64,000 bases of DNA from Syntrophales bacterium (GTDB lineage Bacteria; Desulfobacterota; Syntrophia; Syntrophales; PHBD01). The notes beneath the pieces are model-generated. The model saw only the letters and a list, made by a program, of their open reading frames with translations. It did no database searches and was not told the DNA's origin. This document shows, piece after piece, positions 1-64,000 of the stretch. The stretch's first letter is position 1. Each line of letters opens with the position of its first letter. Location of the stretch: contig OY764159.1 of NCBI GenBank assembly GCA_963668175.1, positions 3,936,001 through 4,000,000 of the forward strand, read 5' to 3'. Both the position numbers and the translations under genes were made by a program.

Positions 1-1424
1 CCACGGTTGATATCGGATTCGTCGCACAGGACTTCATTTAAGCGCTCATTGAATTCGGCAAGCGTCCTTTCCAGATCGTTCGGAAAGAGCACCGATATGA
101 GATCGGCGAGGTCCGCCGCCAATCCTTTCCGGATGGCATCCTTGGCGCGGGCCTTGATATTGCGGGCATTCATCAGGAAAAAGAAGAGGGTGACATAGGC
201 GGCCTTCAGGGTCTCTCTATGGGAGGCCCCGGGCGAATCGATGCAGAGCCGGTTAAGGTCTTTTAAGACAGTCCTTATGCAGCCGAGGAAACTGGGATAG
301 AGCAACGCGTATTGCTTGCGATTGATCAGGTCCGCCAAGTCGGCGATATTCTCCTCGACGCCGTTGATGCTTTTCTCCAGAAGGGCCGCTAAATTCCCGA
401 AGGATCCTTTCGCCTCGTAAACCGCCTTTCGCCAGTTATAACATGTATCGACCACGGTCCGGAGGGTATCGGTGCGGCTGTGATAGCAGACGGCCTCGGG
501 CACGTAGCGCGTTTTATAACCTTTCGACAGAAGCAGTTTGGAGATATAGACGTCCTCCGTGTTGGTCTTGAGGATATCCCAGTACCCGCCCGCTTCTTTC
601 AGGGCTTTGACGGCAAAGACCGTATTGCTGCCGAAGAGGATAACATCGTCCAGACACTTGTCGCCGTGATCCTGGGGCATCCGGACCTGCCGCCAGCGGT
701 CGACAACCGTCACCGTATTCTTTTCGATGAGTCTGCCGCCGACCCCGGCAATGCCCTCCCGGTCAAAAGCGAGCATCAGCCTCTCCAGCCAGAACGGATC
801 GGGAACGGCATCGGTGTCCACCGTTGCGAGAAACGCCCCCTTGGCTGTATGGAGGGCCGTGTTCCTTGCCGCGGCGAGCCCCTTGTTTCCGTCATGGGAT
901 ACAATAACCACGGGATACTTCTCGGCGATGGAGATTGAGCGGTCTGTGGAACCGTCATCGATGATCAGGATCTCCTCAATGGGATAGCTTTGTGCGAGGA
1001 TACCGTCAAGGGCTGCGGCAATGTACTTTTCGACATTATAACAGGGCAGATAGAAAGTGACGGAACGGCGGGGGCAGGTTCTTTCCAGTTCCGCGATGCG
1101 TTGTGTAATGGATTCTTCGCCCGGACGCCGGCTGGCCATTTGCTTAAGCAGAGCGACCTCCGAATAACGGAGCCCCAGCCGGCCGTAAAGCTTCTGCAAG
1201 GCCCGGTATGCCGGATCGAAATCAGGATCTGCGGCAATGGCTTGTCGGTAGTTGCGTATGGCCCATTCATGGAGACCTAAATCATGCAGAATGTCCGCAT
1301 GGGCGGTCAGACCTTCGGCGACCGCCCCTCTTCCGATCCGCTGTTCCGCCGCGCGGTACGCCGCCAGGAAGCCGTCGATCTCTTTTTGATGGCAGGAAGT
1401 GAAGCAGTCGTCATGGATCATCAT
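1..1424 (-). CDS. TPR-like N-terminus plus GT2 glycosyltransferase; partial, runs off the window start and is missing from the ORF track
   Basis: Manual translation gives MMIHDDCF...IRNYRQAIAADPDFDPAYRAL (TPR-like), then SVTFYLPCYNVEKYIAAALDGILAQSYPIEEILIIDDGSTD...NKGLAAARN...TVDTD, which are GT2 motifs. No stop before base 1. An alternative TTG start lies at 1502. Confidence 0.85.
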   Translation of the reverse strand, partial: MMIHDDCFTSCHQKEIDGFLAAYRAAEQRIGRGAVAEGLTAHADILHDLGLHEWAIRNYRQAIAADPDFDPAYRALQKLYGRLGLRYSEVALLKQMASRRPGEESITQRIAELERTCPRRSVTFYLPCYNVEKYIAAALDGILAQSYPIEEILIIDDGSTDRSISIAEKYPVVIVSHDGNKGLAAARNTALHTAKGAFLATVDTDAVPDPFWLERLMLAFDREGIAGVGGRLIEKNTVTVVDRWRQVRMPQDHGDKCLDDVILFGSNTVFAVKALKEAGGYWDILKTNTEDVYISKLLLSKGYKTRYVPEAVCYHSRTDTLRTVVDTCYNWRKAVYEAKGSFGNLAALLEKSINGVEENIADLADLINRKQYALLYPSFLGCIRTVLKDLNRLCIDSPGASHRETLKAAYVTLFFFLMNARNIKARAKDAIRKGLAADLADLISVLFPNDLERTLAEFNERLNEVLCDESDINR

Positions 1425-1498
1425 ACGGATGCCGTCTTGTGAATATTGCGGCCGCTTTTCTGCATGCTGCTTGTTCTTTCCAGCCGCGGAGATACTTA

Positions 1499-2650
1499 TC
1501 AAGCCAGGATGGCGTAAAAACGCTTTCCCGTCTCCTGCCAGGTCATTCTTCGCAGGTCTTCACCCGCACGTTCGCCGATCTTCCGCAGGGCATCCCTGTG
1601 ATGGTAGGCCCAATCCAGTTTCGCGACCGCTTCCTCCAGGTCCGGTTCATCCCAGGTGGCGACATTCTGTTCGTTATTGGCAATCGTGATGCTTCTCAGA
1701 TTCGCCAGTTTCAGACAGTTGTCGTCCGTCATAACATCCTTATGACCGCTTGAAAAGGAGGCGATGACGGGCTTCCCGCAGGCCATGTACTCCATCATGA
1801 CCAGGTTGGTTCCCCCTTCGCACCGGTTCGGAAACAGACCGATGTCCGTATTTTTATAGAGGCGCGGCATCATGATATTCGGGTACAGCGGCAGCGTGAT
1901 GACCCGGCCGATGTCGATGCCGTTGTCGCCGAGTATTTGGTTGATCAATGCTATGTAATCGTCCGCCGCCGGCGAAAACCGGATATGGGGGGAAGCAGCC
2001 ATCGTATGCATGCTCGCCGGCCACTGATTGAACCAGCTGTTGACCAGAACGGTGTCCTTGTAGCGGTCCTGCAGAACTTTGTAAGCGCGGATGACGATGT
2101 CCTGCCCTTTCCTCAATTCGAATTTGCCGCCGGAAAAGACGACAAAGTGATCCCGTAGATACTCTTTCTCATTATAAAGAGGGTTGAAGATCGTCGGGTC
2201 GATGCCCTGGATGACCGTGGTCACATGCCGAAGACCGTAGCTTCTTAAAACTTCCTCGCACCAACCGGAACCGGTAACCACCGTATCGAAGAACTTGACG
2301 CTGTTTTCGATGTACGAAGCGGACAGGATGTTGTTCTCGAAGAACGTGTAACCGACGTTGTTCGTGCCTCGCAGGCGGGGATAGTTGGAAGACCCGGTGA
2401 TGTTGTTGATGGCCTGGAGTACGGGATAATCGACTTCCAGGGGTTGACCGGAAGTGATCCACTGCTGCTCCCGGTCGGATACGAGCGTCCGCTGAAGAAG
2501 CCGAAAGTCCAGTTCGTCCCCTATGGCGTTCATATCGAAGCCCTCGGTGACGAGGCGGACTTCGGTTATTCTCGACAATTCCTTGACGATATACTTCCCG
2601 CAAACGCCCCAACCGTGAAAGCTTCCCGTGGGAAGAGCAGCAAGAATCAT
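1499..2650 (-). CDS. GT4 (GT-B) glycosyltransferase
   Basis: GKFELRKGQD and NRCEGGTNLVMMEYMACGKPVIAS (EX7E-type GT4 motif). Confidence 0.85.
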   Translation of the reverse strand: MILAALPTGSFHGWGVCGKYIVKELSRITEVRLVTEGFDMNAIGDELDFRLLQRTLVSDREQQWITSGQPLEVDYPVLQAINNITGSSNYPRLRGTNNVGYTFFENNILSASYIENSVKFFDTVVTGSGWCEEVLRSYGLRHVTTVIQGIDPTIFNPLYNEKEYLRDHFVVFSGGKFELRKGQDIVIRAYKVLQDRYKDTVLVNSWFNQWPASMHTMAASPHIRFSPAADDYIALINQILGDNGIDIGRVITLPLYPNIMMPRLYKNTDIGLFPNRCEGGTNLVMMEYMACGKPVIASFSSGHKDVMTDDNCLKLANLRSITIANNEQNVATWDEPDLEEAVAKLDWAYHHRDALRKIGERAGEDLRRMTWQETGKRFYAILA

Positions 2651-2686
2651 AAGGCACCCGGTTCAGTTATGGATGACGGTTTAGTG

Positions 2687-3394
2687 CTAAGCATCCTTCT
2701 TCTCCGCAACGATAATATACTGGAACGTGAAAAACATGCCGGCTTCCTCCCTCGAAACGTTGCGAATGAGCACCTTGCCGTAATCCAGGTCTTTAGGCCA
2801 TTCCTCATCGTCGATCCGGCCCTGTATCACGCTTGTGCAAGCGAGAATCCGGAATCCTCCGCACTCGAACATCCTCTGTATCTCAGGAAGCGTGAAAAAC
2901 CTGATATGGGTCGCATCGAGAAGCCCGAACGGGGTGTATGTCCACTTGCCTCCGATCAGGTTCAGGACAACCGAGAGATTCTGGACATTCGGGACGCTGG
3001 CAATGATCCTGCCCGCCGTCTTCAGGCGATCGCGCAGGAAGTTAAGGACCTTCCAAGGGTCGTAGAGGTGCTCCAAAACGTCGTTGCAGATAATGAGATC
3101 GAATGTTCCTCCGGGGAGATCGGCGTCATCCGGCATCATTTTTTCGATATCGCCGCAAATCACGCGGTCCAGGCATGCCCGGGCCTTTTCTGCGGCGCCG
3201 TCGTCGATTTCCACACCTACATACATGACCCCCGGATATTTCTGTTTGATAGCGCGGCCCGTGGCGCCGGCGGCACAGCCGATCTCCAAAACCCTTTCCG
3301 GCGGCCGTTCGATCAGGGCGATGACTTCCATCCGGGGTTGGTCGTCATATTTCTGTGCGTGATCCAGTTTCAAGGGTGTGTAGTAATCGTTCAT
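2687..3394 (-). CDS. Class I SAM-dependent methyltransferase
   Basis: VLEIGCAAG, DLIICNDVLEHLYDP, GLLDATHIRFFT. Start is probably MNDYY at 3394; the track gives GTG at 3460. Confidence 0.85.
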   Translation of the reverse strand: MNDYYTPLKLDHAQKYDDQPRMEVIALIERPPERVLEIGCAAGATGRAIKQKYPGVMYVGVEIDDGAAEKARACLDRVICGDIEKMMPDDADLPGGTFDLIICNDVLEHLYDPWKVLNFLRDRLKTAGRIIASVPNVQNLSVVLNLIGGKWTYTPFGLLDATHIRFFTLPEIQRMFECGGFRILACTSVIQGRIDDEEWPKDLDYGKVLIRNVSREEAGMFFTFQYIIVAEKKDA

Positions 3395-3456
3395 CGCTGT
3401 CGTTTCCTGTTTTCCTATATCCGGGTTGTCCAAACTGCGGCAGGACGTCCCTAATA

Positions 3457-4986
3457 TCACGTTTGATAGCGCAAGGCCTCCCGGAAATATTGCATGTGTT
3501 TGTCAAAACGTCCCTGCTGCAGATAGACCGTGGCCAGATTGTGATAAGCCGCTGTATGATCGAAACGGAGGTCAATGGTCCGCAGGTAGCATCGGACGGC
3601 CTTTCCCAGATCGCCCGTTTCCTGGAACGCGTTGCCTAGATTGAAGTAGGCATCGGCGTAACCCGGATCGAGATCAATGGCCGTCTGATAAGCGGCGATC
3701 GCCTGCCCGATTTCCCCTCGCTCCCGCAAGGCAATGCCGAGGTTGTTATACACGCGGGCATCGGGATATCCCATCTCCAGCGCCTTTCTGTAACAGAGGA
3801 TCGCCTGATCGATCTGTCCGGTTCTCGACAAGAGTATCCCGAACTCGAGATAGGATGCCGCATCGGCCGTCCCCTGTTCCAGGGCGTCGCGGTCGCGGGC
3901 TATCGTCTCAAGCTCCTGGTCGGCTTTTCCGCGTCTTATGTCGTACTCCCGAATGCATTTTCTGCTGCGCTCGTTTGGAGCGGCAAGGATCTTCGAAATC
4001 ATATCAGCAACGCGATGGCCATACGTATGCTTGGTCAGGACTTCCCGCCGGCCGGCTTGAGCTATCCGTTCCCGCTCTTCCTCATGCTTCAGATAGTATT
4101 CCGCCAGGGCCATCATTTCGTCATCCGAACGGTAGTAGACCAGATGCTCCCTATCGGCAAACAAGTCCTCCAGGCCGCTTCCCGATATGCTGTCGGTAAG
4201 GAGCAGACTCCCCGTCGCCATCGCTTCGAAGATTCTCATATTGATTTCACTCACCGTCGAGACATTGAAGACAATCTTCGATTCCGAATAGACCTCGGCC
4301 ATACGCTCTCCGAAACAGCGCTCGTAATGCACATCGAAGCGTGTCCGCAATTTTCCGATCATCTCTTCGCGCTTCGGATTCAAGGTGCCGACAAAGCCGA
4401 TGTCGTAACGCTTGGTATCCGATTTCCTGTTGTGGATCTCCGGGTCGCAAGCGTGGGGCAGCCAGTATACGTTTTCCGCACCCGCCCGCCTGTACCTTTC
4501 CACTTCGGCCTTTTGGGAGACAAAGACATGGTCGAAGTGTTTTGCCATCTCGATTTTGAGTTCCGGGAGATACTGGGGGTCCAGAAGAAAGCAGGCCGTA
4601 GGACAGGGCAGGGTCTTCAGTCCCGCCATCAAGAACCAGTAAAAATTATCGGTCCAGAAAAACAGGTCCGGCATCCAGGGGAGTCTGCGCAAAACGTCGT
4701 CGAGTTCCGGTTTGTCGTAGGGTATATCGGCATGGACCTTGTTGTCGGGAAAGACATCCGCGTCATCGCCGTCTCCGACAGGCAAAAAATTCAAAGACGC
4801 ATAGACGGACCTGGGAAGATCGGGACCATAGGTAATCAGATCATGATCCCGGCGCAGGACCTTCTCGTAAAAGGACCCGTGCGCCGATGTCGACGTCTCG
4901 GGAATGAAGGTCCGGGCGAATAATACCTTCAAACGCGCCGTACCGTTTTTTCCGTTAAGCAGAGCGGCTTTCTCATTTGGGTTCAT
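3457..4986 (-). CDS. CgeB-like glycosyltransferase with C-terminal TPRs
   Basis: WLPHACDPEIH, DIGFVG, NMRIFEAMATGSLLLTD, ERERIAQAGRREVLTKHTY, followed by YNNLG/YFNLG TPRs. Confidence 0.8.
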   Translation of the reverse strand: MNPNEKAALLNGKNGTARLKVLFARTFIPETSTSAHGSFYEKVLRRDHDLITYGPDLPRSVYASLNFLPVGDGDDADVFPDNKVHADIPYDKPELDDVLRRLPWMPDLFFWTDNFYWFLMAGLKTLPCPTACFLLDPQYLPELKIEMAKHFDHVFVSQKAEVERYRRAGAENVYWLPHACDPEIHNRKSDTKRYDIGFVGTLNPKREEMIGKLRTRFDVHYERCFGERMAEVYSESKIVFNVSTVSEINMRIFEAMATGSLLLTDSISGSGLEDLFADREHLVYYRSDDEMMALAEYYLKHEEERERIAQAGRREVLTKHTYGHRVADMISKILAAPNERSRKCIREYDIRRGKADQELETIARDRDALEQGTADAASYLEFGILLSRTGQIDQAILCYRKALEMGYPDARVYNNLGIALRERGEIGQAIAAYQTAIDLDPGYADAYFNLGNAFQETGDLGKAVRCYLRTIDLRFDHTAAYHNLATVYLQQGRFDKHMQYFREALRYQT

Positions 4987-6013
4987 AAAAGGTTCTTCCC
5001 AATCGGTCCAGAAGATACATCGCCCTTTTTTCGGTCAAATGAAACCTGATCAAATGATCGAGGCCCTGTTCGATGATCCGGTCGGCCTCTATCCGTCCTT
5101 CCAGGACCGTATCGATGGCTTCGAGCATTTCGTCGAGCGTTGCAAAACGGATGATATGCTTTCCCTGCTCAAAATCATTGGGGATAAACAGCGGCATTTT
5201 CTGGGCGATATGGACGGCCTGGCACGCGGCATTTTCCCAAAAACGGAACGTATCATAGCCATCGCCGCGCAGACTCAAAACGACCCGGCATTTCTGGATG
5301 TTCCTGTAATAATCCTGGCGGTTCAGCCTGCCGTCGGGTGATGGATTGTTCGCAGAAGGGACGGCAGATGTCTGGAGCAGACAGTCGGGATATCGCCGGG
5401 ACAGGATATCCAGAATGCCGCCCCGGCTTTCGCCGTGAAAGAATTCCCGGTCGCTCCCCAAAAATCCCACAGAGTAGACTTTTTCCTGATCCCGGAACGA
5501 TTGGATCCATTCCCACAGTTCCCTGGGCAGGGCCATCGGCAGCGGGATGGAATATTCCGAGCCGTCCGTCTCTCTCCTGCAAACCGCGTACGGTCCGGGC
5601 GGGATGTAAAAGGGGTAATCCTCTCCATCCACGAGGACCAGGCCCGGCGGTAACGGATAAGATTCATCCTGAAACAGGGGGATGGTCCGTATTCCTCCGA
5701 AACCTATCTGTGCATAGACGTCGTTCACTTCCCTCAGGACCTTCAAGGTCAAGCGGGAATCGCAAATGACATACTGGAAATAACGATTTCTCACTTTTTG
5801 CAGGATATCGTCCCTATCGATGGTCCCTTCGTCGGGAGGGAACATATTGGGACAAAGCTGGTCATCCGGGGCAATGCCGAAAAGTTCACCCCGATAAAGG
5901 CTGTCTTTCCGGGGATAATCGACGACGCTCGGCCCCAGCAGCTTCCGCAAACCATGCATGAGAAGATCCGGGACGTAATTCGGATAAGGATGGGTCAAAA
6001 ACAGGATATTCAA
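4973..6013 (-). CDS. GT-B-type glycosyltransferase-like protein
   Basis: LSLRGDGYDTFRFWENAAC motif; translationally coupled within the GT run. Confidence 0.65.
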   Translation of the reverse strand: MNILFLTHPYPNYVPDLLMHGLRKLLGPSVVDYPRKDSLYRGELFGIAPDDQLCPNMFPPDEGTIDRDDILQKVRNRYFQYVICDSRLTLKVLREVNDVYAQIGFGGIRTIPLFQDESYPLPPGLVLVDGEDYPFYIPPGPYAVCRRETDGSEYSIPLPMALPRELWEWIQSFRDQEKVYSVGFLGSDREFFHGESRGGILDILSRRYPDCLLQTSAVPSANNPSPDGRLNRQDYYRNIQKCRVVLSLRGDGYDTFRFWENAACQAVHIAQKMPLFIPNDFEQGKHIIRFATLDEMLEAIDTVLEGRIEADRIIEQGLDHLIRFHLTEKRAMYLLDRLGRTFYEPK

Positions 6014-7458
6014 TGTATGTCTCGCATATCGATTGTCGGTTTTCTGCAGATGAAGGCCCAGTATTCTTCCGCGCCGGCCGGTGAATCAAAATTGAGATTG
6101 ATCGCTTCAAGCAGCATGAATCCCGCCCGGCCGATAAGGGAGGCCCACATTTCTTTGCTCATGATACTGTAATGGTTGATGTTCGATTCATGACGGCCCG
6201 TCGTGCCGGGAGCCGGCATTTCCAGATAGAGATACCCCCCGGAATCCAGTACCCGGAAGAATTCCGACAGGGTGAAGAAGGGAAACAGGCTGTGTTCGAT
6301 ACAGTGCCTGACCCAGACGAAGTCGAACGACCCATCGGGAAACATGAGGAATGACTGGTCCATTTTGAGGACGTGGTGGTCGCGGGCGCGGCACACCTTG
6401 ATATCCTCATCGCTGATGGTGATACCCGTCGCCCGATGTCCTTTTTCGCGAAACAGATCGAGGGCCACACCCGGTCCGCATCCCACATCCAGTATTCTCG
6501 CCGGAGCCGTCAGGGAATAGCGGCCGAAGAATTCGTTCACCATCTGAACCGTGATCTGTGTATGTTCGACCGTGACGGGTTCCGCATAGGATTGTTCCTG
6601 AACTCTGGCGATAAAATCGAGCAGCCTTTCCACGCCTATCGCCGGGAATACATCGGGATCCGTGCGTTTCCCGGGCGACGGGTCCGCCGGCTGAACAGGT
6701 TTGGGCCTTACCGAGGCATCTGCCCCGTCAATAACCCTCCGCCACTTCTGAACGAACTTATCCCGGTTGGAAAGGAGGATGTCGTTCCGATACAACGTCC
6801 GCCCAAAATAATGAATGGGCGTGTCGCCCTCGGATTGGGATATGCCCCAGTGGTGTTCGAAATCGGTCACCGGCACCGCATAACAGGCGAGTCCCGCCCT
6901 TTTCAACTGCAATCCCATATCCCACTCTTCGAAGAAACACGGGCTGTATCGGACATCGAACGTCAATCCGTTCTCCAGGAACCTCTCCAGATGGATGGCG
7001 AAAAAGAAACCGGAAACACCGTCGCAGGATATCGGCTCCGCGAAGTTCCCCTTCTGAAAGTAGCGGATGTCGCAGAGATGCCGATAATCGATCCACGACC
7101 CCTGCGGGCCCACAATCACCGCCCGGTCCAGCGAGAAGAGGTACTTTTCCAGTTCGGGAATGGCGGCGGGTCCGATTTTGAGGTCGGAATTCATGATGTA
7201 GACCGCCTTGCCTTCCGCCATATCGATGCCCATATTCCACGACCTGCTCACCCCGGCGTTCAGATTGTTGAAACAATACTTGTCGATCCGGGGATGGTCT
7301 TTCAAGGCTTCATAAACCTCCCGGCTGTTGAAAATGCAGATGACCTCCCCCGACACGGCTTCCAGGTCTGTAAGAAGGGTCCGGATGTTATACGGGCTGT
7401 GGGGCGAGAAATCGATGATGGGAATGACGACGCTTCTTGGTATTTGTTCAGACTGCAA
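6010..7458 (-). CDS. GT2 glycosyltransferase fused to a SAM methyltransferase
   Basis: N-half has NAGVSRSWNMG, IMNSD and FFEEWD. C-half has ILDVGCGPG and FDFVWVRHCIEHS. TTG start with GAGG RBS. Confidence 0.85.
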   Translation of the reverse strand: MQSEQIPRSVVIPIIDFSPHSPYNIRTLLTDLEAVSGEVICIFNSREVYEALKDHPRIDKYCFNNLNAGVSRSWNMGIDMAEGKAVYIMNSDLKIGPAAIPELEKYLFSLDRAVIVGPQGSWIDYRHLCDIRYFQKGNFAEPISCDGVSGFFFAIHLERFLENGLTFDVRYSPCFFEEWDMGLQLKRAGLACYAVPVTDFEHHWGISQSEGDTPIHYFGRTLYRNDILLSNRDKFVQKWRRVIDGADASVRPKPVQPADPSPGKRTDPDVFPAIGVERLLDFIARVQEQSYAEPVTVEHTQITVQMVNEFFGRYSLTAPARILDVGCGPGVALDLFREKGHRATGITISDEDIKVCRARDHHVLKMDQSFLMFPDGSFDFVWVRHCIEHSLFPFFTLSEFFRVLDSGGYLYLEMPAPGTTGRHESNINHYSIMSKEMWASLIGRAGFMLLEAINLNFDSPAGAEEYWAFICRKPTIDMRDIH

Positions 7459-7564
7459 AAAACACCTCGCGGAAGAAGATTATTTTAGCCCCTCTTTGCC
7501 CTGATCCCTATAACGGCGGAAGCCTGAGACCGGCCGGTTCGGATCTGTATGCAAAAGCTATCAA

Positions 7565-7580
7565 AGCAAGTTGCATGCCG
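7565..7580 (-). promoter_or_regulatory. Sigma54 promoter for the GT/methyltransferase run
   Basis: CGGCAT-GCAAC-TTGCT (GG-N10-GC) in intergenic DNA. Confidence 0.75.
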
Positions 7581-7690
7581 CAGATGGAATTATAACCGGC
7601 ATATAACACGTTTTCGCTTTTTTCACATCATGATAGACGTTTCCAAAAGACCGGGCGCCAAGCCTCCTGCCGACTCAGCTTTGGCTGTTC

Positions 7691-9193
7691 CTATCGGCCC
7701 CGAGACGGCACGGCCAGCTCCGCGGCCACCTCCCCCATTACCGTATCCCACGCTCCAGGCTCTCCCTGACGAAACAACCGCATCGTCGGATACCACGGAC
7801 TGTCTCCCCGTCCCAGCATCCAGCGCCAATCCGGGGCATACGGCAGAAGCGTCCAGACAGCCTTCCCCATCGCTCCCGCCAAATGAACCACCGCCGTGTC
7901 CACAGATATCACCAAATCCAGGTTCCCGACCAGCCCCGCCGTATCGCTGAAATCATTCAACTCGCCCGTGTAATCCAATAACGCCATCCCCTCAGGTGCC
8001 TCCTTCGACTCCCCGGACGCCTCACCCTTCTGCAAACTGTAAAAACGCACTCCCGACACTTTCCCCAACGGACCATACTGCAAAAGCTTCAGCGTCCGGT
8101 AGCGATCCTTCTTGTGCGTCGGTCGACCTGCCCAGGACAATCCTACCTTCAGCCCAGGGCCGTCTCCGGTCAACCGCTCACGCCAATAGCGCAAAGACTC
8201 TTCCGTCCCCCTGATATACGGCACCTCCCCCGGTATCGTCGCAAGTTCCGTCCCGAACATCCCAGGCAAACTCATTATCGGGCATCGATAATCGTACGGC
8301 GGAAGAACCTCGCCTCGCCCATATACCGCCGATATCCCCTCAACCCCCGACAGCAGACGGACCAGCTCCTTCTGGCACTCCACCAACACCTCCGCCCCGC
8401 GATACGACAACTGCCGCGCGTAACGGATGAACTGGATCGTATCCCCGAAGCCCTGCTCCGTATAAACCAGTATCCGCTTCCCTGCTAAATCCTCACCTCG
8501 CCACTCCTGACCGCCGAGATCACGCTTCGCGAAAATCTCCCGCATCTCCCGGCGCCACTCATACTCCTTCCAGCCTTCCGCAAAATTACCCGTCAAAAGC
8601 AGCGCCAAAGACAAATTCCAGTGCGCCTCCGCAAAACCCGGCTTTAATCCGATAGCACGACGGAAATAGGGTATGGCCGCAGCGTCTTCATTATAAGCAT
8701 CCTGCAGGGCATTCCCGTAATTGTAATGGGCTTCGGCCATATTAGGGTCTATGGCGGCGGCCTTTTCATAATGCGCAAGGGCCTCTTGGAACAGCTTCTT
8801 CTCCTTGAACGCGTTGCCCAGGTTATAGAAAGCCCCGGCATCGTCTCCTTTTCCCGCAATGATCTCCCGGAAGCACGAGATGGCTTCGTCGATCCGGCCT
8901 TCCGCGAGGAGAGAATTCCCGAGATTGCCGTATATATCGGCATTTCCTGGCTTATAGATAAGCGCTTTTCGCGAATAGGCGACGGCTTCAGCAAAATTCT
9001 TCTTCTGATAAAAGAGCGCCCCCAAAAGCTGCAAGGCATCGGCGTGCTCCGGTTCATCCTCGAGAATAGCCTTGTAGGCTTCTTCGGCCTGATCGAGTCT
9101 GCCGTCCAGGTGATAGGCAAGGGCCTTTCGCATGCCGTCGAGACCGCCATGCCGGCTGGAGACATTCGCATATTTGGGATAATCATCGTCCAT
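7691..9193 (-). CDS. TPR plus GT-B/GT9-like protein (copy A)
   Basis: TPRs, then YTEQGFGDTIQFIRY, LDLVISVDTAVVHLAGAMGK, DWRW..R.DSPWYPTMRLFRQ. Confidence 0.9.
   Translation of the reverse strand: MDDDYPKYANVSSRHGGLDGMRKALAYHLDGRLDQAEEAYKAILEDEPEHADALQLLGALFYQKKNFAEAVAYSRKALIYKPGNADIYGNLGNSLLAEGRIDEAISCFREIIAGKGDDAGAFYNLGNAFKEKKLFQEALAHYEKAAAIDPNMAEAHYNYGNALQDAYNEDAAAIPYFRRAIGLKPGFAEAHWNLSLALLLTGNFAEGWKEYEWRREMREIFAKRDLGGQEWRGEDLAGKRILVYTEQGFGDTIQFIRYARQLSYRGAEVLVECQKELVRLLSGVEGISAVYGRGEVLPPYDYRCPIMSLPGMFGTELATIPGEVPYIRGTEESLRYWRERLTGDGPGLKVGLSWAGRPTHKKDRYRTLKLLQYGPLGKVSGVRFYSLQKGEASGESKEAPEGMALLDYTGELNDFSDTAGLVGNLDLVISVDTAVVHLAGAMGKAVWTLLPYAPDWRWMLGRGDSPWYPTMRLFRQGEPGAWDTVMGEVAAELAVPSRGR
7713..8662. 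repeat. Near-identical copy of 13941..14890 (offset 6228); its lower part also matches 11567..12366
   Basis: Direct sequence comparison; the protein is nearly identical from RRAIGLKPGFAEAHWN to AAELA. Confidence 0.95.
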
Positions 9194-11549
9194 GCGTCAC
9201 CTTGACGAGTTCCCGGCGGATGCGTTCAACGACATCCCCCCACTGCCCCTGTTCGGTCTGGCGGAACAACCTCATCGTCGGATACCAGGGGCTGTCGTCC
9301 CGATCCAGCATCCAGCGCCAGTCCGGCGAACGCATCAACATCGTCCAGACGGGCTTGCCCATTGCACCCGCCAGATGCGCTGTGGCCGTGTCGACGGAGA
9401 TCGTCAAATCGAGGTTCTCGATCAGGGCGGCCGTATCGGCAAAATCCCGGATATCTTCGGTGTAATCGACGATCGTCATCCCGGCCGGCGCATCTTTTAT
9501 CTGGCCGGACGCCTCTCCTTTCTGAACGCTGTAGAACGTGACGCCCCGTATCGAAAAAAGGGGCAGAAAATCCTTCAGCAGGCATGATTTGATGGCGGGA
9601 TGCGTACCGCCCCAGACCAGCCCCGCCCTTACCGTACCGTCGCCTCCGGCAAGTCTTTCCCGCCATGTTTTTGCTAAATCGGCATCCGCCTTGATATAGG
9701 GGACATCGACGGGCAACGTATCCAGAGACGTATCGAACATCATAGGAAGCGACAAGAGGGGGATATGGACGTCATAATGCGGCAGGGCCTCTCCGCGCAA
9801 AACGATTTTTCGCACGCCCTTAACCCCTCTGAAAATCGTCTGCAGTTCCTTTTGACAATGGACGATCGCATCCGCGCCCAGATCGGCAACCATGCGGACA
9901 TACCGGACAAAATGAATCGCGTCCCCGAAACCCTGTTCCGTATAGATCAGGATAGTCTTGCCTTTTATATCGGAACCGTCCCAAAGCGGTTTCTCATAGT
10001 CGTAAACCAGGGCGACATCCGGTAGTTTCTTTCTCCATTCGTATTTCTTCCATCCTTCCCGGAAATTTCCTGCAAAAAGATAGTTGAGGGACATATTGAA
10101 ATGGGCCTCGGCGTAATCGGGCTTCATGGCCACCGACGTTTGAAAGGACCGGAGGGCCTCGTCAAACAACCCCAAAAATTGGAGGACATTCCCGAGATTG
10201 GTGTAGGCCTCCGCCTTCCCCGGCTGAAGTTCGATCACCTTCTCGAAGTGCGCCTTCGCCTCCTCGAACCGCTCCTGCTCCTGGAGGGCCAGGCCCATGT
10301 TGTTATAGGCCTCCGCGTACCCGGGGTTGAGCTCTATCGCCTTCCGGTAATACCCCACCGCCTCCTCAAAGCACCGCTTCTCCTTGTACGCATTCCCAAG
10401 ATTGTAATAGCCCTTCTCCCCCTCCGGGTCGAGGCGCACAACCTCACGGTAGCACAAAACCGCGTCGTCCAGACGGCCCTGCTCGCGAAACACGTTCCCC
10501 AAATTGAACAGCGCCCCCACGTACTCCCCGTCCAGCTTCAACACGCCCTGGTAATACGCCACCGCCTCATCCAAAATCCCCTTGTCACGCAACGCATTCG
10601 CCAAATTGTACTGCGCCAAAACCACTCGACCGTCTACCCGAACCGCCTCACGATACTGCTCGATCGCCTCATCCAACATCCCGCGCGACTGCAACAGCAA
10701 TCCCAGATTGTTCCGGGCCTCCACAAACTCCGGCTTCAATGCCACTGCCTTGCGATACAAAAACATCGCTTCATCATTCCGCCCCTGGCTCTGATACGCA
10801 AAACCAAGGTTATGGCATGCCCGCGCATTCCCCGGTTCGCGTCCCAATACCTCCAAAAAACACGAAACGGCCTCCTCGCAGGCACCACGATCCTGCAGCA
10901 ATACACCCAGACCGTTCCAGGCATCCAGGTATCCGCCGTCCAGCGCCAATGCCTTCCGGTATGCAGCCGCAGCCTCATCAAGAAGCCCCTGCTCCCGCAA
11001 TGCAACTCCCAGCTGATACGGCACCACCGCCACACCCGGAAGCAATGCCTCCGCACGCCGGTAACTCGCAACCGCCTCCGCAAGAAGACCCAGCTCCCGC
11101 AGTGCATTCCCCAGATTATAATGCGCCTCGCCGTATCCTTCGTTCAGTTCCAACGCCCGGCGGTAACACGATAACGCCTGCTCAATCCTCCCCGTCTCCT
11201 TCAAGGCGATACCCAGGCTGTTGTATATCTCCGCATTCCCCTCGTCACGGCGTAAGGCCTCCTGATAACAGGATATCGCCTTTTCCAGATGCCCCGAATC
11301 GTAATAGATGTTCCCCAGCGTATGGTACGCTCCCCCGTTCCCGGGAGCGACGGATACAACCCGCTCGAAGTATACGGCTGCCGCTCCGTAGTCCCCCTCC
11401 TGATAGCGTATCCAGCCCAATAGCTCCAAGGCCCGCGTATCGTCCGGGCGCTCCTCTAAAACCGCCCCGTACAGGCGCGCCGCCTCCGTTAACCGTCCGG
11501 ACCGCTGATGCTCCACGGCCTCTTGCATTGTCTCTTCCAGATTCATCAT
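9183..11549 (-). CDS. Multi-TPR plus GT-B/GT9-like protein (copy B, divergent GT domain)
   Basis: Long TPR array; YTEQGFGDAIHFVRY, LDLTISVDTATAHLAGAMGK, DSPWYPTMRLFRQ. Confidence 0.9.
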   Translation of the reverse strand: MMNLEETMQEAVEHQRSGRLTEAARLYGAVLEERPDDTRALELLGWIRYQEGDYGAAAVYFERVVSVAPGNGGAYHTLGNIYYDSGHLEKAISCYQEALRRDEGNAEIYNSLGIALKETGRIEQALSCYRRALELNEGYGEAHYNLGNALRELGLLAEAVASYRRAEALLPGVAVVPYQLGVALREQGLLDEAAAAYRKALALDGGYLDAWNGLGVLLQDRGACEEAVSCFLEVLGREPGNARACHNLGFAYQSQGRNDEAMFLYRKAVALKPEFVEARNNLGLLLQSRGMLDEAIEQYREAVRVDGRVVLAQYNLANALRDKGILDEAVAYYQGVLKLDGEYVGALFNLGNVFREQGRLDDAVLCYREVVRLDPEGEKGYYNLGNAYKEKRCFEEAVGYYRKAIELNPGYAEAYNNMGLALQEQERFEEAKAHFEKVIELQPGKAEAYTNLGNVLQFLGLFDEALRSFQTSVAMKPDYAEAHFNMSLNYLFAGNFREGWKKYEWRKKLPDVALVYDYEKPLWDGSDIKGKTILIYTEQGFGDAIHFVRYVRMVADLGADAIVHCQKELQTIFRGVKGVRKIVLRGEALPHYDVHIPLLSLPMMFDTSLDTLPVDVPYIKADADLAKTWRERLAGGDGTVRAGLVWGGTHPAIKSCLLKDFLPLFSIRGVTFYSVQKGEASGQIKDAPAGMTIVDYTEDIRDFADTAALIENLDLTISVDTATAHLAGAMGKPVWTMLMRSPDWRWMLDRDDSPWYPTMRLFRQTEQGQWGDVVERIRRELVKVTHGR

Positions 11550-12366
11550 CCTAGCTCGGATAGGCAGCCAGCTCCGCCGCCACCTCCCCCATTACCGTAT
11601 CCCACGCTCCAGGCTCTCCCTGACGAAACAACCGCATCGTCGGATACCACGGACTGTCTCCCCGTCCCAGCATCCAGCGCCAATCCGGAGCATACGGCAG
11701 AAGCGTCCAGACAGCCTTCCCCATCGCTCCCGCCAAATGAACCACCGCCGTGTCCACAGATATCACCAAATCCAGGTTCCCGACCAGCCCCGCCGTATCG
11801 CTGAAATCATTCAACTCGCCCGTGTAATCCAATAACGCCATCCCCTCAGGTGCCTCCTTCGACTCCCCGGACGCCTCACCCTTCTGCAAACTGTAAAAAC
11901 GCACTCCCGACACTTTCCCCAACGGACCATACTGCAAAAGCTTCAGCGTCCGGTACACATCCTTCTTGTGCGTCGGTCGACCTGCCCAGGACAATCCTAC
12001 CTTCAGCCCGGGTCCCTCTCCGGTCAACCGCTCACGCCAATAGCGCAAAGACTCTTCCGTCCCCCTGATATACGGCACCTCCCCCGGTATCGTCGCAAGC
12101 TCCGTCCCGAACATCCCTGGCAAACTCATTATCGGGCATCGATAATCGTACGGCGGAAGAACCTCGCCTCGCCCATATACCGCCGATATCCCCTCAACCC
12201 CCGACAGCAGACGGACCAGCTCCTTCTGGCACTCCACCAACACCTCCGCCCCGAGATACGACAACTGCCGCGCATAGCGGATGAACTGGATCGTATCCCC
12301 GAAGCCCTGCTCCGTATAAACCAGTATCCGCTTCCCTGCTAAATCCTCACCTCGCCACTCCTGACC
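10179..12366. repeat. Direct repeat, unit 1 (about 2.19 kb, period 2374)
   Basis: Matches 12553..14740 except for scattered SNPs and one diverged patch of about 45 bp; spans a gene junction. Confidence 0.95.
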
Positions 12367-13923
12367 ATCTTGGACATACGTCCCGGCGACGTCGGCGACC
12401 TTTCTCCGCCATTCGTATTCCTTCCACCCTCTCTGTAAATCGCCCGAGAGCAGAACGGTCAGGGACATGTTGAAATGGGCCTCGGCCAGGTCGGGCTGTA
12501 TTTCCACGGCCCGCTCAAAGGATTTGACGGCTTCATCGAAACGTCCCATGGATTGGAGGACATTCCCGAGATTGGTGTAGGCCTCCGCCTTCCCCGGATG
12601 GCGTTCGATCACCTTCTCGAACTGCGCCTTCGCCTCCTCGAATGCTTCACGTTCCTGAAAGAGCAGTCCCAACTCGTGGCGGGCCTCCGCGTACCCGGGG
12701 TTGAGCTCTATCGCCTTCCGGTAATAGCCCACCGCCTCCTCAAAGCACCGCTTCTCCTTGTACGCATTCCCAAGATTGTAATAGCCCTTCTCCCCCTCCG
12801 GGTCGAGGCGCACAACCTCACGATAACACAAAACCGCATCGTCCAAACGGCCCTGCTCGCGAAACACGTTCCCCAAATTGAACAGCGCCCCCACGTACTC
12901 CCCGTCCAGCTTCAACACGCCCTGGTAATACGCCACCGCCTCATCCAAAATCCCCTTGTCACGCAACGCATTCGCCAAATTGTACTGCGCCAAAACCACT
13001 CGACCGTCTACCCGAACCGCCTCACGATACTGCTCGATCGCCTCATCCAACATCCCGCGCGACTGCAACAGCAATCCCAGGTTGTTCCGGGCCTCCACAA
13101 ACTCCGGCTTCAATGCCACTGCCTTGCGATACAACAACATCGCTTCATCATTCCGCCCCTGGCTCTGATACGCAAAACCAAGGTTATGGCATGCCCGCGC
13201 ATTCCCCGGTTCGCGTCTCAATACCTCCAAAAAACACGAAACGGCCTCCTCGCAGGCACCACGATCCTGCAGCAATACACCCAGACCGTTCCAGGCATCC
13301 AGGTATCCGCCGTCCAGCGCCAATGCCTTCCGGTATGCAGCCGCAGCCTCATCAAGAAGCCCCTGCTCCCGCAATGCAACTCCCAGCTGATACGGCACCA
13401 CCGCCACACCCGGAAGCAATGCCTCCGCACGCCGGTAACTCGCAACCGCCTCCGCAAGAAGACCCAGCTCCCGCAGCGCATTCCCCAGATTATAATGCGC
13501 CTCGCCGTATCCTTCGTTCAGTTCCAACGCCCGGCGGTAACACGATAACGCCTGCTCAATCCTCCCCGTCTCCTTCAAGGCGATACCCAGGCTGTTGTAT
13601 ATCTCCGCATTCCCCTCGTCACAGCGCAAGGCCTCCTGATAACAGGATATCGCCTTTTCCAGATGCCCCGAATCGTAATAGATGTTCCCCAGCGTATGGT
13701 ACGCTCCCCCGTTCCCGGGAGCGACGGATACAACCCGCTCGAAGTATGCGGCTGCCGCTCCGTAGTCCCCCTCCTGATAGCGTATCCAGCCCAATAGCTC
13801 CAAGGCCCGCGTATCGTCCGGGCGCTCCTCTAAAACCGCCCCGTACAGGCGCGCCGCCTCCGTTAACCGTCCGGACCGCTGATGCTCCACGGCCTCTTGC
13901 ATTGTCTCTTCCAGATTCATCAT
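11551..13923 (-). CDS. Multi-TPR plus GT-B/GT9-like protein (copy C)
   Basis: N-terminal TPRs nearly identical to copy B; GT domain identical in protein to copy D. Confidence 0.9.
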   Translation of the reverse strand: MMNLEETMQEAVEHQRSGRLTEAARLYGAVLEERPDDTRALELLGWIRYQEGDYGAAAAYFERVVSVAPGNGGAYHTLGNIYYDSGHLEKAISCYQEALRCDEGNAEIYNSLGIALKETGRIEQALSCYRRALELNEGYGEAHYNLGNALRELGLLAEAVASYRRAEALLPGVAVVPYQLGVALREQGLLDEAAAAYRKALALDGGYLDAWNGLGVLLQDRGACEEAVSCFLEVLRREPGNARACHNLGFAYQSQGRNDEAMLLYRKAVALKPEFVEARNNLGLLLQSRGMLDEAIEQYREAVRVDGRVVLAQYNLANALRDKGILDEAVAYYQGVLKLDGEYVGALFNLGNVFREQGRLDDAVLCYREVVRLDPEGEKGYYNLGNAYKEKRCFEEAVGYYRKAIELNPGYAEARHELGLLFQEREAFEEAKAQFEKVIERHPGKAEAYTNLGNVLQSMGRFDEAVKSFERAVEIQPDLAEAHFNMSLTVLLSGDLQRGWKEYEWRRKVADVAGTYVQDGQEWRGEDLAGKRILVYTEQGFGDTIQFIRYARQLSYLGAEVLVECQKELVRLLSGVEGISAVYGRGEVLPPYDYRCPIMSLPGMFGTELATIPGEVPYIRGTEESLRYWRERLTGEGPGLKVGLSWAGRPTHKKDVYRTLKLLQYGPLGKVSGVRFYSLQKGEASGESKEAPEGMALLDYTGELNDFSDTAGLVGNLDLVISVDTAVVHLAGAMGKAVWTLLPYAPDWRWMLGRGDSPWYPTMRLFRQGEPGAWDTVMGEVAAELAAYPS

Positions 13924-14740
13924 CCTAGCTCGGATAGGCAGCCAGCTCCGCCGCCACCTCCCCCATTACCGTATCCCACGCTCCAGGCTCTCCCTGACGA
14001 AACAACCGCATCGTCGGATACCACGGACTGTCTCCCCGTCCCAGCATCCAGCGCCAATCCGGAGCATACGGCAGAAGCGTCCAGACAGCCTTCCCCATCG
14101 CTCCCGCCAAATGAACCACCGCCGTGTCCACAGATATCACCAAATCCAGGTTCCCGACCAGCCCCGCCGTATCGCTGAAATCATTCAACTCGCCCGTGTA
14201 ATCCAATAACGCCATCCCCTCAGGTGCCTCCTTCGACTCCCCGGACGCCTCACCCTTCTGCAAACTGTAAAAACGCACTCCCGACACTTTCCCCAACGGA
14301 CCATACTGCAAAAGCTTCAGCGTCCGGTACACATCCTTCTTGTGCGTCGGTCGACCTGCCCAGGACAATCCTACCTTCAGCCCGGGTCCCTCTCCGGTCA
14401 ACCGCTCACGCCAATAGCGCAAAGACTCTTCCGTCCCCCTGATATACGGCACCTCCCCCGGTATCGTCGCAAGCTCCGTCCCGAACATCCCTGGCAAACT
14501 CATTATCGGGCATCGATAATCGTACGGCGGAAGAACCTCGCCTCGCCCATATACCGCCGATATCCCCTCAACCCCCGACAGCAGACGGACCAGCTCCTTC
14601 TGGCACTCCACCAACACCTCCGCCCCGAGATACGACAACTGCCGCGCATAACGGATGAACTGGATCGTATCCCCGAAGCCCTGCTCCGTATAAACCAGTA
14701 TCCGCTTCCCTGCTAAATCCTCACCTCGCCACTCCTGACC
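12553..14740. repeat. Direct repeat, unit 2
   Basis: Matches 10179..12366 at offset 2374. Confidence 0.95.
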
Positions 14741-15805
14741 GCCGAGATCACGCTTCGCGAAAATCTCCCGCATCTCCCGGCGCCACTCATACTCCTTCCA
14801 GCCTTCCGCAAAATTACCCGTCAAAAGCAGCGCCAAAGACAAATTCCAGTGCGCCTCCGCAAAACCCGGCTTTAATCCGATAGCACGACGATAGAAACGG
14901 ATGGCTTCCGGGCAATCCAATGTATCGTACAGGGACACGCCCATGTTGTTAAGGGCATCGGTATGGTCCGGATTGACCTCCAGGGCCCGGCCGGTATATC
15001 GGATCGCCCCTTCCAAATCTTGGCTGCCGTAAGCCATAACACCCAGGCTGTAATAGGCATCGGCGATAGAGGGATCAATCCGTAAAGCCTGCCAGTAGGC
15101 CGCGGCGGCGTTTTCAACATCGCTTTCCTCCCGGAAGACATTCCCCAGATTGTTATAAGCGGCGGCGTAGCAGGGGCTGATCTTGAGGGCCGTTTCGTAG
15201 CAGATCCTGGCTTCGGCAAGTTCTCCCCGTTCCTGCAGAAGCGTTCCCGTATTATTGAAGGCCTCTGCAAAATCGGGCTTTAACTCGATGGCCTTGCGGA
15301 AACAGGTGAGGGCTTCGTCCGGCCGGTTTTTCTCTTTCATGACGTTCCCCAGGTTGTTGTAGGCCTCCGGAAACGCCGCCCGGCATCCTATGGCCTTTTG
15401 ATAGCATGAAAGAGCCGCATCGAGATCACCGACCTCCTGAAAAACGACGCCTAAATTATAATGAAGCTCGCAATCGGTCGGATCGAGAGACAACCCCCGT
15501 CGATAGCTGGCAATGGCGGCATCTGGCCGGCCTGCACCTTTGTAGCTGTTCCCCAGATTCTTGTAGGCATCCACCCGTTTCGGGTCGAGGTTGATTGCGG
15601 CCTCTGTATTCACGATGGCCCTGTCGTACCGTCCTGTTTCATAATCCAGAAGCCCCATCAGGTACAGGACATCGATGTGATAAGGTTCGGTCTCCAGAAT
15701 GCTTCGGTACAGCATCTCGGCTTCCGCAAGCCTTCCCGCCCGGTGATGCTCCAAGGCGTTCACAATCATATCATCCGTTACAGCATTAGCCATTTTACCG
15801 TTCAC
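13925..15805 (-). CDS. Multi-TPR plus GT-B/GT9-like protein (copy D)
   Basis: Unique canonical TPRs (P..AEAYNNLG), then the shared GT domain. Start is GTG 15805 or ATG 15793. Confidence 0.9.
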   Translation of the reverse strand: MNGKMANAVTDDMIVNALEHHRAGRLAEAEMLYRSILETEPYHIDVLYLMGLLDYETGRYDRAIVNTEAAINLDPKRVDAYKNLGNSYKGAGRPDAAIASYRRGLSLDPTDCELHYNLGVVFQEVGDLDAALSCYQKAIGCRAAFPEAYNNLGNVMKEKNRPDEALTCFRKAIELKPDFAEAFNNTGTLLQERGELAEARICYETALKISPCYAAAYNNLGNVFREESDVENAAAAYWQALRIDPSIADAYYSLGVMAYGSQDLEGAIRYTGRALEVNPDHTDALNNMGVSLYDTLDCPEAIRFYRRAIGLKPGFAEAHWNLSLALLLTGNFAEGWKEYEWRREMREIFAKRDLGGQEWRGEDLAGKRILVYTEQGFGDTIQFIRYARQLSYLGAEVLVECQKELVRLLSGVEGISAVYGRGEVLPPYDYRCPIMSLPGMFGTELATIPGEVPYIRGTEESLRYWRERLTGEGPGLKVGLSWAGRPTHKKDVYRTLKLLQYGPLGKVSGVRFYSLQKGEASGESKEAPEGMALLDYTGELNDFSDTAGLVGNLDLVISVDTAVVHLAGAMGKAVWTLLPYAPDWRWMLGRGDSPWYPTMRLFRQGEPGAWDTVMGEVAAELAAYPS

Positions 15806-16029
15806 CAGACCTTCCGGAAAGGAGAGAATCTTAAAATGTCTCCGGTCAATGCAATCAATATACGATTAGCGATAGTTATCAGATGACGGTCTTTTTTTCG
15901 ACCACAAAACCCGATTGGAAGGACCGATCTCAAACACATTTCTTTGAAATGAAGATCGCCATGTTTAATATTCCGAATTAGTGGAAATGAAGGAATGTCT
16001 TTCTGAGGTAAGATCTTTACCGGCGCATC

Positions 16030-16068
16030 AAAAAGAAAAACCCCAAGAGCCTTCACGGCGGATGGGGT
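16030..16068 (-). terminator. Intrinsic terminator after flaF
   Basis: ACCCCA..GCC-gtgaa-GGC..TGGGGT followed by TTTTCTTTTT. Confidence 0.6.
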
Positions 16069-16112
16069 CGAGATCGTTTTTGACGTCATAAAAATCGGGA
16101 CGCCTCCGGCGC

Positions 16113-16496
16113 CTATTCATCGCTGGGCGAACCCCGGAGTCCGGCGGCAATATTGAGATTTGCATTGATGATGAACGTCAATTTTTCGGCTGCGGGAAAT
16201 GCCATGACATCGAATATCCGTTTGTCGATAAAAACACTTAACCTAAGGATATCCTGCCGTAATTCCTTCGGCAGAGGATTCTCCGGCGAAGACAGCTCCC
16301 CTTGAAAAAGACTCCAGATCAGCTGGTTGTATTTGAGCGCCTCCTGCAGTCGCTCTTTGCGATCAGGCGCATCCCAGTTATCCTGGCAATCCTTAAGCAG
16401 CATGGCTGCTTTGGTCAGAACCGCAGCTTCAAGCTCACGCCCCGTCAAAGTGTCCATTTGAGCTTTTTGGTATGCGTTCATCGGGGTTGCGTTCAT
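16113..16496 (-). CDS. flaF: Flagellar biosynthesis regulator FlaF
   Basis: AYQ..GRELEAAVLTKAA, ALKYNQLIWSLFQGELSSPENPLPKELRQDILRLSVFI, ININ-like NIAAGL. Confidence 0.9.
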   Translation of the reverse strand: MNATPMNAYQKAQMDTLTGRELEAAVLTKAAMLLKDCQDNWDAPDRKERLQEALKYNQLIWSLFQGELSSPENPLPKELRQDILRLSVFIDKRIFDVMAFPAAEKLTFIINANLNIAAGLRGSPSDE

Positions 16497-16878
16497 TGCT
16501 CAGCAAAACCTCCTGTTCATAATTTATCAATTTTTTTGAATACTTCAACGCCAGATAGTACTCGTTGCCGATAATGGAATCGCTTATCTTATCCACATAC
16601 GGTCGCACACTCGGTGCCGCCTGCACGACATCGCGAGCAAAACCCCAGTAAAGATCGTGATATCTTGCCAAGTTTTCTTTGTCAATATACATCATCTGGA
16701 CAACAAAGTAAATCCTTTTACATGGCGACGTTGCGTCTCTTTCCTGCAGGATATCTTTCTCCCGAAGCACCGTGACATTGTTTTCCACGTAAAGACTGCA
16801 TTTCGTATTGCCGTTCGTAATGACGGCCGAGCCAAGAAGTAATTTTTCGTGCGGTTTGAGATTGATCTTGAGTGCCAT
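16435..16878 (-). CDS. flbT: Flagellin translational regulator FlbT
   Basis: MALKINLKPHEK, VLREKDILQERDATSPCKRIYFVVQMMY, YYLALKYSKKLINYE. Confidence 0.9.
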   Translation of the reverse strand: MALKINLKPHEKLLLGSAVITNGNTKCSLYVENNVTVLREKDILQERDATSPCKRIYFVVQMMYIDKENLARYHDLYWGFARDVVQAAPSVRPYVDKISDSIIGNEYYLALKYSKKLINYEQEVLLSNERNPDERIPKSSNGHFDGA

Positions 16879-17013
16879 GAATGGTCAAATTCCCGTCTGT
16901 AGTCGCTCTTTTCCCCACTTGTATTGATTTATCGATGTCTTCCCTTGCGGACGAACCTTTACGTCTTTTTTTGCGGTCGCCGCAGTCACGATCGGTTTCC
17001 GGTTATTTTGCCC

Positions 17014-17511
17014 TTATTTAGGTGCAATAATCAGGCCGGATTCGGAAGCTGTCTTCTCCTCCGTACCATCCTGTTGCTGGGCCGTCGCCCCGGAATCCTT
17101 TTCCTCATCAGCCCGACTATTCTCAGTCCCGTTTTTATCGGGCGGAATGGTCAGGTGATCAATCTCCCTTCTCAAAGCCGCAAAGCTTTTGAGCATCTGC
17201 ACTCTTTCTTTGCTGCCCTCAAGAAAAGGGGGGTAGTTTTTGATGATTTCTTCCGGCTGCCCCTTTGTCCTGATCGGAACCTCTTCGGCCTTATTTTCGG
17301 CGGCATTGGGCTTCGTCATGTCTACAGCTTTCTCGCTGATACTCAGCTTGACGCCTTCGTTTTTGGCCGATTCCGGAGACGTGCCGTTTTTAAGAGCAAC
17401 CGTATCTTCCGCAACGGCATCCCTTTTGGCCGTTCCCCGAGCATCCGGAGACGAATAAACCCGGGTATATTCATATGAAGGGCTCGCATCATTAATTTTG
17501 CCGATAGCCAT
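17014..17511 (-). CDS. Hypothetical flagellin-linked protein
   Basis: 165 aa ORF with GAGG RBS, filling the gap between flagellin and flbT; core IIKNYPPFLEGSKERVQMLKSFAALRREIDHLTIPP. Confidence 0.75.
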   Translation of the reverse strand: MAIGKINDASPSYEYTRVYSSPDARGTAKRDAVAEDTVALKNGTSPESAKNEGVKLSISEKAVDMTKPNAAENKAEEVPIRTKGQPEEIIKNYPPFLEGSKERVQMLKSFAALRREIDHLTIPPDKNGTENSRADEEKDSGATAQQQDGTEEKTASESGLIIAPK

Positions 17512-17529
17512 CGTCGTCTGCCTCTTATT

Positions 17530-17563
17530 GAAAGGCGGGAGGAAGCATTTGCTCCCCCCCGCC
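17530..17563 (-). terminator. Hairpin or leaky terminator after flagellin
   Basis: GGCGGGGGGGAGCA-AA-TGCTTCCTCCCGCC followed only by TTTC. Confidence 0.6.
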
Positions 17564-17598
17564 GTCGATTAGCGTCTATCTTGACTACGTATCATCTA

Positions 17599-18432
17599 CT
17601 AGAACAGTTTCAGAATCGACTGGGCGGCCTGAGATGCCAGACTCAGAGAGGTGATGCCAAGGGATTGACGGGTCTGCAGCATCAGCATGTTCGCCGATTC
17701 CTCGTTCATATCGGCCAGCGTGAGGTTATCGGAACCAGTCTGTTCGACATTGATGACGTTCGTCGTGAAAGTCTGCCGTGTCGTAACGACGTTAAGGTTT
17801 GACGCAAGGCTCGAAGCCTGGGTTCGTAAGTTCGTCGTTGCCGTCGTGAGGAACGTAAGGGCTGTTTCCATAACGGCATTGGTCGTCGTGGCCCAGTTTG
17901 AGATCTGGGCTGCGAAGCTCAAGCTCAGGTTGGCCAGGGTTCTCGCTTCAAAACCGGCGATATCGAGTTTGGCAGATCCGTCTTCGTTGAACTTAACGGT
18001 CAGCGTCGTCGTGGAGGCAAGGAGGTTCGTGCCCTTATAACTCGAGTCTTTAGCCAGGGATGTGATCTGACTCATGATCGTATCGAACTGCGTTGCGTAA
18101 GACGCTCTGGATGCCGTATCAGCCGTGGCAAGGGCCGAGTTGGCAATACCTTGCGCCTGCTGGATCAAAGTCAGGAGGCGATCAATACCTTCACTGGCCG
18201 CCTTGACTGTCTGGACAGCTTCCGACATACCGTCCTTTCTCAGGGAAAGGTCGCTGGCACGCTGCAAATGGGATTTGGATGCAAAATAGTTGACGGGGTC
18301 GTCGACGGCGGTGTTGACTTTCTTACCCGAGGCCAGTCTTGTTTGGGTTCGGTTCAAGAGGTCCAGGGTATCCTGTAGAGAAACCAGGTTGCTACGCATT
18401 CCGGTGGTTAACGAAATATCATTAACTGACAT
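17599..18432 (-). CDS. fliC: Flagellin, short alphaproteobacterial-like type
   Basis: ISLTTGMRSNLVSLQ, TQTRLASGKKVNTAVDDPVNYF, LTLADMNEESANMLMLQTRQSLG..SLSLASQAAQSILKLF. Confidence 0.95.
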   Translation of the reverse strand: MSVNDISLTTGMRSNLVSLQDTLDLLNRTQTRLASGKKVNTAVDDPVNYFASKSHLQRASDLSLRKDGMSEAVQTVKAASEGIDRLLTLIQQAQGIANSALATADTASRASYATQFDTIMSQITSLAKDSSYKGTNLLASTTTLTVKFNEDGSAKLDIAGFEARTLANLSLSFAAQISNWATTTNAVMETALTFLTTATTNLRTQASSLASNLNVVTTRQTFTTNVINVEQTGSDNLTLADMNEESANMLMLQTRQSLGITSLSLASQAAQSILKLF

Positions 18433-18584
18433 TGTATATCTCCTTTTCTAGGTTTTTATCCCTTGGTATTCTTCCAAAGGTCTTTGTTATATTAAATTAA
18501 ATGGTTACTTTAACTGCTGGATGTTACCGAAACTTCCTTACCGCTTACTCGATACACCTCCTTTCTTCAACGGCTTTATTACTG

Positions 18585-18611
18585 TTATCGGTTTTCCTGC
18601 GACAAACTTTA
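18585..18611 (-). promoter_or_regulatory. Sigma28 (FliA) promoter of flagellin
   Basis: TAAA-N15-ACCGATAA with extended TAAAGTTT. Confidence 0.85.
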
Positions 18612-18650
18612 GCATTTTCTTTGCTTAAGATTGATCTTTATCCCTTTTCC

Positions 18651-20123
18651 TCACTTAATATAATCCAGGATCGTCAAGCTGCCTATTTTGGAAGCAATCG
18701 TATAGGTGGCCTCCAGGGCCGTTTGCTTCATTTTATAATCTGCAATCATCGCGGTCATATCCGTGTCTTCGATGTTCGACTTCAAATCGGCGATTTTATT
18801 GGACAGAACAGTATAACTGTCTTTCCAGGTTTTCAGAGACTGCTCTTTGAAGCCGAGTTTGGTGATGATTGTATTGATATTGGTCTGATCGGATTGGAGA
18901 TTCGCGACATATTTATCGACTTCGGTCGTATTCCCGCTCAGGATCGCCTGTTTCAGGCTTTTGAGGTTGGTCAAGAGGTCTTCGTAGGCTGTGTCGCCGG
19001 GGACATTGCAGCTGATGGTTCTGCCTTGACCTATATCGATACTCAGACTATCGCTATTTCCGTGATAGAAACCCGGTGCTTTGGCATCGACGCTGAACAT
19101 GTCGTTAACGGCGAAGGTTCCCGCCGTGAAATTGAGGCTGACGCCGTTCGTCAGATTGACCGTTCCTCCGGCGGGCACGGTCCCTCCGGCCGTCCATGTC
19201 TTGCCGCTGTCCGTGGAATAACTATAGGTGGCAACCCCCAATCCCCCGGCCCCTGTGATCTTAACATTATAGGTCTTATTCGTACTGCCCGTATAGGGTC
19301 CCGTCCCTGAAGTGACGGTTCCGGCATAGGTATTGCCTGTAGCTGCAACAGCCGGTTCGATTGCGGCAGAGGTGAAAGCATGAACGGTGAATTGGTCCCC
19401 GGTCGTAAGCCCGGTCGTACCGTCGTTGATGAAGGTCAAATTCAGCCCCCCGTCTGCATCGGCACTGTCTGTAAGTTTAATCGTACCCGATACGGGAACG
19501 GTCGATGTAGTTCCCCATGTGGCACCGCCGTCCGACGAAATCCGGTATGTCGCCGTTCCCAAGGCACCCCCATTGACGATCTGCACCAGATAATCCTTGT
19601 CGGCATCCTCGGTAAAAACGCCCCCTGCCACCGTCCGGCCGTTAAAGGCGTGGCCTCCGGCGTCGATTGTGGGGTCCGTTACATCCGTAAACGGCTTGGT
19701 TCCGGTCATCGAACCTGAAAAAAGATAGCGATTGTCCAATTTTGAATTGGCACTGGCTATGATGGCCTCCATGATTTGCTGGACCGACTCGGCCAAGGCA
19801 GCATTCTCGCTGGCGCTGCCGTTTGTAAAGCCAGCGCCGATATTCGTCGCCTGGCTGACCAGATCGTTTACATCCTCCAGGCATGTTTCGGTCATCGACG
19901 CCCAGGTATTGGCGTTGGCGATATTGGTCTGATATTGCTCGATCGAAGACAGCGATGACCGATAGTTGAGAATCTTGCCCATGCCGACGGGATCGTCCGA
20001 CGGCCGGTTGACTTTCTTCTCGGAAGATATCTGTTCCAGGTCCTTGGCATTGGCCAGTTCGACCTTGATCAAGCTGCTCATGAGCATACTGAAGCGCATT
20101 TGTTCCGAGACACGTGTAATCAT
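18651..20123 (-). CDS. flgL: Hook-associated protein 3 FlgL
   Basis: KKVNRPSDDPVG, RYLFSG, EDTDM..LEATY..LTILDYI. Confidence 0.92.
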   Translation of the reverse strand: MITRVSEQMRFSMLMSSLIKVELANAKDLEQISSEKKVNRPSDDPVGMGKILNYRSSLSSIEQYQTNIANANTWASMTETCLEDVNDLVSQATNIGAGFTNGSASENAALAESVQQIMEAIIASANSKLDNRYLFSGSMTGTKPFTDVTDPTIDAGGHAFNGRTVAGGVFTEDADKDYLVQIVNGGALGTATYRISSDGGATWGTTSTVPVSGTIKLTDSADADGGLNLTFINDGTTGLTTGDQFTVHAFTSAAIEPAVAATGNTYAGTVTSGTGPYTGSTNKTYNVKITGAGGLGVATYSYSTDSGKTWTAGGTVPAGGTVNLTNGVSLNFTAGTFAVNDMFSVDAKAPGFYHGNSDSLSIDIGQGRTISCNVPGDTAYEDLLTNLKSLKQAILSGNTTEVDKYVANLQSDQTNINTIITKLGFKEQSLKTWKDSYTVLSNKIADLKSNIEDTDMTAMIADYKMKQTALEATYTIASKIGSLTILDYIK

Positions 20124-20141
20124 AGCTACTCTCTCCGCTAA

Positions 20142-21830
20142 TCACTGGATAATGTTCATCAAAGTGTCCATCATTTCATTAAGAACGGTACTTAATCTCG
20201 CTGCCGCCGTATAACCTTGCTGATATTTCGTCAGGGTCATCATCTCCTCGTCGAGGGAAACGCCGGATATCTGTTCCCGCTGGGTATTCATAGATGTGAG
20301 CAACGCCGTCTGGTGTGTGGAACTGCTGCTGGCCGTCGAAACATCCTGCCCCAGACCGCTTACGAAGGCGCTGTAGTATTCGCCCATGGTTGCGGTCCCG
20401 TTCATAACCGTCGTGTCGGCCCCCAGGGCGCTGATAAGCGCTGCGTTTTTACCGTCTGCATTGACGGTCGACGAGGCAGCAATCGTGGAAGGATCGTTGG
20501 ATATGGTTGAATTCACTACAAGATTGGCAGAAGAACTGTGTACTCTGACCAGGAACTGATCCCCCGCCGCAAAAGTTCCGGCCGTAAAGGACATTGTCGC
20601 ACCGGAACCCAATGTGATCGTGGCGGCCGTCGTCTGTGTTGCGCCCCAGGTCGTTCCACCATCGGTCGATATCTGGTAAGTCGCCGCCCCTATGGCGCCT
20701 CCGGCTACGATTCTGACAAGGTAATTGGTGGCGCTGTTGCCCGTATAGGTTCCTCCGGACGTGGCCGTACCGGCGTAGGTGTTCTGCCCATAGGCGTAAG
20801 GGGAATCGATCGCAATATTATTCGTCGCCGTGGCACCGGTGATCTGGAAAAAGTCGCCGCCGACATTCCCGTTGACGTCGTATCCCGCTTTGCTCTGCGT
20901 GTTGACGGTGTTAACCAGGCGCGTCGTCAGACTGTCCAGGCTGTCAAGATAACCCGCAATCGTCGAATCGCGCAACGTGAGGAGGGAACCAAGCGTGCCC
21001 TTGGTAACGGTATTGTTGATTACGGACGAGTCCGCCTGATAGACGATATCGTAATACCCGCTGTTGGTCGTATTGCCTTTTACGTCCAACAGATAAGTCT
21101 TTCCTCCTTCGACCAGCGGCTTTCCGTCGGCGAGGAAAATATTCATCTGCCCGGTACTGTCTTCCGTGAATTGAACATTGATTTGCTTGCTCAGATCCTC
21201 CATGAGGAGCATCCGCTGGTCCCGCAGATCGCTGGCGTTGCCGTTGTCCTGTTCCACAATGGCTATTTGACCATTCAAGTCGGCAATTTTCTTGATGTCG
21301 TCATTAACCGTGGTGATGGCTGTCTTTATATTGGCATTGGCATCCTGCTGAATGCTCTTCAGGCTCTTTGCCGTCTGGCTGATCGCAGTAGCGAGATTCT
21401 GACCGGCATCGGCAACGGCCTGTTGGTTGACGAGACTGGTCGGATCCTGCGACAAATTCGACCATGCATCCCAGAACTCTCCCAGCATGGAGCTGATTCC
21501 GGTGCCGGAGCTTTCGTTGATGATGGTTTCAATGTTATTCAGATAGGATGATGTGGTATCCGTAAAGCCGATGTTACTGTATTGGCCGATGATCTGTGCA
21601 TCGAGGTATATATTGGACATCCGCTGGATATCCGTCATCTTGACGCTGGTCTGGCCGACGTCGGCAGCCGTGGATCCCTTTACGGATGAGGGCGTGAACA
21701 TCGCCCGCAGTCGCGTATAGCCTTCCGTATCGACATTCGCGATATTCGAGCCCGTAACGTTGATAGCGGCCAGATTGGCCAGCAAAGCATCCTTGGCCGT
21801 GTTCCATGCACTGTTGATACCTGCAACCAT
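20142..21830 (-). CDS. flgK: Hook-associated protein 1 FlgK
   Basis: VTGSNIANVDTEGYTR, SGVSLDEEMMTLTKYQQGYTAAAR. Confidence 0.95.
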   Translation of the reverse strand: MVAGINSAWNTAKDALLANLAAINVTGSNIANVDTEGYTRLRAMFTPSSVKGSTAADVGQTSVKMTDIQRMSNIYLDAQIIGQYSNIGFTDTTSSYLNNIETIINESSGTGISSMLGEFWDAWSNLSQDPTSLVNQQAVADAGQNLATAISQTAKSLKSIQQDANANIKTAITTVNDDIKKIADLNGQIAIVEQDNGNASDLRDQRMLLMEDLSKQINVQFTEDSTGQMNIFLADGKPLVEGGKTYLLDVKGNTTNSGYYDIVYQADSSVINNTVTKGTLGSLLTLRDSTIAGYLDSLDSLTTRLVNTVNTQSKAGYDVNGNVGGDFFQITGATATNNIAIDSPYAYGQNTYAGTATSGGTYTGNSATNYLVRIVAGGAIGAATYQISTDGGTTWGATQTTAATITLGSGATMSFTAGTFAAGDQFLVRVHSSSANLVVNSTISNDPSTIAASSTVNADGKNAALISALGADTTVMNGTATMGEYYSAFVSGLGQDVSTASSSSTHQTALLTSMNTQREQISGVSLDEEMMTLTKYQQGYTAAARLSTVLNEMMDTLMNIIQ

Positions 21831-21833
21831 GAT

Positions 21834-22391
21834 TTATCCCTCCGCGTTCAGGAATCTTCCGTTCGGGTTCAGCGTCGCCATCTTGCCTTCGCCGGAGTAA
21901 GTATTGCCGGCAAAGATGATGCTGTGCAGGAAATTGATGGATCCGACGATGGATTGAAGCGATATGCTCATAAATTCCATATTGTTGCGGTTTGTTCGGT
22001 TGATATCCGCAACCAGCTTGCTAAGGATGGACTGGCAGGCCTTTAAGGCCCTTTTTCTTTCATCGTCGGCGTAGGTGCAAAGCAACGTCATATGGATGTC
22101 GTTGCCCGTATAGCCGACCATCCTGGCGATCTTTTTCGAGGTGTTCATCTTCACCTCTTCGAGCATTTTCGCCTTTAAAATAACCGTTTCCTTTTTCGTA
22201 TTGCTGGCAATCAGTTCATCGACGGAAGATTTCTTCAGAACGTCCTTCTCGGCCAGCACGGTCTCGCGCAATTCGCGATAAACATCGATTTCCTGACGGA
22301 GGGTCACCAACAGCGCATCGAAAAGCGCCGTCAGTTCCGTTTCCTGCCCGAGATTTTCGGTGTTCTGAATTTCTTGGCCTGCATTCAACAT
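21834..22391 (-). CDS. flgN: FlgN export chaperone
   Basis: Helical protein between flgM and flgK, with N..N..F and TY...G motifs; GAGGAG RBS before ATG 22391. Confidence 0.8.
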   Translation of the reverse strand: MLNAGQEIQNTENLGQETELTALFDALLVTLRQEIDVYRELRETVLAEKDVLKKSSVDELIASNTKKETVILKAKMLEEVKMNTSKKIARMVGYTGNDIHMTLLCTYADDERKRALKACQSILSKLVADINRTNRNNMEFMSISLQSIVGSINFLHSIIFAGNTYSGEGKMATLNPNGRFLNAEG

Positions 22392-22424
22392 ACGCTGCTC
22401 CTCACATGATTTTTGATCATGTAA

Positions 22425-22440
22425 TGAAAAACTCATGCCA
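22425..22440 (-). promoter_or_regulatory. Sigma54-like promoter with non-canonical -12 (flgN-flgK-flgL)
   Basis: TGGCAT-GAGTT-TTTCA; IHF-like TATCATTCTGTTA at 22489..22501. Confidence 0.5.
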
Positions 22441-22642
22441 ATCATGCAAAAATATGAGCGCCCTCAGCAAAGACAAATAATCATCTAATATCATTCTGTT
22501 ACAAATTTGTTTCTGTGGCCGCAAATCAAACTTCATGATCGTGCCCGTTAAACCTTATCCAAAAATACATGTAGATGGGAGAATTTTGCTGGCTGGAGAG
22601 AATAAGACGGCATATTTTGCCGGAAGGATTCGGTATCGACGG

Positions 22643-22942
22643 TTAAGCAAAAATGTCCAGCAGCGATTCACTCACCATCTTCTCCGCGATCTTCTCTCCG
22701 CTGACATTGTAGGTACCTTCGTTGATCTGTTTCTTGATTTGCTGAACCTTATCTTCCCGAACATCCGGAATGTTATCCAAGGCTTTTTTGATCTGATTGA
22801 AATCCTTAACATCGCTGGAAAGTTCAATCTTTTCGTTTTGCGGGAATGCACCGCCCGTCTTGGTCTCTTTTTTTATATTATCGGCAGTCCGGTAGGCATC
22901 GACCAGATTTGCAGTTGTTTCATTGGTATTGGAAACTTTCAT
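22643..22942 (-). CDS. flgM: Anti-sigma28 factor FlgM
   Basis: EKIELS, PDVREDKVQQIKKQINEGTYNVSGEKIAEKM; start MKVS with GGAG RBS. Confidence 0.92.
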   Translation of the reverse strand: MKVSNTNETTANLVDAYRTADNIKKETKTGGAFPQNEKIELSSDVKDFNQIKKALDNIPDVREDKVQQIKKQINEGTYNVSGEKIAEKMVSESLLDIFA

Positions 22943-22974
22943 GATTTGCTGTCTCCACATGGGATTTACTGATC

Positions 22975-23002
22975 TTATCGGCAAATCCGGCCCGTAACTT
23001 TA
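22975..23002 (-). promoter_or_regulatory. Sigma28 promoter of flgM
   Basis: TAAA-N16-GCCGATAA. Confidence 0.8.
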
Positions 23003-23015
23003 ATAAATATTTGTA

Positions 23016-23354
23016 TTACCGGACAGAACTGCCCGGATGCGACTTCGTGAACTGATCGTAGAGAACCTTCTGCAAACCCAGACCCTTATGGGTTCTGGCC
23101 ACATCGTCGGCGATCTGCCGGTCCATCAGCATATTGATTGTATCTCTCCCCGGATTGCTTTTCAGGAGGCCGCTCTGGGGGATGGTGTTACGCATTGTTT
23201 TAAGCATGTTATAAACCAGGAGAGATTCAAAATCGGCACAGGCTTTTTTCAGGCGTTTCTTTTCTTCTGCGCTTTTCTTATCGGACGCCTGTTCACGGGC
23301 CGTCCTGCCCGGCCCTGCATCCTGGTTTTGACTTACAGCATTGATTTCATTCAT
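23016..23354 (-). CDS. flgJ: FlgJ, rod-binding domain only (no muramidase)
   Basis: LKKACADFESLLVYNMLKTMR, GLGLQKVLYDQF; follows flgI. Confidence 0.88.
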   Translation of the reverse strand: MNEINAVSQNQDAGPGRTAREQASDKKSAEEKKRLKKACADFESLLVYNMLKTMRNTIPQSGLLKSNPGRDTINMLMDRQIADDVARTHKGLGLQKVLYDQFTKSHPGSSVR

Positions 23355-23366
23355 AATTAATAATTT

Positions 23367-24542
23367 TCAGATGACCCTTAAGTCCGCCTGCAGGGCCCCG
23401 GCGGCCTTGATGGTCTGCATGATCGTGATGAGATCGCGGGGCGTAACACCGATGGCGTTGAGGGCCCGCACGACGTCCTGGATCGTGACGCCCCTCGGGA
23501 CAAGCATCAACTGTCTTTTGGTCTCTTCCTGAGAAATGGTTGTCTCTTTCGTCACGACCGTTTGACCTCCCGGAGCGACAATGGTTTCATCCTGACCAGT
23601 AATCGGTGTTCTCCCCCGCGGAGGTCTCGGAGCGAACGGCAACGGCTGAGACACTTTCGATTCTTCCTTGATCTGGATACTCAAATTTCCATGGGAAACG
23701 GCAACGGTTGATATGCGGACATTTTCGCCCATCACGACCGTACCCGTCTTTTCGTTCATGACCACAACAGCCACCGAATCCACCGGACAGTCGAGATTCT
23801 CGATGACGGAAACCAGTTGGACAACGTTGCCGTTATACGGTTCCTTCACATGAACGACGATCGAGGATGAATCGATTAAATCGGCATCGATCCCGGACAC
23901 TGCTTTCCGAATGATCGAGGAAAGGCGGCTTGCCGTTGTGAAATCCGGCTGATTCAGATTGACGGTAAAAGAACGGAGACGGTCGAAGGCGTATTTCAGC
24001 TCTTTTTCGACAAAAGCCCCGCCGGCTATCCGGCCCACACTGGTATGGTTCACCGTGGACGTACCTGCCGCCCCTGCCGCCAGATAACCGCCGAGGATGA
24101 TATTCCCCTGAGCCACGGCATAAATCTCGCCATCGGCACCGCGAAGGGGGGTCATCAGCAACGTTCCCCCCTGGAGACTCTTGGCGTCGCCCAGAGAAGA
24201 AACGACCACGTCAATTTTAGATCCGATCTTCGCAAATGGAGGCAGAGAGGCCGTCACGATGACCGCCGCCGTATTGTTCGCTTTAAGGACCTTGTCTTTC
24301 ATCGCCAGGCCCTGCCTGCTCAACATATTGGCAATGGAGGCATCGGTGAAACCGTTCTTGATGTTGTCGCCTGTGCCGGCAAGACCGACGACGAGGCCGT
24401 AGCCGATTAATTGGTTGTCACGGACGCCGCTGATATTGGCTATGTCCTTGACCCGGGCTGCGTAGGCGCCGACCGGCACCAGCATCATGATACACGCGAA
24501 TGCCGCCGCAATCTTGATTATCCCATTCCTCTTCACAATCAT
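23367..24542 (-). CDS. flgI: P-ring protein FlgI
   Basis: ARVKDIA..GVRDNQLIGYGLVVGLAGTGD, GDAKSLQGGTLLMTPL, KAAGALQADL. Confidence 0.97.
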   Translation of the reverse strand: MIVKRNGIIKIAAAFACIMMLVPVGAYAARVKDIANISGVRDNQLIGYGLVVGLAGTGDNIKNGFTDASIANMLSRQGLAMKDKVLKANNTAAVIVTASLPPFAKIGSKIDVVVSSLGDAKSLQGGTLLMTPLRGADGEIYAVAQGNIILGGYLAAGAAGTSTVNHTSVGRIAGGAFVEKELKYAFDRLRSFTVNLNQPDFTTASRLSSIIRKAVSGIDADLIDSSSIVVHVKEPYNGNVVQLVSVIENLDCPVDSVAVVVMNEKTGTVVMGENVRISTVAVSHGNLSIQIKEESKVSQPLPFAPRPPRGRTPITGQDETIVAPGGQTVVTKETTISQEETKRQLMLVPRGVTIQDVVRALNAIGVTPRDLITIMQTIKAAGALQADLRVI

Positions 24543-24558
24543 TACCTCACTTCAGCAT

Positions 24559-25341
24559 TTAGAAGGGCCACACCCAGTCGATGATCCTGGTGAGCCAACC
24601 CGGTTTCATCTTGTCGTTGACCGTGCCCTGACCGGTATAGAAGATTTTCGCATCGGCGATGTACTTCGACTGTACCGTATTGTCGAAAGCGATATCGTCG
24701 GGCCTGATGATACCGGTGATGATCAGGTACTGATCCTCTGCATTCACGGTCACCTGCCTTTTGCCTTCGATGATCAGGTTGCCGTTATCCAGAACATGGA
24801 TAACCCTGGCCGTCATGCTCGCCTTCAACAACGTATCGCGGTTGGTATCCCCCTTGCCTGTCAGTTTGTTGACATTCGACCCGCCCATCTGCAGGCCGAG
24901 GTTATTGCTGCTGGCCAGGATGGCCGGATTAAGTCCCAGTACGCCCCGCAAACCGTCCGAAAGGGGATTTTTCAGATATGCTTCCAATACATCGGAGTTC
25001 AATCCCAAAAGGCTGTCTATCTTTGCCAGGGTATTCGAATTCTTTTCCGTTTCCGTTTTTGCCTTGTTCTGGCCTGTCGAAACCTCGGAAATGACGATGG
25101 TTACCAAGTCGTCGACGTATTTTGCCTTATTGTCCGTATAGAGCATATTGCTGTTTTTCGCTCCGTTCCAGATCGATCCGGCCGCCGGTTGTATCTTCGG
25201 TACCGGAGGCGCAACGACGACCTCCCTCTTGACCTCGGGCTGCGTCGCACAACCCGCAAAAACCAGAGCGAACAAGAGACCCAGTCCCGAATGCGTCAGG
25301 ACCGTCGTAAGCGAACTGCGGCGATTCCTATGTTGAAACAT
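24559..25341 (-). CDS. flgH: L-ring lipoprotein FlgH
   Basis: Lipobox FAGC, NGNLIIEG, GIIRPDDI, IADAKI, PGWLTRI..WPF. Confidence 0.95.
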   Translation of the reverse strand: MFQHRNRRSSLTTVLTHSGLGLLFALVFAGCATQPEVKREVVVAPPVPKIQPAAGSIWNGAKNSNMLYTDNKAKYVDDLVTIVISEVSTGQNKAKTETEKNSNTLAKIDSLLGLNSDVLEAYLKNPLSDGLRGVLGLNPAILASSNNLGLQMGGSNVNKLTGKGDTNRDTLLKASMTARVIHVLDNGNLIIEGKRQVTVNAEDQYLIITGIIRPDDIAFDNTVQSKYIADAKIFYTGQGTVNDKMKPGWLTRIIDWVWPF

Positions 25342-25352
25342 GACCCTGCTCC

Positions 25353-26093
25353 TCAAAATTCCACCCCGACAAGCGATTCTCCCAAAACCCTCGCGTAAAT
25401 CGTTTTTCGGGACGATATATTCTTGACCCTGATTATGGACCCCTGCATACCGTCTTCTTCCGACAGGCCCAAGGCTGCAATCTGCATAGGTCCCGTATCG
25501 AGGACGATCTTCACCATCTTCCCCCTCTTGACCATAACGGGCTCTTTCAGCATGTTACGGGTGATCTCCACATTCGGACGGATGGACATACCCATTCTCT
25601 TTCCTACAACCTCGCCCAGTTCCGAAACAACGTTCAACGGAATCTGCTTGAACCACTTTTTTACAAGCTGTACGTCTTCGATCTTGATGATCCGATCCCT
25701 GTTCAACACCTTTTCGCTGACGACGACTTCCCGGGCCACTTCCATGACGAGCCGGATCGGCTCCTCCCGGATCAGATAGCCGCGATTGTAGAATCGAATC
25801 GCAAACAGTCCGTCCCCGATGAACCCGTCGTTAAGTTTCGTTACGACCTCGTGGGTGATCCTGTCCCCGGTGATATCCAGAGCGTTGAGCTTCATTGGGT
25901 AAACGATTCGGAGTTCGCCTTTCGGCCAGGGCATATTGGCTTCGATGTGGCTCTGCATGATGGCCTTGATTTTGCCCTCATCGTACCGAACAGTCTCCGA
26001 AGCCTGGAGATTCGTACCGGCAAACAACACGGCCGCAACGATCAATGCCGGGATATGCCATCCGATCCATTTTTTAAGGCTGTAAACGGCCAT
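25353..26093 (-). CDS. flgA: P-ring chaperone FlgA
   Basis: SAF-like region, VKRGKMV, G..G..IRVKNISSRKTI; lies between flgG and flgH. Confidence 0.9.
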   Translation of the reverse strand: MAVYSLKKWIGWHIPALIVAAVLFAGTNLQASETVRYDEGKIKAIMQSHIEANMPWPKGELRIVYPMKLNALDITGDRITHEVVTKLNDGFIGDGLFAIRFYNRGYLIREEPIRLVMEVAREVVVSEKVLNRDRIIKIEDVQLVKKWFKQIPLNVVSELGEVVGKRMGMSIRPNVEITRNMLKEPVMVKRGKMVKIVLDTGPMQIAALGLSEEDGMQGSIIRVKNISSRKTIYARVLGESLVGVEF

Positions 26094-26098
26094 GAGAA

Positions 26099-26884
26099 TT
26101 ACCTCTTTAAATTGTTGATGATCGACAGCATATTATCCGCCGTCTGAATCGCTTTGGAATTGATCTCGTATGCCCGTTGCCCCGTGATCATTTTAACCAT
26201 TTCATCGATAACGCTGACATTCGACTGTTCCAGGTTATACTGGCTGACGGTGCCGCGCGAATCCGAATTCGGATATCCGACGACGGGATCTCCGGAACCG
26301 TCCGTTTTTCCGTAAAGGTTACGTCCCAGGCTGTTAAGACCTGACGGGTTGATGAACTGGGCGATTTCCAGACGTCCCGTACTGATGACTGTCCCCGTAC
26401 TGTCGGAGGCCGTCCAGGTCCCGTCCTTTTGGAGCGTAAACGTCACCGTCTTGGGATCAATGGTGATGGACGGTATGAGCTGCAGTCCGTCCTGATTCAC
26501 AACGAGGCCGTCTTTGTTGGGCCTGAAATTGCCGGCCCGGGTGTAAACGGTATTGCCGTTTCCGTCGTCGACCTGGAAGAATCCGTCTCCTTCGATGGCC
26601 CAGTCAAATTGATTGGCGGTGCCTACGTAATCGCCTTGGCTGAAGATCTTCTGGGTCCCGGCGGGCCTTGACCCCATGCCGATTTCCATGCCGGTGGGAA
26701 GCGCCGTGCCCGCCGCCGAGAGGGCGCCGGCCGTCGCATAGACCTGGTACATGAGATCCTGAAAATTCGCCCTCGATTTCTTGAAGCCGATCGTACTTAC
26801 ATTGGCGAGATTGTTCGCCACGACGTCCTGATCGATCTGCTGGGCTTGCATGCCCGTTGCCGCCGTCCACAGGGACCTTATCAT
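26099..26884 (-). CDS. flgG: Distal rod protein FlgG
   Basis: MIRSLWTAATGMQAQQ, ANNLANVST.GFKK, QRAYEINSKAIQTAD. Confidence 0.97.
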   Translation of the reverse strand: MIRSLWTAATGMQAQQIDQDVVANNLANVSTIGFKKSRANFQDLMYQVYATAGALSAAGTALPTGMEIGMGSRPAGTQKIFSQGDYVGTANQFDWAIEGDGFFQVDDGNGNTVYTRAGNFRPNKDGLVVNQDGLQLIPSITIDPKTVTFTLQKDGTWTASDSTGTVISTGRLEIAQFINPSGLNSLGRNLYGKTDGSGDPVVGYPNSDSRGTVSQYNLEQSNVSVIDEMVKMITGQRAYEINSKAIQTADNMLSIINNLKR

Positions 26885-26903
26885 GATACGCCTCCTTTTA
26901 CCT

Positions 26904-27620
26904 CTAAGCCGTCAGTCTGCCGACGCGGCTGGTCGATAGTTTATCCATATCCTGCATGGTGAGAATGACCTTCTGATACGTTTCAAAAGAACGCTGAAGG
27001 TCGATCATGTCGATCATTTCCTTGGTGGCCTGAACATTCGATACTTCCAGGTGTCCGGACAGGATCACCGGATTCTCGACCGCCTTCATCCTTGCGCTGC
27101 CGGGGTCTTTAAACAGGCCCGCCCCCTGTTTGACGAGGGCCTTCTTATCGTCAAACGCGACGACTTTCAGCCGGCCGACTTCAACGCCGTCGACCTCCAC
27201 GACACCTTGGTCGTTGATCTTGACCTTGCTCCCCGTGATGACGATGGCCCCCCCGTCACCCATCACTTCCTCACCCGAGGAGGTAACCAGCTTGCCGTCG
27301 GATGTGACGGTGAAATCGCCCTTCCTCGTATAGACGATGTCCCCCCTGGTCTGGACGGCGAAAAAACCATCGCCGTGGATGGCCACGTCGAGCGGATTTC
27401 CCGTCTTCTGAATGGCGCCTTGGGAATAATCGATGGACAGCAGGGGTGTATGCACGGGAACCTGATCCGATCCGGGCTTCGGCGTTTGACTGATGTAATA
27501 GTACAGATGTTCGGTCTTGAATCCCGACGTCGTGACATTCGCAATGTTGTTCGACACGCGATCAAGCTGTTCTATGTTACGAACGCACAATTTTCCGACA
27601 TCGGTTACGTCATAGGACAT
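26904..27620 (-). CDS. flgF: Rod protein FlgF
   Basis: SNNIANVTTSGFK, TGNPLDVAI.GDGFF, LEVSNV. Confidence 0.9.
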   Translation of the reverse strand: MSYDVTDVGKLCVRNIEQLDRVSNNIANVTTSGFKTEHLYYYISQTPKPGSDQVPVHTPLLSIDYSQGAIQKTGNPLDVAIHGDGFFAVQTRGDIVYTRKGDFTVTSDGKLVTSSGEEVMGDGGAIVITGSKVKINDQGVVEVDGVEVGRLKVVAFDDKKALVKQGAGLFKDPGSARMKAVENPVILSGHLEVSNVQATKEMIDMIDLQRSFETYQKVILTMQDMDKLSTSRVGRLTA

Positions 27621-27658
27621 GGTCTGCCGCTCCGGATAGTCATTTATTGGACCATCGA

Positions 27659-27674
27659 AGCAAGTTACATGCCA
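27659..27674 (-). promoter_or_regulatory. Sigma54 promoter of the flgF operon
   Basis: TGGCAT-GTAAC-TTGCT. Confidence 0.85.
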
Positions 27675-27928
27675 TCCGCATATCTCACGTCAGAACCTAT
27701 GTATTATCATCTCGATATTAAAGAGGATTTACTTATGAGAGATCCGTGAGACCGGGCACATCCTGACCGTTTCTGAGGGATATTTTGGGCCTGATCGGCG
27801 AAGATGGGAGCCGTTCGATTTTAACGGCGGCACCGCCTCTGCCGCATCTGTCGCCGGTTACAGCGACCAAGGGCAGAAGAATGGAGGGTGAAAGACGGCG
27901 GAAAATTTTTCCCGTTCGAGGGAAACGC

Positions 27929-28222
27929 TTACCCCGATTGCTTTTCCTGCCATTGCGAATTCAGGGTATAAACAAAGGCGAGGATTTCGGCGATCGCATG
28001 GTATAGTTCCACGGGTATCTGCTCGTCTAAATCGAGCTTGCTCAGCACCTGGACGAGATTCGGATCACTTTTAATCGGAATGTTGTGTTGTTTCGCCAGT
28101 TCGATAATTCTCTCGGCAAGGAGCCCTTCCCCCTTGGCGGTGACCCTGGGAGCCGAATCCTTGCGATTGTCGTATTCGATGGCCGCAGCCATCGGCAGAC
28201 GTTTCTTATCTTCTTTCTTCAT
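27929..28222 (-). CDS. Standalone FlhB C-terminal-like protein (FlhX/YlqH type)
   Basis: AAAIEYD..APRVTAKGEGLLAERII..IPVELYHAIAEILAFVY, visibly similar to the FlhB C-terminus in this window. Confidence 0.88.
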   Translation of the reverse strand: MKKEDKKRLPMAAAIEYDNRKDSAPRVTAKGEGLLAERIIELAKQHNIPIKSDPNLVQVLSKLDLDEQIPVELYHAIAEILAFVYTLNSQWQEKQSG

Positions 28223-28243
28223 CGGATAAGTCCGGAATTCAAA

Positions 28244-29479
28244 TCAGGCAATAACATGGACGGCGTGCTCCGCATAAAAATTCTGCCCGCTGATATACTG
28301 ATGCTTCTCCTCGGCAATGCTCTTTTCCAGACTGCAGGAGAGAAAATCGATCTTGTAACCCTGTGCGGCAAGGCTGTTCTCCAGGAAAGGAAGCTGCGCT
28401 GCGGCAAAAGCGCGAACCGGTTCCGTTTCGCACTTCATGGTACAGTTGATTCTTTTCTCACGAATATTCGCATCCACCATGACGCTGCCGATGGCATCCA
28501 TGTCCAGGAAGAAGACGACCCGGTACGCTCTGCCCGCAGGGTCTTTTTTTTCCGCATCCCGGTCTTTCTCGATGTAGACTTCCGCCATGCGAATCCCGCC
28601 CTGCAACTGAAAGGGTATTTGCAGCATGAAACGATTGTCGCTTTCCTGCAAAAGGACGTTGACGACCTGCTGCGACTCCAGGGACTTAACCGCGCGGCCG
28701 GCGAAGTCGCCCAGGCGGTTCAATTGCTGCAGGACTTTCTCGTCTTTAACAGCGCCTTTCTCGAAGAGCCGTTCGATATCGTCCGATAATCTCATCAACT
28801 GCCCTTTGAGGTTGTCGGCGGCGGCCTTCACCCTGCCGGCATCGTCCGGTGCCGCCGTCTCCGACTCCCCTTTGCTGACGGCTGTTCCGGCTCTGTTCTC
28901 TTTCACCTGCTCCTTGACGATCTTCATGAGATTATTTTCCAGAACGAGGCCCAGCTTGGATATATAGTCTTTCACGAAATCGGGTTCGCTGGTGCTCGAC
29001 TGGGTGAAGACAATCTCCTGAAAGCTTTTAAGAAGGATTTTGAGGTCTTCTTTGTTCAGGTTCCGGGAAAGATCGTCCCACATCTGAGGCGTCAGGACCT
29101 CCCGAGACTCCGTGATTACCGTCTTCAGTGCATCGGGGTTGGATCTATGCAGCAGCAGATACTCCTTCAGGGGCTGCATTTCTTTCAGCCGTCCGGCCTC
29201 CGCCTGATCCTGGGAGAGAACGCGAAGAACGACCTTGGGCTGAATCTGATCGACTTTGACGGCGATCTTCTCCCCTTCTGTCAGAGGAATTTCAGAATCG
29301 GCTGTGATACGCTGGTTCTTCATGACCAGAACGACTTTCTGGCTGTCAAGCTTCTCCCCTACAAGGGCATCGATGACTTCCCCTTTGGTAAACAGCGAGG
29401 CAAGTTCTTTGATCTTAAAATTCTCAATCGCTTGGCTCAGCGGCTGGGACGAGATATCAGTGAGATTAATGAATGGCAT
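28244..29479 (-). CDS. Second FliK-like protein
   Basis: C-terminal LQIPF..YRVVFFLDMDAIGSV..LPFLENSLAAQGY; adjacent to the FlhX-like gene. Confidence 0.65.
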   Translation of the reverse strand: MPFINLTDISSQPLSQAIENFKIKELASLFTKGEVIDALVGEKLDSQKVVLVMKNQRITADSEIPLTEGEKIAVKVDQIQPKVVLRVLSQDQAEAGRLKEMQPLKEYLLLHRSNPDALKTVITESREVLTPQMWDDLSRNLNKEDLKILLKSFQEIVFTQSSTSEPDFVKDYISKLGLVLENNLMKIVKEQVKENRAGTAVSKGESETAAPDDAGRVKAAADNLKGQLMRLSDDIERLFEKGAVKDEKVLQQLNRLGDFAGRAVKSLESQQVVNVLLQESDNRFMLQIPFQLQGGIRMAEVYIEKDRDAEKKDPAGRAYRVVFFLDMDAIGSVMVDANIREKRINCTMKCETEPVRAFAAAQLPFLENSLAAQGYKIDFLSCSLEKSIAEEKHQYISGQNFYAEHAVHVIA

Positions 29480-29562
29480 GATTCAGAGGACCCTATGGAG
29501 CGGGCCTGGACTTCGACCCGTCAAAACCGCTTCTGAATATGAAACCGATCGGCACCTGCAGA

Positions 29563-30042
29563 TTAGCGGCTGCTCTCCCTTTTTAGGGCAAGGTCGACGA
29601 TCAATTCAATTTCGCCTTCCGCCAGGCCGGATACCCGCGAGATCTCCGCATTACTCAATCCCTGTTTGGAGAGACGTACAACATCGCCGTAAACATTTTC
29701 CGGAACGGGAGGATGATTCTCTTTTGCGGCCTGGTTCTTTCTGAGTTTCTCGATTTGCTCTTCCGATTGACCTATCAGGCCTCGGATAACCTTTTCCTTG
29801 GCATCGAGGGTTGCAGAAATATCCTTTAGAACTTCCCGGCCGTCTTCCAGTGCTTGCAGGAAATGGGTGCCGAATACCTGCGACTCGTCAAGCAATCGCC
29901 GGAACTCGTTCAGGGATTTGTCGTCAAGCCTCTTGATGGGTTGCCGGACATTTTTACGGATGACCCAGAGGAGGAAAAGAACTGCGAGGCACAGGATAAT
30001 ATCGGCAACAATCTGGAGGATGAGTAGTGTCTGGATATCCAT
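29563..30042 (-). CDS. Membrane-anchored coiled-coil protein with C-terminal HTH-like motif (DUF2802/DUF6115-like)
   Basis: N-terminal TM segment; GLSNAEISRVSGLAEGEIELIVDL. Confidence 0.65.
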   Translation of the reverse strand: MDIQTLLILQIVADIILCLAVLFLLWVIRKNVRQPIKRLDDKSLNEFRRLLDESQVFGTHFLQALEDGREVLKDISATLDAKEKVIRGLIGQSEEQIEKLRKNQAAKENHPPVPENVYGDVVRLSKQGLSNAEISRVSGLAEGEIELIVDLALKRESSR

Positions 30043-30146
30043 GATGAAATCAACAGTGTCGATGGGTGAGAAGAGATCGCCGGCAGTGGGTTTGATCGGG
30101 GACTGGATCGAAGTTCATTATGTATCGCCCGAGCAAAGGCGAAGCT

Positions 30147-30467
30147 TCAGGCCTTGATATCAATGATGGACCCTTCGTCGGACAAAAGTTCCGTCGTCCC
30201 TTTGGTTTTATCCGTGTCCTGGCGACCGTCCCTTTTGCGTTTTCCCATCTCCCTCTGTTCGCCCCGACCTCCTTCTTTCTCCGTGATCTTGGTTCCCCTG
30301 GCCTCTTCCGCATCCGTGATCTTTTCCCGCAGCAGTTTCTGCTCCTCATTCAACTTCAAGTCGAAATACCGCTGCTGAATGTCGGCGTGTTGCTGCTGTG
30401 TTTGCTGAACCTTTTCAGCAGGATACGCTTGCGTAATCACCTGCTGCATGTCGATCGCCCTGACCAT
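30147..30467 (-). CDS. Hypothetical flagellar-cluster protein
   Basis: MVRAIDMQQ...EGSIIDIKA; GGAG upstream; Q/E/K-rich. Confidence 0.7.
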   Translation of the reverse strand: MVRAIDMQQVITQAYPAEKVQQTQQQHADIQQRYFDLKLNEEQKLLREKITDAEEARGTKITEKEGGRGEQREMGKRKRDGRQDTDKTKGTTELLSDEGSIIDIKA

Positions 30468-30597
30468 ATCCTTGTCTCCATGAAATGCCGGCTTATAGAT
30501 GGATAATCGACCTGATTCAAACGATTCTTTAATGCTATTTTGCCTTATGGTCACGTAATGTCAAGAAATTTTATTACTATCGCACGGTGTTTAACCG

Positions 30598-31167
30598 TTA
30601 CAGGACCTCCATTTTTGTAAAGTTGACCTCCGTCACCGTCCCCGCTCCCAGGAGAGTATTCAACCGATCGCTGATCTCCTTTTTCAGCTTGTGACTCTCT
30701 TCCGTAGATTTCCACCAATCGGTCGCCGTTCCCTTTGCGGCGACGTAGATGATATTACGGATGTCTACCCGCTTATCCATGTCCGCACCGGCCCGTTTGG
30801 GGGCAATCTGCAAGGCGACATCGCATACCAGAATTCTGAGATTTCCCTTGTTGTCTTTGACGCTGATCATGAAATCGTTGAGATTCACGACCGTCGGTGT
30901 TCTGGCGAGCCGGGCTTCGGCTTCCATCCTCTCCCTGGCCGCCGCCTTCTCTTTTTGGTCCTTGATCCACAGGAACGTCCCCAAGACGGAAAGGCTGATC
31001 GCCAGGATCGTCACCCCGAGAAGCGTCAAGAGAAGAAATTGCCTGCTTGTATACCAGCGGGCGGGTTTCTCCTGTAAATCGGATGCCTCTTTTTCGACGT
31101 CTGCGACCTCCTCTACCGTGGTTGCTTCCAAGTCGGTGAGGAGATCAAGCTTTACCTTCTCAATCAT
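30598..31167 (-). CDS. Second FliL-like protein
   Basis: One TM segment; LNDFMI, IRNIIY, LKKEISDRLN.LLG.G.VTEVNFT. Confidence 0.75.
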   Translation of the reverse strand: MIEKVKLDLLTDLEATTVEEVADVEKEASDLQEKPARWYTSRQFLLLTLLGVTILAISLSVLGTFLWIKDQKEKAAARERMEAEARLARTPTVVNLNDFMISVKDNKGNLRILVCDVALQIAPKRAGADMDKRVDIRNIIYVAAKGTATDWWKSTEESHKLKKEISDRLNTLLGAGTVTEVNFTKMEVL

Positions 31168-31288
31168 GGAGATTCTCTTCTTGGCGGCAGAACCTGACCA
31201 GATTTCTCATGCCCGGTCAACAATGGCGGAAAATGAAATGTTCGAAATGATAGGCCTGATCGGCTGCCTAATTTACCGATGCCCCATG

Positions 31289-31999
31289 TTATCTCAGGTC
31301 CTTGACTGTGGCGCGTAACCGGATGACCGCCTGGGCATGGACCTGACATACCCGCGACTCCGTGAGATCCAGCACGGCGCCGATTTCCTTCATGGTCAGT
31401 TCTTCATAATAGTACAAAGACAGGACGAGCCTTTCCTTGGCGGGAAGTCCGTCGATGGCCTGTTTCAGTTTTTCCTTCAGTTCCCTGTTCGAAAGAAGAC
31501 CGAAGGGGTTGTCCCTTTGAATGCTCTCGAGAACGTCATGCTGCCCGTGGGTTTCCATATATTCGGGCGGAAGGTCTTCGCTGTTGATGAGCGACACCCC
31601 CCTCGCTTCATCGAGAATCCTGAAATACTCCTCCAGATCGATGCCCAAAAGCGCGGCCACTTCTTCATCTTCGGGCGGTCTCCCCAGTTGCTTTTCCAGC
31701 GTGCTGTACGCCTTTTCGAGCATGCTGTCCTTGCCGCGAGTCGATCGGGGCACCCAGTCCCGCATCCTCAATTCATCCAGGATGGCTCCCCTGATCCGGA
31801 ATCTCGCATAGGTCTCGAACTGGACGTTACGGCTCTCGTCATATTTGCTCAGGGCCGACATCAGACCGATGACGCCGACGTGAACGAGGTCTTCCTTGTC
31901 CGCAGCATGAATGGGAAGTTTCGCCGTTACCCGACCGACAATGCTTTTTACGAGCGGCGTATACTTCAAAACCAGTTCATCGCGATTCTTCTTATCCAC
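31289..31999 (-). CDS. fliA: Sigma28 FliA
   Basis: FETYARFRIRGAILDELR..DWVPRS, LSLYYYEELTMKEIG.VL.LTESRVCQ. Confidence 0.97.
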   Translation of the reverse strand: MDKKNRDELVLKYTPLVKSIVGRVTAKLPIHAADKEDLVHVGVIGLMSALSKYDESRNVQFETYARFRIRGAILDELRMRDWVPRSTRGKDSMLEKAYSTLEKQLGRPPEDEEVAALLGIDLEEYFRILDEARGVSLINSEDLPPEYMETHGQHDVLESIQRDNPFGLLSNRELKEKLKQAIDGLPAKERLVLSLYYYEELTMKEIGAVLDLTESRVCQVHAQAVIRLRATVKDLR

Positions 32000-32906
32000 G
32001 GTCTCTATCTATAATTTGTTCCCAGAAGAATTTAAGATGTCCGCTTCCGTCGATAACAGGTTTCTCCCGGCATAATTTCTCTGCGACGTTGACGATACAC
32101 TTGTTGGCCTGTGAATAGGGATGCAGTTCCGAAAGCACCTGCTGCTTCCTTACCGCTTCCTGCATCTTTTCGTCATGAAGGATGAATCCCAGATATTCAA
32201 TAGCCAGTCCCAGGAAATGATCCGTTGCCTGGGAAAGGCGCGCATAGACCTCCTTGGCTTCGGTCTGGTTCTTCACCATATTGACCAGGAGTTTGAACCT
32301 TTTCTTGCCGTGCCGCTGATAGAGGACCTTGATCAGGGCATAGGCGTCGGTGAGGGACGTCGGCTCCCGGGTTGCAATTACGATAATCTCTTCCGCGGCC
32401 ATGTTGAAATACATTACATTTCCGGCAATGCCCGCCGCCGTATCGATCAGCAGGTAATCCAAGTCTTCGTTCAGGCTGTTCAATTCATCGAGAAGGGCCA
32501 GCTTTTGCTCTTTCGTCAGGTCCGCCATCTCCTGTACTCCCGAGGCGGAAGGCAGGATCCTGATACCGCCCGGGCCTTCCACAATCGTTTCCGCGATACT
32601 CCGGTCGCCCGCGAGAACGTGGGAGAGATTGAATTTCGGAGTCAGTCCGAGGATCACGTCGATGTTGGCGAGCCCCATGTCCGCGTCCAGGATCAGGACC
32701 TTTTTTCCCATTTTCGAAAGGGCATATGCCAGGTTGGCCGAAATATTCGTTTTGCCGACCCCTCCTTTGCCGCTCGTAATGGAGATGACCCGGATGTGAT
32801 GATCCCTGAAAGGCATCGCCTCATCGTCTTCCCGAAAAGCGGATGTTTCGCCGGCTCGCCCTTTTCTATTTTTCTTAATCTCTCTCAATCCTGCAGCCTG
32901 GTCCAC
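31992..32906 (-). CDS. flhG: MinD-like ATPase FlhG/FleN
   Basis: DQAAGLR, TSGKGGVGKTN, EPTSLTDAYALIK. Confidence 0.95.
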   Translation of the reverse strand: MDQAAGLREIKKNRKGRAGETSAFREDDEAMPFRDHHIRVISITSGKGGVGKTNISANLAYALSKMGKKVLILDADMGLANIDVILGLTPKFNLSHVLAGDRSIAETIVEGPGGIRILPSASGVQEMADLTKEQKLALLDELNSLNEDLDYLLIDTAAGIAGNVMYFNMAAEEIIVIATREPTSLTDAYALIKVLYQRHGKKRFKLLVNMVKNQTEAKEVYARLSQATDHFLGLAIEYLGFILHDEKMQEAVRKQQVLSELHPYSQANKCIVNVAEKLCREKPVIDGSGHLKFFWEQIIDRDRG

Positions 32907-32955
32907 TTCTTACCTCCGTTAAGGAGCCTTTATATGAAACGACGGCATTCGAAAG

Positions 32956-34122
32956 TCAGTGCAGCATGCGCTTCACCAACATCTCCGCCAGTTTGCCGGG
33001 CGTCATTTGCTGAATATCCTGGGGGACATTCTGCCCGTTTGTGATATAGAGCACCGGTTTTCCCGTCTTTTCAACGACATTGTATATCAACCCGAAACGA
33101 TCGCATTCGTCCGTCTTGGTGAAAATCAGGTGATCGAAATCGAACACCTGGCGATACGTCTCCGCAGCCTCCGCGAGGTTCTCCCCGCTGGATGTGAGGC
33201 TCAGCAGCAGATCGATTTCAATCTGTCCTTCTCCCTTCACGGTATCTTTGAGCCTGTCCAGCGATTCCCGGTCAAGGTGATTTCTTCCCGGCGTGTCCAC
33301 AAGGACGACCTCCTTATTGGAGAAACGGCCCAACGATTTACGGAAGGATTCCCTGTCCGGGGCAATCTCCAAAGGGACATTAAGAATTTTTGCGTAAACC
33401 TTAAGCTGTTCGGCGGCGGCAATCCGAAAACTATCGGTCGTAATGAGACCGACACTGGCCTTCCGGTCGATTGCATAATGGGCGGCGAGTTTCGCCAGCG
33501 TCGTTGTCTTGCCGACGCCTGTGGGCCCGATAAACGCCTTGATCCGGGAGTTCCTGATATTTCGGCCCGCTGCCATGACCGCCGTCCTGATATAATTCTC
33601 CGCCGCGCGGGAAGCCCCCCCGGCGGTCAATATATCATGATCCGCACAATCGTGCCTCAATTTATCGACGAGAACACAGGCCCTTTGCTTGGATACACCT
33701 CCCGCCACCAACCGGCTGAATATCTGCGGCAGCTGATCTTTCCGCTCACCGCGGCTGCGCAGACCGATGACATCGAAAAAGGCCTCCATCATGCCACGGA
33801 ACTCGTCCATATCCTTTTTAAGAGGATTTTGCACGGTGAATCTTAGCAGATTATCCCTGAGACTGTCGACTTCTTTCCTTAGGGATTTGTAATCCCGCAT
33901 ATTTTCATAGGCCCCATGATCCGCCGATTCAAACCCGGTTTTCCGGTCCGGGGAATCTGTAAATGCATTCTTCTCGTCCGTCGCCGCCATGACTTCTATC
34001 AGGCCGGCCTTTTCACCGCCCAGCCGCTTGGTCGACAAGACAATGGCCTCCGGCCCCAAATCGCTCTTGATCATTGCGATGGCTTCCCGAATGCTTGACG
34101 CTTCGTATCTTCTGATATGCAT
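32956..34122 (-). CDS. flhF: SRP-type GTPase FlhF
   Basis: GPTGVGKTTTLAKLAA, DTPGR, TKTDE, GQNVPQD; start MHIRRY. Confidence 0.95.
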   Translation of the reverse strand: MHIRRYEASSIREAIAMIKSDLGPEAIVLSTKRLGGEKAGLIEVMAATDEKNAFTDSPDRKTGFESADHGAYENMRDYKSLRKEVDSLRDNLLRFTVQNPLKKDMDEFRGMMEAFFDVIGLRSRGERKDQLPQIFSRLVAGGVSKQRACVLVDKLRHDCADHDILTAGGASRAAENYIRTAVMAAGRNIRNSRIKAFIGPTGVGKTTTLAKLAAHYAIDRKASVGLITTDSFRIAAAEQLKVYAKILNVPLEIAPDRESFRKSLGRFSNKEVVLVDTPGRNHLDRESLDRLKDTVKGEGQIEIDLLLSLTSSGENLAEAAETYRQVFDFDHLIFTKTDECDRFGLIYNVVEKTGKPVLYITNGQNVPQDIQQMTPGKLAEMLVKRMLH

Positions 34123-34123
34123 G

Positions 34124-36196
34124 CTACAACTCCACCATACCCAGGGACTTGATATTGGCATCGTGCGTGATCTCGTTATGCGAGATTACGATAATATTGG
34201 GGAAAAAACGTTCCAGGATTTTCCGCAGATGAATCCTCGTATTCGGGGAACACAGGATGATCGGCTGGAGGCCTTTGGCCGTAAAAGTGCCGATGAAGTT
34301 TTGGAGGCTCGCAATCAGCCGTTTGACCATCCCCGGGTCGGGAGAAACGAACGACTCATATTCGGTATGCTGAATCGAGTGACTGATCATGTCCTCCACA
34401 TTCGGAGACACCATGACGACGCTGATATTCCCTTCGCCGTCCTGGTATTGCTTGGTGATGGCCCGGGCCAGCGACTGACGGACATACCCGGTGAGCAGAT
34501 CGACATTCTTGGTCATGGTAACGTAGTCGGCCAATATCTCTATGACGGCCAGCAGATTACGTATCGACAGTCTCTCTTTGAGAAGCCGCTGAAGGACTTT
34601 CTGGAGAATCCCGACAGACACGACCTTGGGCACCAATTCATTGACAACCTTGGGATAACTCGCCGCCAGATTGTCCAGCAGCGTCTGAACTTCCTGCCGC
34701 CCCAGAAGCTCATCGGCGTGCGACTTGACCAGTTCCGTCAGGTGCGTCGTCACCACCGTGGCCGGATCGACCACAACGAATCCCCTCGCCTGGACGATCT
34801 CCCGCTCACGATCAGGCACCCATACGGCCGGGATACCGAATGCGGGTTCCCTCGTTTCTATACCGGCCGGTTTCGGGCCTTTTTCGTCGACCGTTATGGC
34901 CAGGTGATGGCCGAGCATCAATTCGCCCTTTGCGATTTCGATGCCCTTGATGCTGATGGAATATTCGCTCGGCTTCAAGCGCAGGTTATCCCGTATGTGG
35001 ATGGCGGGCATTACAAACCCCATCTCCAGGGCCAGTTGTCTGCGCATGGCCTTGATCCGCTGCAGCAGTTCGCCGCCTTGCGAAGAATCCACGAGGGGTA
35101 TGAGGCCGTACCCGACTTCCAGTCCCATGAGGTCCGGCGGGGCAATGACTTCCTCCATTTCGGAGGGTTCCGGAGGCGCCTCTTCAACCGCAAGCGTTTC
35201 CCTTCTCTCCGAAGCGGTAAACAACTGGTAGGCCAGGAACCCGAAGAGGGAGGCCATGACGATAAAGGCAAATTTAGGCATCCCAGGGATCAGGGCGAAG
35301 GAAAAGATGATGGCCGACGCCATACCGATGGCCCTGGGCTGAGAGAACAGCTGCTTCTTGACATCTTCTCCCAGGTCCGTTTCGGCCGCCGTCCTGGTAA
35401 CCAGCATGCCGACGGATGTTGAGACGATGATGGCGGGGACCTGCGTTACCAGGCCGTCGCCCACGGTCAGAATCGTATACGTCCTGGCGGCCGTCGCGAC
35501 ATCCATCCCCTGTTGCAGGACGCCCACGATGAGTCCGCCGATGATGTTGATCAGAAGAACGACGACGCCGGCCATCGCTTCGCCGCTGATAAACTTGCTG
35601 GCACCGTCCATGGCACCGTAAAAATTCGCCTCGTCTGCGATTTCCTTCCTTCGGCGGCGCGCTTCGGCCTCGTTGATCAAACCCGTGTTCAAATCGGCGT
35701 CGATGGCCATCTGCTTGCCGGGCATGGCATCGAGGGTGAATCTTGCCGCCACTTCCGCGATCCTCGTCGCACCTTTGGTGATGACGATCAGGTTGATGAG
35801 GACGAGAACACAGAAGATGACGATTCCGACGGCATAATTCCCCCCCACGACGAAGCTGCCGAAGGCCTGGATGACCTTGCCGGCGGCACCGGTGCCTTCT
35901 TTACCATGCAGCAGGATGAGGCGGGCGGAGGCGACATTCAGCGACAATCTTAGGAGCGTGCTTCCCAGAAGCACGGACGGAAAAGCGGAAAATTCGAGGG
36001 GTCGCAAAACGTACATGGACATCATCAGGATAACGACGGACAGGGTGATGTTGAACGCCAGCAGCAAATCCAGAACGATGGTGGGCAGCGGAATGACCAG
36101 CACGAACAGAATTCCGACCACGGCGGCGCCGAGCATCGCACTGCTGCTCTGATTCAGGGCCGCCATGAAGCCGCCTCTCATAGTTGTATCTGCCAT
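34124..36196 (-). CDS. flhA: Export gate FlhA
   Basis: RIAEVAARFTLDAMPGKQMAIDADL, FYGAMDGASKF. Confidence 0.98.
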   Translation of the reverse strand: MADTTMRGGFMAALNQSSSAMLGAAVVGILFVLVIPLPTIVLDLLLAFNITLSVVILMMSMYVLRPLEFSAFPSVLLGSTLLRLSLNVASARLILLHGKEGTGAAGKVIQAFGSFVVGGNYAVGIVIFCVLVLINLIVITKGATRIAEVAARFTLDAMPGKQMAIDADLNTGLINEAEARRRRKEIADEANFYGAMDGASKFISGEAMAGVVVLLINIIGGLIVGVLQQGMDVATAARTYTILTVGDGLVTQVPAIIVSTSVGMLVTRTAAETDLGEDVKKQLFSQPRAIGMASAIIFSFALIPGMPKFAFIVMASLFGFLAYQLFTASERRETLAVEEAPPEPSEMEEVIAPPDLMGLEVGYGLIPLVDSSQGGELLQRIKAMRRQLALEMGFVMPAIHIRDNLRLKPSEYSISIKGIEIAKGELMLGHHLAITVDEKGPKPAGIETREPAFGIPAVWVPDREREIVQARGFVVVDPATVVTTHLTELVKSHADELLGRQEVQTLLDNLAASYPKVVNELVPKVVSVGILQKVLQRLLKERLSIRNLLAVIEILADYVTMTKNVDLLTGYVRQSLARAITKQYQDGEGNISVVMVSPNVEDMISHSIQHTEYESFVSPDPGMVKRLIASLQNFIGTFTAKGLQPIILCSPNTRIHLRKILERFFPNIIVISHNEITHDANIKSLGMVEL

Positions 36197-36205
36197 ACGT
36201 ATCCT

Positions 36206-37273
36206 CTATATACGGATCGCTTTCTCTTTTAATCCGTAGACGTAAGCCAGTATCTCCGCTACGGCCTTATAGAGATTCTCCGGAATTTCCTCGTCAATAT
36301 CGACTATTTTATACAATAGTTGTGCCACGGGTTTGTTTTCGACGACAGGAACACCATTTTCTTCCGCAATCGCTTTAATTCTTTCGGCAATGACACCCGT
36401 TCCCTTGGCGACGACGACGGGGGCCATCATCTTATGCTGTTCGTACTGCAGTGCGACGGCTATATGGGTGGGGTTCGTTATCACGACATCCGCCTTGGGG
36501 ACGGCGGCCATCATTCTCCGGCGCGCCGCCTGGCGCTGCAGGCTCCTGATCTTTCCCCGGACGGCGGGATCACCTTCGATCTGCCTCTGTTCGTCTTTCA
36601 CTTCCTGCTTGGTCATCTTGATGCTTTCCTCGAATTGCCACTTCTGGAAAGCGTAATCCAGAATGGCCATGATAAGCAGCACCCAACAGGTATTCATGAT
36701 GATTTTAAAGGAAATCTCCCCAATATAAACCATGATGCCCCAAATGCTCTGGTCTACGAGCGGGAAGACGTTGGCCAGTTCGTTTCTCACGACGATATAG
36801 ACCACTATGCCGACAACGGTGATCTTGATGATGCTCTTGACAAGCTGGGCCAGCGCCTGAATAGAGACGAGATTTTTCAGACCGTTGATCGGGTTCATTT
36901 TTGACAATTGGGGCTTAATGACCTCCGGAGTAATCTTCAGGCCCACCTGGAATACGTTGGCCAAAAAGCCGACGATGCCGAGTGTCAGGAGCAAGGGCCA
37001 AAGCAGCATGAACACCTTGATGACATACCCGGAAAGAAGCGCCTGGATATTGTCGGTGCTTAAGGTCGTCTGGCTCGATACCCGGAAAGTGGCCTTCATG
37101 ATATCCATGAGATCGAGAAGCATCCGGCTGGTCCCGAAATAAAAGAAGATCAGGCTGGCAATCAGGATGGCAACGGACGTCACCTCCATGCTTTTAGCGA
37201 CCTGGCCTTTTTTCCTGGTCTCTTCCCGGCGCTTCCCGGTTGCTTTTTCGGTTTTTGACGGATCTTTGGCCAC
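36206..37273 (-). CDS. flhB: Export switch FlhB
   Basis: KTEKAT, KMTKQEVKDE, NPTH autocleavage motif. Confidence 0.98.
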   Translation of the reverse strand: MAKDPSKTEKATGKRREETRKKGQVAKSMEVTSVAILIASLIFFYFGTSRMLLDLMDIMKATFRVSSQTTLSTDNIQALLSGYVIKVFMLLWPLLLTLGIVGFLANVFQVGLKITPEVIKPQLSKMNPINGLKNLVSIQALAQLVKSIIKITVVGIVVYIVVRNELANVFPLVDQSIWGIMVYIGEISFKIIMNTCWVLLIMAILDYAFQKWQFEESIKMTKQEVKDEQRQIEGDPAVRGKIRSLQRQAARRRMMAAVPKADVVITNPTHIAVALQYEQHKMMAPVVVAKGTGVIAERIKAIAEENGVPVVENKPVAQLLYKIVDIDEEIPENLYKAVAEILAYVYGLKEKAIRI

Positions 37274-37392
37274 GATGTACCTATCTGTTTAATGACAATG
37301 GCGTCAAAAAGTCAGCGGTCTGGTCCGGCGGGAACCGGACGCCATCGGTCGCCCCGCTTTCTCCGGCATATTTCCGCTGTATCTTGCATGAT

Positions 37393-38166
37393 CTACGCCA
37401 TCAGCTTCATCAGCATGATCATCTGCTCCTCAAGGTTGATGAAATAGGTCTCGATCACCCTTAGGAATATCGGCATGGATAAACCCAGAAATATGAGTCC
37501 GACGGAAATCTGGAGAGGGAACCCGACGATCAGGATATTGATCTGGGGAACGGTCCTGGCAATCAGGGCCATACCCAAATTCGTAAAAAGCATCACCGCT
37601 ATGACGGGCGCACTGGCCTTGACGGCTATGATGAAGATATTTTGCGACAGCGTCAGCAAGGCCTGCGCGAGCGGACCGGTCATGTGGAAACCGAAAGGCG
37701 TGAGGATGCGATAACTGTCGGCGATAACCGTTATAAAGACATGATGGCCGTTGATGGACAAAAAGATCAGGAGGGCCATCAAATACTGCATCTCAGAAAT
37801 GATGGAGACGTTGATGTTGTTCATGGGATCGAGAACGTTTGCCATGGAAAATCCCATCTGCAGACCAATGAGTTCCCCGGCATACTGGATACCGGTGAAA
37901 ACGACCTGTACCGCAAATCCGATAACGACTCCGACCATGATCTCACCGGCCATCTGAAATATCATGGGAATGAGATCGGGGCTGACGGCGGGAATGACTT
38001 TCCTTACAAAGGGAAAGATGAGAAAGGCGATCACCAGGGATAGACCGGCCTTAATCCTGACCGGCACAGTCTTATGCCCCAATATGGGCATCATGACCAG
38101 AATCGTACTGACCCTGAGCAGGACGAGGACAAACTGCTGAATCGATTCGGCATTGAAAAGCGGCAT
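37393..38166 (-). CDS. fliR: FliR
   Basis: AGELIGLQMGFS, INGHH, ARTVPQINILIVGFP. Confidence 0.95.
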   Translation of the reverse strand: MPLFNAESIQQFVLVLLRVSTILVMMPILGHKTVPVRIKAGLSLVIAFLIFPFVRKVIPAVSPDLIPMIFQMAGEIMVGVVIGFAVQVVFTGIQYAGELIGLQMGFSMANVLDPMNNINVSIISEMQYLMALLIFLSINGHHVFITVIADSYRILTPFGFHMTGPLAQALLTLSQNIFIIAVKASAPVIAVMLFTNLGMALIARTVPQINILIVGFPLQISVGLIFLGLSMPIFLRVIETYFINLEEQMIMLMKLMA

Positions 38167-38245
38167 CAGCAACGCGCCGTTCCCCCTATGGTTAAGATCG
38201 GCGGCGGGGAACAGCGGATTTCCGCGGCCAGGCCCCCCTTGCCGG

Positions 38246-38515
38246 TCATTTGACGTAATTCGGTATATTGGAAAACAGGTTATGTGCAAAGGTCACGAGC
38301 AGGTTGATCATCCAGGGAAGCGCCGCCACAAGCGCCACAAAACAGGCGACGATCTTCGGAACGAACGTCAGGGTCATCTCCTGAATCTGGGTGACGGCTT
38401 GAAACAGACTGATCAATATGCCGACCACCAGCCCCACGATGAGAACCGGAGCCGCAGTGAGCAGCGTCACCTTGATGGTCTCCGCCATGATTCCGACGAT
38501 AAAGTCCGCACTCAT
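38246..38515 (-). CDS. fliQ: FliQ
   Basis: ISLFQAVTQIQEMTLTFVPKI. Confidence 0.97.
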   Translation of the reverse strand: MSADFIVGIMAETIKVTLLTAAPVLIVGLVVGILISLFQAVTQIQEMTLTFVPKIVACFVALVAALPWMINLLVTFAHNLFSNIPNYVK

Positions 38516-38528
38516 CTTTTTGCTCCTC

Positions 38529-39311
38529 TTAACGAAAACTCTGCACCAGCGAGCCCACAATCAGGTACCAGCCGTCTACCAATACGAACAAAAGCAGTTT
38601 AAAGGGCAGGCTCACCATCATGGGCGGCAGCATCATCATACCCATGGATAGGAGGATACTGGAAACGACCATGTCTATGACAAAAAAAGGCAAGAAGATC
38701 ATAAAGCCGATCTGGAATGCCGTCTTCAATTCGCTGATGATAAAAGCTGGTACTGCGACAATCATGGATACATCGGAGGGTTTTTCCGGACGCTTCTCCT
38801 TCGAAATCTTGACGAAAAGGGCAAGGTCTTTCTCCCGGGTCTGCTTCATCATGAAGTCCTTGACCGGCGCGACGGCCTGATCGAAGGCCTGTTCGCCCGA
38901 TATCTGTTCATTGTAATAAGGCTTCAGCGCTTCGGTGTTCACCCTTTGCCATACCGGCGACATGATGAAAAAAGTCAGAAACAGGGCCAGGCCGAGGATG
39001 ATCTGGTTGGGCGGCATTTGCGCCGTTCCTATCGCCTGGCGCAACAGGCCGAGCACGATGATAATCCTTGTAAAAGACGTCATCATAAGAAGAATGGCCG
39101 GAGCCAGGGTCAATACGGTCAGAGCGAAAAGAAGCTGAATGACGCCTGCAATCCGTCCCGGCGAATCGGCGGTTCCTCCGATGTTTAAGTTGATGTTGGG
39201 GATGGACAGGGGCTCGGCCGCCGCCGCATGGCATGGAAGAATCAGAGACGCGAGCAGTATGGCCGATAGGATAAGAAGCCTGCCCGTTTGACTGGAGGGA
39301 AAGGCCTTCAT
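38529..39311 (-). CDS. fliP: FliP
   Basis: MTSFTRI, PPNQ, SELKTAFQIGF, MGMMMLPP. Confidence 0.97.
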   Translation of the reverse strand: MKAFPSSQTGRLLILSAILLASLILPCHAAAAEPLSIPNINLNIGGTADSPGRIAGVIQLLFALTVLTLAPAILLMMTSFTRIIIVLGLLRQAIGTAQMPPNQIILGLALFLTFFIMSPVWQRVNTEALKPYYNEQISGEQAFDQAVAPVKDFMMKQTREKDLALFVKISKEKRPEKPSDVSMIVAVPAFIISELKTAFQIGFMIFLPFFVIDMVVSSILLSMGMMMLPPMMVSLPFKLLLFVLVDGWYLIVGSLVQSFR

Positions 39312-39712
39312 GGACTCTGCCTGTCCTTTCCGGCTGACCGGAACGATTTCAAGGTATCTTTGTATCGGAGGAATTGTTCCATGAGGGACGGCATCGCAGC
39401 CTGCGGTATGTCGGGGGATTTTTTCATCCTCTCTTTCATTTCCGGATTCGATATCGTCGTAATGACGGACATCTGATTGTTGGAAACACCGACAACAATC
39501 AATTCCCCGAGAATATCCACCAGCATGATACTGTTTCTGGGCCCCAGATACTTCGTCGCCACAACATGGATCATAGAGCCGTCGTCGCCGCCTATCAGGG
39601 GCTGGCGCAGAAACTTTCTGAAAAGATAAGCCGCCGCGATCATTATGCCCAAAACGAGGGATAGGGCAAAAATCATCTTCAGAAATGACGGCAGAAAAGC
39701 GGTTGGTTCCAT
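39308..39712 (-). CDS. fliO: FliO
   Basis: N-terminal TM segment, LGPRNSIMLV..LIVVGVS; lies between fliN and fliP. Confidence 0.88.
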   Translation of the reverse strand: MEPTAFLPSFLKMIFALSLVLGIMIAAAYLFRKFLRQPLIGGDDGSMIHVVATKYLGPRNSIMLVDILGELIVVGVSNNQMSVITTISNPEMKERMKKSPDIPQAAMPSLMEQFLRYKDTLKSFRSAGKDRQSP

Positions 39713-39744
39713 CGGTTCCTCGATTACGGATTGTCTTGCGGCAC

Positions 39745-40224
39745 CTACCGCAGCTTGTTGACCCTTTCGACAGGTGAAACGATGTCGGTCAGACGAACGC
39801 CGAATTTTTCGTTCACGACCACGACCTCCCCCCTGGCGATCAATTTCTGGTTGATGAAGACATCCATCGGCTCACCCGCCAGTTTACTCAGCTCGATGAC
39901 CGACCCCTGGCCGAGCTGCAGGAGCTCGCTGATCAACATCCTGTTCCTTCCCAACTCGACGGACAGGGTCAAAGGAATGTCGAGGATGAAATCCAGCTCC
40001 ATCGTTCCTGCCTTCGGAGGTTCTTTCTTTATCTCGGTGAAACTGGCTTCGCTGACCGCCGCCTTGGATACGGGATGGCTCGACTGTTCCATCTCTTCCT
40101 TGACGTCATCCCATCCGATTTCTTCATCGGCTTTCTGCGCGGGCGGCTCGGGTGCCGGCGGAGGCGCGCCGTCACCGTCCTGCTTCAGTTCTTTCAATAA
40201 GGCATCCAATTCACTCTGATCCAT
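39745..40224 (-). CDS. fliN: FliN
   Basis: ILDIPLTLSVELGR, GEVVVVNEKFGVRLTDI. Confidence 0.97.
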   Translation of the reverse strand: MDQSELDALLKELKQDGDGAPPPAPEPPAQKADEEIGWDDVKEEMEQSSHPVSKAAVSEASFTEIKKEPPKAGTMELDFILDIPLTLSVELGRNRMLISELLQLGQGSVIELSKLAGEPMDVFINQKLIARGEVVVVNEKFGVRLTDIVSPVERVNKLR

Positions 40225-41212
40225 AATCCATACCTTCTTTCGAAGAAATCACTTCACAAATCTGAACGGCCTGGCTTCCTTTGTAAATACCGGGATAAGC
40301 TCTGAATTTTGGAACCCCTTCGACGTAAACCTCCAACGGATCGGAAGCGTACTGCTCCAGGGGGATGACATCGCCTTTCTTCAGATTGATGACTTCGCGG
40401 GCATCGAGTTCCGCATGCCCCAGTTCGACCAGCAGATCGACCTTCGACGTGATGAGACTTCTCCGGAAACGGCCTATCCAGGCCTTGTCGACCTCCATCT
40501 GTTCGCTCTGGAACCCCGCCTGCAGCTTATCCCTGATCGGTTCCAGCATGGAATAGGGGATACACATGGAAATGATTCCGGACGAATATTCGATCTCCAC
40601 CTCGAAGTTTGCCACGACGACGACATCCGTCGGAGGAACGATCTGAACGAACTGGGGATTGATCTCCGACCGCTGATAACTGACCTTGATATCGATAAGC
40701 GCTTTCCATGCCTTTTCGAGATCATCCAAGGCGTTTTCGACGATCTTCTTGATCAGATTATTTTCAATGGGCGTAAACTCCCGTCCTTCGATCTTGAAAC
40801 CTTCCTTGCCTGATCCGCCGAAAAGGATATCGACCAGTGTGAAAATGATCTTGGATTCCACGACAACGATGGCACTCCCCCTCATGGGATCCATCCGGAA
40901 GAGATGGAGGCTTGTCGGCACCGGCAATGTCTTGAGGAATTCGCCGAATTTGATCATATCGACGGACACGGCGCTGACGCTGACAACCTTCCGAAGAATG
41001 GAAGAGAGGGTCGTCCGGAACATCCGGGCAAACTTCTCGTTGGTCATTTCCAGCGTCGGCATCCTGCCCCGGATGATGCGGTCCTGGCTGGTAAGATCAT
41101 AGCCTATGATCTCGCTGGGGTCCCGGATCTCCTCGATCTCCGTTTCAATTTCTCCGCCGGTTATGCCTCTTAAGAGGGCATCGACCTCATCCTGGGAAAG
41201 GATATGGGACAT
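40211..41212 (-). CDS. fliM: FliM
   Basis: ILSQDEVDALL, DRIIRGRMPTLE, GREFT.IE. Confidence 0.97.
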   Translation of the reverse strand: MSHILSQDEVDALLRGITGGEIETEIEEIRDPSEIIGYDLTSQDRIIRGRMPTLEMTNEKFARMFRTTLSSILRKVVSVSAVSVDMIKFGEFLKTLPVPTSLHLFRMDPMRGSAIVVVESKIIFTLVDILFGGSGKEGFKIEGREFTPIENNLIKKIVENALDDLEKAWKALIDIKVSYQRSEINPQFVQIVPPTDVVVVANFEVEIEYSSGIISMCIPYSMLEPIRDKLQAGFQSEQMEVDKAWIGRFRRSLITSKVDLLVELGHAELDAREVINLKKGDVIPLEQYASDPLEVYVEGVPKFRAYPGIYKGSQAVQICEVISSKEGMDYGSE

Positions 41213-41279
41213 TCAAGAACCTCTCTTGTTGTAAATCTAAATAAAAAAGTCCGCGCGGATTCTCATCATTCGCGACGAA

Positions 41280-41774
41280 TTACTGGATGACAAAATCCAG
41301 AAAGTAGACCTTTTCGATCTTGCCCTTTGTTAAATAGCTGTTGACCCTCATCTGGATCTCTTCCCGGAGCCTCTGTTTCCCGCCCGTTTCCATCAAGTCC
41401 TTATAAGACTTGGCCGACAGGAGGTCCAGGATGTTATCGCGGATTTTCGGCTTAATCTGGTCGAGCTCCGCAACGGTGAGCGGATCCGAAACTTCGAGTT
41501 GAATGACCGCTTTGAGATATCGTTGTCCTTCGTTGTCGACCAGATTGACAATAAACGGTTCCATGGCCCACAGAGCTCCTATGGGTGGCTTCTGGTGGGC
41601 CGTTTCCTTCTTTGGGGCGGCCATTTTTACAAAATAGTAGTAGGCCCCCCCGGCGCCGCCTCCCAGAACAATGACCACGATACCGATGATGATGATCCAT
41701 TTCATCATCGATCCCTTACCCTTGGCCGGTTGTTCCTGTTCTGTCTTATCCTCGTCTTTATCCTCTTTCGCCAT
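41280..41774 (-). CDS. fliL: FliL
   Basis: TM segment, FIVNL..RYLK, VYFLDFVIQ; start MAKED. Confidence 0.93.
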   Translation of the reverse strand: MAKEDKDEDKTEQEQPAKGKGSMMKWIIIIGIVVIVLGGGAGGAYYYFVKMAAPKKETAHQKPPIGALWAMEPFIVNLVDNEGQRYLKAVIQLEVSDPLTVAELDQIKPKIRDNILDLLSAKSYKDLMETGGKQRLREEIQMRVNSYLTKGKIEKVYFLDFVIQ

Positions 41775-41857
41775 GAAGACACCTCGATATGAATAGTCTA
41801 TTACTCCCGGGAAGATGAACGATAAACCACACCCTGTCATAGACTGTAAAAATATAC

Positions 41858-41873
41858 AGCAAAGAGCATACCA
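41858..41873 (-). promoter_or_regulatory. Sigma54 promoter of the fliL operon
   Basis: TGGTAT-GCTCT-TTGCT. Confidence 0.8.
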
Positions 41874-42010
41874 GGGTATGGTTCAGGATAGTATCAGATT
41901 TTTATGAATAATACAACGATGTTAACAATTGACAGCAGCATGACGGCCGGCCATGATCGCTGGGGAAAGGTCTTTTTTGACAAAGGGTCAATTCTTTGAC
42001 ATCTTTTCAA

Positions 42011-42061
42011 GAAAAAATAAAAAACGTTTCAGAGGCGAGGGATACCTTCGCCTCTGAAACG
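42011..42061 (-). terminator. Strong intrinsic terminator after flgE
   Basis: CGTTTCAGAGGCGAAGG-TAT-CCCTCGCCTCTGAAACG followed by a long T-rich tract. Confidence 0.9.
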
Positions 42062-42091
42062 AACAGATCATAAACGGTGGCTTATTGGATT

Positions 42092-43333
42092 TTATTGTCT
42101 GATGGCCATTAAGGTCGACAACATCGAATCCGCCGTGGTGATGACCTTGGCATTGGCCTGATAGGCCCTCTGGGCGGAAATCATGTTCATGAACTCCTTG
42201 GCTGTGTCCACATTCGATGTCTCCAGAGTGCTCGCATCTAGTTGACCAAGTCCGGCGGAATCGGGAGCGTTGAAGACGGCCTGCCCCGAACTGAAGGACT
42301 GGGCAAAGTAGTTCCCCACTTTCGACAAGCCGGTGGCACAAGGGAATTTGGCCAACATAACCCGGGCTATGTCCTGTGTCTGACCGTTGGTGAAGAGCCC
42401 CGTGACGACCCCCGAGCTGTCGACGCTGATGCTCTTCAGGCTGCCGGCGGGGTGCCCGTTGGAATAGAGTTGATTGGTGACCGACGTGGAGGCGTATTGC
42501 GTCAGGGAAAGGGCGCCGGTCCCCGTCAGATTCCACGTCACATCGGGAAATGTCGCACCGCCGGGATATACGAATCCGCTGGTATTGAACGAATAGGAAG
42601 CCGGAGATGTCAGGGCTCCGCTCGAGTTAAAGGTGAGAGGGCTGGCCGCACCGGTAGGGGTCAGCGTCAGGGTCGCCGTGACGGTTCCCGCCGCTCCCGT
42701 CTTGGTCAGGGTGGCCGTCGGGACCCACTGACCGGACGTCGCCGATTTCGTATAGGTTATAGTCAGTGTATGGTCGTTGCCCAAGGAGTCGTATACGGTC
42801 TGGGCGGTCTGATAGGTGGTGCCTGTAGCGGCATCTGCATTCAAATTAGCCGCGATACTGATGGTCGTCGAAGCCACGGGCGCCGACTGGACGGCCCCTA
42901 ATTGGAGAGAGGTCAGGGCCGTCGATTCGACGCCGTTGGTAATGATATGCCCTTGAACTTGAAAATCTTTCGTGTCGACCAAATAACCGTCCTTATCGAG
43001 GTGAAACGATCCGGCCCTTGTGTACAGGCGGGTTCCGGACGAATCGGTCACGATAAAGAAACCTTCGCCGTCAACCGCAAGATCCAAACCGGAGGATGTC
43101 GTTTCGAACGGTCCTTGTGTGAAATCGTTCTCGATGTTCTGGACATTGACTCCCTGACCGACCTGCGTGCCCGAACTTCCCGTTGTCAGGCTCTGGTTCA
43201 GCATGCTTTCGAAATAGATCGATCCCCCCTTAAAACCCAAGGTATTGGAATTGGCCAGGTTGTTGCCGATAACGTCCAGTTCCTTGGAAGCAGCGGCCAG
43301 CCCTGTTGTTCCTATGGATATTGCACTTGACAT
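42092..43333 (-). CDS. flgE: Hook protein FlgE
   Basis: VIGNNLANSNTLGFK, YTRAGSF, LETSNVD..AQRAYQANAKVITTAD. Confidence 0.96.
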   Translation of the reverse strand: MSSAISIGTTGLAAASKELDVIGNNLANSNTLGFKGGSIYFESMLNQSLTTGSSGTQVGQGVNVQNIENDFTQGPFETTSSGLDLAVDGEGFFIVTDSSGTRLYTRAGSFHLDKDGYLVDTKDFQVQGHIITNGVESTALTSLQLGAVQSAPVASTTISIAANLNADAATGTTYQTAQTVYDSLGNDHTLTITYTKSATSGQWVPTATLTKTGAAGTVTATLTLTPTGAASPLTFNSSGALTSPASYSFNTSGFVYPGGATFPDVTWNLTGTGALSLTQYASTSVTNQLYSNGHPAGSLKSISVDSSGVVTGLFTNGQTQDIARVMLAKFPCATGLSKVGNYFAQSFSSGQAVFNAPDSAGLGQLDASTLETSNVDTAKEFMNMISAQRAYQANAKVITTADSMLSTLMAIRQ

Positions 43334-43389
43334 CGCTTGCGCCTCCTATCTCTCGTGCTTTAAAATCTTGCCATTGCCTTCGCAGGAAT

Positions 43390-44046
43390 CTATGCCTGCG
43401 TCGTTTTCACAGATACGATCGAGCTGAAAGGTACATCCTGCCCGTTGATCGTGAGATATATGCTGTTGTTTTTGAATTGAACGCCGGTAACGATTCCCGT
43501 GACCATGGTCGTGGCGGAGACATTATTTCCGCCTTTGTCGGTCGCTTTGACGCTGAATGTATAATTCCCTTTGGTCACATTTGCGGTGTTCCAGGTCACA
43601 GTGTTTGCGCCTTTGGCCTGGTCCGTATAATTCAGGGTGTCCACGAGTGTGCCGTGTTCATCGTAAATACTGACGGTGACTTGCTTGGCGTCCTTGTCCA
43701 AACTGTATGTCAGAGCCGTTGAATCGCCGTTGACCACAACACTGTTCCCGGCCGTGGTCGTCACTTGTTTCCCGATCAGGGATATCGACTGGGCCTCCGT
43801 ACTGGCATTCTGGGCCGAACTCATATTTGCCAGTTGCGTACTCATATTTGTCAATTGTTCCAAACTGGTGAACTGCGCCAGTTGGGCGGCAAAATCGGTC
43901 CCATCGACAGGTTTGAGAGGATCCTGGTTTTTCAACTGAGCCAAAAGCATCTTCAGGAAATCGTCCTTACCCAAGGTTTTCTTGCTGGTTGTCGTGCTTG
44001 CGGCACTGGATATACTGCTGCTGTCGACATAAGGTGTGCTAGTCAT
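43390..44046 (-). CDS. flgD: Hook cap FlgD
   Basis: LGKDDFLKMLLAQLKNQDPL..QLAQFTSLEQ. Confidence 0.96.
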   Translation of the reverse strand: MTSTPYVDSSSISSAASTTTSKKTLGKDDFLKMLLAQLKNQDPLKPVDGTDFAAQLAQFTSLEQLTNMSTQLANMSSAQNASTEAQSISLIGKQVTTTAGNSVVVNGDSTALTYSLDKDAKQVTVSIYDEHGTLVDTLNYTDQAKGANTVTWNTANVTKGNYTFSVKATDKGGNNVSATTMVTGIVTGVQFKNNSIYLTINGQDVPFSSIVSVKTTQA

Positions 44047-44073
44047 TCCCTTTCACCTCATATTTCTTTCTCG

Positions 44074-45441
44074 TTATATAAAAACACTGATTATCCCCGA
44101 ACTTTCTTCCGCACGTATTCGGTTCAGCGCGGGATATTCGTCGGTTGCCGTTTCCCGACCGCCGGCATTGGAACCGCCGTCATTCCCCCAGAAGGCACTA
44201 CCCCCGGCATACTCGCGGAAGTTTCTGCCCTGACTGCCATTCTGCCATTGAATATTGAAGCGATCCATCTGCAGGCCGCGATCCTGCAAGGCATTCTTAA
44301 GATCGTCGAGATGGGTCTGGAGAATCTGCCGGACGTCCTTATTGTCCGCCATAACCGTCACTTCGACGCGGTTGCTTCGGACCCGGACATCCATATCCAG
44401 CGTTCCCAAAGACGGCGGATTCAACTTTAGCTTGACCCTCCCTTCGCCCTTCTCGAGAAGTTCCCGGGAATTGACGATTTGTTCGATCAGGTCCTGGGGC
44501 CTCAGATTGGCCGTCGATTCCGTCTGGGACGGAGGCAACTTTTCGCTGCCCGTTACGTTCTGGCGCTGATCCACGACTGTACCCAGGATGGTTTTTGTCG
44601 ATATGTTCATACTTTCATGGCCGGCATTCTCTCCTGCCGCTGTTTTTGTTTCCTGAAGGAGCGCATTGGTTACATTGCTGTCACGGCCGGCAAGTGACAT
44701 CTTTTCCTTCTGGGTTTCGAGAAGCATATCGTTAATGCCGGCCTCATTTGTCAGCGGTTCCTGGCTGCCTGTCAATTTATCCGGGACATGAGTATCGTTT
44801 TTTTGCACACCGGAATTTTTCTGCAGGTCCTTGTCCCGGCTCATGTATTTCTTTAACGCATCGGCTAAATCTTTATTATCCGTAACGTTCTCTTTCTTTA
44901 GCGACGACGCGTTTTTAACCTGAGCAAGTATTTCGTTTACCTTCTCGTCGGAGATGCCGCTTTGCTTCAACAGCGCGGCAATATCTTTCAGAAAGGCACT
45001 CTCCTCGGCCGAATTTGCAGCATCTGCGTCCTTTGCCGCTTCAGTTGCTGCAGTAGCTGTCACTTCGGCTGTCTGTTTATTTTTAGCCACATCTTCACTG
45101 CTTTTATCGCTTTTTTCCTCTTTAGATGTTTTGTCGGCGGCAGTCTGCTGATTCGTATGACTGTCCGCATCGGTTTTTCTTTCACGCTGCGTTTTCGTAT
45201 CGGCGGGTGCAGCCGCCTGATTCGTTTTCGGGGCCTGACCGTCCGCACTCTTTTTTTGGCCGTATTCTTGAGTTGTTATCCTGTTCTGGAGGATATTGGC
45301 AAACATGGACATGACATCCGTGGAGGACGAATCGGCGTCGCCTTCCTTCTTTTCTGACTTTTGCCTCTGCGACACGGCATCGGAATAATCTGCCGCTTTC
45401 GAGTTGGTTTCCGCTGCGCCGGTTCGAAACGATTCCATCAT
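44074..45441 (-). CDS. fliK: Hook-length control FliK
   Basis: Low-complexity N-terminus; LKLNPPSLGTL..LKNALQDRGL; upstream of flgD. Confidence 0.9.
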   Translation of the reverse strand: MMESFRTGAAETNSKAADYSDAVSQRQKSEKKEGDADSSSTDVMSMFANILQNRITTQEYGQKKSADGQAPKTNQAAAPADTKTQRERKTDADSHTNQQTAADKTSKEEKSDKSSEDVAKNKQTAEVTATAATEAAKDADAANSAEESAFLKDIAALLKQSGISDEKVNEILAQVKNASSLKKENVTDNKDLADALKKYMSRDKDLQKNSGVQKNDTHVPDKLTGSQEPLTNEAGINDMLLETQKEKMSLAGRDSNVTNALLQETKTAAGENAGHESMNISTKTILGTVVDQRQNVTGSEKLPPSQTESTANLRPQDLIEQIVNSRELLEKGEGRVKLKLNPPSLGTLDMDVRVRSNRVEVTVMADNKDVRQILQTHLDDLKNALQDRGLQMDRFNIQWQNGSQGRNFREYAGGSAFWGNDGGSNAGGRETATDEYPALNRIRAEESSGIISVFI

Positions 45442-45464
45442 TCACCTTCCTTTTCGAGTGGTAA

Positions 45465-45480
45465 AGCAAGCGGCGTGCCA
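45465..45480 (-). promoter_or_regulatory. Sigma54 promoter of fliK-flgD-flgE
   Basis: TGGCAC-GCCGC-TTGCT; IHF-like TAACAACATATTA at 45510..45522. Confidence 0.88.
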
Positions 45481-45802
45481 CCGGGAACAGCTTCGTTATT
45501 TACAAGCAATAACAACATATTACATTTTATACTCCATCACGCATGTTTGAGAAACAGGAAATATTTGCCCGCGTATCGGGACAGAAGATGAACAGAAAAT
45601 GCCTGCCGATCAAGAAAGGTTGCGGTCTATTTCTTCCGGACGCCGGCATGATCACCCGCCCGGTCTGTCGCAGTCGTTTTTTATTGACAAGTCGCGACGA
45701 TACAAGGTAACAGGAAGCCTGGAGATGCTGCGTAACGCCAACCCCGCAGCCTTGAAACGAAAAGGCGGCGAGATGGAAGAAGAGGAGGCACGATAACACT
45801 CT

Positions 45803-46276
45803 ATGGACGTAAGGTTTATCAACCCGTTTCTTGAAGCAACCGTTGAAGTTCTAAAGACAATGGCATTCGTCATCCCGACACCGGGAAAACCTTTCGCCCA
45901 TCAGAAGGGGGAACCCGCCTTCGGCGACGTTTCGGGAGTTATCGGTCTATCCGGGCAGGCCAAGGGGTCGCTGGCGCTCAGTTTCAAGGAATCGTGCATC
46001 CTGGTGATTATCACCAACATGCTGGGCGAAACCTATAAGGAGATCAACAATGAAGTGGCCGACGCCGTCGGTGAACTCACCAATATGATCTCCGGGGTGG
46101 CGAGGAAGAAGCTGGAGGCAAGCGGATTAACCATCACGGCGGCTATCCCGTCTGTCATTGTGGGGAAGAACCATTCAATACAGCATGTTCTGGGCGGTCC
46201 CAGCGTCATTATCCCCTTCCATATCGGGGAAAACACCTTCGTCGTCGACGTTTGCGTTTCTGCTGACGGAAACTGA
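45803..46276 (+). CDS. cheX: CheX phosphatase
   Basis: FINPF, DVSGVIGLSG, DAVGELTNMISG. Confidence 0.92.
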   Translation: MDVRFINPFLEATVEVLKTMAFVIPTPGKPFAHQKGEPAFGDVSGVIGLSGQAKGSLALSFKESCILVIITNMLGETYKEINNEVADAVGELTNMISGVARKKLEASGLTITAAIPSVIVGKNHSIQHVLGGPSVIIPFHIGENTFVVDVCVSADGN

Positions 46277-46299
46277 CGGCCTTTTACTTTCGCGAAAAC

Positions 46300-46917
46300 C
46301 TATTGCCCCGGGGCAGCCGGCTTGTCTTCGGGGACGAATTTGCCTGCCCGGGTGATCTCTTTCGTTATTTCGACCGCCTTCGTGGGATTGATGTAACCCC
46401 ACATAATGCCGGCTTTATCCCTTTTCATGTTCATTGTGATGGCCGCAGCTGTCTGCACGTCCATCCTTTCCATCATGGCTCCCGCTTTGTCGGGCGGCGT
46501 CGCCTCATAGACTTTCGCCAGATCCTTGTACTTCTTGTTGGCCGATACCTTGTCCGCCTCCAGTTTGGCCGTCAACTGCTCCTCCAGCTTACGCAGAACG
46601 TCGATTTTTGCTGCGATTTCGGTCTTCAAGGCGGACAGTTTCTGTTCTTCGCCCTTGACGGCCACTTCCCGGCTGTCGAGTTCGGCGTTCCTCTTCTGCA
46701 GAGCAGATGCAAGGTCTCTTTCCTTTTGAAGGGGATCGGCTCCTGCTTCCTTCGGAGCCGGCTGTTCGGCCGTTTTGCCGGTCGGCTGTGCAATGGCCAA
46801 AGACGTGAGATACGATCCGGCATTCTCCATTTTTTGCCAGAATTCACCGATGATGGATATTTTCGCCAGGAAAAGAACTATGACGAATATCTGGATGATG
46901 ACAATCATTTTTTTCAT
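46300..46917 (-). CDS. MotE/FlbB-like (MgtE_N-type) flagellar protein
   Basis: N-terminal TM/signal, coiled coil, LAKVYEATPPDKAGAMM; directly after fliJ. Confidence 0.8.
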   Translation of the reverse strand: MKKMIVIIQIFVIVLFLAKISIIGEFWQKMENAGSYLTSLAIAQPTGKTAEQPAPKEAGADPLQKERDLASALQKRNAELDSREVAVKGEEQKLSALKTEIAAKIDVLRKLEEQLTAKLEADKVSANKKYKDLAKVYEATPPDKAGAMMERMDVQTAAAITMNMKRDKAGIMWGYINPTKAVEITKEITRAGKFVPEDKPAAPGQ

Positions 46918-47354
46918 GACGCTCTCCTACTGAAGCCCTGTAAGGAAATTTCGTCCAGAACCTTACGCTCCCGCAGTTCATTAGTGATCTCATATTCACG
47001 ACGCTGGCGCTTCTTCAAATTCTCCAGCATCTTTCTTTTCTTGACCGCTTCGACGACTTCCTGCCGCTTGGCTTCCACGGCATCCTGCGCCATGACGACA
47101 ACCGCCTGTTGGCGATCGACCCGGCCGTGGAGGAATTCAATATATGAAACGTACATGCCGATATCGGCGGCCGTTACCTCCCGATCCTGCATCTCCCTGA
47201 GGCATCCGATACTTGCCCGTCTCTCTTCCTTCAAGGCTTCCAACAGACCCGCTTCTTTCTCCAGGTTCCTCTTCTTTTCGGAAAATTCCCTGAGCAATGT
47301 ATCCTCAAAAGCCTTTCTTGCATTCAGAACCGATTCCAGCCGAAACTTAAACAT
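46914..47354 (-). CDS. fliJ: FliJ
   Basis: FKFRLESVL, KMLENLK, ERKVLDE. Confidence 0.92.
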   Translation of the reverse strand: MFKFRLESVLNARKAFEDTLLREFSEKKRNLEKEAGLLEALKEERRASIGCLREMQDREVTAADIGMYVSYIEFLHGRVDRQQAVVVMAQDAVEAKRQEVVEAVKKRKMLENLKKRQRREYEITNELRERKVLDEISLQGFSRRAS

Positions 47355-47460
47355 GGCAACCCCAAAGGCATCCCTTCCGAATCTTTCGATTCAAGATATG
47401 AGGACATTAAAACCCACCCGATCCATCTTCGAATGGCAAAAACTGTCTTCCCGGAGGCCG

Positions 47461-48783
47461 TCACTGAAGGAGGTCTGACAATTCCTTTAGCGACCTTCCG
47501 AAATTGACCTTTTCACTGATGCCCTGTTTCAGATACGCATTGACGCGGTCGATCATTTTAATGGCATAGTCGATCTCGGGATTGCTGCCATGGACATAGG
47601 CCCCGATATTGATCAAATCTTCAGCTCTCCTGTATGTCGCGACGATATTCAGAAGGCGGTTGGCTTTATCGCGATGTTCCTCCTCGACGATGTCGATCAT
47701 GACTCTGCTGACGCTGTCCAGGACATCAACCGCCGGATAGTGGTTCCGGTTCGCTAAATCCCTCGAAAGGGTGATATGCCCGTCAAGAATGGCCCGCGTC
47801 GAATCGGATACCGGCTCATTAAAATCGTCGCCCTCGACCAGAATCGTATACAGCCCTGTAATACTCCCCGACCCTTCCAGGGTGCCGGCGCGTTCAAGCA
47901 ATTTGGGCAGGAGCGAGAAGACGGACGGCGTATACCCCTTGGTAGCCGGCGGTTCCCCCACGGATAACCCCACTTCTCGCTGGGCCATGGCAAAACGCGT
48001 CAGCGAATCGACCATCAGAAGGACGTGAAGCCCCCGGTCGCGGAAATACTCGGATACGGCCGTGGCTACATACGCCGCCCTCATCCGGATCAAGGGATGC
48101 CGGTCCGAAGCGGAAACGACAACCACCGACCTTGCCAATCCTTCCTCCCCCAGATTCTTTTCCAGAAATTCTCTGACTTCCCGACCTCTTTCGCCGATAA
48201 GACCTATGACATTCACATCGGCATTCGTATTTTTAGCCATCATGCCCAGAAGGACGCTCTTGCCGACGCCGGACCCCGCATAGATACCCATTCTCTGGCC
48301 TCTCCCGCAGCTGAAAAGACCGTTGATAACGCGGATTCCCAAGTCCATCGGCTCACTGATGGGGTCCCGCTGCAGCGGATTAATCGGTTCGGCGTACAGA
48401 GGAAAACTCTTCTCGTATTCGATCGGTCCCTTGCCGTCGATAGGGTTCCCCAATCCGTCTATAACGCGCCCCAGAAGCTTCGGTCCTACGCCGATATTGG
48501 CCTTCCGGCCGTAGGAAAGGATCCTGCAGCCCGGCCCTAATCCCTGAAGGGTTTCCAGGGGCATCAGAAGCACTTTTCCCTTCCTGAACCCGACCACTTC
48601 GGCCATGATGGGACATTGTTGCGCACTGTCACCGTGGGGAAAAATGGCGCACATATCTCCGATGGACGCGATCGGGCCATGCCCCTCCACGACCAGCCCG
48701 ATGATCTCACTAACCTTGCCGTAGACGACGATAGGGTTGGCTTCCCGGACCAGTCGCTCATATTTTTTCAAATGGACTTGCAT
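47461..48783 (-). CDS. fliI: Export ATPase FliI
   Basis: AGSGVGKS, GERGREVREF, DSLTRFAMAQRE. Confidence 0.97.
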   Translation of the reverse strand: MQVHLKKYERLVREANPIVVYGKVSEIIGLVVEGHGPIASIGDMCAIFPHGDSAQQCPIMAEVVGFRKGKVLLMPLETLQGLGPGCRILSYGRKANIGVGPKLLGRVIDGLGNPIDGKGPIEYEKSFPLYAEPINPLQRDPISEPMDLGIRVINGLFSCGRGQRMGIYAGSGVGKSVLLGMMAKNTNADVNVIGLIGERGREVREFLEKNLGEEGLARSVVVVSASDRHPLIRMRAAYVATAVSEYFRDRGLHVLLMVDSLTRFAMAQREVGLSVGEPPATKGYTPSVFSLLPKLLERAGTLEGSGSITGLYTILVEGDDFNEPVSDSTRAILDGHITLSRDLANRNHYPAVDVLDSVSRVMIDIVEEEHRDKANRLLNIVATYRRAEDLINIGAYVHGSNPEIDYAIKMIDRVNAYLKQGISEKVNFGRSLKELSDLLQ

Positions 48784-48836
48784 ACGTGCATTCGGGTCTT
48801 TCTTAACGGATACCTCAAAAGACCGGCATCCGACCT

Positions 48837-49526
48837 TCAGGTATCGTTTCCGGACAGAAGGGTTTTCATCTCGCCGAGCTGCCTGTCGACTCTGGCATCC
48901 ACTTCCCCGAAAAGGGATTCGATAACCGCCCCGCCTTTCATGATTTTATCGTCTTCTTCAAGAATGATGTGCTTCACACCGTCGATCGCCTGGAAGAAAT
49001 CGGACTTGATCTCCAGCATATACCGATAATCCTGCGGATTGAGCCTGATCTTCAGCTCTTCCTTGTCTACGATGCTTTTGATGGCATCTGTCAGAACGGC
49101 CTTGATCACATCCCGATTCGTCTGAACCTCCTGATGAACGACCTTTTCCGCTATGGCATAAGCAAGTCCGACAATATCCCGTTCAGCACCTTCCAGGATA
49201 TGCTGTTTCAGAGAATCGATTTCCCTGATCGCCTCTGCGAGCGCCTGGACCGTATGAGAGGCATCCTGCCTCTGTTTCTCGATCCCTTTTTTAAACCCCT
49301 CATCATAACCCCGTTGGAACGATGCCTTCTTCTCCCTGTTAAGGGCGGCTTCATGATCGAGTCGTTCCTGTTCTTTCTTCGATATTTTAGTCGCCGCCGA
49401 AATACCGTCCTGATCGTCGGCAGATTTATATTGCATCCGCATGAACTCGGCGGAAGCAACATCTTCCGGATCGACGATGGTAACCGCTTCGGCCTTAATG
49501 ACCTTGCCACTTTTAGACAAATTCAT
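48837..49526 (-). CDS. fliH: FliH
   Basis: GYDEGFKKG, IRLNPQD, GGAVIES..GEVDA. Confidence 0.93.
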   Translation of the reverse strand: MNLSKSGKVIKAEAVTIVDPEDVASAEFMRMQYKSADDQDGISAATKISKKEQERLDHEAALNREKKASFQRGYDEGFKKGIEKQRQDASHTVQALAEAIREIDSLKQHILEGAERDIVGLAYAIAEKVVHQEVQTNRDVIKAVLTDAIKSIVDKEELKIRLNPQDYRYMLEIKSDFFQAIDGVKHIILEEDDKIMKGGAVIESLFGEVDARVDRQLGEMKTLLSGNDT

Positions 49527-50511
49527 CGGACGCTTCGCCGCCTCTTGAAATGACGATCTTTCCTTCCGTCTCCAGCCGCTTGGTCACTTCCACGATATTC
49601 CTTTGACTGGTTTCCACCTCGGAGAGTCGGATCGGAGGCATCATTTCGATATCCTCCTTCAGCATTTCCGCTCCGCGCTTGGACATATTGCGGAAAACCT
49701 TCTGCCTGGATGGTTCGTCGACGACCTTGAGGGCCCGCGCCAGGTCTTCCGTGCTGACCTCTCTCAGCATCTCCTGGATGCTCTTGTCGTCCAGTTTGAG
49801 CACATCTTCAAAATTGAACATCAGGTTTCTGATTTGGGCTGCCAGCTCCGGGTCGGCATCCTCAAGAGAAGTCATGATGGCGCTTTCGTTCGTACGGCTC
49901 ATCGTATTCAATATCTCCGCGATCATGCGAACGCCGCCTAATTGCTGATCGGTCGAACCTCCGACAAGGATCTGCTTTTCCAGTGTTTTCGCAACTTCCT
50001 CGATGAACTCATAGGGAACGCTTTTCAGGGTTGCCATTCTCTTCGTGATCTCAAACTGCATGGCGGGTGAAAAGTTTTCGAGAATCTGGGCGGCCTGATC
50101 GGGCTTCAAATGCGCCAGAATCAATGCGATCGTCTGCGGATGCTCCGTTCTGGTAAAGTCCATGAGGACCTTGGGATCGACATCCCGGAGCTTGTCGATA
50201 ATGGGATTGTCGAAGGATCTCGCCGATTCGACATCGGACATGAGCTCAGACGCTTCCGTCTCGCCGAGGGCTTTGTAAACGATCGTCTTGGTAACGCCCT
50301 CGTGAACGCTAAGCATATCTCCTTTTTCTCTGGCCAGGGTTACGAACTCCTTGGCGATGGCGTTAATCGTATCTCCCGGTATGCTCTTGATTCTGGTCAT
50401 ATACCGGGTAATACGCTTGATTTCCGAAGGCCGGAAATTCTTCATGACTTCCGCTGCGAGGTCCTCGCCTAAAAGCAGAAGCATGATGGCCGCCTTCTCT
50501 TCGCTTGTCAT
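49513..50511 (-). CDS. fliG: FliG
   Basis: EKAAI, EHPQTIALIL, MFNFED, NMSKR. Confidence 0.97.
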   Translation of the reverse strand: MTSEEKAAIMLLLLGEDLAAEVMKNFRPSEIKRITRYMTRIKSIPGDTINAIAKEFVTLAREKGDMLSVHEGVTKTIVYKALGETEASELMSDVESARSFDNPIIDKLRDVDPKVLMDFTRTEHPQTIALILAHLKPDQAAQILENFSPAMQFEITKRMATLKSVPYEFIEEVAKTLEKQILVGGSTDQQLGGVRMIAEILNTMSRTNESAIMTSLEDADPELAAQIRNLMFNFEDVLKLDDKSIQEMLREVSTEDLARALKVVDEPSRQKVFRNMSKRGAEMLKEDIEMMPPIRLSEVETSQRNIVEVTKRLETEGKIVISRGGEASDEFV

Positions 50512-50558
50512 CGCTCATCCCTTTTCATTCTTATTGAATTTGAAAATATAATAATAGA

Positions 50559-52112
50559 TTACAGCCAGCTTCGCAATAGCTCGGCGAATTTTTTCGAATC
50601 GGCGGCTGCCAACTGCTTGACCAGATCCGCTTCCGTGGCGGGCTTTTCTTCCCCGGTCAAGGCCTTGAGTCCCGGCAGAGCGCCTTCGGCCCTGGTTTCA
50701 CCCGGAATGGCCGCAGCGGCTGCGCCGGCAGGCAAAGCCTCGGCTCCCGGTTCGCGATACACGGGTGGTGCCATCAGGGTCTTGACCAGCGGCCTCACGA
50801 CAAACATGAACACCAGGAATATCGCGGCGAAAATGGCTGCATATTTGATTAAAGGAGAGAAGGTGGCCGTTGCGCTGACAACTTTATCCTGCCAGGTTCC
50901 TGCAAATCCCGCTTCGGTATCCTTCTGGAAAGGCATACTGGTGACGACAACCTGATCACCCCGGGTAGCATTGAAACCTGCCGACTTTCTGACGACATCC
51001 TCCAGGGTGTCCAGTTCCTTCTTGTCTCTGGGCTGAAAGGTTTCGGCTCCCTTGGCATCTTTCGTATACGTTCCGTCGACCATGACGGCAATGGACAGCT
51101 TCTTGATTTCGCCGACGGGCATGACGGTCTTGCTCGTTACCTTGTTTATTTCATAATTGATAAGCTCATCCGATTTCTCCTGCTGGGGCGTTCCTGCTCC
51201 GGCTCCGGTAGCCATCTGCTTTTCCGCTTGCTTTTGACTGCTTCTGACAACCGGCGATTCGGGATCGAATGTTTCTTCCGTCTTCTCCGTCACCCGGAAA
51301 TCGATATCGGCGGCAACCCGCACCACAGCCTTACCGGACCCGACAACATTTTCCAGCATGGACTTGATCTGTGCAGCCAGGTCTTTTTCCACGGTCCTCT
51401 GATATTCGACCTGGGAATTGGAAAGATTGGTCAGCTTCGATCCGCTCTTATTTTTCGAGAGGATGTTTCCCTGACTGTCGACGACCATGACGTCCTCGGC
51501 ATTCAATCCTTCAACGCTGCTGGCAACGAGGTGGGCGATGCCCTCGATCTGGGGCTGCTGTAGTGTCCGCCCCCCTTTCAATTTAACCGTGACGGAAGCC
51601 GTCGGCTTTTTCTGCTGCTCGATGAAAAGCGAATCCCTGGGAATAACGATATGGACCCTGCTGCTCGCGATTTCATCAAGACTGTTGATCGTTCTCGATA
51701 ATTCGCCCTGGAGGGCCCTTCGGTAATTGAGCTGCTGCTCAAACTCCGTGGCCCCCATCATTTTTTTGTCAAAGATTTCGAATCCGACACCCCCGCCCTG
51801 GGGCAGCCCCGATGCAGCCAGTTCGAGCCTCGTCTCCGCCACCTTGTCGGCGGGAACGGAAATCGTGCTGCCCGAGGCGGATATCTGATAGGGAATCTTC
51901 TTCTCCTGCAATTTTGAAACGATGCTCGAGGCATCTTCGCTGGTCAGGTTGGAAAACAGGACCCGATAATCCACCTGTCCCGTATAATAGACAACTCCTA
52001 TGATACCCAGAATGGCCACCGCGGCGACGACACCCAGGGATATCTTTTTGGCCGCTCCCAGGGCATTGAAATTCTTCCAGGCATTGGAAAACATTTGCAG
52101 GATAGGATTCAT
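50559..52112 (-). CDS. fliF: MS-ring FliF
   Basis: GVGFEIFD, YRRALQGELSRTI, PTASV, RGDQV. Confidence 0.97.
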   Translation of the reverse strand: MNPILQMFSNAWKNFNALGAAKKISLGVVAAVAILGIIGVVYYTGQVDYRVLFSNLTSEDASSIVSKLQEKKIPYQISASGSTISVPADKVAETRLELAASGLPQGGGVGFEIFDKKMMGATEFEQQLNYRRALQGELSRTINSLDEIASSRVHIVIPRDSLFIEQQKKPTASVTVKLKGGRTLQQPQIEGIAHLVASSVEGLNAEDVMVVDSQGNILSKNKSGSKLTNLSNSQVEYQRTVEKDLAAQIKSMLENVVGSGKAVVRVAADIDFRVTEKTEETFDPESPVVRSSQKQAEKQMATGAGAGTPQQEKSDELINYEINKVTSKTVMPVGEIKKLSIAVMVDGTYTKDAKGAETFQPRDKKELDTLEDVVRKSAGFNATRGDQVVVTSMPFQKDTEAGFAGTWQDKVVSATATFSPLIKYAAIFAAIFLVFMFVVRPLVKTLMAPPVYREPGAEALPAGAAAAAIPGETRAEGALPGLKALTGEEKPATEADLVKQLAAADSKKFAELLRSWL

Positions 52113-52228
52113 GGATCGATCGCTCTTACTTTGGATTTATGCGTCTGTAAAATTGGGTCAGCCCCGATTTTCCCAGCCATACTCCTGATTTTATTTCGCA
52201 TCGTCTTGATCGGCTGCCCGGATAGTCG

Positions 52229-52543
52229 CTACACGCTCATTCTCATGACTTCCTGGTAGGCATCGATGATTTTATTTCTGACCTGCAGCATCGCGCGGAA
52301 CGATATATCCGCTTTCTCAAGGGCAATCATCGCTTCGTGAATGCTTCCGGTTTTGTCCACCTGCACTTTCGTAATGGCCGCATCGGCATCCATCTGCAAT
52401 TTGTTGATATCCTGGATGGCGTCCTTCAGAACGGTCCCAAAACCTTTCTGGGTCGCCTGGGCTGCCGATGTACTTTTCTTGATATCGGGTACGGAAGGAG
52501 GGATAAGGCTTTTGCTGCTTATGGTTAATTTGTCATCCATCAC
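52229..52543 (-). CDS. fliE: FliE
   Basis: HEAMIALEKA..QVRNKIIDAYQEVMRM. Confidence 0.96.
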   Translation of the reverse strand: MMDDKLTISSKSLIPPSVPDIKKSTSAAQATQKGFGTVLKDAIQDINKLQMDADAAITKVQVDKTGSIHEAMIALEKADISFRAMLQVRNKIIDAYQEVMRMSV

Positions 52544-52570
52544 AACCTCCTGTCAAAATGCATCGTAATC

Positions 52571-53011
52571 CTATTTGCCGATGTCCAGCGTTTTGAGCGC
52601 CATGCTCTTGGTGGCGTCGAATGCCGCCACATTTGCTTCATAGGCCCTGCTGGCAGTAATCATCTCGGTCATTTCCAGGGCAACATTCACATTCGGCATG
52701 AGCACGAACCCATTCTTGTCGGCATCCGGATGGGCCGGATCGTAGATCGTCTTCAGCGGTTCCTTGCTGTCGGCAACACTCCCGACTTTCACCGCATTTA
52801 AAGCATCCTTGATCTTCGAACGGAAATTTTCCTTGGTGGTTTCCTCCTTGATCGGGTCCGCCGCGAAGGAGATGACCTTTCGCTTATACGGCCCGCCTTC
52901 CGGCGTCCTGCTGGTACTGACATTGGCTATGTTGCCCGTCACGACATCCATCTTGGCCCTTTGGGCGGACAGACCGGAACTGCATATTTTAAAAGACGTA
53001 AAAAAATCCAT
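52571..53011 (-). CDS. flgC: FlgC
   Basis: SGLSAQR, NIAN, YDPAHPDA, ASRAYEAN. Confidence 0.97.
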   Translation of the reverse strand: MDFFTSFKICSSGLSAQRAKMDVVTGNIANVSTSRTPEGGPYKRKVISFAADPIKEETTKENFRSKIKDALNAVKVGSVADSKEPLKTIYDPAHPDADKNGFVLMPNVNVALEMTEMITASRAYEANVAAFDATKSMALKTLDIGK

Positions 53012-53012
53012 C

Positions 53013-53438
53013 TTACTTGGCCTCCTTCAAGACGTTCTGCAGACCTCTGAATTTTCTCGCCAGCATTTCAATCGTCGTATTATACATAAGTTGATTCTCG
53101 GCAAGATTTGCCATCTCGACGTCCAATTTCACCTTATCCCCTGTAATTTTTGCCTCATATTCCATATTCTGTCCGGAGTAATCCGGGAGATGTCGTTCAT
53201 GTGTACGTGATATCAGCACTTTCCTGCTTTCTTCGATGGCATCTTCCGTCTTGGCCAGCGTAAGTTTCCTGCGGCTGCCGAAGGCCTTCTTCAGGTCTGT
53301 TTTAAAATTGATTTCACTCGGTTTATAACCATCCGTATCCAGATTGGCGACATTAGACGCGATCACTTTATGACGCTTCGCCCGATAATCGGTCATAACC
53401 GACAACATATCGATGGTTTTAGAAAATAAGCCTTCCAT
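53013..53438 (-). CDS. flgB: FlgB
   Basis: VIASNVANLDT.GYK, EMANLAENQLMY. Confidence 0.95.
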   Translation of the reverse strand: MEGLFSKTIDMLSVMTDYRAKRHKVIASNVANLDTDGYKPSEINFKTDLKKAFGSRRKLTLAKTEDAIEESRKVLISRTHERHLPDYSGQNMEYEAKITGDKVKLDVEMANLAENQLMYNTTIEMLARKFRGLQNVLKEAK

Positions 53439-53475
53439 GGCCGCCTTGTTTCATACAGTCGTTTTGTGAAGAAGA

Positions 53476-53491
53476 TGCAAAGGACATACCA
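53476..53491 (-). promoter_or_regulatory. Sigma54 promoter of the flgB operon
   Basis: TGGTAT-GTCCT-TTGCA, immediately after the regulator stop codon. Confidence 0.8.
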
Positions 53492-53498
53492 ATCTTCT

Positions 53499-54908
53499 TC
53501 ACGATCCCTCCTGATCGTCCCACTTTCCCTCCAGGCCATACTCGTGAAGCTTGTTGCGCATGGTGCGCACGCTGATTCCCAGGATTCTCGAAGCCTTTGT
53601 TTTGTTTCCCTGCGCATTGTCCAGTGTCTTGTAGATGAGGGATTTCTCCATTTCCCGCAGCGTCATCGGCGTATCGCCGCCGGCCTCAGATTTGTCGACA
53701 GGAACTTCAGGAATCTTTGCCCCGCCGCAGGCCTCCAGATCGATATGTGCAGCCTCTATGGTCGGTCCCTGGACGATAAGAACCGCCCTTTCCATAAGAT
53801 TTTCGAGTTCCCTGATATTGCCCGGCCAGGCATATTTCTCCAGTCTGCTTAAGGCCTCGGGCGACAGATCCGGAGGCTTTTTTCCATTCATTTTACTGTA
53901 TTTCTTAATAAAATAGTCACTCAAGAGGGCTACGTCACTGTTCCGGTCCCGCAAGGGCGGAATTTTGACGGGTATGACATTGAGACGGTAATACAGATCG
54001 CTGCGGAATCTCTTATCCTCGATGGCTTGATGTAAATCGGTGTTTGTTGTGGCAATAATCCGAACATCGATCGGAACGGGTTCCTTGCCGCCCAGCCGGT
54101 CCACTTCCGATTCCTGGATCACCCGGAGCAGCTTTGCCTGCAATTGAATATCCATCTCGCTGATTTCATCCAGAAGCAGGGTACCGCCGTCCGCTTGCTC
54201 GAATTTGCCTGCCTTCCTCTGGGCAGCGCCGGTAAAGGCTCCTCTCTCATATCCGAACATTTCACTCTCAAGCAGATTATGCGGTATGGCTGCGCAGTTG
54301 ACGGCGACAAAAGGCATTTTGCTCCGATGGCTGTGACTGTGGATGTATCGGGCAAACAACTCCTTCCCCGTACCGCTTTCCCCCTGGATGAGAACGCTCG
54401 ACTTGCTTTTGGCCACATTCCGCATGAGTTCCAAAAGGTCCTTGACCTTTGGATGGTCGGAAATGATCTTTCTTCCCCTGTCGGTGTCGGCCGCCGCCTC
54501 ATCATAGTCATTTTTTTGACTATCTCCATTGGCGGACAGGACACTTTTTACGACCAGTTCCAGATCGGTCAGAGAGAAGGGCTTCATGATGAACTCGGCG
54601 GCCCCTTCCTTCATTGCTTCCACAGCCGTATTGACCGTACCATAGGCCGTTATCATAATGACGGCCGTGTCCGCCGATATTCTTTTAATTCCTCGCAGGA
54701 CTTCCAGACCGCTCATCTTCGGCATCCGCATATCGGTGATGACCGCCTCGAACTTGCCTTTCTCGAACATTGCCAGGGCGGCCTCGCCGTCCTCCGCCGT
54801 TTCTACGCCGTAACCGCAATTCTCCAAAGATTGGGAGAGGGCCATACGCATGGAGTGATCATCATCAACTATGAGAATTCGTTGCATTGCGTTGTCCTTT
54901 GGATTCAT
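53499..54908 (-). CDS. Sigma54-dependent response regulator (FlgR/FleR/FlrC-like)
   Basis: REC domain (DMRMP), [14 protein letters not shown], Fis-type HTH. Confidence 0.93.
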
Positions 54909-56155
54909 CTTGAAATCGCGGGAACAGGTTCAATCCCGCTTCCTTCTTCGAGCAGCGGCAGCAAAACATTGAGCACGGCGCCGCCTTCAGTCCGGTTATC
55001 GGCGACGATCAATCCCTGGTGCATATCGAGGATGCTGTGCACAATGGCCAATCCGAGTCCGGAGCCCCGCTCCCTCGTACTGAAGAAGGGATCGAAAATT
55101 TTATCCAGGTGCTCTTCCGGTATCCCTGCCCCGCTGTCGGCAACCCTGATTTCTACATAAGACGCAGGGCGCCCGCCCATCCGGAGCCCCGTAAAGGGAT
55201 TCGTCGTTACATGGAGGATACCGCCCTCGGGCATGGCTTGCAAGGCATTGAGTATCAGGTTCAGAAAGACTTGTTTGAGCATCTCGGCATCGCCGTTGAT
55301 GAGTGGTTCAAAATCGGCGTATTGAATCGTCAGGGAGATATTCTCCTGGTTCATTAACTGGCGGGAAAAGACGATCACATCCTTAAGCACATCGTGGATA
55401 TTGATCCTTTTGAAAACCGGGCTGCGATTTCTGGCAAAAATCAGGAGATTGGATATTTTGTTGTCCATATTCTTGACGGAGGCGATAATATGCGACGCCC
55501 AGTTCTTCTCTTTTTCATTGTCCAGTTCCTTGACCAGAAGCGATGCGAACAATTCTATGCTTCCCAGGGGATTTCTGATCTCATGGGCAATATTGGCCGC
55601 CATCTCGCCCATGGCGACAAGCTTTTCCGTCCTCTTCGCCATGTCTTCCAGCATCTCGATTTTGGTAATGTCGCGTATGGCGAATACCGTTCCGGAGACG
55701 CGGCCATCCCAGGCTCGCACAGGGGAACCGAAAACCTCGAAGATTCTTCCTTTCTTCCTTATCTTGACGCCGGTGTCGCTCTCATAGGATGTGGATGTGA
55801 ATACTTTCTTGCCGCCGCCCTCGAAAGGCGCGCCCAATAAGTAACCGATATGCCTGCCCTGGAGGCTTGCCTGCGACTCTTCGAAATAAACCTCCGCGCA
55901 ACGGTTCACCGTCCGGATATTCCCATCGAGATCGGTAACGACGACTCCGGTGATGAGACTCGAGAGGATGTTCTCCAAGTCATTCGTGGCCTCTTTCTTT
56001 TCGGCGATCGCCTTCTCCAGCTCGATGTTCTTGGCTTCCATTTCCCGGTTAAGCCCGGCGAATTTCTCCTCGAGACTGGCATAGGATTCCTGGAGGCGAA
56101 TCGTCGCCTGATTGAATTCTTCAAAGGACTTTTGCAGAATATCGATTTCGTTCAT
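54905..56155 (-). CDS. Cytoplasmic PAS histidine kinase (FlgS/FleS/FlrB-like)
   Basis: Coiled coil, PAS, AHEIRNPLG, N/G1/F/G2 boxes; no TM segment. Confidence 0.92.
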   Translation of the reverse strand: MNEIDILQKSFEEFNQATIRLQESYASLEEKFAGLNREMEAKNIELEKAIAEKKEATNDLENILSSLITGVVVTDLDGNIRTVNRCAEVYFEESQASLQGRHIGYLLGAPFEGGGKKVFTSTSYESDTGVKIRKKGRIFEVFGSPVRAWDGRVSGTVFAIRDITKIEMLEDMAKRTEKLVAMGEMAANIAHEIRNPLGSIELFASLLVKELDNEKEKNWASHIIASVKNMDNKISNLLIFARNRSPVFKRINIHDVLKDVIVFSRQLMNQENISLTIQYADFEPLINGDAEMLKQVFLNLILNALQAMPEGGILHVTTNPFTGLRMGGRPASYVEIRVADSGAGIPEEHLDKIFDPFFSTRERGSGLGLAIVHSILDMHQGLIVADNRTEGGAVLNVLLPLLEEGSGIEPVPAISR

Positions 56156-56198
56156 GCCGCAAAGATTGCACAGGCAGCCATTCCGGCCGCTCTGCCCG

Positions 56199-58784
56199 TC
56201 ATTTCAGATACTGGGAATATTTCTTGGACCATTTGTCGCTTTCGGTTTGGTATTCGACGATCTTACTCCAAAAGGGACCGTCCTGGCTGGCTTTCAACAG
56301 CCCAAAGGCCTTGTCGGCCTCCGGATAATCCTGCAATCGCCAGGACTCTTTCCCGATTCTATAAATCGACCACAGCTTCTGTCCCTGCTCGGGTACGTAA
56401 TTCATGGCCTGACGATACATGGCCAACCCTTCTTTAAACCTCTTTTCGGCAAAATAGCAATCGCCCAGTCCCATATAGGCGTCGGCCAGGTACCGCGGCG
56501 AATATTTCTTCTCGTCCTTGCCGGCCGCTTCTATAATCTTCTGATAATATCTGATAGCGAGCGCACACATATTTTTTTCCTTCAGGGCGTCCGCATATTT
56601 GTCATAAATGGGCAATCCCTCCTCGACGCTTTTCGTTTTATTGAGAATATCGCGGTAGGACTGGACGGCCCTGTCGTAAAGCCCCTGATGAAAAGTAACA
56701 TCCGCCATCATGGCCTTCGCTTTGTTCATGACCGCCACATCCTTATTCTTGGTCTGGCTTAGTATGCTCTGCAGTTTCTGCTCGGCGTCCTTATACTTCC
56801 CCTTCAGCATATCGATCTCGACCATGGCCATGATGGCCTTGTTCTCATTTTGCGTACTGGTCGCGGCCTTCGTAAGTTCGTTATATACCAAAGAGGCGTC
56901 GTCATAAAGGCTTACAGCCTTCAAGCTTTCTCCAATTTTGAAGTATGTGTCGGAATCTGCGCTGCCATGCTTCCCCTTCACAAAGGCCGCAAAATACATA
57001 TCGGCAACGGCGACATGATCCCCTTTGTCGTAATACATGTCGACAAGTCTGGTGGCGAGAAGCCTGTAGTTCCTGAGTACTTCATCCAGGTACTTACCTT
57101 TGGGATATTTCTTGAGATAAGCGCCATAGACATCGAAAGCCTCCTTATAGCGGCCCACCTTCGACAGGGCGTGCCCCTTCATGGCCAGCACCTGTTCGGA
57201 CATATCACCCTCGGGCGTCTTCGTCAAAATATTGTCATAAGCGGTTATCGGCTCCCGGTAGTTTTCAACAGCCGCCATGAATGTCGGAATCTTCAGGCCG
57301 GGTTTTTCCACACCGATACCGGCCATGGCGACAGCGGCTTCCTTGGCTTCCTTGCTTTCGGGATATTTTTCGATGACTCTGCTGAATACCTTAAGAGCCA
57401 GGGGCGCCTGATTCAATTCGGCAAGAGTCCGCCCCATGGCCAGCATCGCCATCTTGGACCAATCATCGTCAGGGTACATGCTGACATAGTAAGAGAAAAT
57501 ATCATTGGCCTCGCCGAACCTTCGGGACCGGTAATAATGGTAGCCGAGGTCCAGGAGCATGAACCTGGGAATATCGGATAAATCGGGCCATTTCCTGAGT
57601 GCCTCACCGTACCAGATATCCGCATTGGCAGGCTGATTTTGCCGATAATAACCTTCCGCCACGATGAAATGGGCATATTTCGCCTGCGCCCCGTCGGGAT
57701 ATTTTTTCAGATAGGCTTGTGCCTTTTCGGAGGCTTCCTTGACCTTGCCGAGCTTGTTGAACATGTCCGCCGCCATGAACATGGCATCGGCGGCATACGG
57801 AGATTCGGGATAACGGGCCGCGAGCTTATCCAGGGATTGATTGGCCTCATAGAAGAAATTCAGTTGATCGTAGCATTTGGCCATTCGGAGGTAGACCAGA
57901 TCGTTGCCCTCGCGTACATCGGGATAACTGTTCAGTATCTCCTTATAGTAATCGACGGCGTTAAAATAATCCTGTTTTCCGTTCTTCTCCCCGAGGAAGA
58001 AATGGGTGTCGGCAAGACGCCTCAGGACCTTTTCCCGGATCACCGGATCGGAAGGTCTGCTCGCATTGAGCTTCTTTAAATTGACCAGCGCGCTTTCGTA
58101 ACGGCGTGCCTGAAAGTCTTGCATGGCCGTATTAAAAATCGGATCGCGGGTCTGGGGCTCAATCGGAACCGCAGGCCTTGCCGGGGGAGGTGGCGGAGGC
58201 GCAGGCAGTGCAGCCGTCGGCTCGGGCGGTTTGGCCGCCGCCTGCTCTTTTTTTGGCGCAGCGGCCTCTTTCTCACGTTGTGCAGCGGAAGCGGAAGCCG
58301 CAGCCACGGGCTTCCGTTCATTTACGCCCTGAGAATCGCGGGAACTTCGATCGGCATTGCTTTTACTGCTGTTCTTGACAGGGGCGGATACCTTGGCGGC
58401 GGCAGCCTTCGTTTCTTTCTTGTTGTTCGACGCCGGGGCGATTTCTTTACGGGAGGAAAAGTCGGAACGCTCGACCGCCGCATAATCAATGGCATGCTTC
58501 TGTTTCATCTCGACGGCGGCTTTTGCGGCACTGTCGGGGCTGTTGTACTGGCCGACATAGACTCGGTACCAGAGCCCTTTTCCCGGAATCTTAACCTTCT
58601 TATAATAAGCTTTATATCCCTTGGCATTCAGGGCCTTCACCTCCGCCTCGGCCTGGGCTGCCTTTTTGAACGACGCCTCATGTATACGGTAATAAGCCTT
58701 CGTCTGTTCCTTGCCTGAAGAAACAGCCGACAGGGCAATGACGGCCACAAGACTCAGAATGATGGCGGAAACAATGGTTTTCAT
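56199..58784 (-). CDS. Exported SPOR-domain plus multi-TPR protein
   Basis: Signal peptide; SPOR-like YRIHEASF..WYRVYVGQY; Pro/Ala linker; YP.S-type TPRs. Confidence 0.82.
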   Translation of the reverse strand: MKTIVSAIILSLVAVIALSAVSSGKEQTKAYYRIHEASFKKAAQAEAEVKALNAKGYKAYYKKVKIPGKGLWYRVYVGQYNSPDSAAKAAVEMKQKHAIDYAAVERSDFSSRKEIAPASNNKKETKAAAAKVSAPVKNSSKSNADRSSRDSQGVNERKPVAAASASAAQREKEAAAPKKEQAAAKPPEPTAALPAPPPPPPARPAVPIEPQTRDPIFNTAMQDFQARRYESALVNLKKLNASRPSDPVIREKVLRRLADTHFFLGEKNGKQDYFNAVDYYKEILNSYPDVREGNDLVYLRMAKCYDQLNFFYEANQSLDKLAARYPESPYAADAMFMAADMFNKLGKVKEASEKAQAYLKKYPDGAQAKYAHFIVAEGYYRQNQPANADIWYGEALRKWPDLSDIPRFMLLDLGYHYYRSRRFGEANDIFSYYVSMYPDDDWSKMAMLAMGRTLAELNQAPLALKVFSRVIEKYPESKEAKEAAVAMAGIGVEKPGLKIPTFMAAVENYREPITAYDNILTKTPEGDMSEQVLAMKGHALSKVGRYKEAFDVYGAYLKKYPKGKYLDEVLRNYRLLATRLVDMYYDKGDHVAVADMYFAAFVKGKHGSADSDTYFKIGESLKAVSLYDDASLVYNELTKAATSTQNENKAIMAMVEIDMLKGKYKDAEQKLQSILSQTKNKDVAVMNKAKAMMADVTFHQGLYDRAVQSYRDILNKTKSVEEGLPIYDKYADALKEKNMCALAIRYYQKIIEAAGKDEKKYSPRYLADAYMGLGDCYFAEKRFKEGLAMYRQAMNYVPEQGQKLWSIYRIGKESWRLQDYPEADKAFGLLKASQDGPFWSKIVEYQTESDKWSKKYSQYLK

Positions 58785-58902
58785 CTCAACGACGTCGTTC
58801 CTGTTGAAATTAATCGGTGGACATATACAAAATTATTATCTATATATCCCTCTCTATTCAAAGTTATAAAAATGTAGACATGGATAAACAAGAGCGTATC
58901 GT

Positions 58903-58918
58903 AGCAAATAATGTACCA
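58903..58918 (-). promoter_or_regulatory. Sigma54 promoter of the SPOR-TPR/kinase/regulator operon
   Basis: TGGTAC-ATTAT-TTGCT. Confidence 0.72.
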
Positions 58919-58982
58919 TCTCAGGTAGTATCTTTCTCCGGGACCGGCAGGCGGACAGACAGCGCCTCTTCCTGCTTCTCCA

Positions 58983-58998
58983 TGGCACACAATTTGCT
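58983..58998 (+). promoter_or_regulatory. Sigma54 promoter of PilZ-motA-motB
   Basis: TGGCAC-ACAAT-TTGCT. Confidence 0.88.
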
Positions 58999-59047
58999 TA
59001 ATTTCCCCGTATACTTATGGCGCTCCCAACCGTGAAAGCGAGGCACG

Positions 59048-59596
59048 ATGGAAGAAGACAACTCTCAAAAAGTTGAAAGCCGGCGGGAGTATTCACGCGT
59101 TCAGGTCTATATTCCGATGGACTTCCGTCTTCTGCCCCCCGAGGACCGGCAGCATGTAAAGTCGCACTTGGCGGGCGACGCCATCCTGGCCGAATTCAGA
59201 GGCCTTCCCCCCGTCGAGGATTCGCTTACCGTCGAATGGCTGACCATATTAAACAGCAAACTTGACACGATCATCAGAATGTTGACGTTTGATCATGAAG
59301 GGTTTATCGGGCTCCCCTATGTTTCCGTCAATATCAGCGGCGGGGGCATGAAATTTGACACCCCGCAGGCTTATACGCCCGGCGACATCGTGGAGGTGCG
59401 GATCATGCTTTCGGCCCCGAGGAGGATCGCCCTCTATATTTACGGTCAGGTCATGAAGTCCGAACCGAAAGAGGACGTCTACTCAACGGCAATCAAGTAT
59501 ATTTTCATGGATGATGTCCTTCGGGACGAGATTATACAATTCGTCTTCGAAAAGGAAAGAGAAATCCTGAGAGAAAAAAGGAGGACCCTCTTCTAG
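59048..59596 (+). CDS. PilZ-domain protein
   Basis: RREYSR and NISGGG motifs. Confidence 0.85.
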   Translation: MEEDNSQKVESRREYSRVQVYIPMDFRLLPPEDRQHVKSHLAGDAILAEFRGLPPVEDSLTVEWLTILNSKLDTIIRMLTFDHEGFIGLPYVSVNISGGGMKFDTPQAYTPGDIVEVRIMLSAPRRIALYIYGQVMKSEPKEDVYSTAIKYIFMDDVLRDEIIQFVFEKEREILREKRRTLF

Positions 59597-59599
59597 CCG

Positions 59600-60457
59600 A
59601 TGTTTGTCATTATTGGAAGTGTATTCGTCATATGTTGCGTCATAGGGGGATTCCTTCTCGCCCACGGGAACCTGTCCGTCTTGTTTCAGCCGACGGAGTT
59701 CCTGATTATCGGCGGCGCCGCAATAGGGGGATTTCTCATCGCCAACCCGATGAAGCTGATCAAGGCCGTCATCGCGAAGCTGCTCGGCATGTTCACCGGA
59801 AAAACCCGAACGAAACAGGATTATCTGGAAGCGCTGATGATGCTGAACGGCATTTTTTACAAGATCAGGCAGCAGGGCCTGGTTTCCATCGAGTCGGACG
59901 TCGACGAACCCGAAGCGAGCGCCTTGTTCAATGCCTATCCCAATATTTTGAAAAATCATCATGCCATTACCCTGGTCACGGATACGCTTCGCATGGTCAT
60001 GTCCACAACAATCGCATCCCATGAATTGGAAGCGCTCATCGATACCGAACTGGAAGCCCACCATGAAGAGGGTATGGCGCCGTCCCATGCCGTTTCCTTT
60101 GTGGCGGATTCACTCCCCGGCCTGGGAATCGTCGCCGCCGTTTTGGGCGTCGTTCTGACCATGGGAAAAATCGGAGAACCGCCGGAAGTACTGGGCCATC
60201 ATATCGGCGCCGCGCTGGTCGGGACTTTTCTCGGTGTTCTGCTTTGTTACGGGTTCGTCGGCCCGATGGGCAAGAACCTGGAGCACAGCGCCACAGAAGA
60301 CCTGCAATACTTGACGGTCCTCAAAGTGGCCCTGCTCGCTTTTATCGGCGGCGCCGCACCCAAAGTCGCCATCGAGTTCGGCAGGCGCGTCATTCCTGCC
60401 GATGCCAAACCGTCCTTCCTGGAACTGGAAGAAGTCGTCAGACAGGCTAAGAAATAA
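59600..60457 (+). CDS. motA: Stator MotA
   Basis: EFLIIGGAA, LPGLGIVAAVLGVV, AALVGTFLGVLLCYG. Confidence 0.97.
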   Translation: MFVIIGSVFVICCVIGGFLLAHGNLSVLFQPTEFLIIGGAAIGGFLIANPMKLIKAVIAKLLGMFTGKTRTKQDYLEALMMLNGIFYKIRQQGLVSIESDVDEPEASALFNAYPNILKNHHAITLVTDTLRMVMSTTIASHELEALIDTELEAHHEEGMAPSHAVSFVADSLPGLGIVAAVLGVVLTMGKIGEPPEVLGHHIGAALVGTFLGVLLCYGFVGPMGKNLEHSATEDLQYLTVLKVALLAFIGGAAPKVAIEFGRRVIPADAKPSFLELEEVVRQAKK

Positions 60458-61233
60458 TGGAAGAACGTCCAATTATCATAAAGAAAGTCAAGAAGAAAAG
60501 CGCCGGAGCCCATGGAGGATCGTGGAAGGTCGCCTACGCCGATTTCGTCACGGCCATGATGGCGTTCTTTCTCCTCTTGTGGCTGTTGTCCATGGTCTCT
60601 CCTGACAAACGGGCGGCGCTGTCGGAGTATTTCAGAAACTACAGTATTTTTAAGGAAATCGGCGCATCCATGCTGGGGGGCAAGGAGTCTTCCGTCATCA
60701 GCACCCAGATACAGGTCGTCCAGGGCCAGGCAGGCCGAACCCCCAGGCAGGAAATGGTCGATCCCGCCAAGAGCCTCACGCCCACCAAGGAAGAGATCGA
60801 AAAGCGACTGAAGACCTCCATCGCCGAAAAACTCGAATCCCTTAAGGATCAGGTGCTCATCGATATCGTCAATGCCGGGGTCAGGATCCAGATCGTCGAC
60901 AAGGAAGGCAGCGAAATGTTCCGTCTGGGGAGTGCCGATCCAACCGACAGGGCGAGGGAGGTACTCAAGGTGGTAGGCGATGTGATCGCCGAACTCCCGA
61001 ACCGTGTCGTCATTGAGGGACACACGGATGCCGCGCCTTTCCGCGGCGTCCAGAACACGAACTGGGAGCTGTCGACATCCCGGGCATCTTCGGCCAGACG
61101 GGAACTTGAGAAAAGGGGACTGGATCCGTCGAGAATCTCGAAGGTCATCGGATATGCGGATCAGGAACTCCTGATTCCCGAAGATCCGCGGGACGCCCGT
61201 AATCGACGCATCAGCATTATTCTTTTACAGTAG
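60457..61233 (+). CDS. motB: Stator MotB
   Basis: WKVAYADFVTAMMAFF, EGHTD, NWELS, NRRI. Confidence 0.97.
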   Translation: MEERPIIIKKVKKKSAGAHGGSWKVAYADFVTAMMAFFLLLWLLSMVSPDKRAALSEYFRNYSIFKEIGASMLGGKESSVISTQIQVVQGQAGRTPRQEMVDPAKSLTPTKEEIEKRLKTSIAEKLESLKDQVLIDIVNAGVRIQIVDKEGSEMFRLGSADPTDRAREVLKVVGDVIAELPNRVVIEGHTDAAPFRGVQNTNWELSTSRASSARRELEKRGLDPSRISKVIGYADQELLIPEDPRDARNRRISIILLQ

Positions 61234-61256
61234 AAGGCGTGATTTTCGCCCCGGCA

Positions 61257-61718
61257 CTATTCACCGAGGCAGACGTCAATGACGAATTTTCCGTCATCGG
61301 TTTCGAAGGGAATGATGATGCTCGGGGCACCGAGCACGTGGGCCACCTGATGGTTCTTCCCGGCCACCACCGTGGGAATGGCCGCCGTGATGATAAGCCC
61401 TTCTTTTTCGAGATGCTGTCTCGCCGCCCCGGAAACCATATTGGTGATTTCTCCGACGGCGTCTTTGATATCCCCGTTGATCGAACTGATCTCTTCGCCC
61501 AACATGTTCGAAACGATCTTTAAGATGCTCTTTTCACTGAAGCTGAGCGCCAGGGACCCTCTCATGGCTCCGGTCAGACCGATAATGCCGCTTATATCGC
61601 CGACGGCCTTATTGTCCTGCTTCAGATAGGGCTTCCCCATTCTCGGCTCTATAAATGCCATTGTCTTTAAAACGCTTTCCATGGCCTGGGAGAAAGCATT
61701 GATAAATATTACGTTCAT
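61257..61718 (-). CDS. cheX: CheX phosphatase (second copy)
   Basis: FINAF, DISGIIGLTG, DAVGEITNMVSG. Confidence 0.92.
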   Translation of the reverse strand: MNVIFINAFSQAMESVLKTMAFIEPRMGKPYLKQDNKAVGDISGIIGLTGAMRGSLALSFSEKSILKIVSNMLGEEISSINGDIKDAVGEITNMVSGAARQHLEKEGLIITAAIPTVVAGKNHQVAHVLGAPSIIIPFETDDGKFVIDVCLGE

Positions 61719-61748
61719 GTAGTTCCTTTATCCCGATAGGCAGTCCGA

Positions 61749-62129
61749 CTACATCTTCTCCAGTATCTTGGCAATCTTCTCGTTTAGGACTTCCGCCGTG
61801 AACGGTTTAACGATATAATTGCTGACACCCGACTTAACGGCTTCCACGACGTTGTCCTGCAGGGCTTCGGCCGTAACCATCAGAAAAGGAATCTTGGTCA
61901 GGTCGGCGTCTGCACGAACCGCCTTCAGCAATTCGAGTCCCGTCATATTCGGCATATTCCAGTCGGAGATCACCATATCAACCTTCTGCGCCTTGAGTAT
62001 TCGCATGGCGGCCACACCGTCCTCCGCTTCGACGATATCCTCGTACCCCACCTGTTTCAAAAGATTTCTGATCACTTTTCTCATTGTTGCGAAATCGTCT
62101 ACAACCAGTATCTTCAGATCCTTACCCAT
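61749..62129 (-). CDS. cheY: CheY
   Basis: VVDDFATMRK, SDWNMPNM, YIVKPFT. Confidence 0.97.
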   Translation of the reverse strand: MGKDLKILVVDDFATMRKVIRNLLKQVGYEDIVEAEDGVAAMRILKAQKVDMVISDWNMPNMTGLELLKAVRADADLTKIPFLMVTAEALQDNVVEAVKSGVSNYIVKPFTAEVLNEKIAKILEKM

Positions 62130-62253
62130 AACTTACCCCCATACATGATATCTTGTTATGATGACTCCAGACGACCGGGTAATGTCCTTGACCGTCCCTC
62201 CGGTCATTTTCGCGCTTCCGTTATGCTTCGTCAATCCGCGCTTACTAATCCAA

Positions 62254-62262
62254 ATTATACCA
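62254..62262 (-). promoter_or_regulatory. Possible sigma70 extended -10 promoter upstream of cheY
   Basis: TGGTATAAT in the cheA-cheY intergenic region; -35 is weak. Confidence 0.45.
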
Positions 62263-62336
62263 AAAGGCAAGTCCTTTGATCCATATGGAAATGTTTGGAG
62301 AAAGTCGACGGAACACGGCAGACCAAGTTCTGCTGT

Positions 62337-64000
62337 CTACGCCGATTCACTCAACTCGAAAAGACCTTCCGTATCCAGGATGAGTCCTATATTCCCATCG
62401 CCCAGGATGGCTCCCCCCGATACCCCTTTGATGCTCTTCAGGCTTTCGCCCAGACTTTTGATGACGACTTCCGCCTTACCCAATATCTTGTCCACGAGGA
62501 GACATTTGGAACGGTCTTCCCCTTCCACGACAACCACGATTGACTCCCAGGGATTGACCTGTTCGGGTTCTATGTTGAAAAGTTCGTACAAACGCACAAG
62601 AGGCAACAACTGTCCCATCACGTTGATGGTCTCACCCCTGCCGACGACGGTCGTAATCGATTCTTTGGTCGGACGCAGCGTTTGCCGGATGGCCGTTGTC
62701 GGCAATATATAACGCTCCGTTCCGACCTTCACGATCATGCCGTCAATAATGGCCATGGTCAGCGGAAATCTCGTAATAAAAGTGGTCCCTTTTCCAAAGG
62801 TGCTTTCGATCTCCGCTTTGCCCCTCAGTTTTTCGATGGCCTGTTTCACGACATCCATACCCACGCCCCGGCCTGAAACATCCGTAACCTTTTCAGCGGT
62901 CGAGAGCCCCGGCAGGAAGATAAGCTTGAAGATGTCCTGGTCGGACATGCCGTCGGCGCTCTGGATGGAACCGTTCTTGATCGCCTTGGCGATGATCTTG
63001 TCTTTGTTCAACCCCCTGCCGTCATCGCTGATCTCGATGACGACACTGCCGCCGCCATGATACGCCTTCAACTGGATCAGGCCCTTTTCAGGCTTGCCCA
63101 CCCTTATTCTTTCCTCCGGCGTTTCCAGCCCGTGGTCCACGGAATTGCGGATCATGTGGACCAGGGGATTGTAGATTTCATCGACCATGTTCCGGTCGAT
63201 TTCCGTCTCTTCACCGACCAGCTCGACGGCGACATTCTTACCCGTATTTTTCGCCAGGTCTCTGACCAGGCGGGACATCCTCTGAAAGGTCTGTTTGATG
63301 GGGACCATTCGCAAACCCGTCGATACGCGCTGCAACCCGGATGTGATTCGGAACAGTTGGGCGATGTCGCGCATCAGGTTTCTGTCGGATCCCATGTTAT
63401 TGGTCAAACCCTGCTGGACCATGGACTGGGTGATGACCAACTCGCCCACCATATCGATCATATCATCCAGCTTGCGGATATCCACGCGGATCGTAGACAT
63501 GTCCGTAACCTGTTCCGTCTGTTTCCTCAAGGCCTGGGAGACCTGTTTCGGGGTCACTTTTCCCTCTTCGATGAGGACCTCGCCCACTTTCTTTTCCTGC
63601 GGTTTACCCGGTTCGGAGAGCGTTTTTTCCAGTTCGTCCCTGGATATGGCTCCTTCATCGACGAGGATGTCCCCCAATTTCTTCACCTTGCCCCCGATTT
63701 CCAGACCTTTGTCGATCTTTTCGACTCTGTCGACGAGATCAACCAGGTTCACTTTCATCGGGGTGATCGGCCGGTTTTCCAGTTGATCTCTCAACTGGCC
63801 GATCATGGTTTTCAGGGCGTCGGCACCGTCGAGAATGACATCGATCAAGGGCGGCGTAACCATGATGTTCCCGTTTCTGGCTTTATCCAGCAGGTTTTCC
63901 AGACTGTGCGCCAAGGTTCTTATCTTTTCGAGATTGAGGAAACTGGCCACGCCTTTGATCGAATGGAACGGCCGGAAAATCGTATTGATGTAATCCTTGT
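62337..64000 (-). CDS. cheA: CheA, N-terminus outside the window, with an MshEN-like insert
   Basis: Hpt IFRPFHSIKG, LVHMIRNSVDHGLE, DVSGRGVGMDVV, C-terminal CheW-like domain. Confidence 0.96.
   Translation of the reverse strand, partial: KDYINTIFRPFHSIKGVASFLNLEKIRTLAHSLENLLDKARNGNIMVTPPLIDVILDGADALKTMIGQLRDQLENRPITPMKVNLVDLVDRVEKIDKGLEIGGKVKKLGDILVDEGAISRDELEKTLSEPGKPQEKKVGEVLIEEGKVTPKQVSQALRKQTEQVTDMSTIRVDIRKLDDMIDMVGELVITQSMVQQGLTNNMGSDRNLMRDIAQLFRITSGLQRVSTGLRMVPIKQTFQRMSRLVRDLAKNTGKNVAVELVGEETEIDRNMVDEIYNPLVHMIRNSVDHGLETPEERIRVGKPEKGLIQLKAYHGGGSVVIEISDDGRGLNKDKIIAKAIKNGSIQSADGMSDQDIFKLIFLPGLSTAEKVTDVSGRGVGMDVVKQAIEKLRGKAEIESTFGKGTTFITRFPLTMAIIDGMIVKVGTERYILPTTAIRQTLRPTKESITTVVGRGETINVMGQLLPLVRLYELFNIEPEQVNPWESIVVVVEGEDRSKCLLVDKILGKAEVVIKSLGESLKSIKGVSGGAILGDGNIGLILDTEGLFELSESA

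Follow-up and report, generated by a model that had tools for sequence, protein, structure and literature searches.

FlmG of Caulobacter is a soluble flagellin glycosyltransferase in which a TPR domain binds the flagellin and a GT-B domain sets the sugar donor (PMC7591256; bioRxiv 10.1101/2022.03.25.485807), and an engineered swap of these FlmG domains was reported to be functional (bioRxiv 10.1101/2022.03.25.485807). According to a 2023 preprint, FlmG is confined to the Caulobacterales (10.1101/2023.12.03.569772). The division between acceptor and donor choice has so far been addressed only via that one engineered chimera. Interlocus gene conversion, leading to concerted evolution of tandem paralogues, is a general process with bacterial textbook examples.

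Here, we analyzed a window of 64,000 nucleotides of a Syntrophales genome (contig OY764159.1, positions 3,936,001 to 4,000,000), which carries a mosaic array of four tandem TPR-glycosyltransferase genes directly downstream of a flagellin locus. Among the papers listed in the literature searches, none described tandem or mosaic FlmG-type arrays. An earlier note on this DNA had proposed that the array is built from shared blocks and that these are reassorted by recombination or gene conversion, which could diversify flagellar glycosylation.

Organization of the array and its genomic context

The four close-packed genes on the minus strand are numbered G1 to G4 in reading order (D, C, B and A, respectively, in the earlier note) and encode, according to the ORF list, proteins of 626, 790, 788 and 500 aa, each consisting of a TPR array joined to a GT9-like GT-B domain of about 295 aa. 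As judged from ORF, translation and TPR families, G1 (13925-15805) combines its own TPR array with the blocks X and Y. G2 (11551-13923) starts 1 nt past the G1 stop and contains block Z, its own linker and Y, while G3 (9183-11549), starting 1 nt past the G2 stop, contains Z, its own linker and a divergent GT domain, W. G4 (7691-9193) overlaps the end of G3 by 11 nt and is composed of its own short TPR array, X, Y and its own tail of 7 aa. The reading frames of all four genes are intact, the invariant GT motifs are kept in all, and TPR families were matched in each of the four proteins. A fifth paralogue is located 12 kb from the array.

The array follows directly on flagellin-orf-flbT-flaF, comprising, likewise on the minus strand, the gene for a flagellin of 277 aa (17599-18432; PF00669), flbT (16435-16878; PF07378, E 1.2e-41) and flaF (16113-16496; PF07309, E 1.9e-32). 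Besides FlgL, this flagellin gene was the only one found genome-wide. Promoter-like sites numbered 6 (shuffles, 4.5 ± 2.3) and terminator-like sites 5 (shuffles, 9.2 ± 3.3), neither being above background; one terminator-like hairpin is located at the flaF stop (16113-16099). The array is embedded in an island of more than 30 kb that encodes methyltransferases, GT2/GT4-like transferases fused to TPRs, and epimerases/dehydratases of sugars. The island genes that were scanned include none of the NeuB family; three NeuB-family matches were located in other parts of the genome (4.29 Mb, 4.31 Mb and 0.07 Mb), with NeuB homologues about 340-360 kb from the island.

The C-terminal 299 aa were predicted to adopt a GT-B fold (pLDDT 90.8), and the best solved matches to this model are GT9 enzymes, namely 3tov (E 1.9e-8, TMq 0.60), WaaC, WaaF (1psw) and TibC, which is a protein heptosyltransferase. 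With the profile PF01075 (cut-off 22 bits), W scored 23.7 bits and Y 19.2 bits, i.e. below the cut-off, both spanning just profile positions 174-212 of 247, and scores with the NCBIfam heptosyltransferase models were far under their cut-offs. A sequence search of the Y domain against PDB chains gave a chance match only (E 0.38), and searches against NCBIfam and ESM Atlas gave nothing or weak GT9 hints.

Predicted function of the encoded enzymes

Judged by architecture and gene position, G1-G4 most likely have an FlmG-like function, and the analogy drawn in the earlier note fits on both counts. An N-terminal TPR part and a C-terminal GT-B part are combined in one soluble protein, and the genes are linked to flagellin, flaF and flbT, in an order that is the same in a related genome (G002, see below). 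As paralogous soluble enzymes with an N-terminal docking array, each would dock via its TPRs on flagellin or another axial protein and, prior to export, transfer a sugar to it in the cytoplasm. With one flagellin gene for four to five enzymes, separate acceptors do not suggest themselves; the assumption that the TPR arrays serve different flagellins is not supported in a genome holding one flagellin gene plus FlgL.

Having been shaped by the same evolutionary mechanism, the enzymes might alternatively target a different protein or elongate a glycan, in an island that lies beside flagellar genes. The single flagellin for many enzymes would suit this explanation, as would the very large size of the TPR + GT9-like family (E <= 1e-10 for 7,999 of the 8,000 candidates scored; present in 121 of 301 sampled alphaproteobacterial genomes), which occurs in many contexts. 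However, in two genera the genes have kept their place right behind flagellin-flbT-flaF, and an alphaproteobacterial relative, a protein of 598 aa with TPRs and a Y-like part (E 5e-26), has an FlmG-type gene context, adjoining flagellin-like, NeuB, CMP-transferase, aminotransferase and dehydratase genes. Also, flaF, flbT and flbA-flaG of Caulobacter are named as contiguous in a reference title within an eLife paper. This alternative is rather unlikely, though it deserves some weight.

If G1-G4 are flagellin glycosyltransferases, G2 and G3 share a docking arm and differ in the catalytic domain, and G1, G2 and G4 share a catalytic domain and differ in the docking arm. They would thus offer natural chimeras, within one organism, for testing the division of acceptor and donor choice between the two domains.

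Shared blocks and their borders

Self-BLAST and mismatch counts bore out that Y occurs three times and Z and X twice each, with DNA identities of 98.4-99.9%. Positions 7713-8662 align with 13941-14890 (X+Y of G4 vs G1; 98.7% over 950 bp, 12 mismatches), 7713-8512 with 11567-12366 (Y of G4 vs G2; 98.4% over 800 bp) and 9843-12366 with 12217-14740 (93.9% over 2,526 columns). Between G2 and G1, Y (11551-12366 vs 13925-14740) differs at 1 of 816 positions, and the Z core of G3 and G2 (10308-11549 vs 12682-13923) at 12 of 1,242. W, in contrast, is just 72.8% identical to Y over the best 279 bp. At the protein level, the translations confirm that the same GT domain is combined with three TPR arrays, and the same TPR array with two GT domains.

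The X+Y block of G4 (minus strand; Y 7713-8512, X 8513-8662) is, across genomes, closest in DNA to H4, from the related array in G002. Block X of G1 (14741-14890, minus strand) comprises the last TPR/capping helix and the interdomain loop. The G2-specific linker (12367-12681, minus strand) covers the last two TPRs and the interdomain loop; its protein sequence shares 64% identity with the G3 linker and, over 59 aa, 73% with a protein of another organism (P0029). No near-identical copy of this linker and no other copies of any block were found elsewhere in the genome.

Of the borders described in the earlier note as sharp and in frame, those of X and Y and the 3′ end of Y are indeed so. At its far border, Z ends in a graded manner, with 38-47 identical positions per 50 from 10183 to 10332, so that Z, given before as about 1.37 kb, is a 1.24-kb core with a patchy edge. 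Nor are Y and Z independent blocks: both lie inside a single unbroken tract of 2,059 bp, which runs over the stop/start junction and recurs with a period of 2,374 bp. The first copy (12682-14740, minus strand) consists of Y of G1, the junction and Z of G2, and the second (10308-12366, minus strand) of Y of G2, the junction and Z of G3. The two differ at 13 positions, 12 within 10353-11374 and one at 12277.

To judge the identical runs, mismatch positions were permuted 2,000 times per gene pair. The longest runs, 726 for G1-G2, 258 for G2-G3 and 266 for both G1-G4 and G2-G4, were reached in none of the 2,000 permutations, whose maxima ranged from 40 to 79. For the pairs G3-G4 and G1-G3, used as controls, the longest run was 16, a length attained by 107 and 61 of 2,000 permutations, respectively. 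In the other four pairs, the identical runs exceed what is expected from the overall divergence, as is typical of gene conversion.

Assembly and read depth

The genome is a single closed contig of 4.57 Mb. In Logan contigs from two runs of organism A (X5 and X7), which may be the source data of the genome assembly, breaks fall exactly at the block borders, around the X block of G1 at 14711-14740 and 14861-14890. Depths for linker, Z, Y, X and unique sequence were 16.7, 27.8, 45.3-51.2, 36.4 and 21.2 in one run and 50, 88.6, 138.8-151, 99.4 and 57.1 in the other. These values fit copy numbers of about 1:2:3:2:1, in short-read contigs whose reach ends before the long-range order. Organism B, a close relative, has the same blocks and the same depth pattern.

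Related arrays and orthologues

A comparison with related genomes, as proposed in the earlier note, revealed a four-gene array (H1-H4) at the same place in G002, a MAG of a different genus in the same family. The order FlgL-flagellin-orf-FlbT-FlaF-four TPR-GT genes-methyltransferase-GT-GT/TPR is the same as in the window, and the four-gene array is judged to be ancestral. G002 has a junction-crossing tract of its own (7160-7840 = 8998-9678; 681 bp, 99.7%), which passes over the H1|H2 and H2|H3 junctions, is only about 70-77% identical to the window and has its start in the C-terminal lobe of the GT domain, within the final ~70 codons.

In a tree of GT domains, G1, G2 and G4 cluster together, and this Y clade is sister to H4 (84/87). 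The W domain of G3 groups with H3 and an orthologue from a metagenomic stretch, L004 (98/96). P0012 and P0013, which appear to be encoded on one contig, judging by the shared listed length of 70,871 bp, are paired (100/99), as are P0019 and P0029 (98/97), the latter two perhaps from different organisms. From AIPFYRRAIG to GRAA, only 1 residue differs between P0012 (G4-type) and P0013 (G1-type), and the upstream border of this stretch is the same as that of block X in the window.

The flanking TPR arrays show different relationships. The N-terminal 305 aa of G1 are orthologous to H1 (50.3%) and P0013 (61.8%), and the N-terminal 172 aa of G4 to P0007 (76.6%), P0019 (72.1%), P0012 (67.3%) and H4 (47.2%). 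Overall, the unique TPR arrays are 47-77% identical to orthologues vs 33-42% to paralogues. By these sequence comparisons, the GT segments group by genome and the flanking unique TPRs by gene, as is characteristic of concerted evolution.

In a metagenome scan, 553 of 611 candidate stretches were relatives, and only L004 was close (82%). On it, a gene of G3 type is followed by one of G4 type and this by the start of a Z-type gene; the G4-type protein bears a G1/G2-type tail. L004 was considered as a shuffled variant and set aside, because an assembly path of short reads through the Y block (0.8 kb) that the genes share can produce the same picture. A whole-length search with G3 was dominated by long TPR proteins and recovered no G2/G3 orthologues. 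Another candidate, a 593-aa TPR + Y-like protein (L164 in G262), is encoded between pyrimidine and metG genes, outside a flagellar context, and was likewise discarded.

Origin of the mosaic

The mosaic was probably formed by repeated homologous recombination among the paralogues, through gene conversion or unequal crossover, i.e. by concerted evolution of an ancestral FlmG-like array. The blocks would be nearly identical because the paralogues repeatedly overwrite one another. Mismatch counts, permutations, the GT tree, TPR identities and the comparison of P0012 with P0013 all agree with the earlier proposal of recombination or gene conversion. The evolutionary process is an ordinary one, and the array is a clean instance of it, not a new kind of system.

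Three steps may be proposed. First, a G4-type X+Y block would have replaced the C-terminal part of G1, with X+Y being homogenized in G1 since before the split from the ~75%-identical relative; the direction from G4 to G1/G2 is suggested by one tree node (84/87). Second, a tract that begins at the GT start, passes the 1-nt junction and takes in the first 414 codons of the following gene would have been copied between the G1|G2 and G2|G3 junctions, whereby G2 would have acquired the TPR array of G3 and the GT domain of G1 around its own diverged linker. Third, the final ~1 kb of the tract (Y plus gene start) was presumably homogenized again more recently, since it holds 1 mismatch vs 12 in the other half. 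The tract ends would fall in stretches conserved among the paralogues, and the clean domain-level chimeras seen here would be happenstance. Endpoints seem to track local homology, not domain borders, because the main tract crosses the junction and the tract of G002 starts inside the GT domain.

Selection might in addition keep, via recurrent gene conversion, one donor-specific domain on three docking arrays and one array on two catalytic domains, which we regard as doubtful. If so, the single flagellin, alone or together with hook-associated proteins, would carry sugars of two kinds, placed at several defined sites, and the junction-spanning tract would keep neighboring donor and acceptor modules in step. 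The array would then be the first natural evidence outside the Caulobacterales that the TPR part picks the acceptor and the GT part the donor.

It is improbable that recombination is used or selected to reassort TPR and catalytic modules and thereby to diversify flagellar glycosylation, e.g. against flagellotropic phage. As the border of Y falls within the loop that joins the capping helix to the first GT-fold strand, the chimeras respect the domains. FlmG domains can be swapped in experiments. Also, a second lineage (P0012/P0013) keeps the same X+Y border, but such a border is expected once the block exists, because later conversions need homology. The different gene order in L004 may result from a short-read path that was mis-threaded at the 0.8-kb repeat. 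Reassortment as modules is not supported by the tracts themselves: the main one runs from the GT start over the gene junction and stops within the TPR array of the next gene, after 414 codons, and that of G002 begins within the C-terminal lobe of the GT domain. No inverted repeats were found (0 pairs), and no recombinase gene was present among the scanned neighbors. Organisms A and B share the same blocks, and the contig sets of organism A contained no new joints or variant forms; the latter speaks weakly against diversification, since contigs are blind to rare variants. Evidence for programmed shuffling or an anti-phage role was found in none of these analyses.

Very improbable is a single recent tandem duplication of 2,374 bp, in which an unequal crossover between G1 and G3 created the chimeric G2. 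It would account for the unbroken 2,059-bp tract with its fixed period and would yield exactly Z + Y. As the full account it is rejected, because G2 has its own linker: these 315 bp match neither G1 nor G3 (60-80% to G3 in DNA, 64% in protein), have no donor elsewhere in the genome and are of a type present in P0029. Moreover, the four-gene array of G002 already has a gene at the G2 position, and the mismatches are unevenly distributed along the tract (12 vs 1).

Although near-identical repeats of 0.8-2 kb are difficult assembly targets, mis-joined repeats or an inflated copy number are hardly credible in view of the closed contig, the fixed differences between copies, the contig breaks and depths of X5 and X7, the matching pattern in organism B, and similar mosaics in related genomes and proteins.

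Comparison with known systems

Concerted evolution of the ancestral array thus remains the preferred explanation, and the locus documents this process with gene-border-crossing tracts in a bacterial operon. It also adds evidence for TPR + GT9-like enzymes beside flagellin genes well outside the Caulobacterales. As described for Caulobacter crescentus and Brevundimonas subvibrioides in the FlmG papers cited above, FlmG has the same two-domain plan, an N-terminal TPR part and a C-terminal GT-B part of ~290 aa. Its gene likewise adjoins flaF, flbT and flagellin, and the flagellin is likewise small (277 aa in the window). In contrast to the single FlmG gene, there are here four paralogues in tandem and a fifth 12 kb off; the array is likened to FlmG by architecture and position, and the host is outside the Caulobacterales. 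FlmG-class enzymes use CMP-pseudaminic or CMP-legionaminic acid and are accompanied by genes for its synthesis; among the island genes scanned, no Pse/Leg genes were seen. The engineered FlmG(Cc-TPR)-(Bs-GT), in which one TPR domain is placed on the GT domain of another enzyme, has natural counterparts in G2 (Z+Y) and G3 (Z+W); these, however, arose by recombination within one array, and their activities are predicted.

Several paralogous putative flagellin glycosyltransferase genes in a flagellar glycosylation locus are also known from the maf family of Campylobacter jejuni NCTC11168, where maf1 is identical in sequence to maf4 (PMC13130089). Maf enzymes have a GT-A-type MAF_flag10 domain, whereas G1-G4 have a GT9-like GT-B domain, and the passages on maf in that paper describe variation by phase-variable tracts and no block mosaic. 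The best structural matches of the Y domain are the GT9 enzymes WaaC and WaaF and TibC (PDB 2h1h, 1psw, 4rap/4rb4, 3tov). Pfam PF01075 weakly matches its C-terminal lobe, and TibC demonstrates that protein glycosylation is possible with a GT9-type fold. These solved chains of 303-403 residues differ from Y, with sequence identities of 10-14% and TM-scores of only 0.5-0.6.

With interlocus gene conversion in general, the array shares paralogues that are more alike within a genome than orthologues are between genomes, and sharply bounded tracts within otherwise diverged genes. It differs from usual concerted evolution in that the tracts make domain-level chimeras of a two-part enzyme and in that one of them spans a gene junction.

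Shared blocks in four tandem TPR-glycosyltransferase genes

The four minus-strand genes G1 (13925-15805, 626 aa), G2 (11551-13923, 790 aa), G3 (9183-11549, 788 aa), and G4 (7691-9193, 500 aa) together occupy positions 7691-15805 of the window, translate without internal stops, and all encode an N-terminal TPR array and a C-terminal domain of ~295 aa. A single-base spacer (TAG-G-ATG) forms the G1/G2 and G2/G3 junctions, while the start of G4 overlaps the end of G3 by 11 bases. Pfam Glyco_transf_9 matched the isolated C-terminal domains weakly and partially, with 19.2 bits for the shared GT domain Y and 23.7 bits for the divergent domain W of G3 (cut-off 22). A structure model of Y, built from an input alignment of 24 sequences, reached a mean pLDDT of 90.8. 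Because the solved structures closest to it are GT9 enzymes, i.e. 3tov (E 1.9e-8, TMq 0.60), WaaC, WaaF (1psw), and the protein heptosyltransferase TibC, the C-terminal domain is predicted to adopt a compact GT9-type GT-B fold.

Block identities were determined by self-BLAST and exact mismatch counting. Y of G2 and G1 differs at 1 of 816 bp; Y together with block X (last TPR/capping helix and interdomain loop) differs at 12 of 950 bp between G4 and G1, and the core of the shared TPR array Z at 12 of 1,242 bp between G3 and G2. W is at best ~73% identical to Y. None of 2,000 permutations of the mismatch positions reached the longest identical runs of the block-sharing pairs (726, 258, 266, and 266); for two block-free control pairs, the longest run of 16 was reached in 107 and 61 of 2,000. 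The mosaic of near-identical blocks proposed in the earlier note was confirmed. Its boundaries, described there as sharp, are so for Y, whose border is at G4 residue 228, in the modelled loop joining the capping helix to the first strand of the GT fold, but Z has a graded far border. No further copies of any block were found in the 4.57-Mb genome.

Y and Z are contiguous, which had been missed before: 10308-12366 equals 12682-14740 over 2,059 bp, apart from 13 mismatches, at a repeat period of 2,374 bp. This tract starts with the GT domain of one gene, spans the stop/start junction, and takes in the first 414 codons of the gene that follows. Since 12 of the 13 mismatches fall in the first 1,067 bp and only one in the last 992 bp (P ~0.003, binomial), the Y-proximal half was probably homogenised more recently. 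Between the two copies lies G2's own linker of 315 bp (12367-12681), which shares 60-80% DNA and 64% protein identity with the G3 linker and recurs in the database protein P0029 (73% over 59 aa).

Assembly check

The genome assembly is one contig. Window positions 12367-15900, a region that has no internal repeat, were compared with four sequencing runs. In two runs of organism A, possibly the source data of the assembly itself, the ends of pre-assembled Logan contigs coincide with block borders (12682, 13953-13982, 14711-14740, and 14861-14890). Depths for linker, Z, Y, X, and G1-unique sequence were 16.7, 27.8, 45.3-51.2, 36.4, and 21.2 in the first run and 50, 88.6, 138.8-151, 99.4, and 57.1 in the second, both fitting copy numbers of ~1:2:3:2:1 once words specific to single copies are taken into account. 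The closely related organism B (48% of sampled words; run X9) yielded the same pieces over 12367-15900 with a similar depth pattern and few SNPs, e.g. at 12685, 12901, 13516, and 15221. As far as can be told from such contigs, which cannot prove long-range order, the array is not an assembly artefact.

The array in related genomes

A Y-type domain (E <= 1e-10) was detected in 3 of 31 genomes searched (30 relatives and the window's own). Within the family the count was 1 of 8, and none of the 7 genomes from sister genus g2 had one. The family member is G002, a MAG of another genus, in which FlgL, a 277-aa flagellin, an ORF without Pfam match, FlbT, FlaF, four TPR-GT genes (H1-H4; 615, ~614, ~788, and 501 aa), a methyltransferase, and further transferases follow in the same order as in the window. 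Its four GT domains are mutually diverged. A tract at 7160-7840 recurs at 8998-9678 (99.7% over 681 bp; 97.3% over 732 bp), beginning within the last ~70 codons of the GT domain and crossing the junctions of genes 1|2 and 2|3. As window and G002 share only ~64-80% DNA identity across the array, homogenisation appears to have occurred separately in each lineage. P0012 (G4-type, 500 aa) and P0013 (G1-type, 623 aa), each recorded with 70,871 bp as its longest contig, provide a third case: they differ by one residue from AIPFYRRAIG through GRAA, a segment with the upstream border of block X and only 74-75% identity to the window's Y. These comparisons suggest an old array with young sequence identity of its blocks.

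In a ~82%-identical relative, the metagenome contig L004 (1-3857) carries a partial G3-type gene, a G4-type gene (P0007) whose protein has a G1/G2-type tail, and the start of a Z-type gene, an order unlike that of the window. Either this array is rearranged or a short-read path was mis-threaded through the shared Y block.

Concerted evolution

In a maximum likelihood tree of GT domains (16 rows), G1, G2, and G4 group together, adjoining P0007, and P0012 pairs with P0013 (100/99) and P0019 with P0029 (98/97). G3 falls in a clade with its L004 and G002 orthologues (98/96). H4 is the sister of the entire Y clade (84/87), with H1 and H2 apart. The unique TPR array of G1 is 61.8% identical to P0013 and 50.3% to H1, that of G4 76.6% to P0007, 72.1% to P0019, 67.3% to P0012, and 47.2% to H4, compared with 33-42% to paralogues; by these values, the unique arrays are plainly orthologous across genomes. 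Grouping by genome in the GT segments and by gene in the flanks is the pattern that marks gene conversion with concerted evolution, and supports the recombination or gene conversion suggested earlier. The shared GT domain was probably donated by a gene of G4 type.

That modules are reassorted as units, as was also suggested, is not borne out: conversion tracts follow local homology and run over gene borders, and ongoing gene conversion in an ancestral array is the better description. Nothing was found pointing to programmed variation or a phage link; inverted repeats, a recombinase gene among the neighbours scanned, and variant joints in the contig sets (a weak test) were all not found. An origin of G2 as a new chimera from one duplication was ruled out by its own linker, recurring in P0029, and by the G002 gene in G2 position.

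An unrelated metagenome contig (L029:3445-13231) contains five tandem genes with partial homogenisation among GT9-like paralogues. The GT9-like domain of the last gene matches gene 1 over 390 bp (97.9%) and gene 3 over 280 bp (100%), which makes this a second, independent mosaic. In a betaproteobacterial MAG (L082:7393-14892), two TPR-GT41 (OGT-like) genes share an N-terminal TPR block (598 bp, 90%).

Flagellar locus and putative glycosylation island

Upstream of G1-G4 lie a flagellin gene (17599-18432) and flbT and flaF (16113-16878, minus strand; L001:4374-5142 in G002), downstream methyltransferases and further transferases. The ORF without Pfam match between flagellin and flbT (17014-17511, minus strand, 165 aa; L001:3701-4384, plus strand, 227 aa in G002) could be a conserved component of this locus that still lacks a name. 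FlbT and FlaF, familiar as flagellin regulators of Alphaproteobacteria, occur here alongside a small 277-aa flagellin in a lineage with a Syntrophaceae-labelled relative. The genome contains one flagellin gene plus FlgL, and NeuB homologues only at sites far from the island.

Upstream of the window, the island continues with TPR-fused GT2 enzymes, two epimerase/dehydratase genes, a B12/radical-SAM protein, and G0, a fifth TPR and GT9-like paralogue ~12 kb from the array (L003:8378-10261, i.e. G000:C1:3930379-3932262; minus strand, 627 aa). G0 stands outside the block sharing and groups with its G002 orthologue H5 (L002:1581-3560) in the GT-domain tree (99/97). Two more paralogues are located at 1.71 and 2.29 Mb. 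In one long minus-strand frame of ~1,000 aa (L003:12456-14000 into window 3-1502), a B12-binding/radical-SAM part and a GT2 domain appear to be joined.

Comparison with known systems

From their architecture and position next to flagellin-flbT-flaF, we infer an FlmG-like function for G1-G4. Caulobacter FlmG is described in PMC7591256 as a 596-aa TPR and GT-B protein whose TPR half, not its GT half, binds flagellin; a reference title cited in this eLife paper gives flaF, flbT, and flbA-flaG as contiguous. With a Brevundimonas GT half, an FlmG chimera changes its donor from Pse to Leg, according to bioRxiv 10.1101/2022.03.25.485807. Y-type domains are present in 121 of 301 sampled genomes (a tally including G238) from the class of an alphaproteobacterial MAG. 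One 598-aa member from this class (E 5e-26) is flanked by a flagellin-like gene on one side and by genes for NeuB, a CMP-transferase, an aminotransferase, and a dehydratase on the other. Fused multi-module forms also occur as single frames of 1,638-2,000 aa with at least three Y-like GT domains (G032:C13:3739-7854 in the Micavibrio MAG of L083; also G220:C56, G297:C1, and G329:C12). No description of tandem or mosaic arrays of this kind was found in the literature searched. The published case that comes closest is the family of maf paralogues in Campylobacter jejuni, in which, according to PMC13130089, maf1 and maf4 are identical in sequence.
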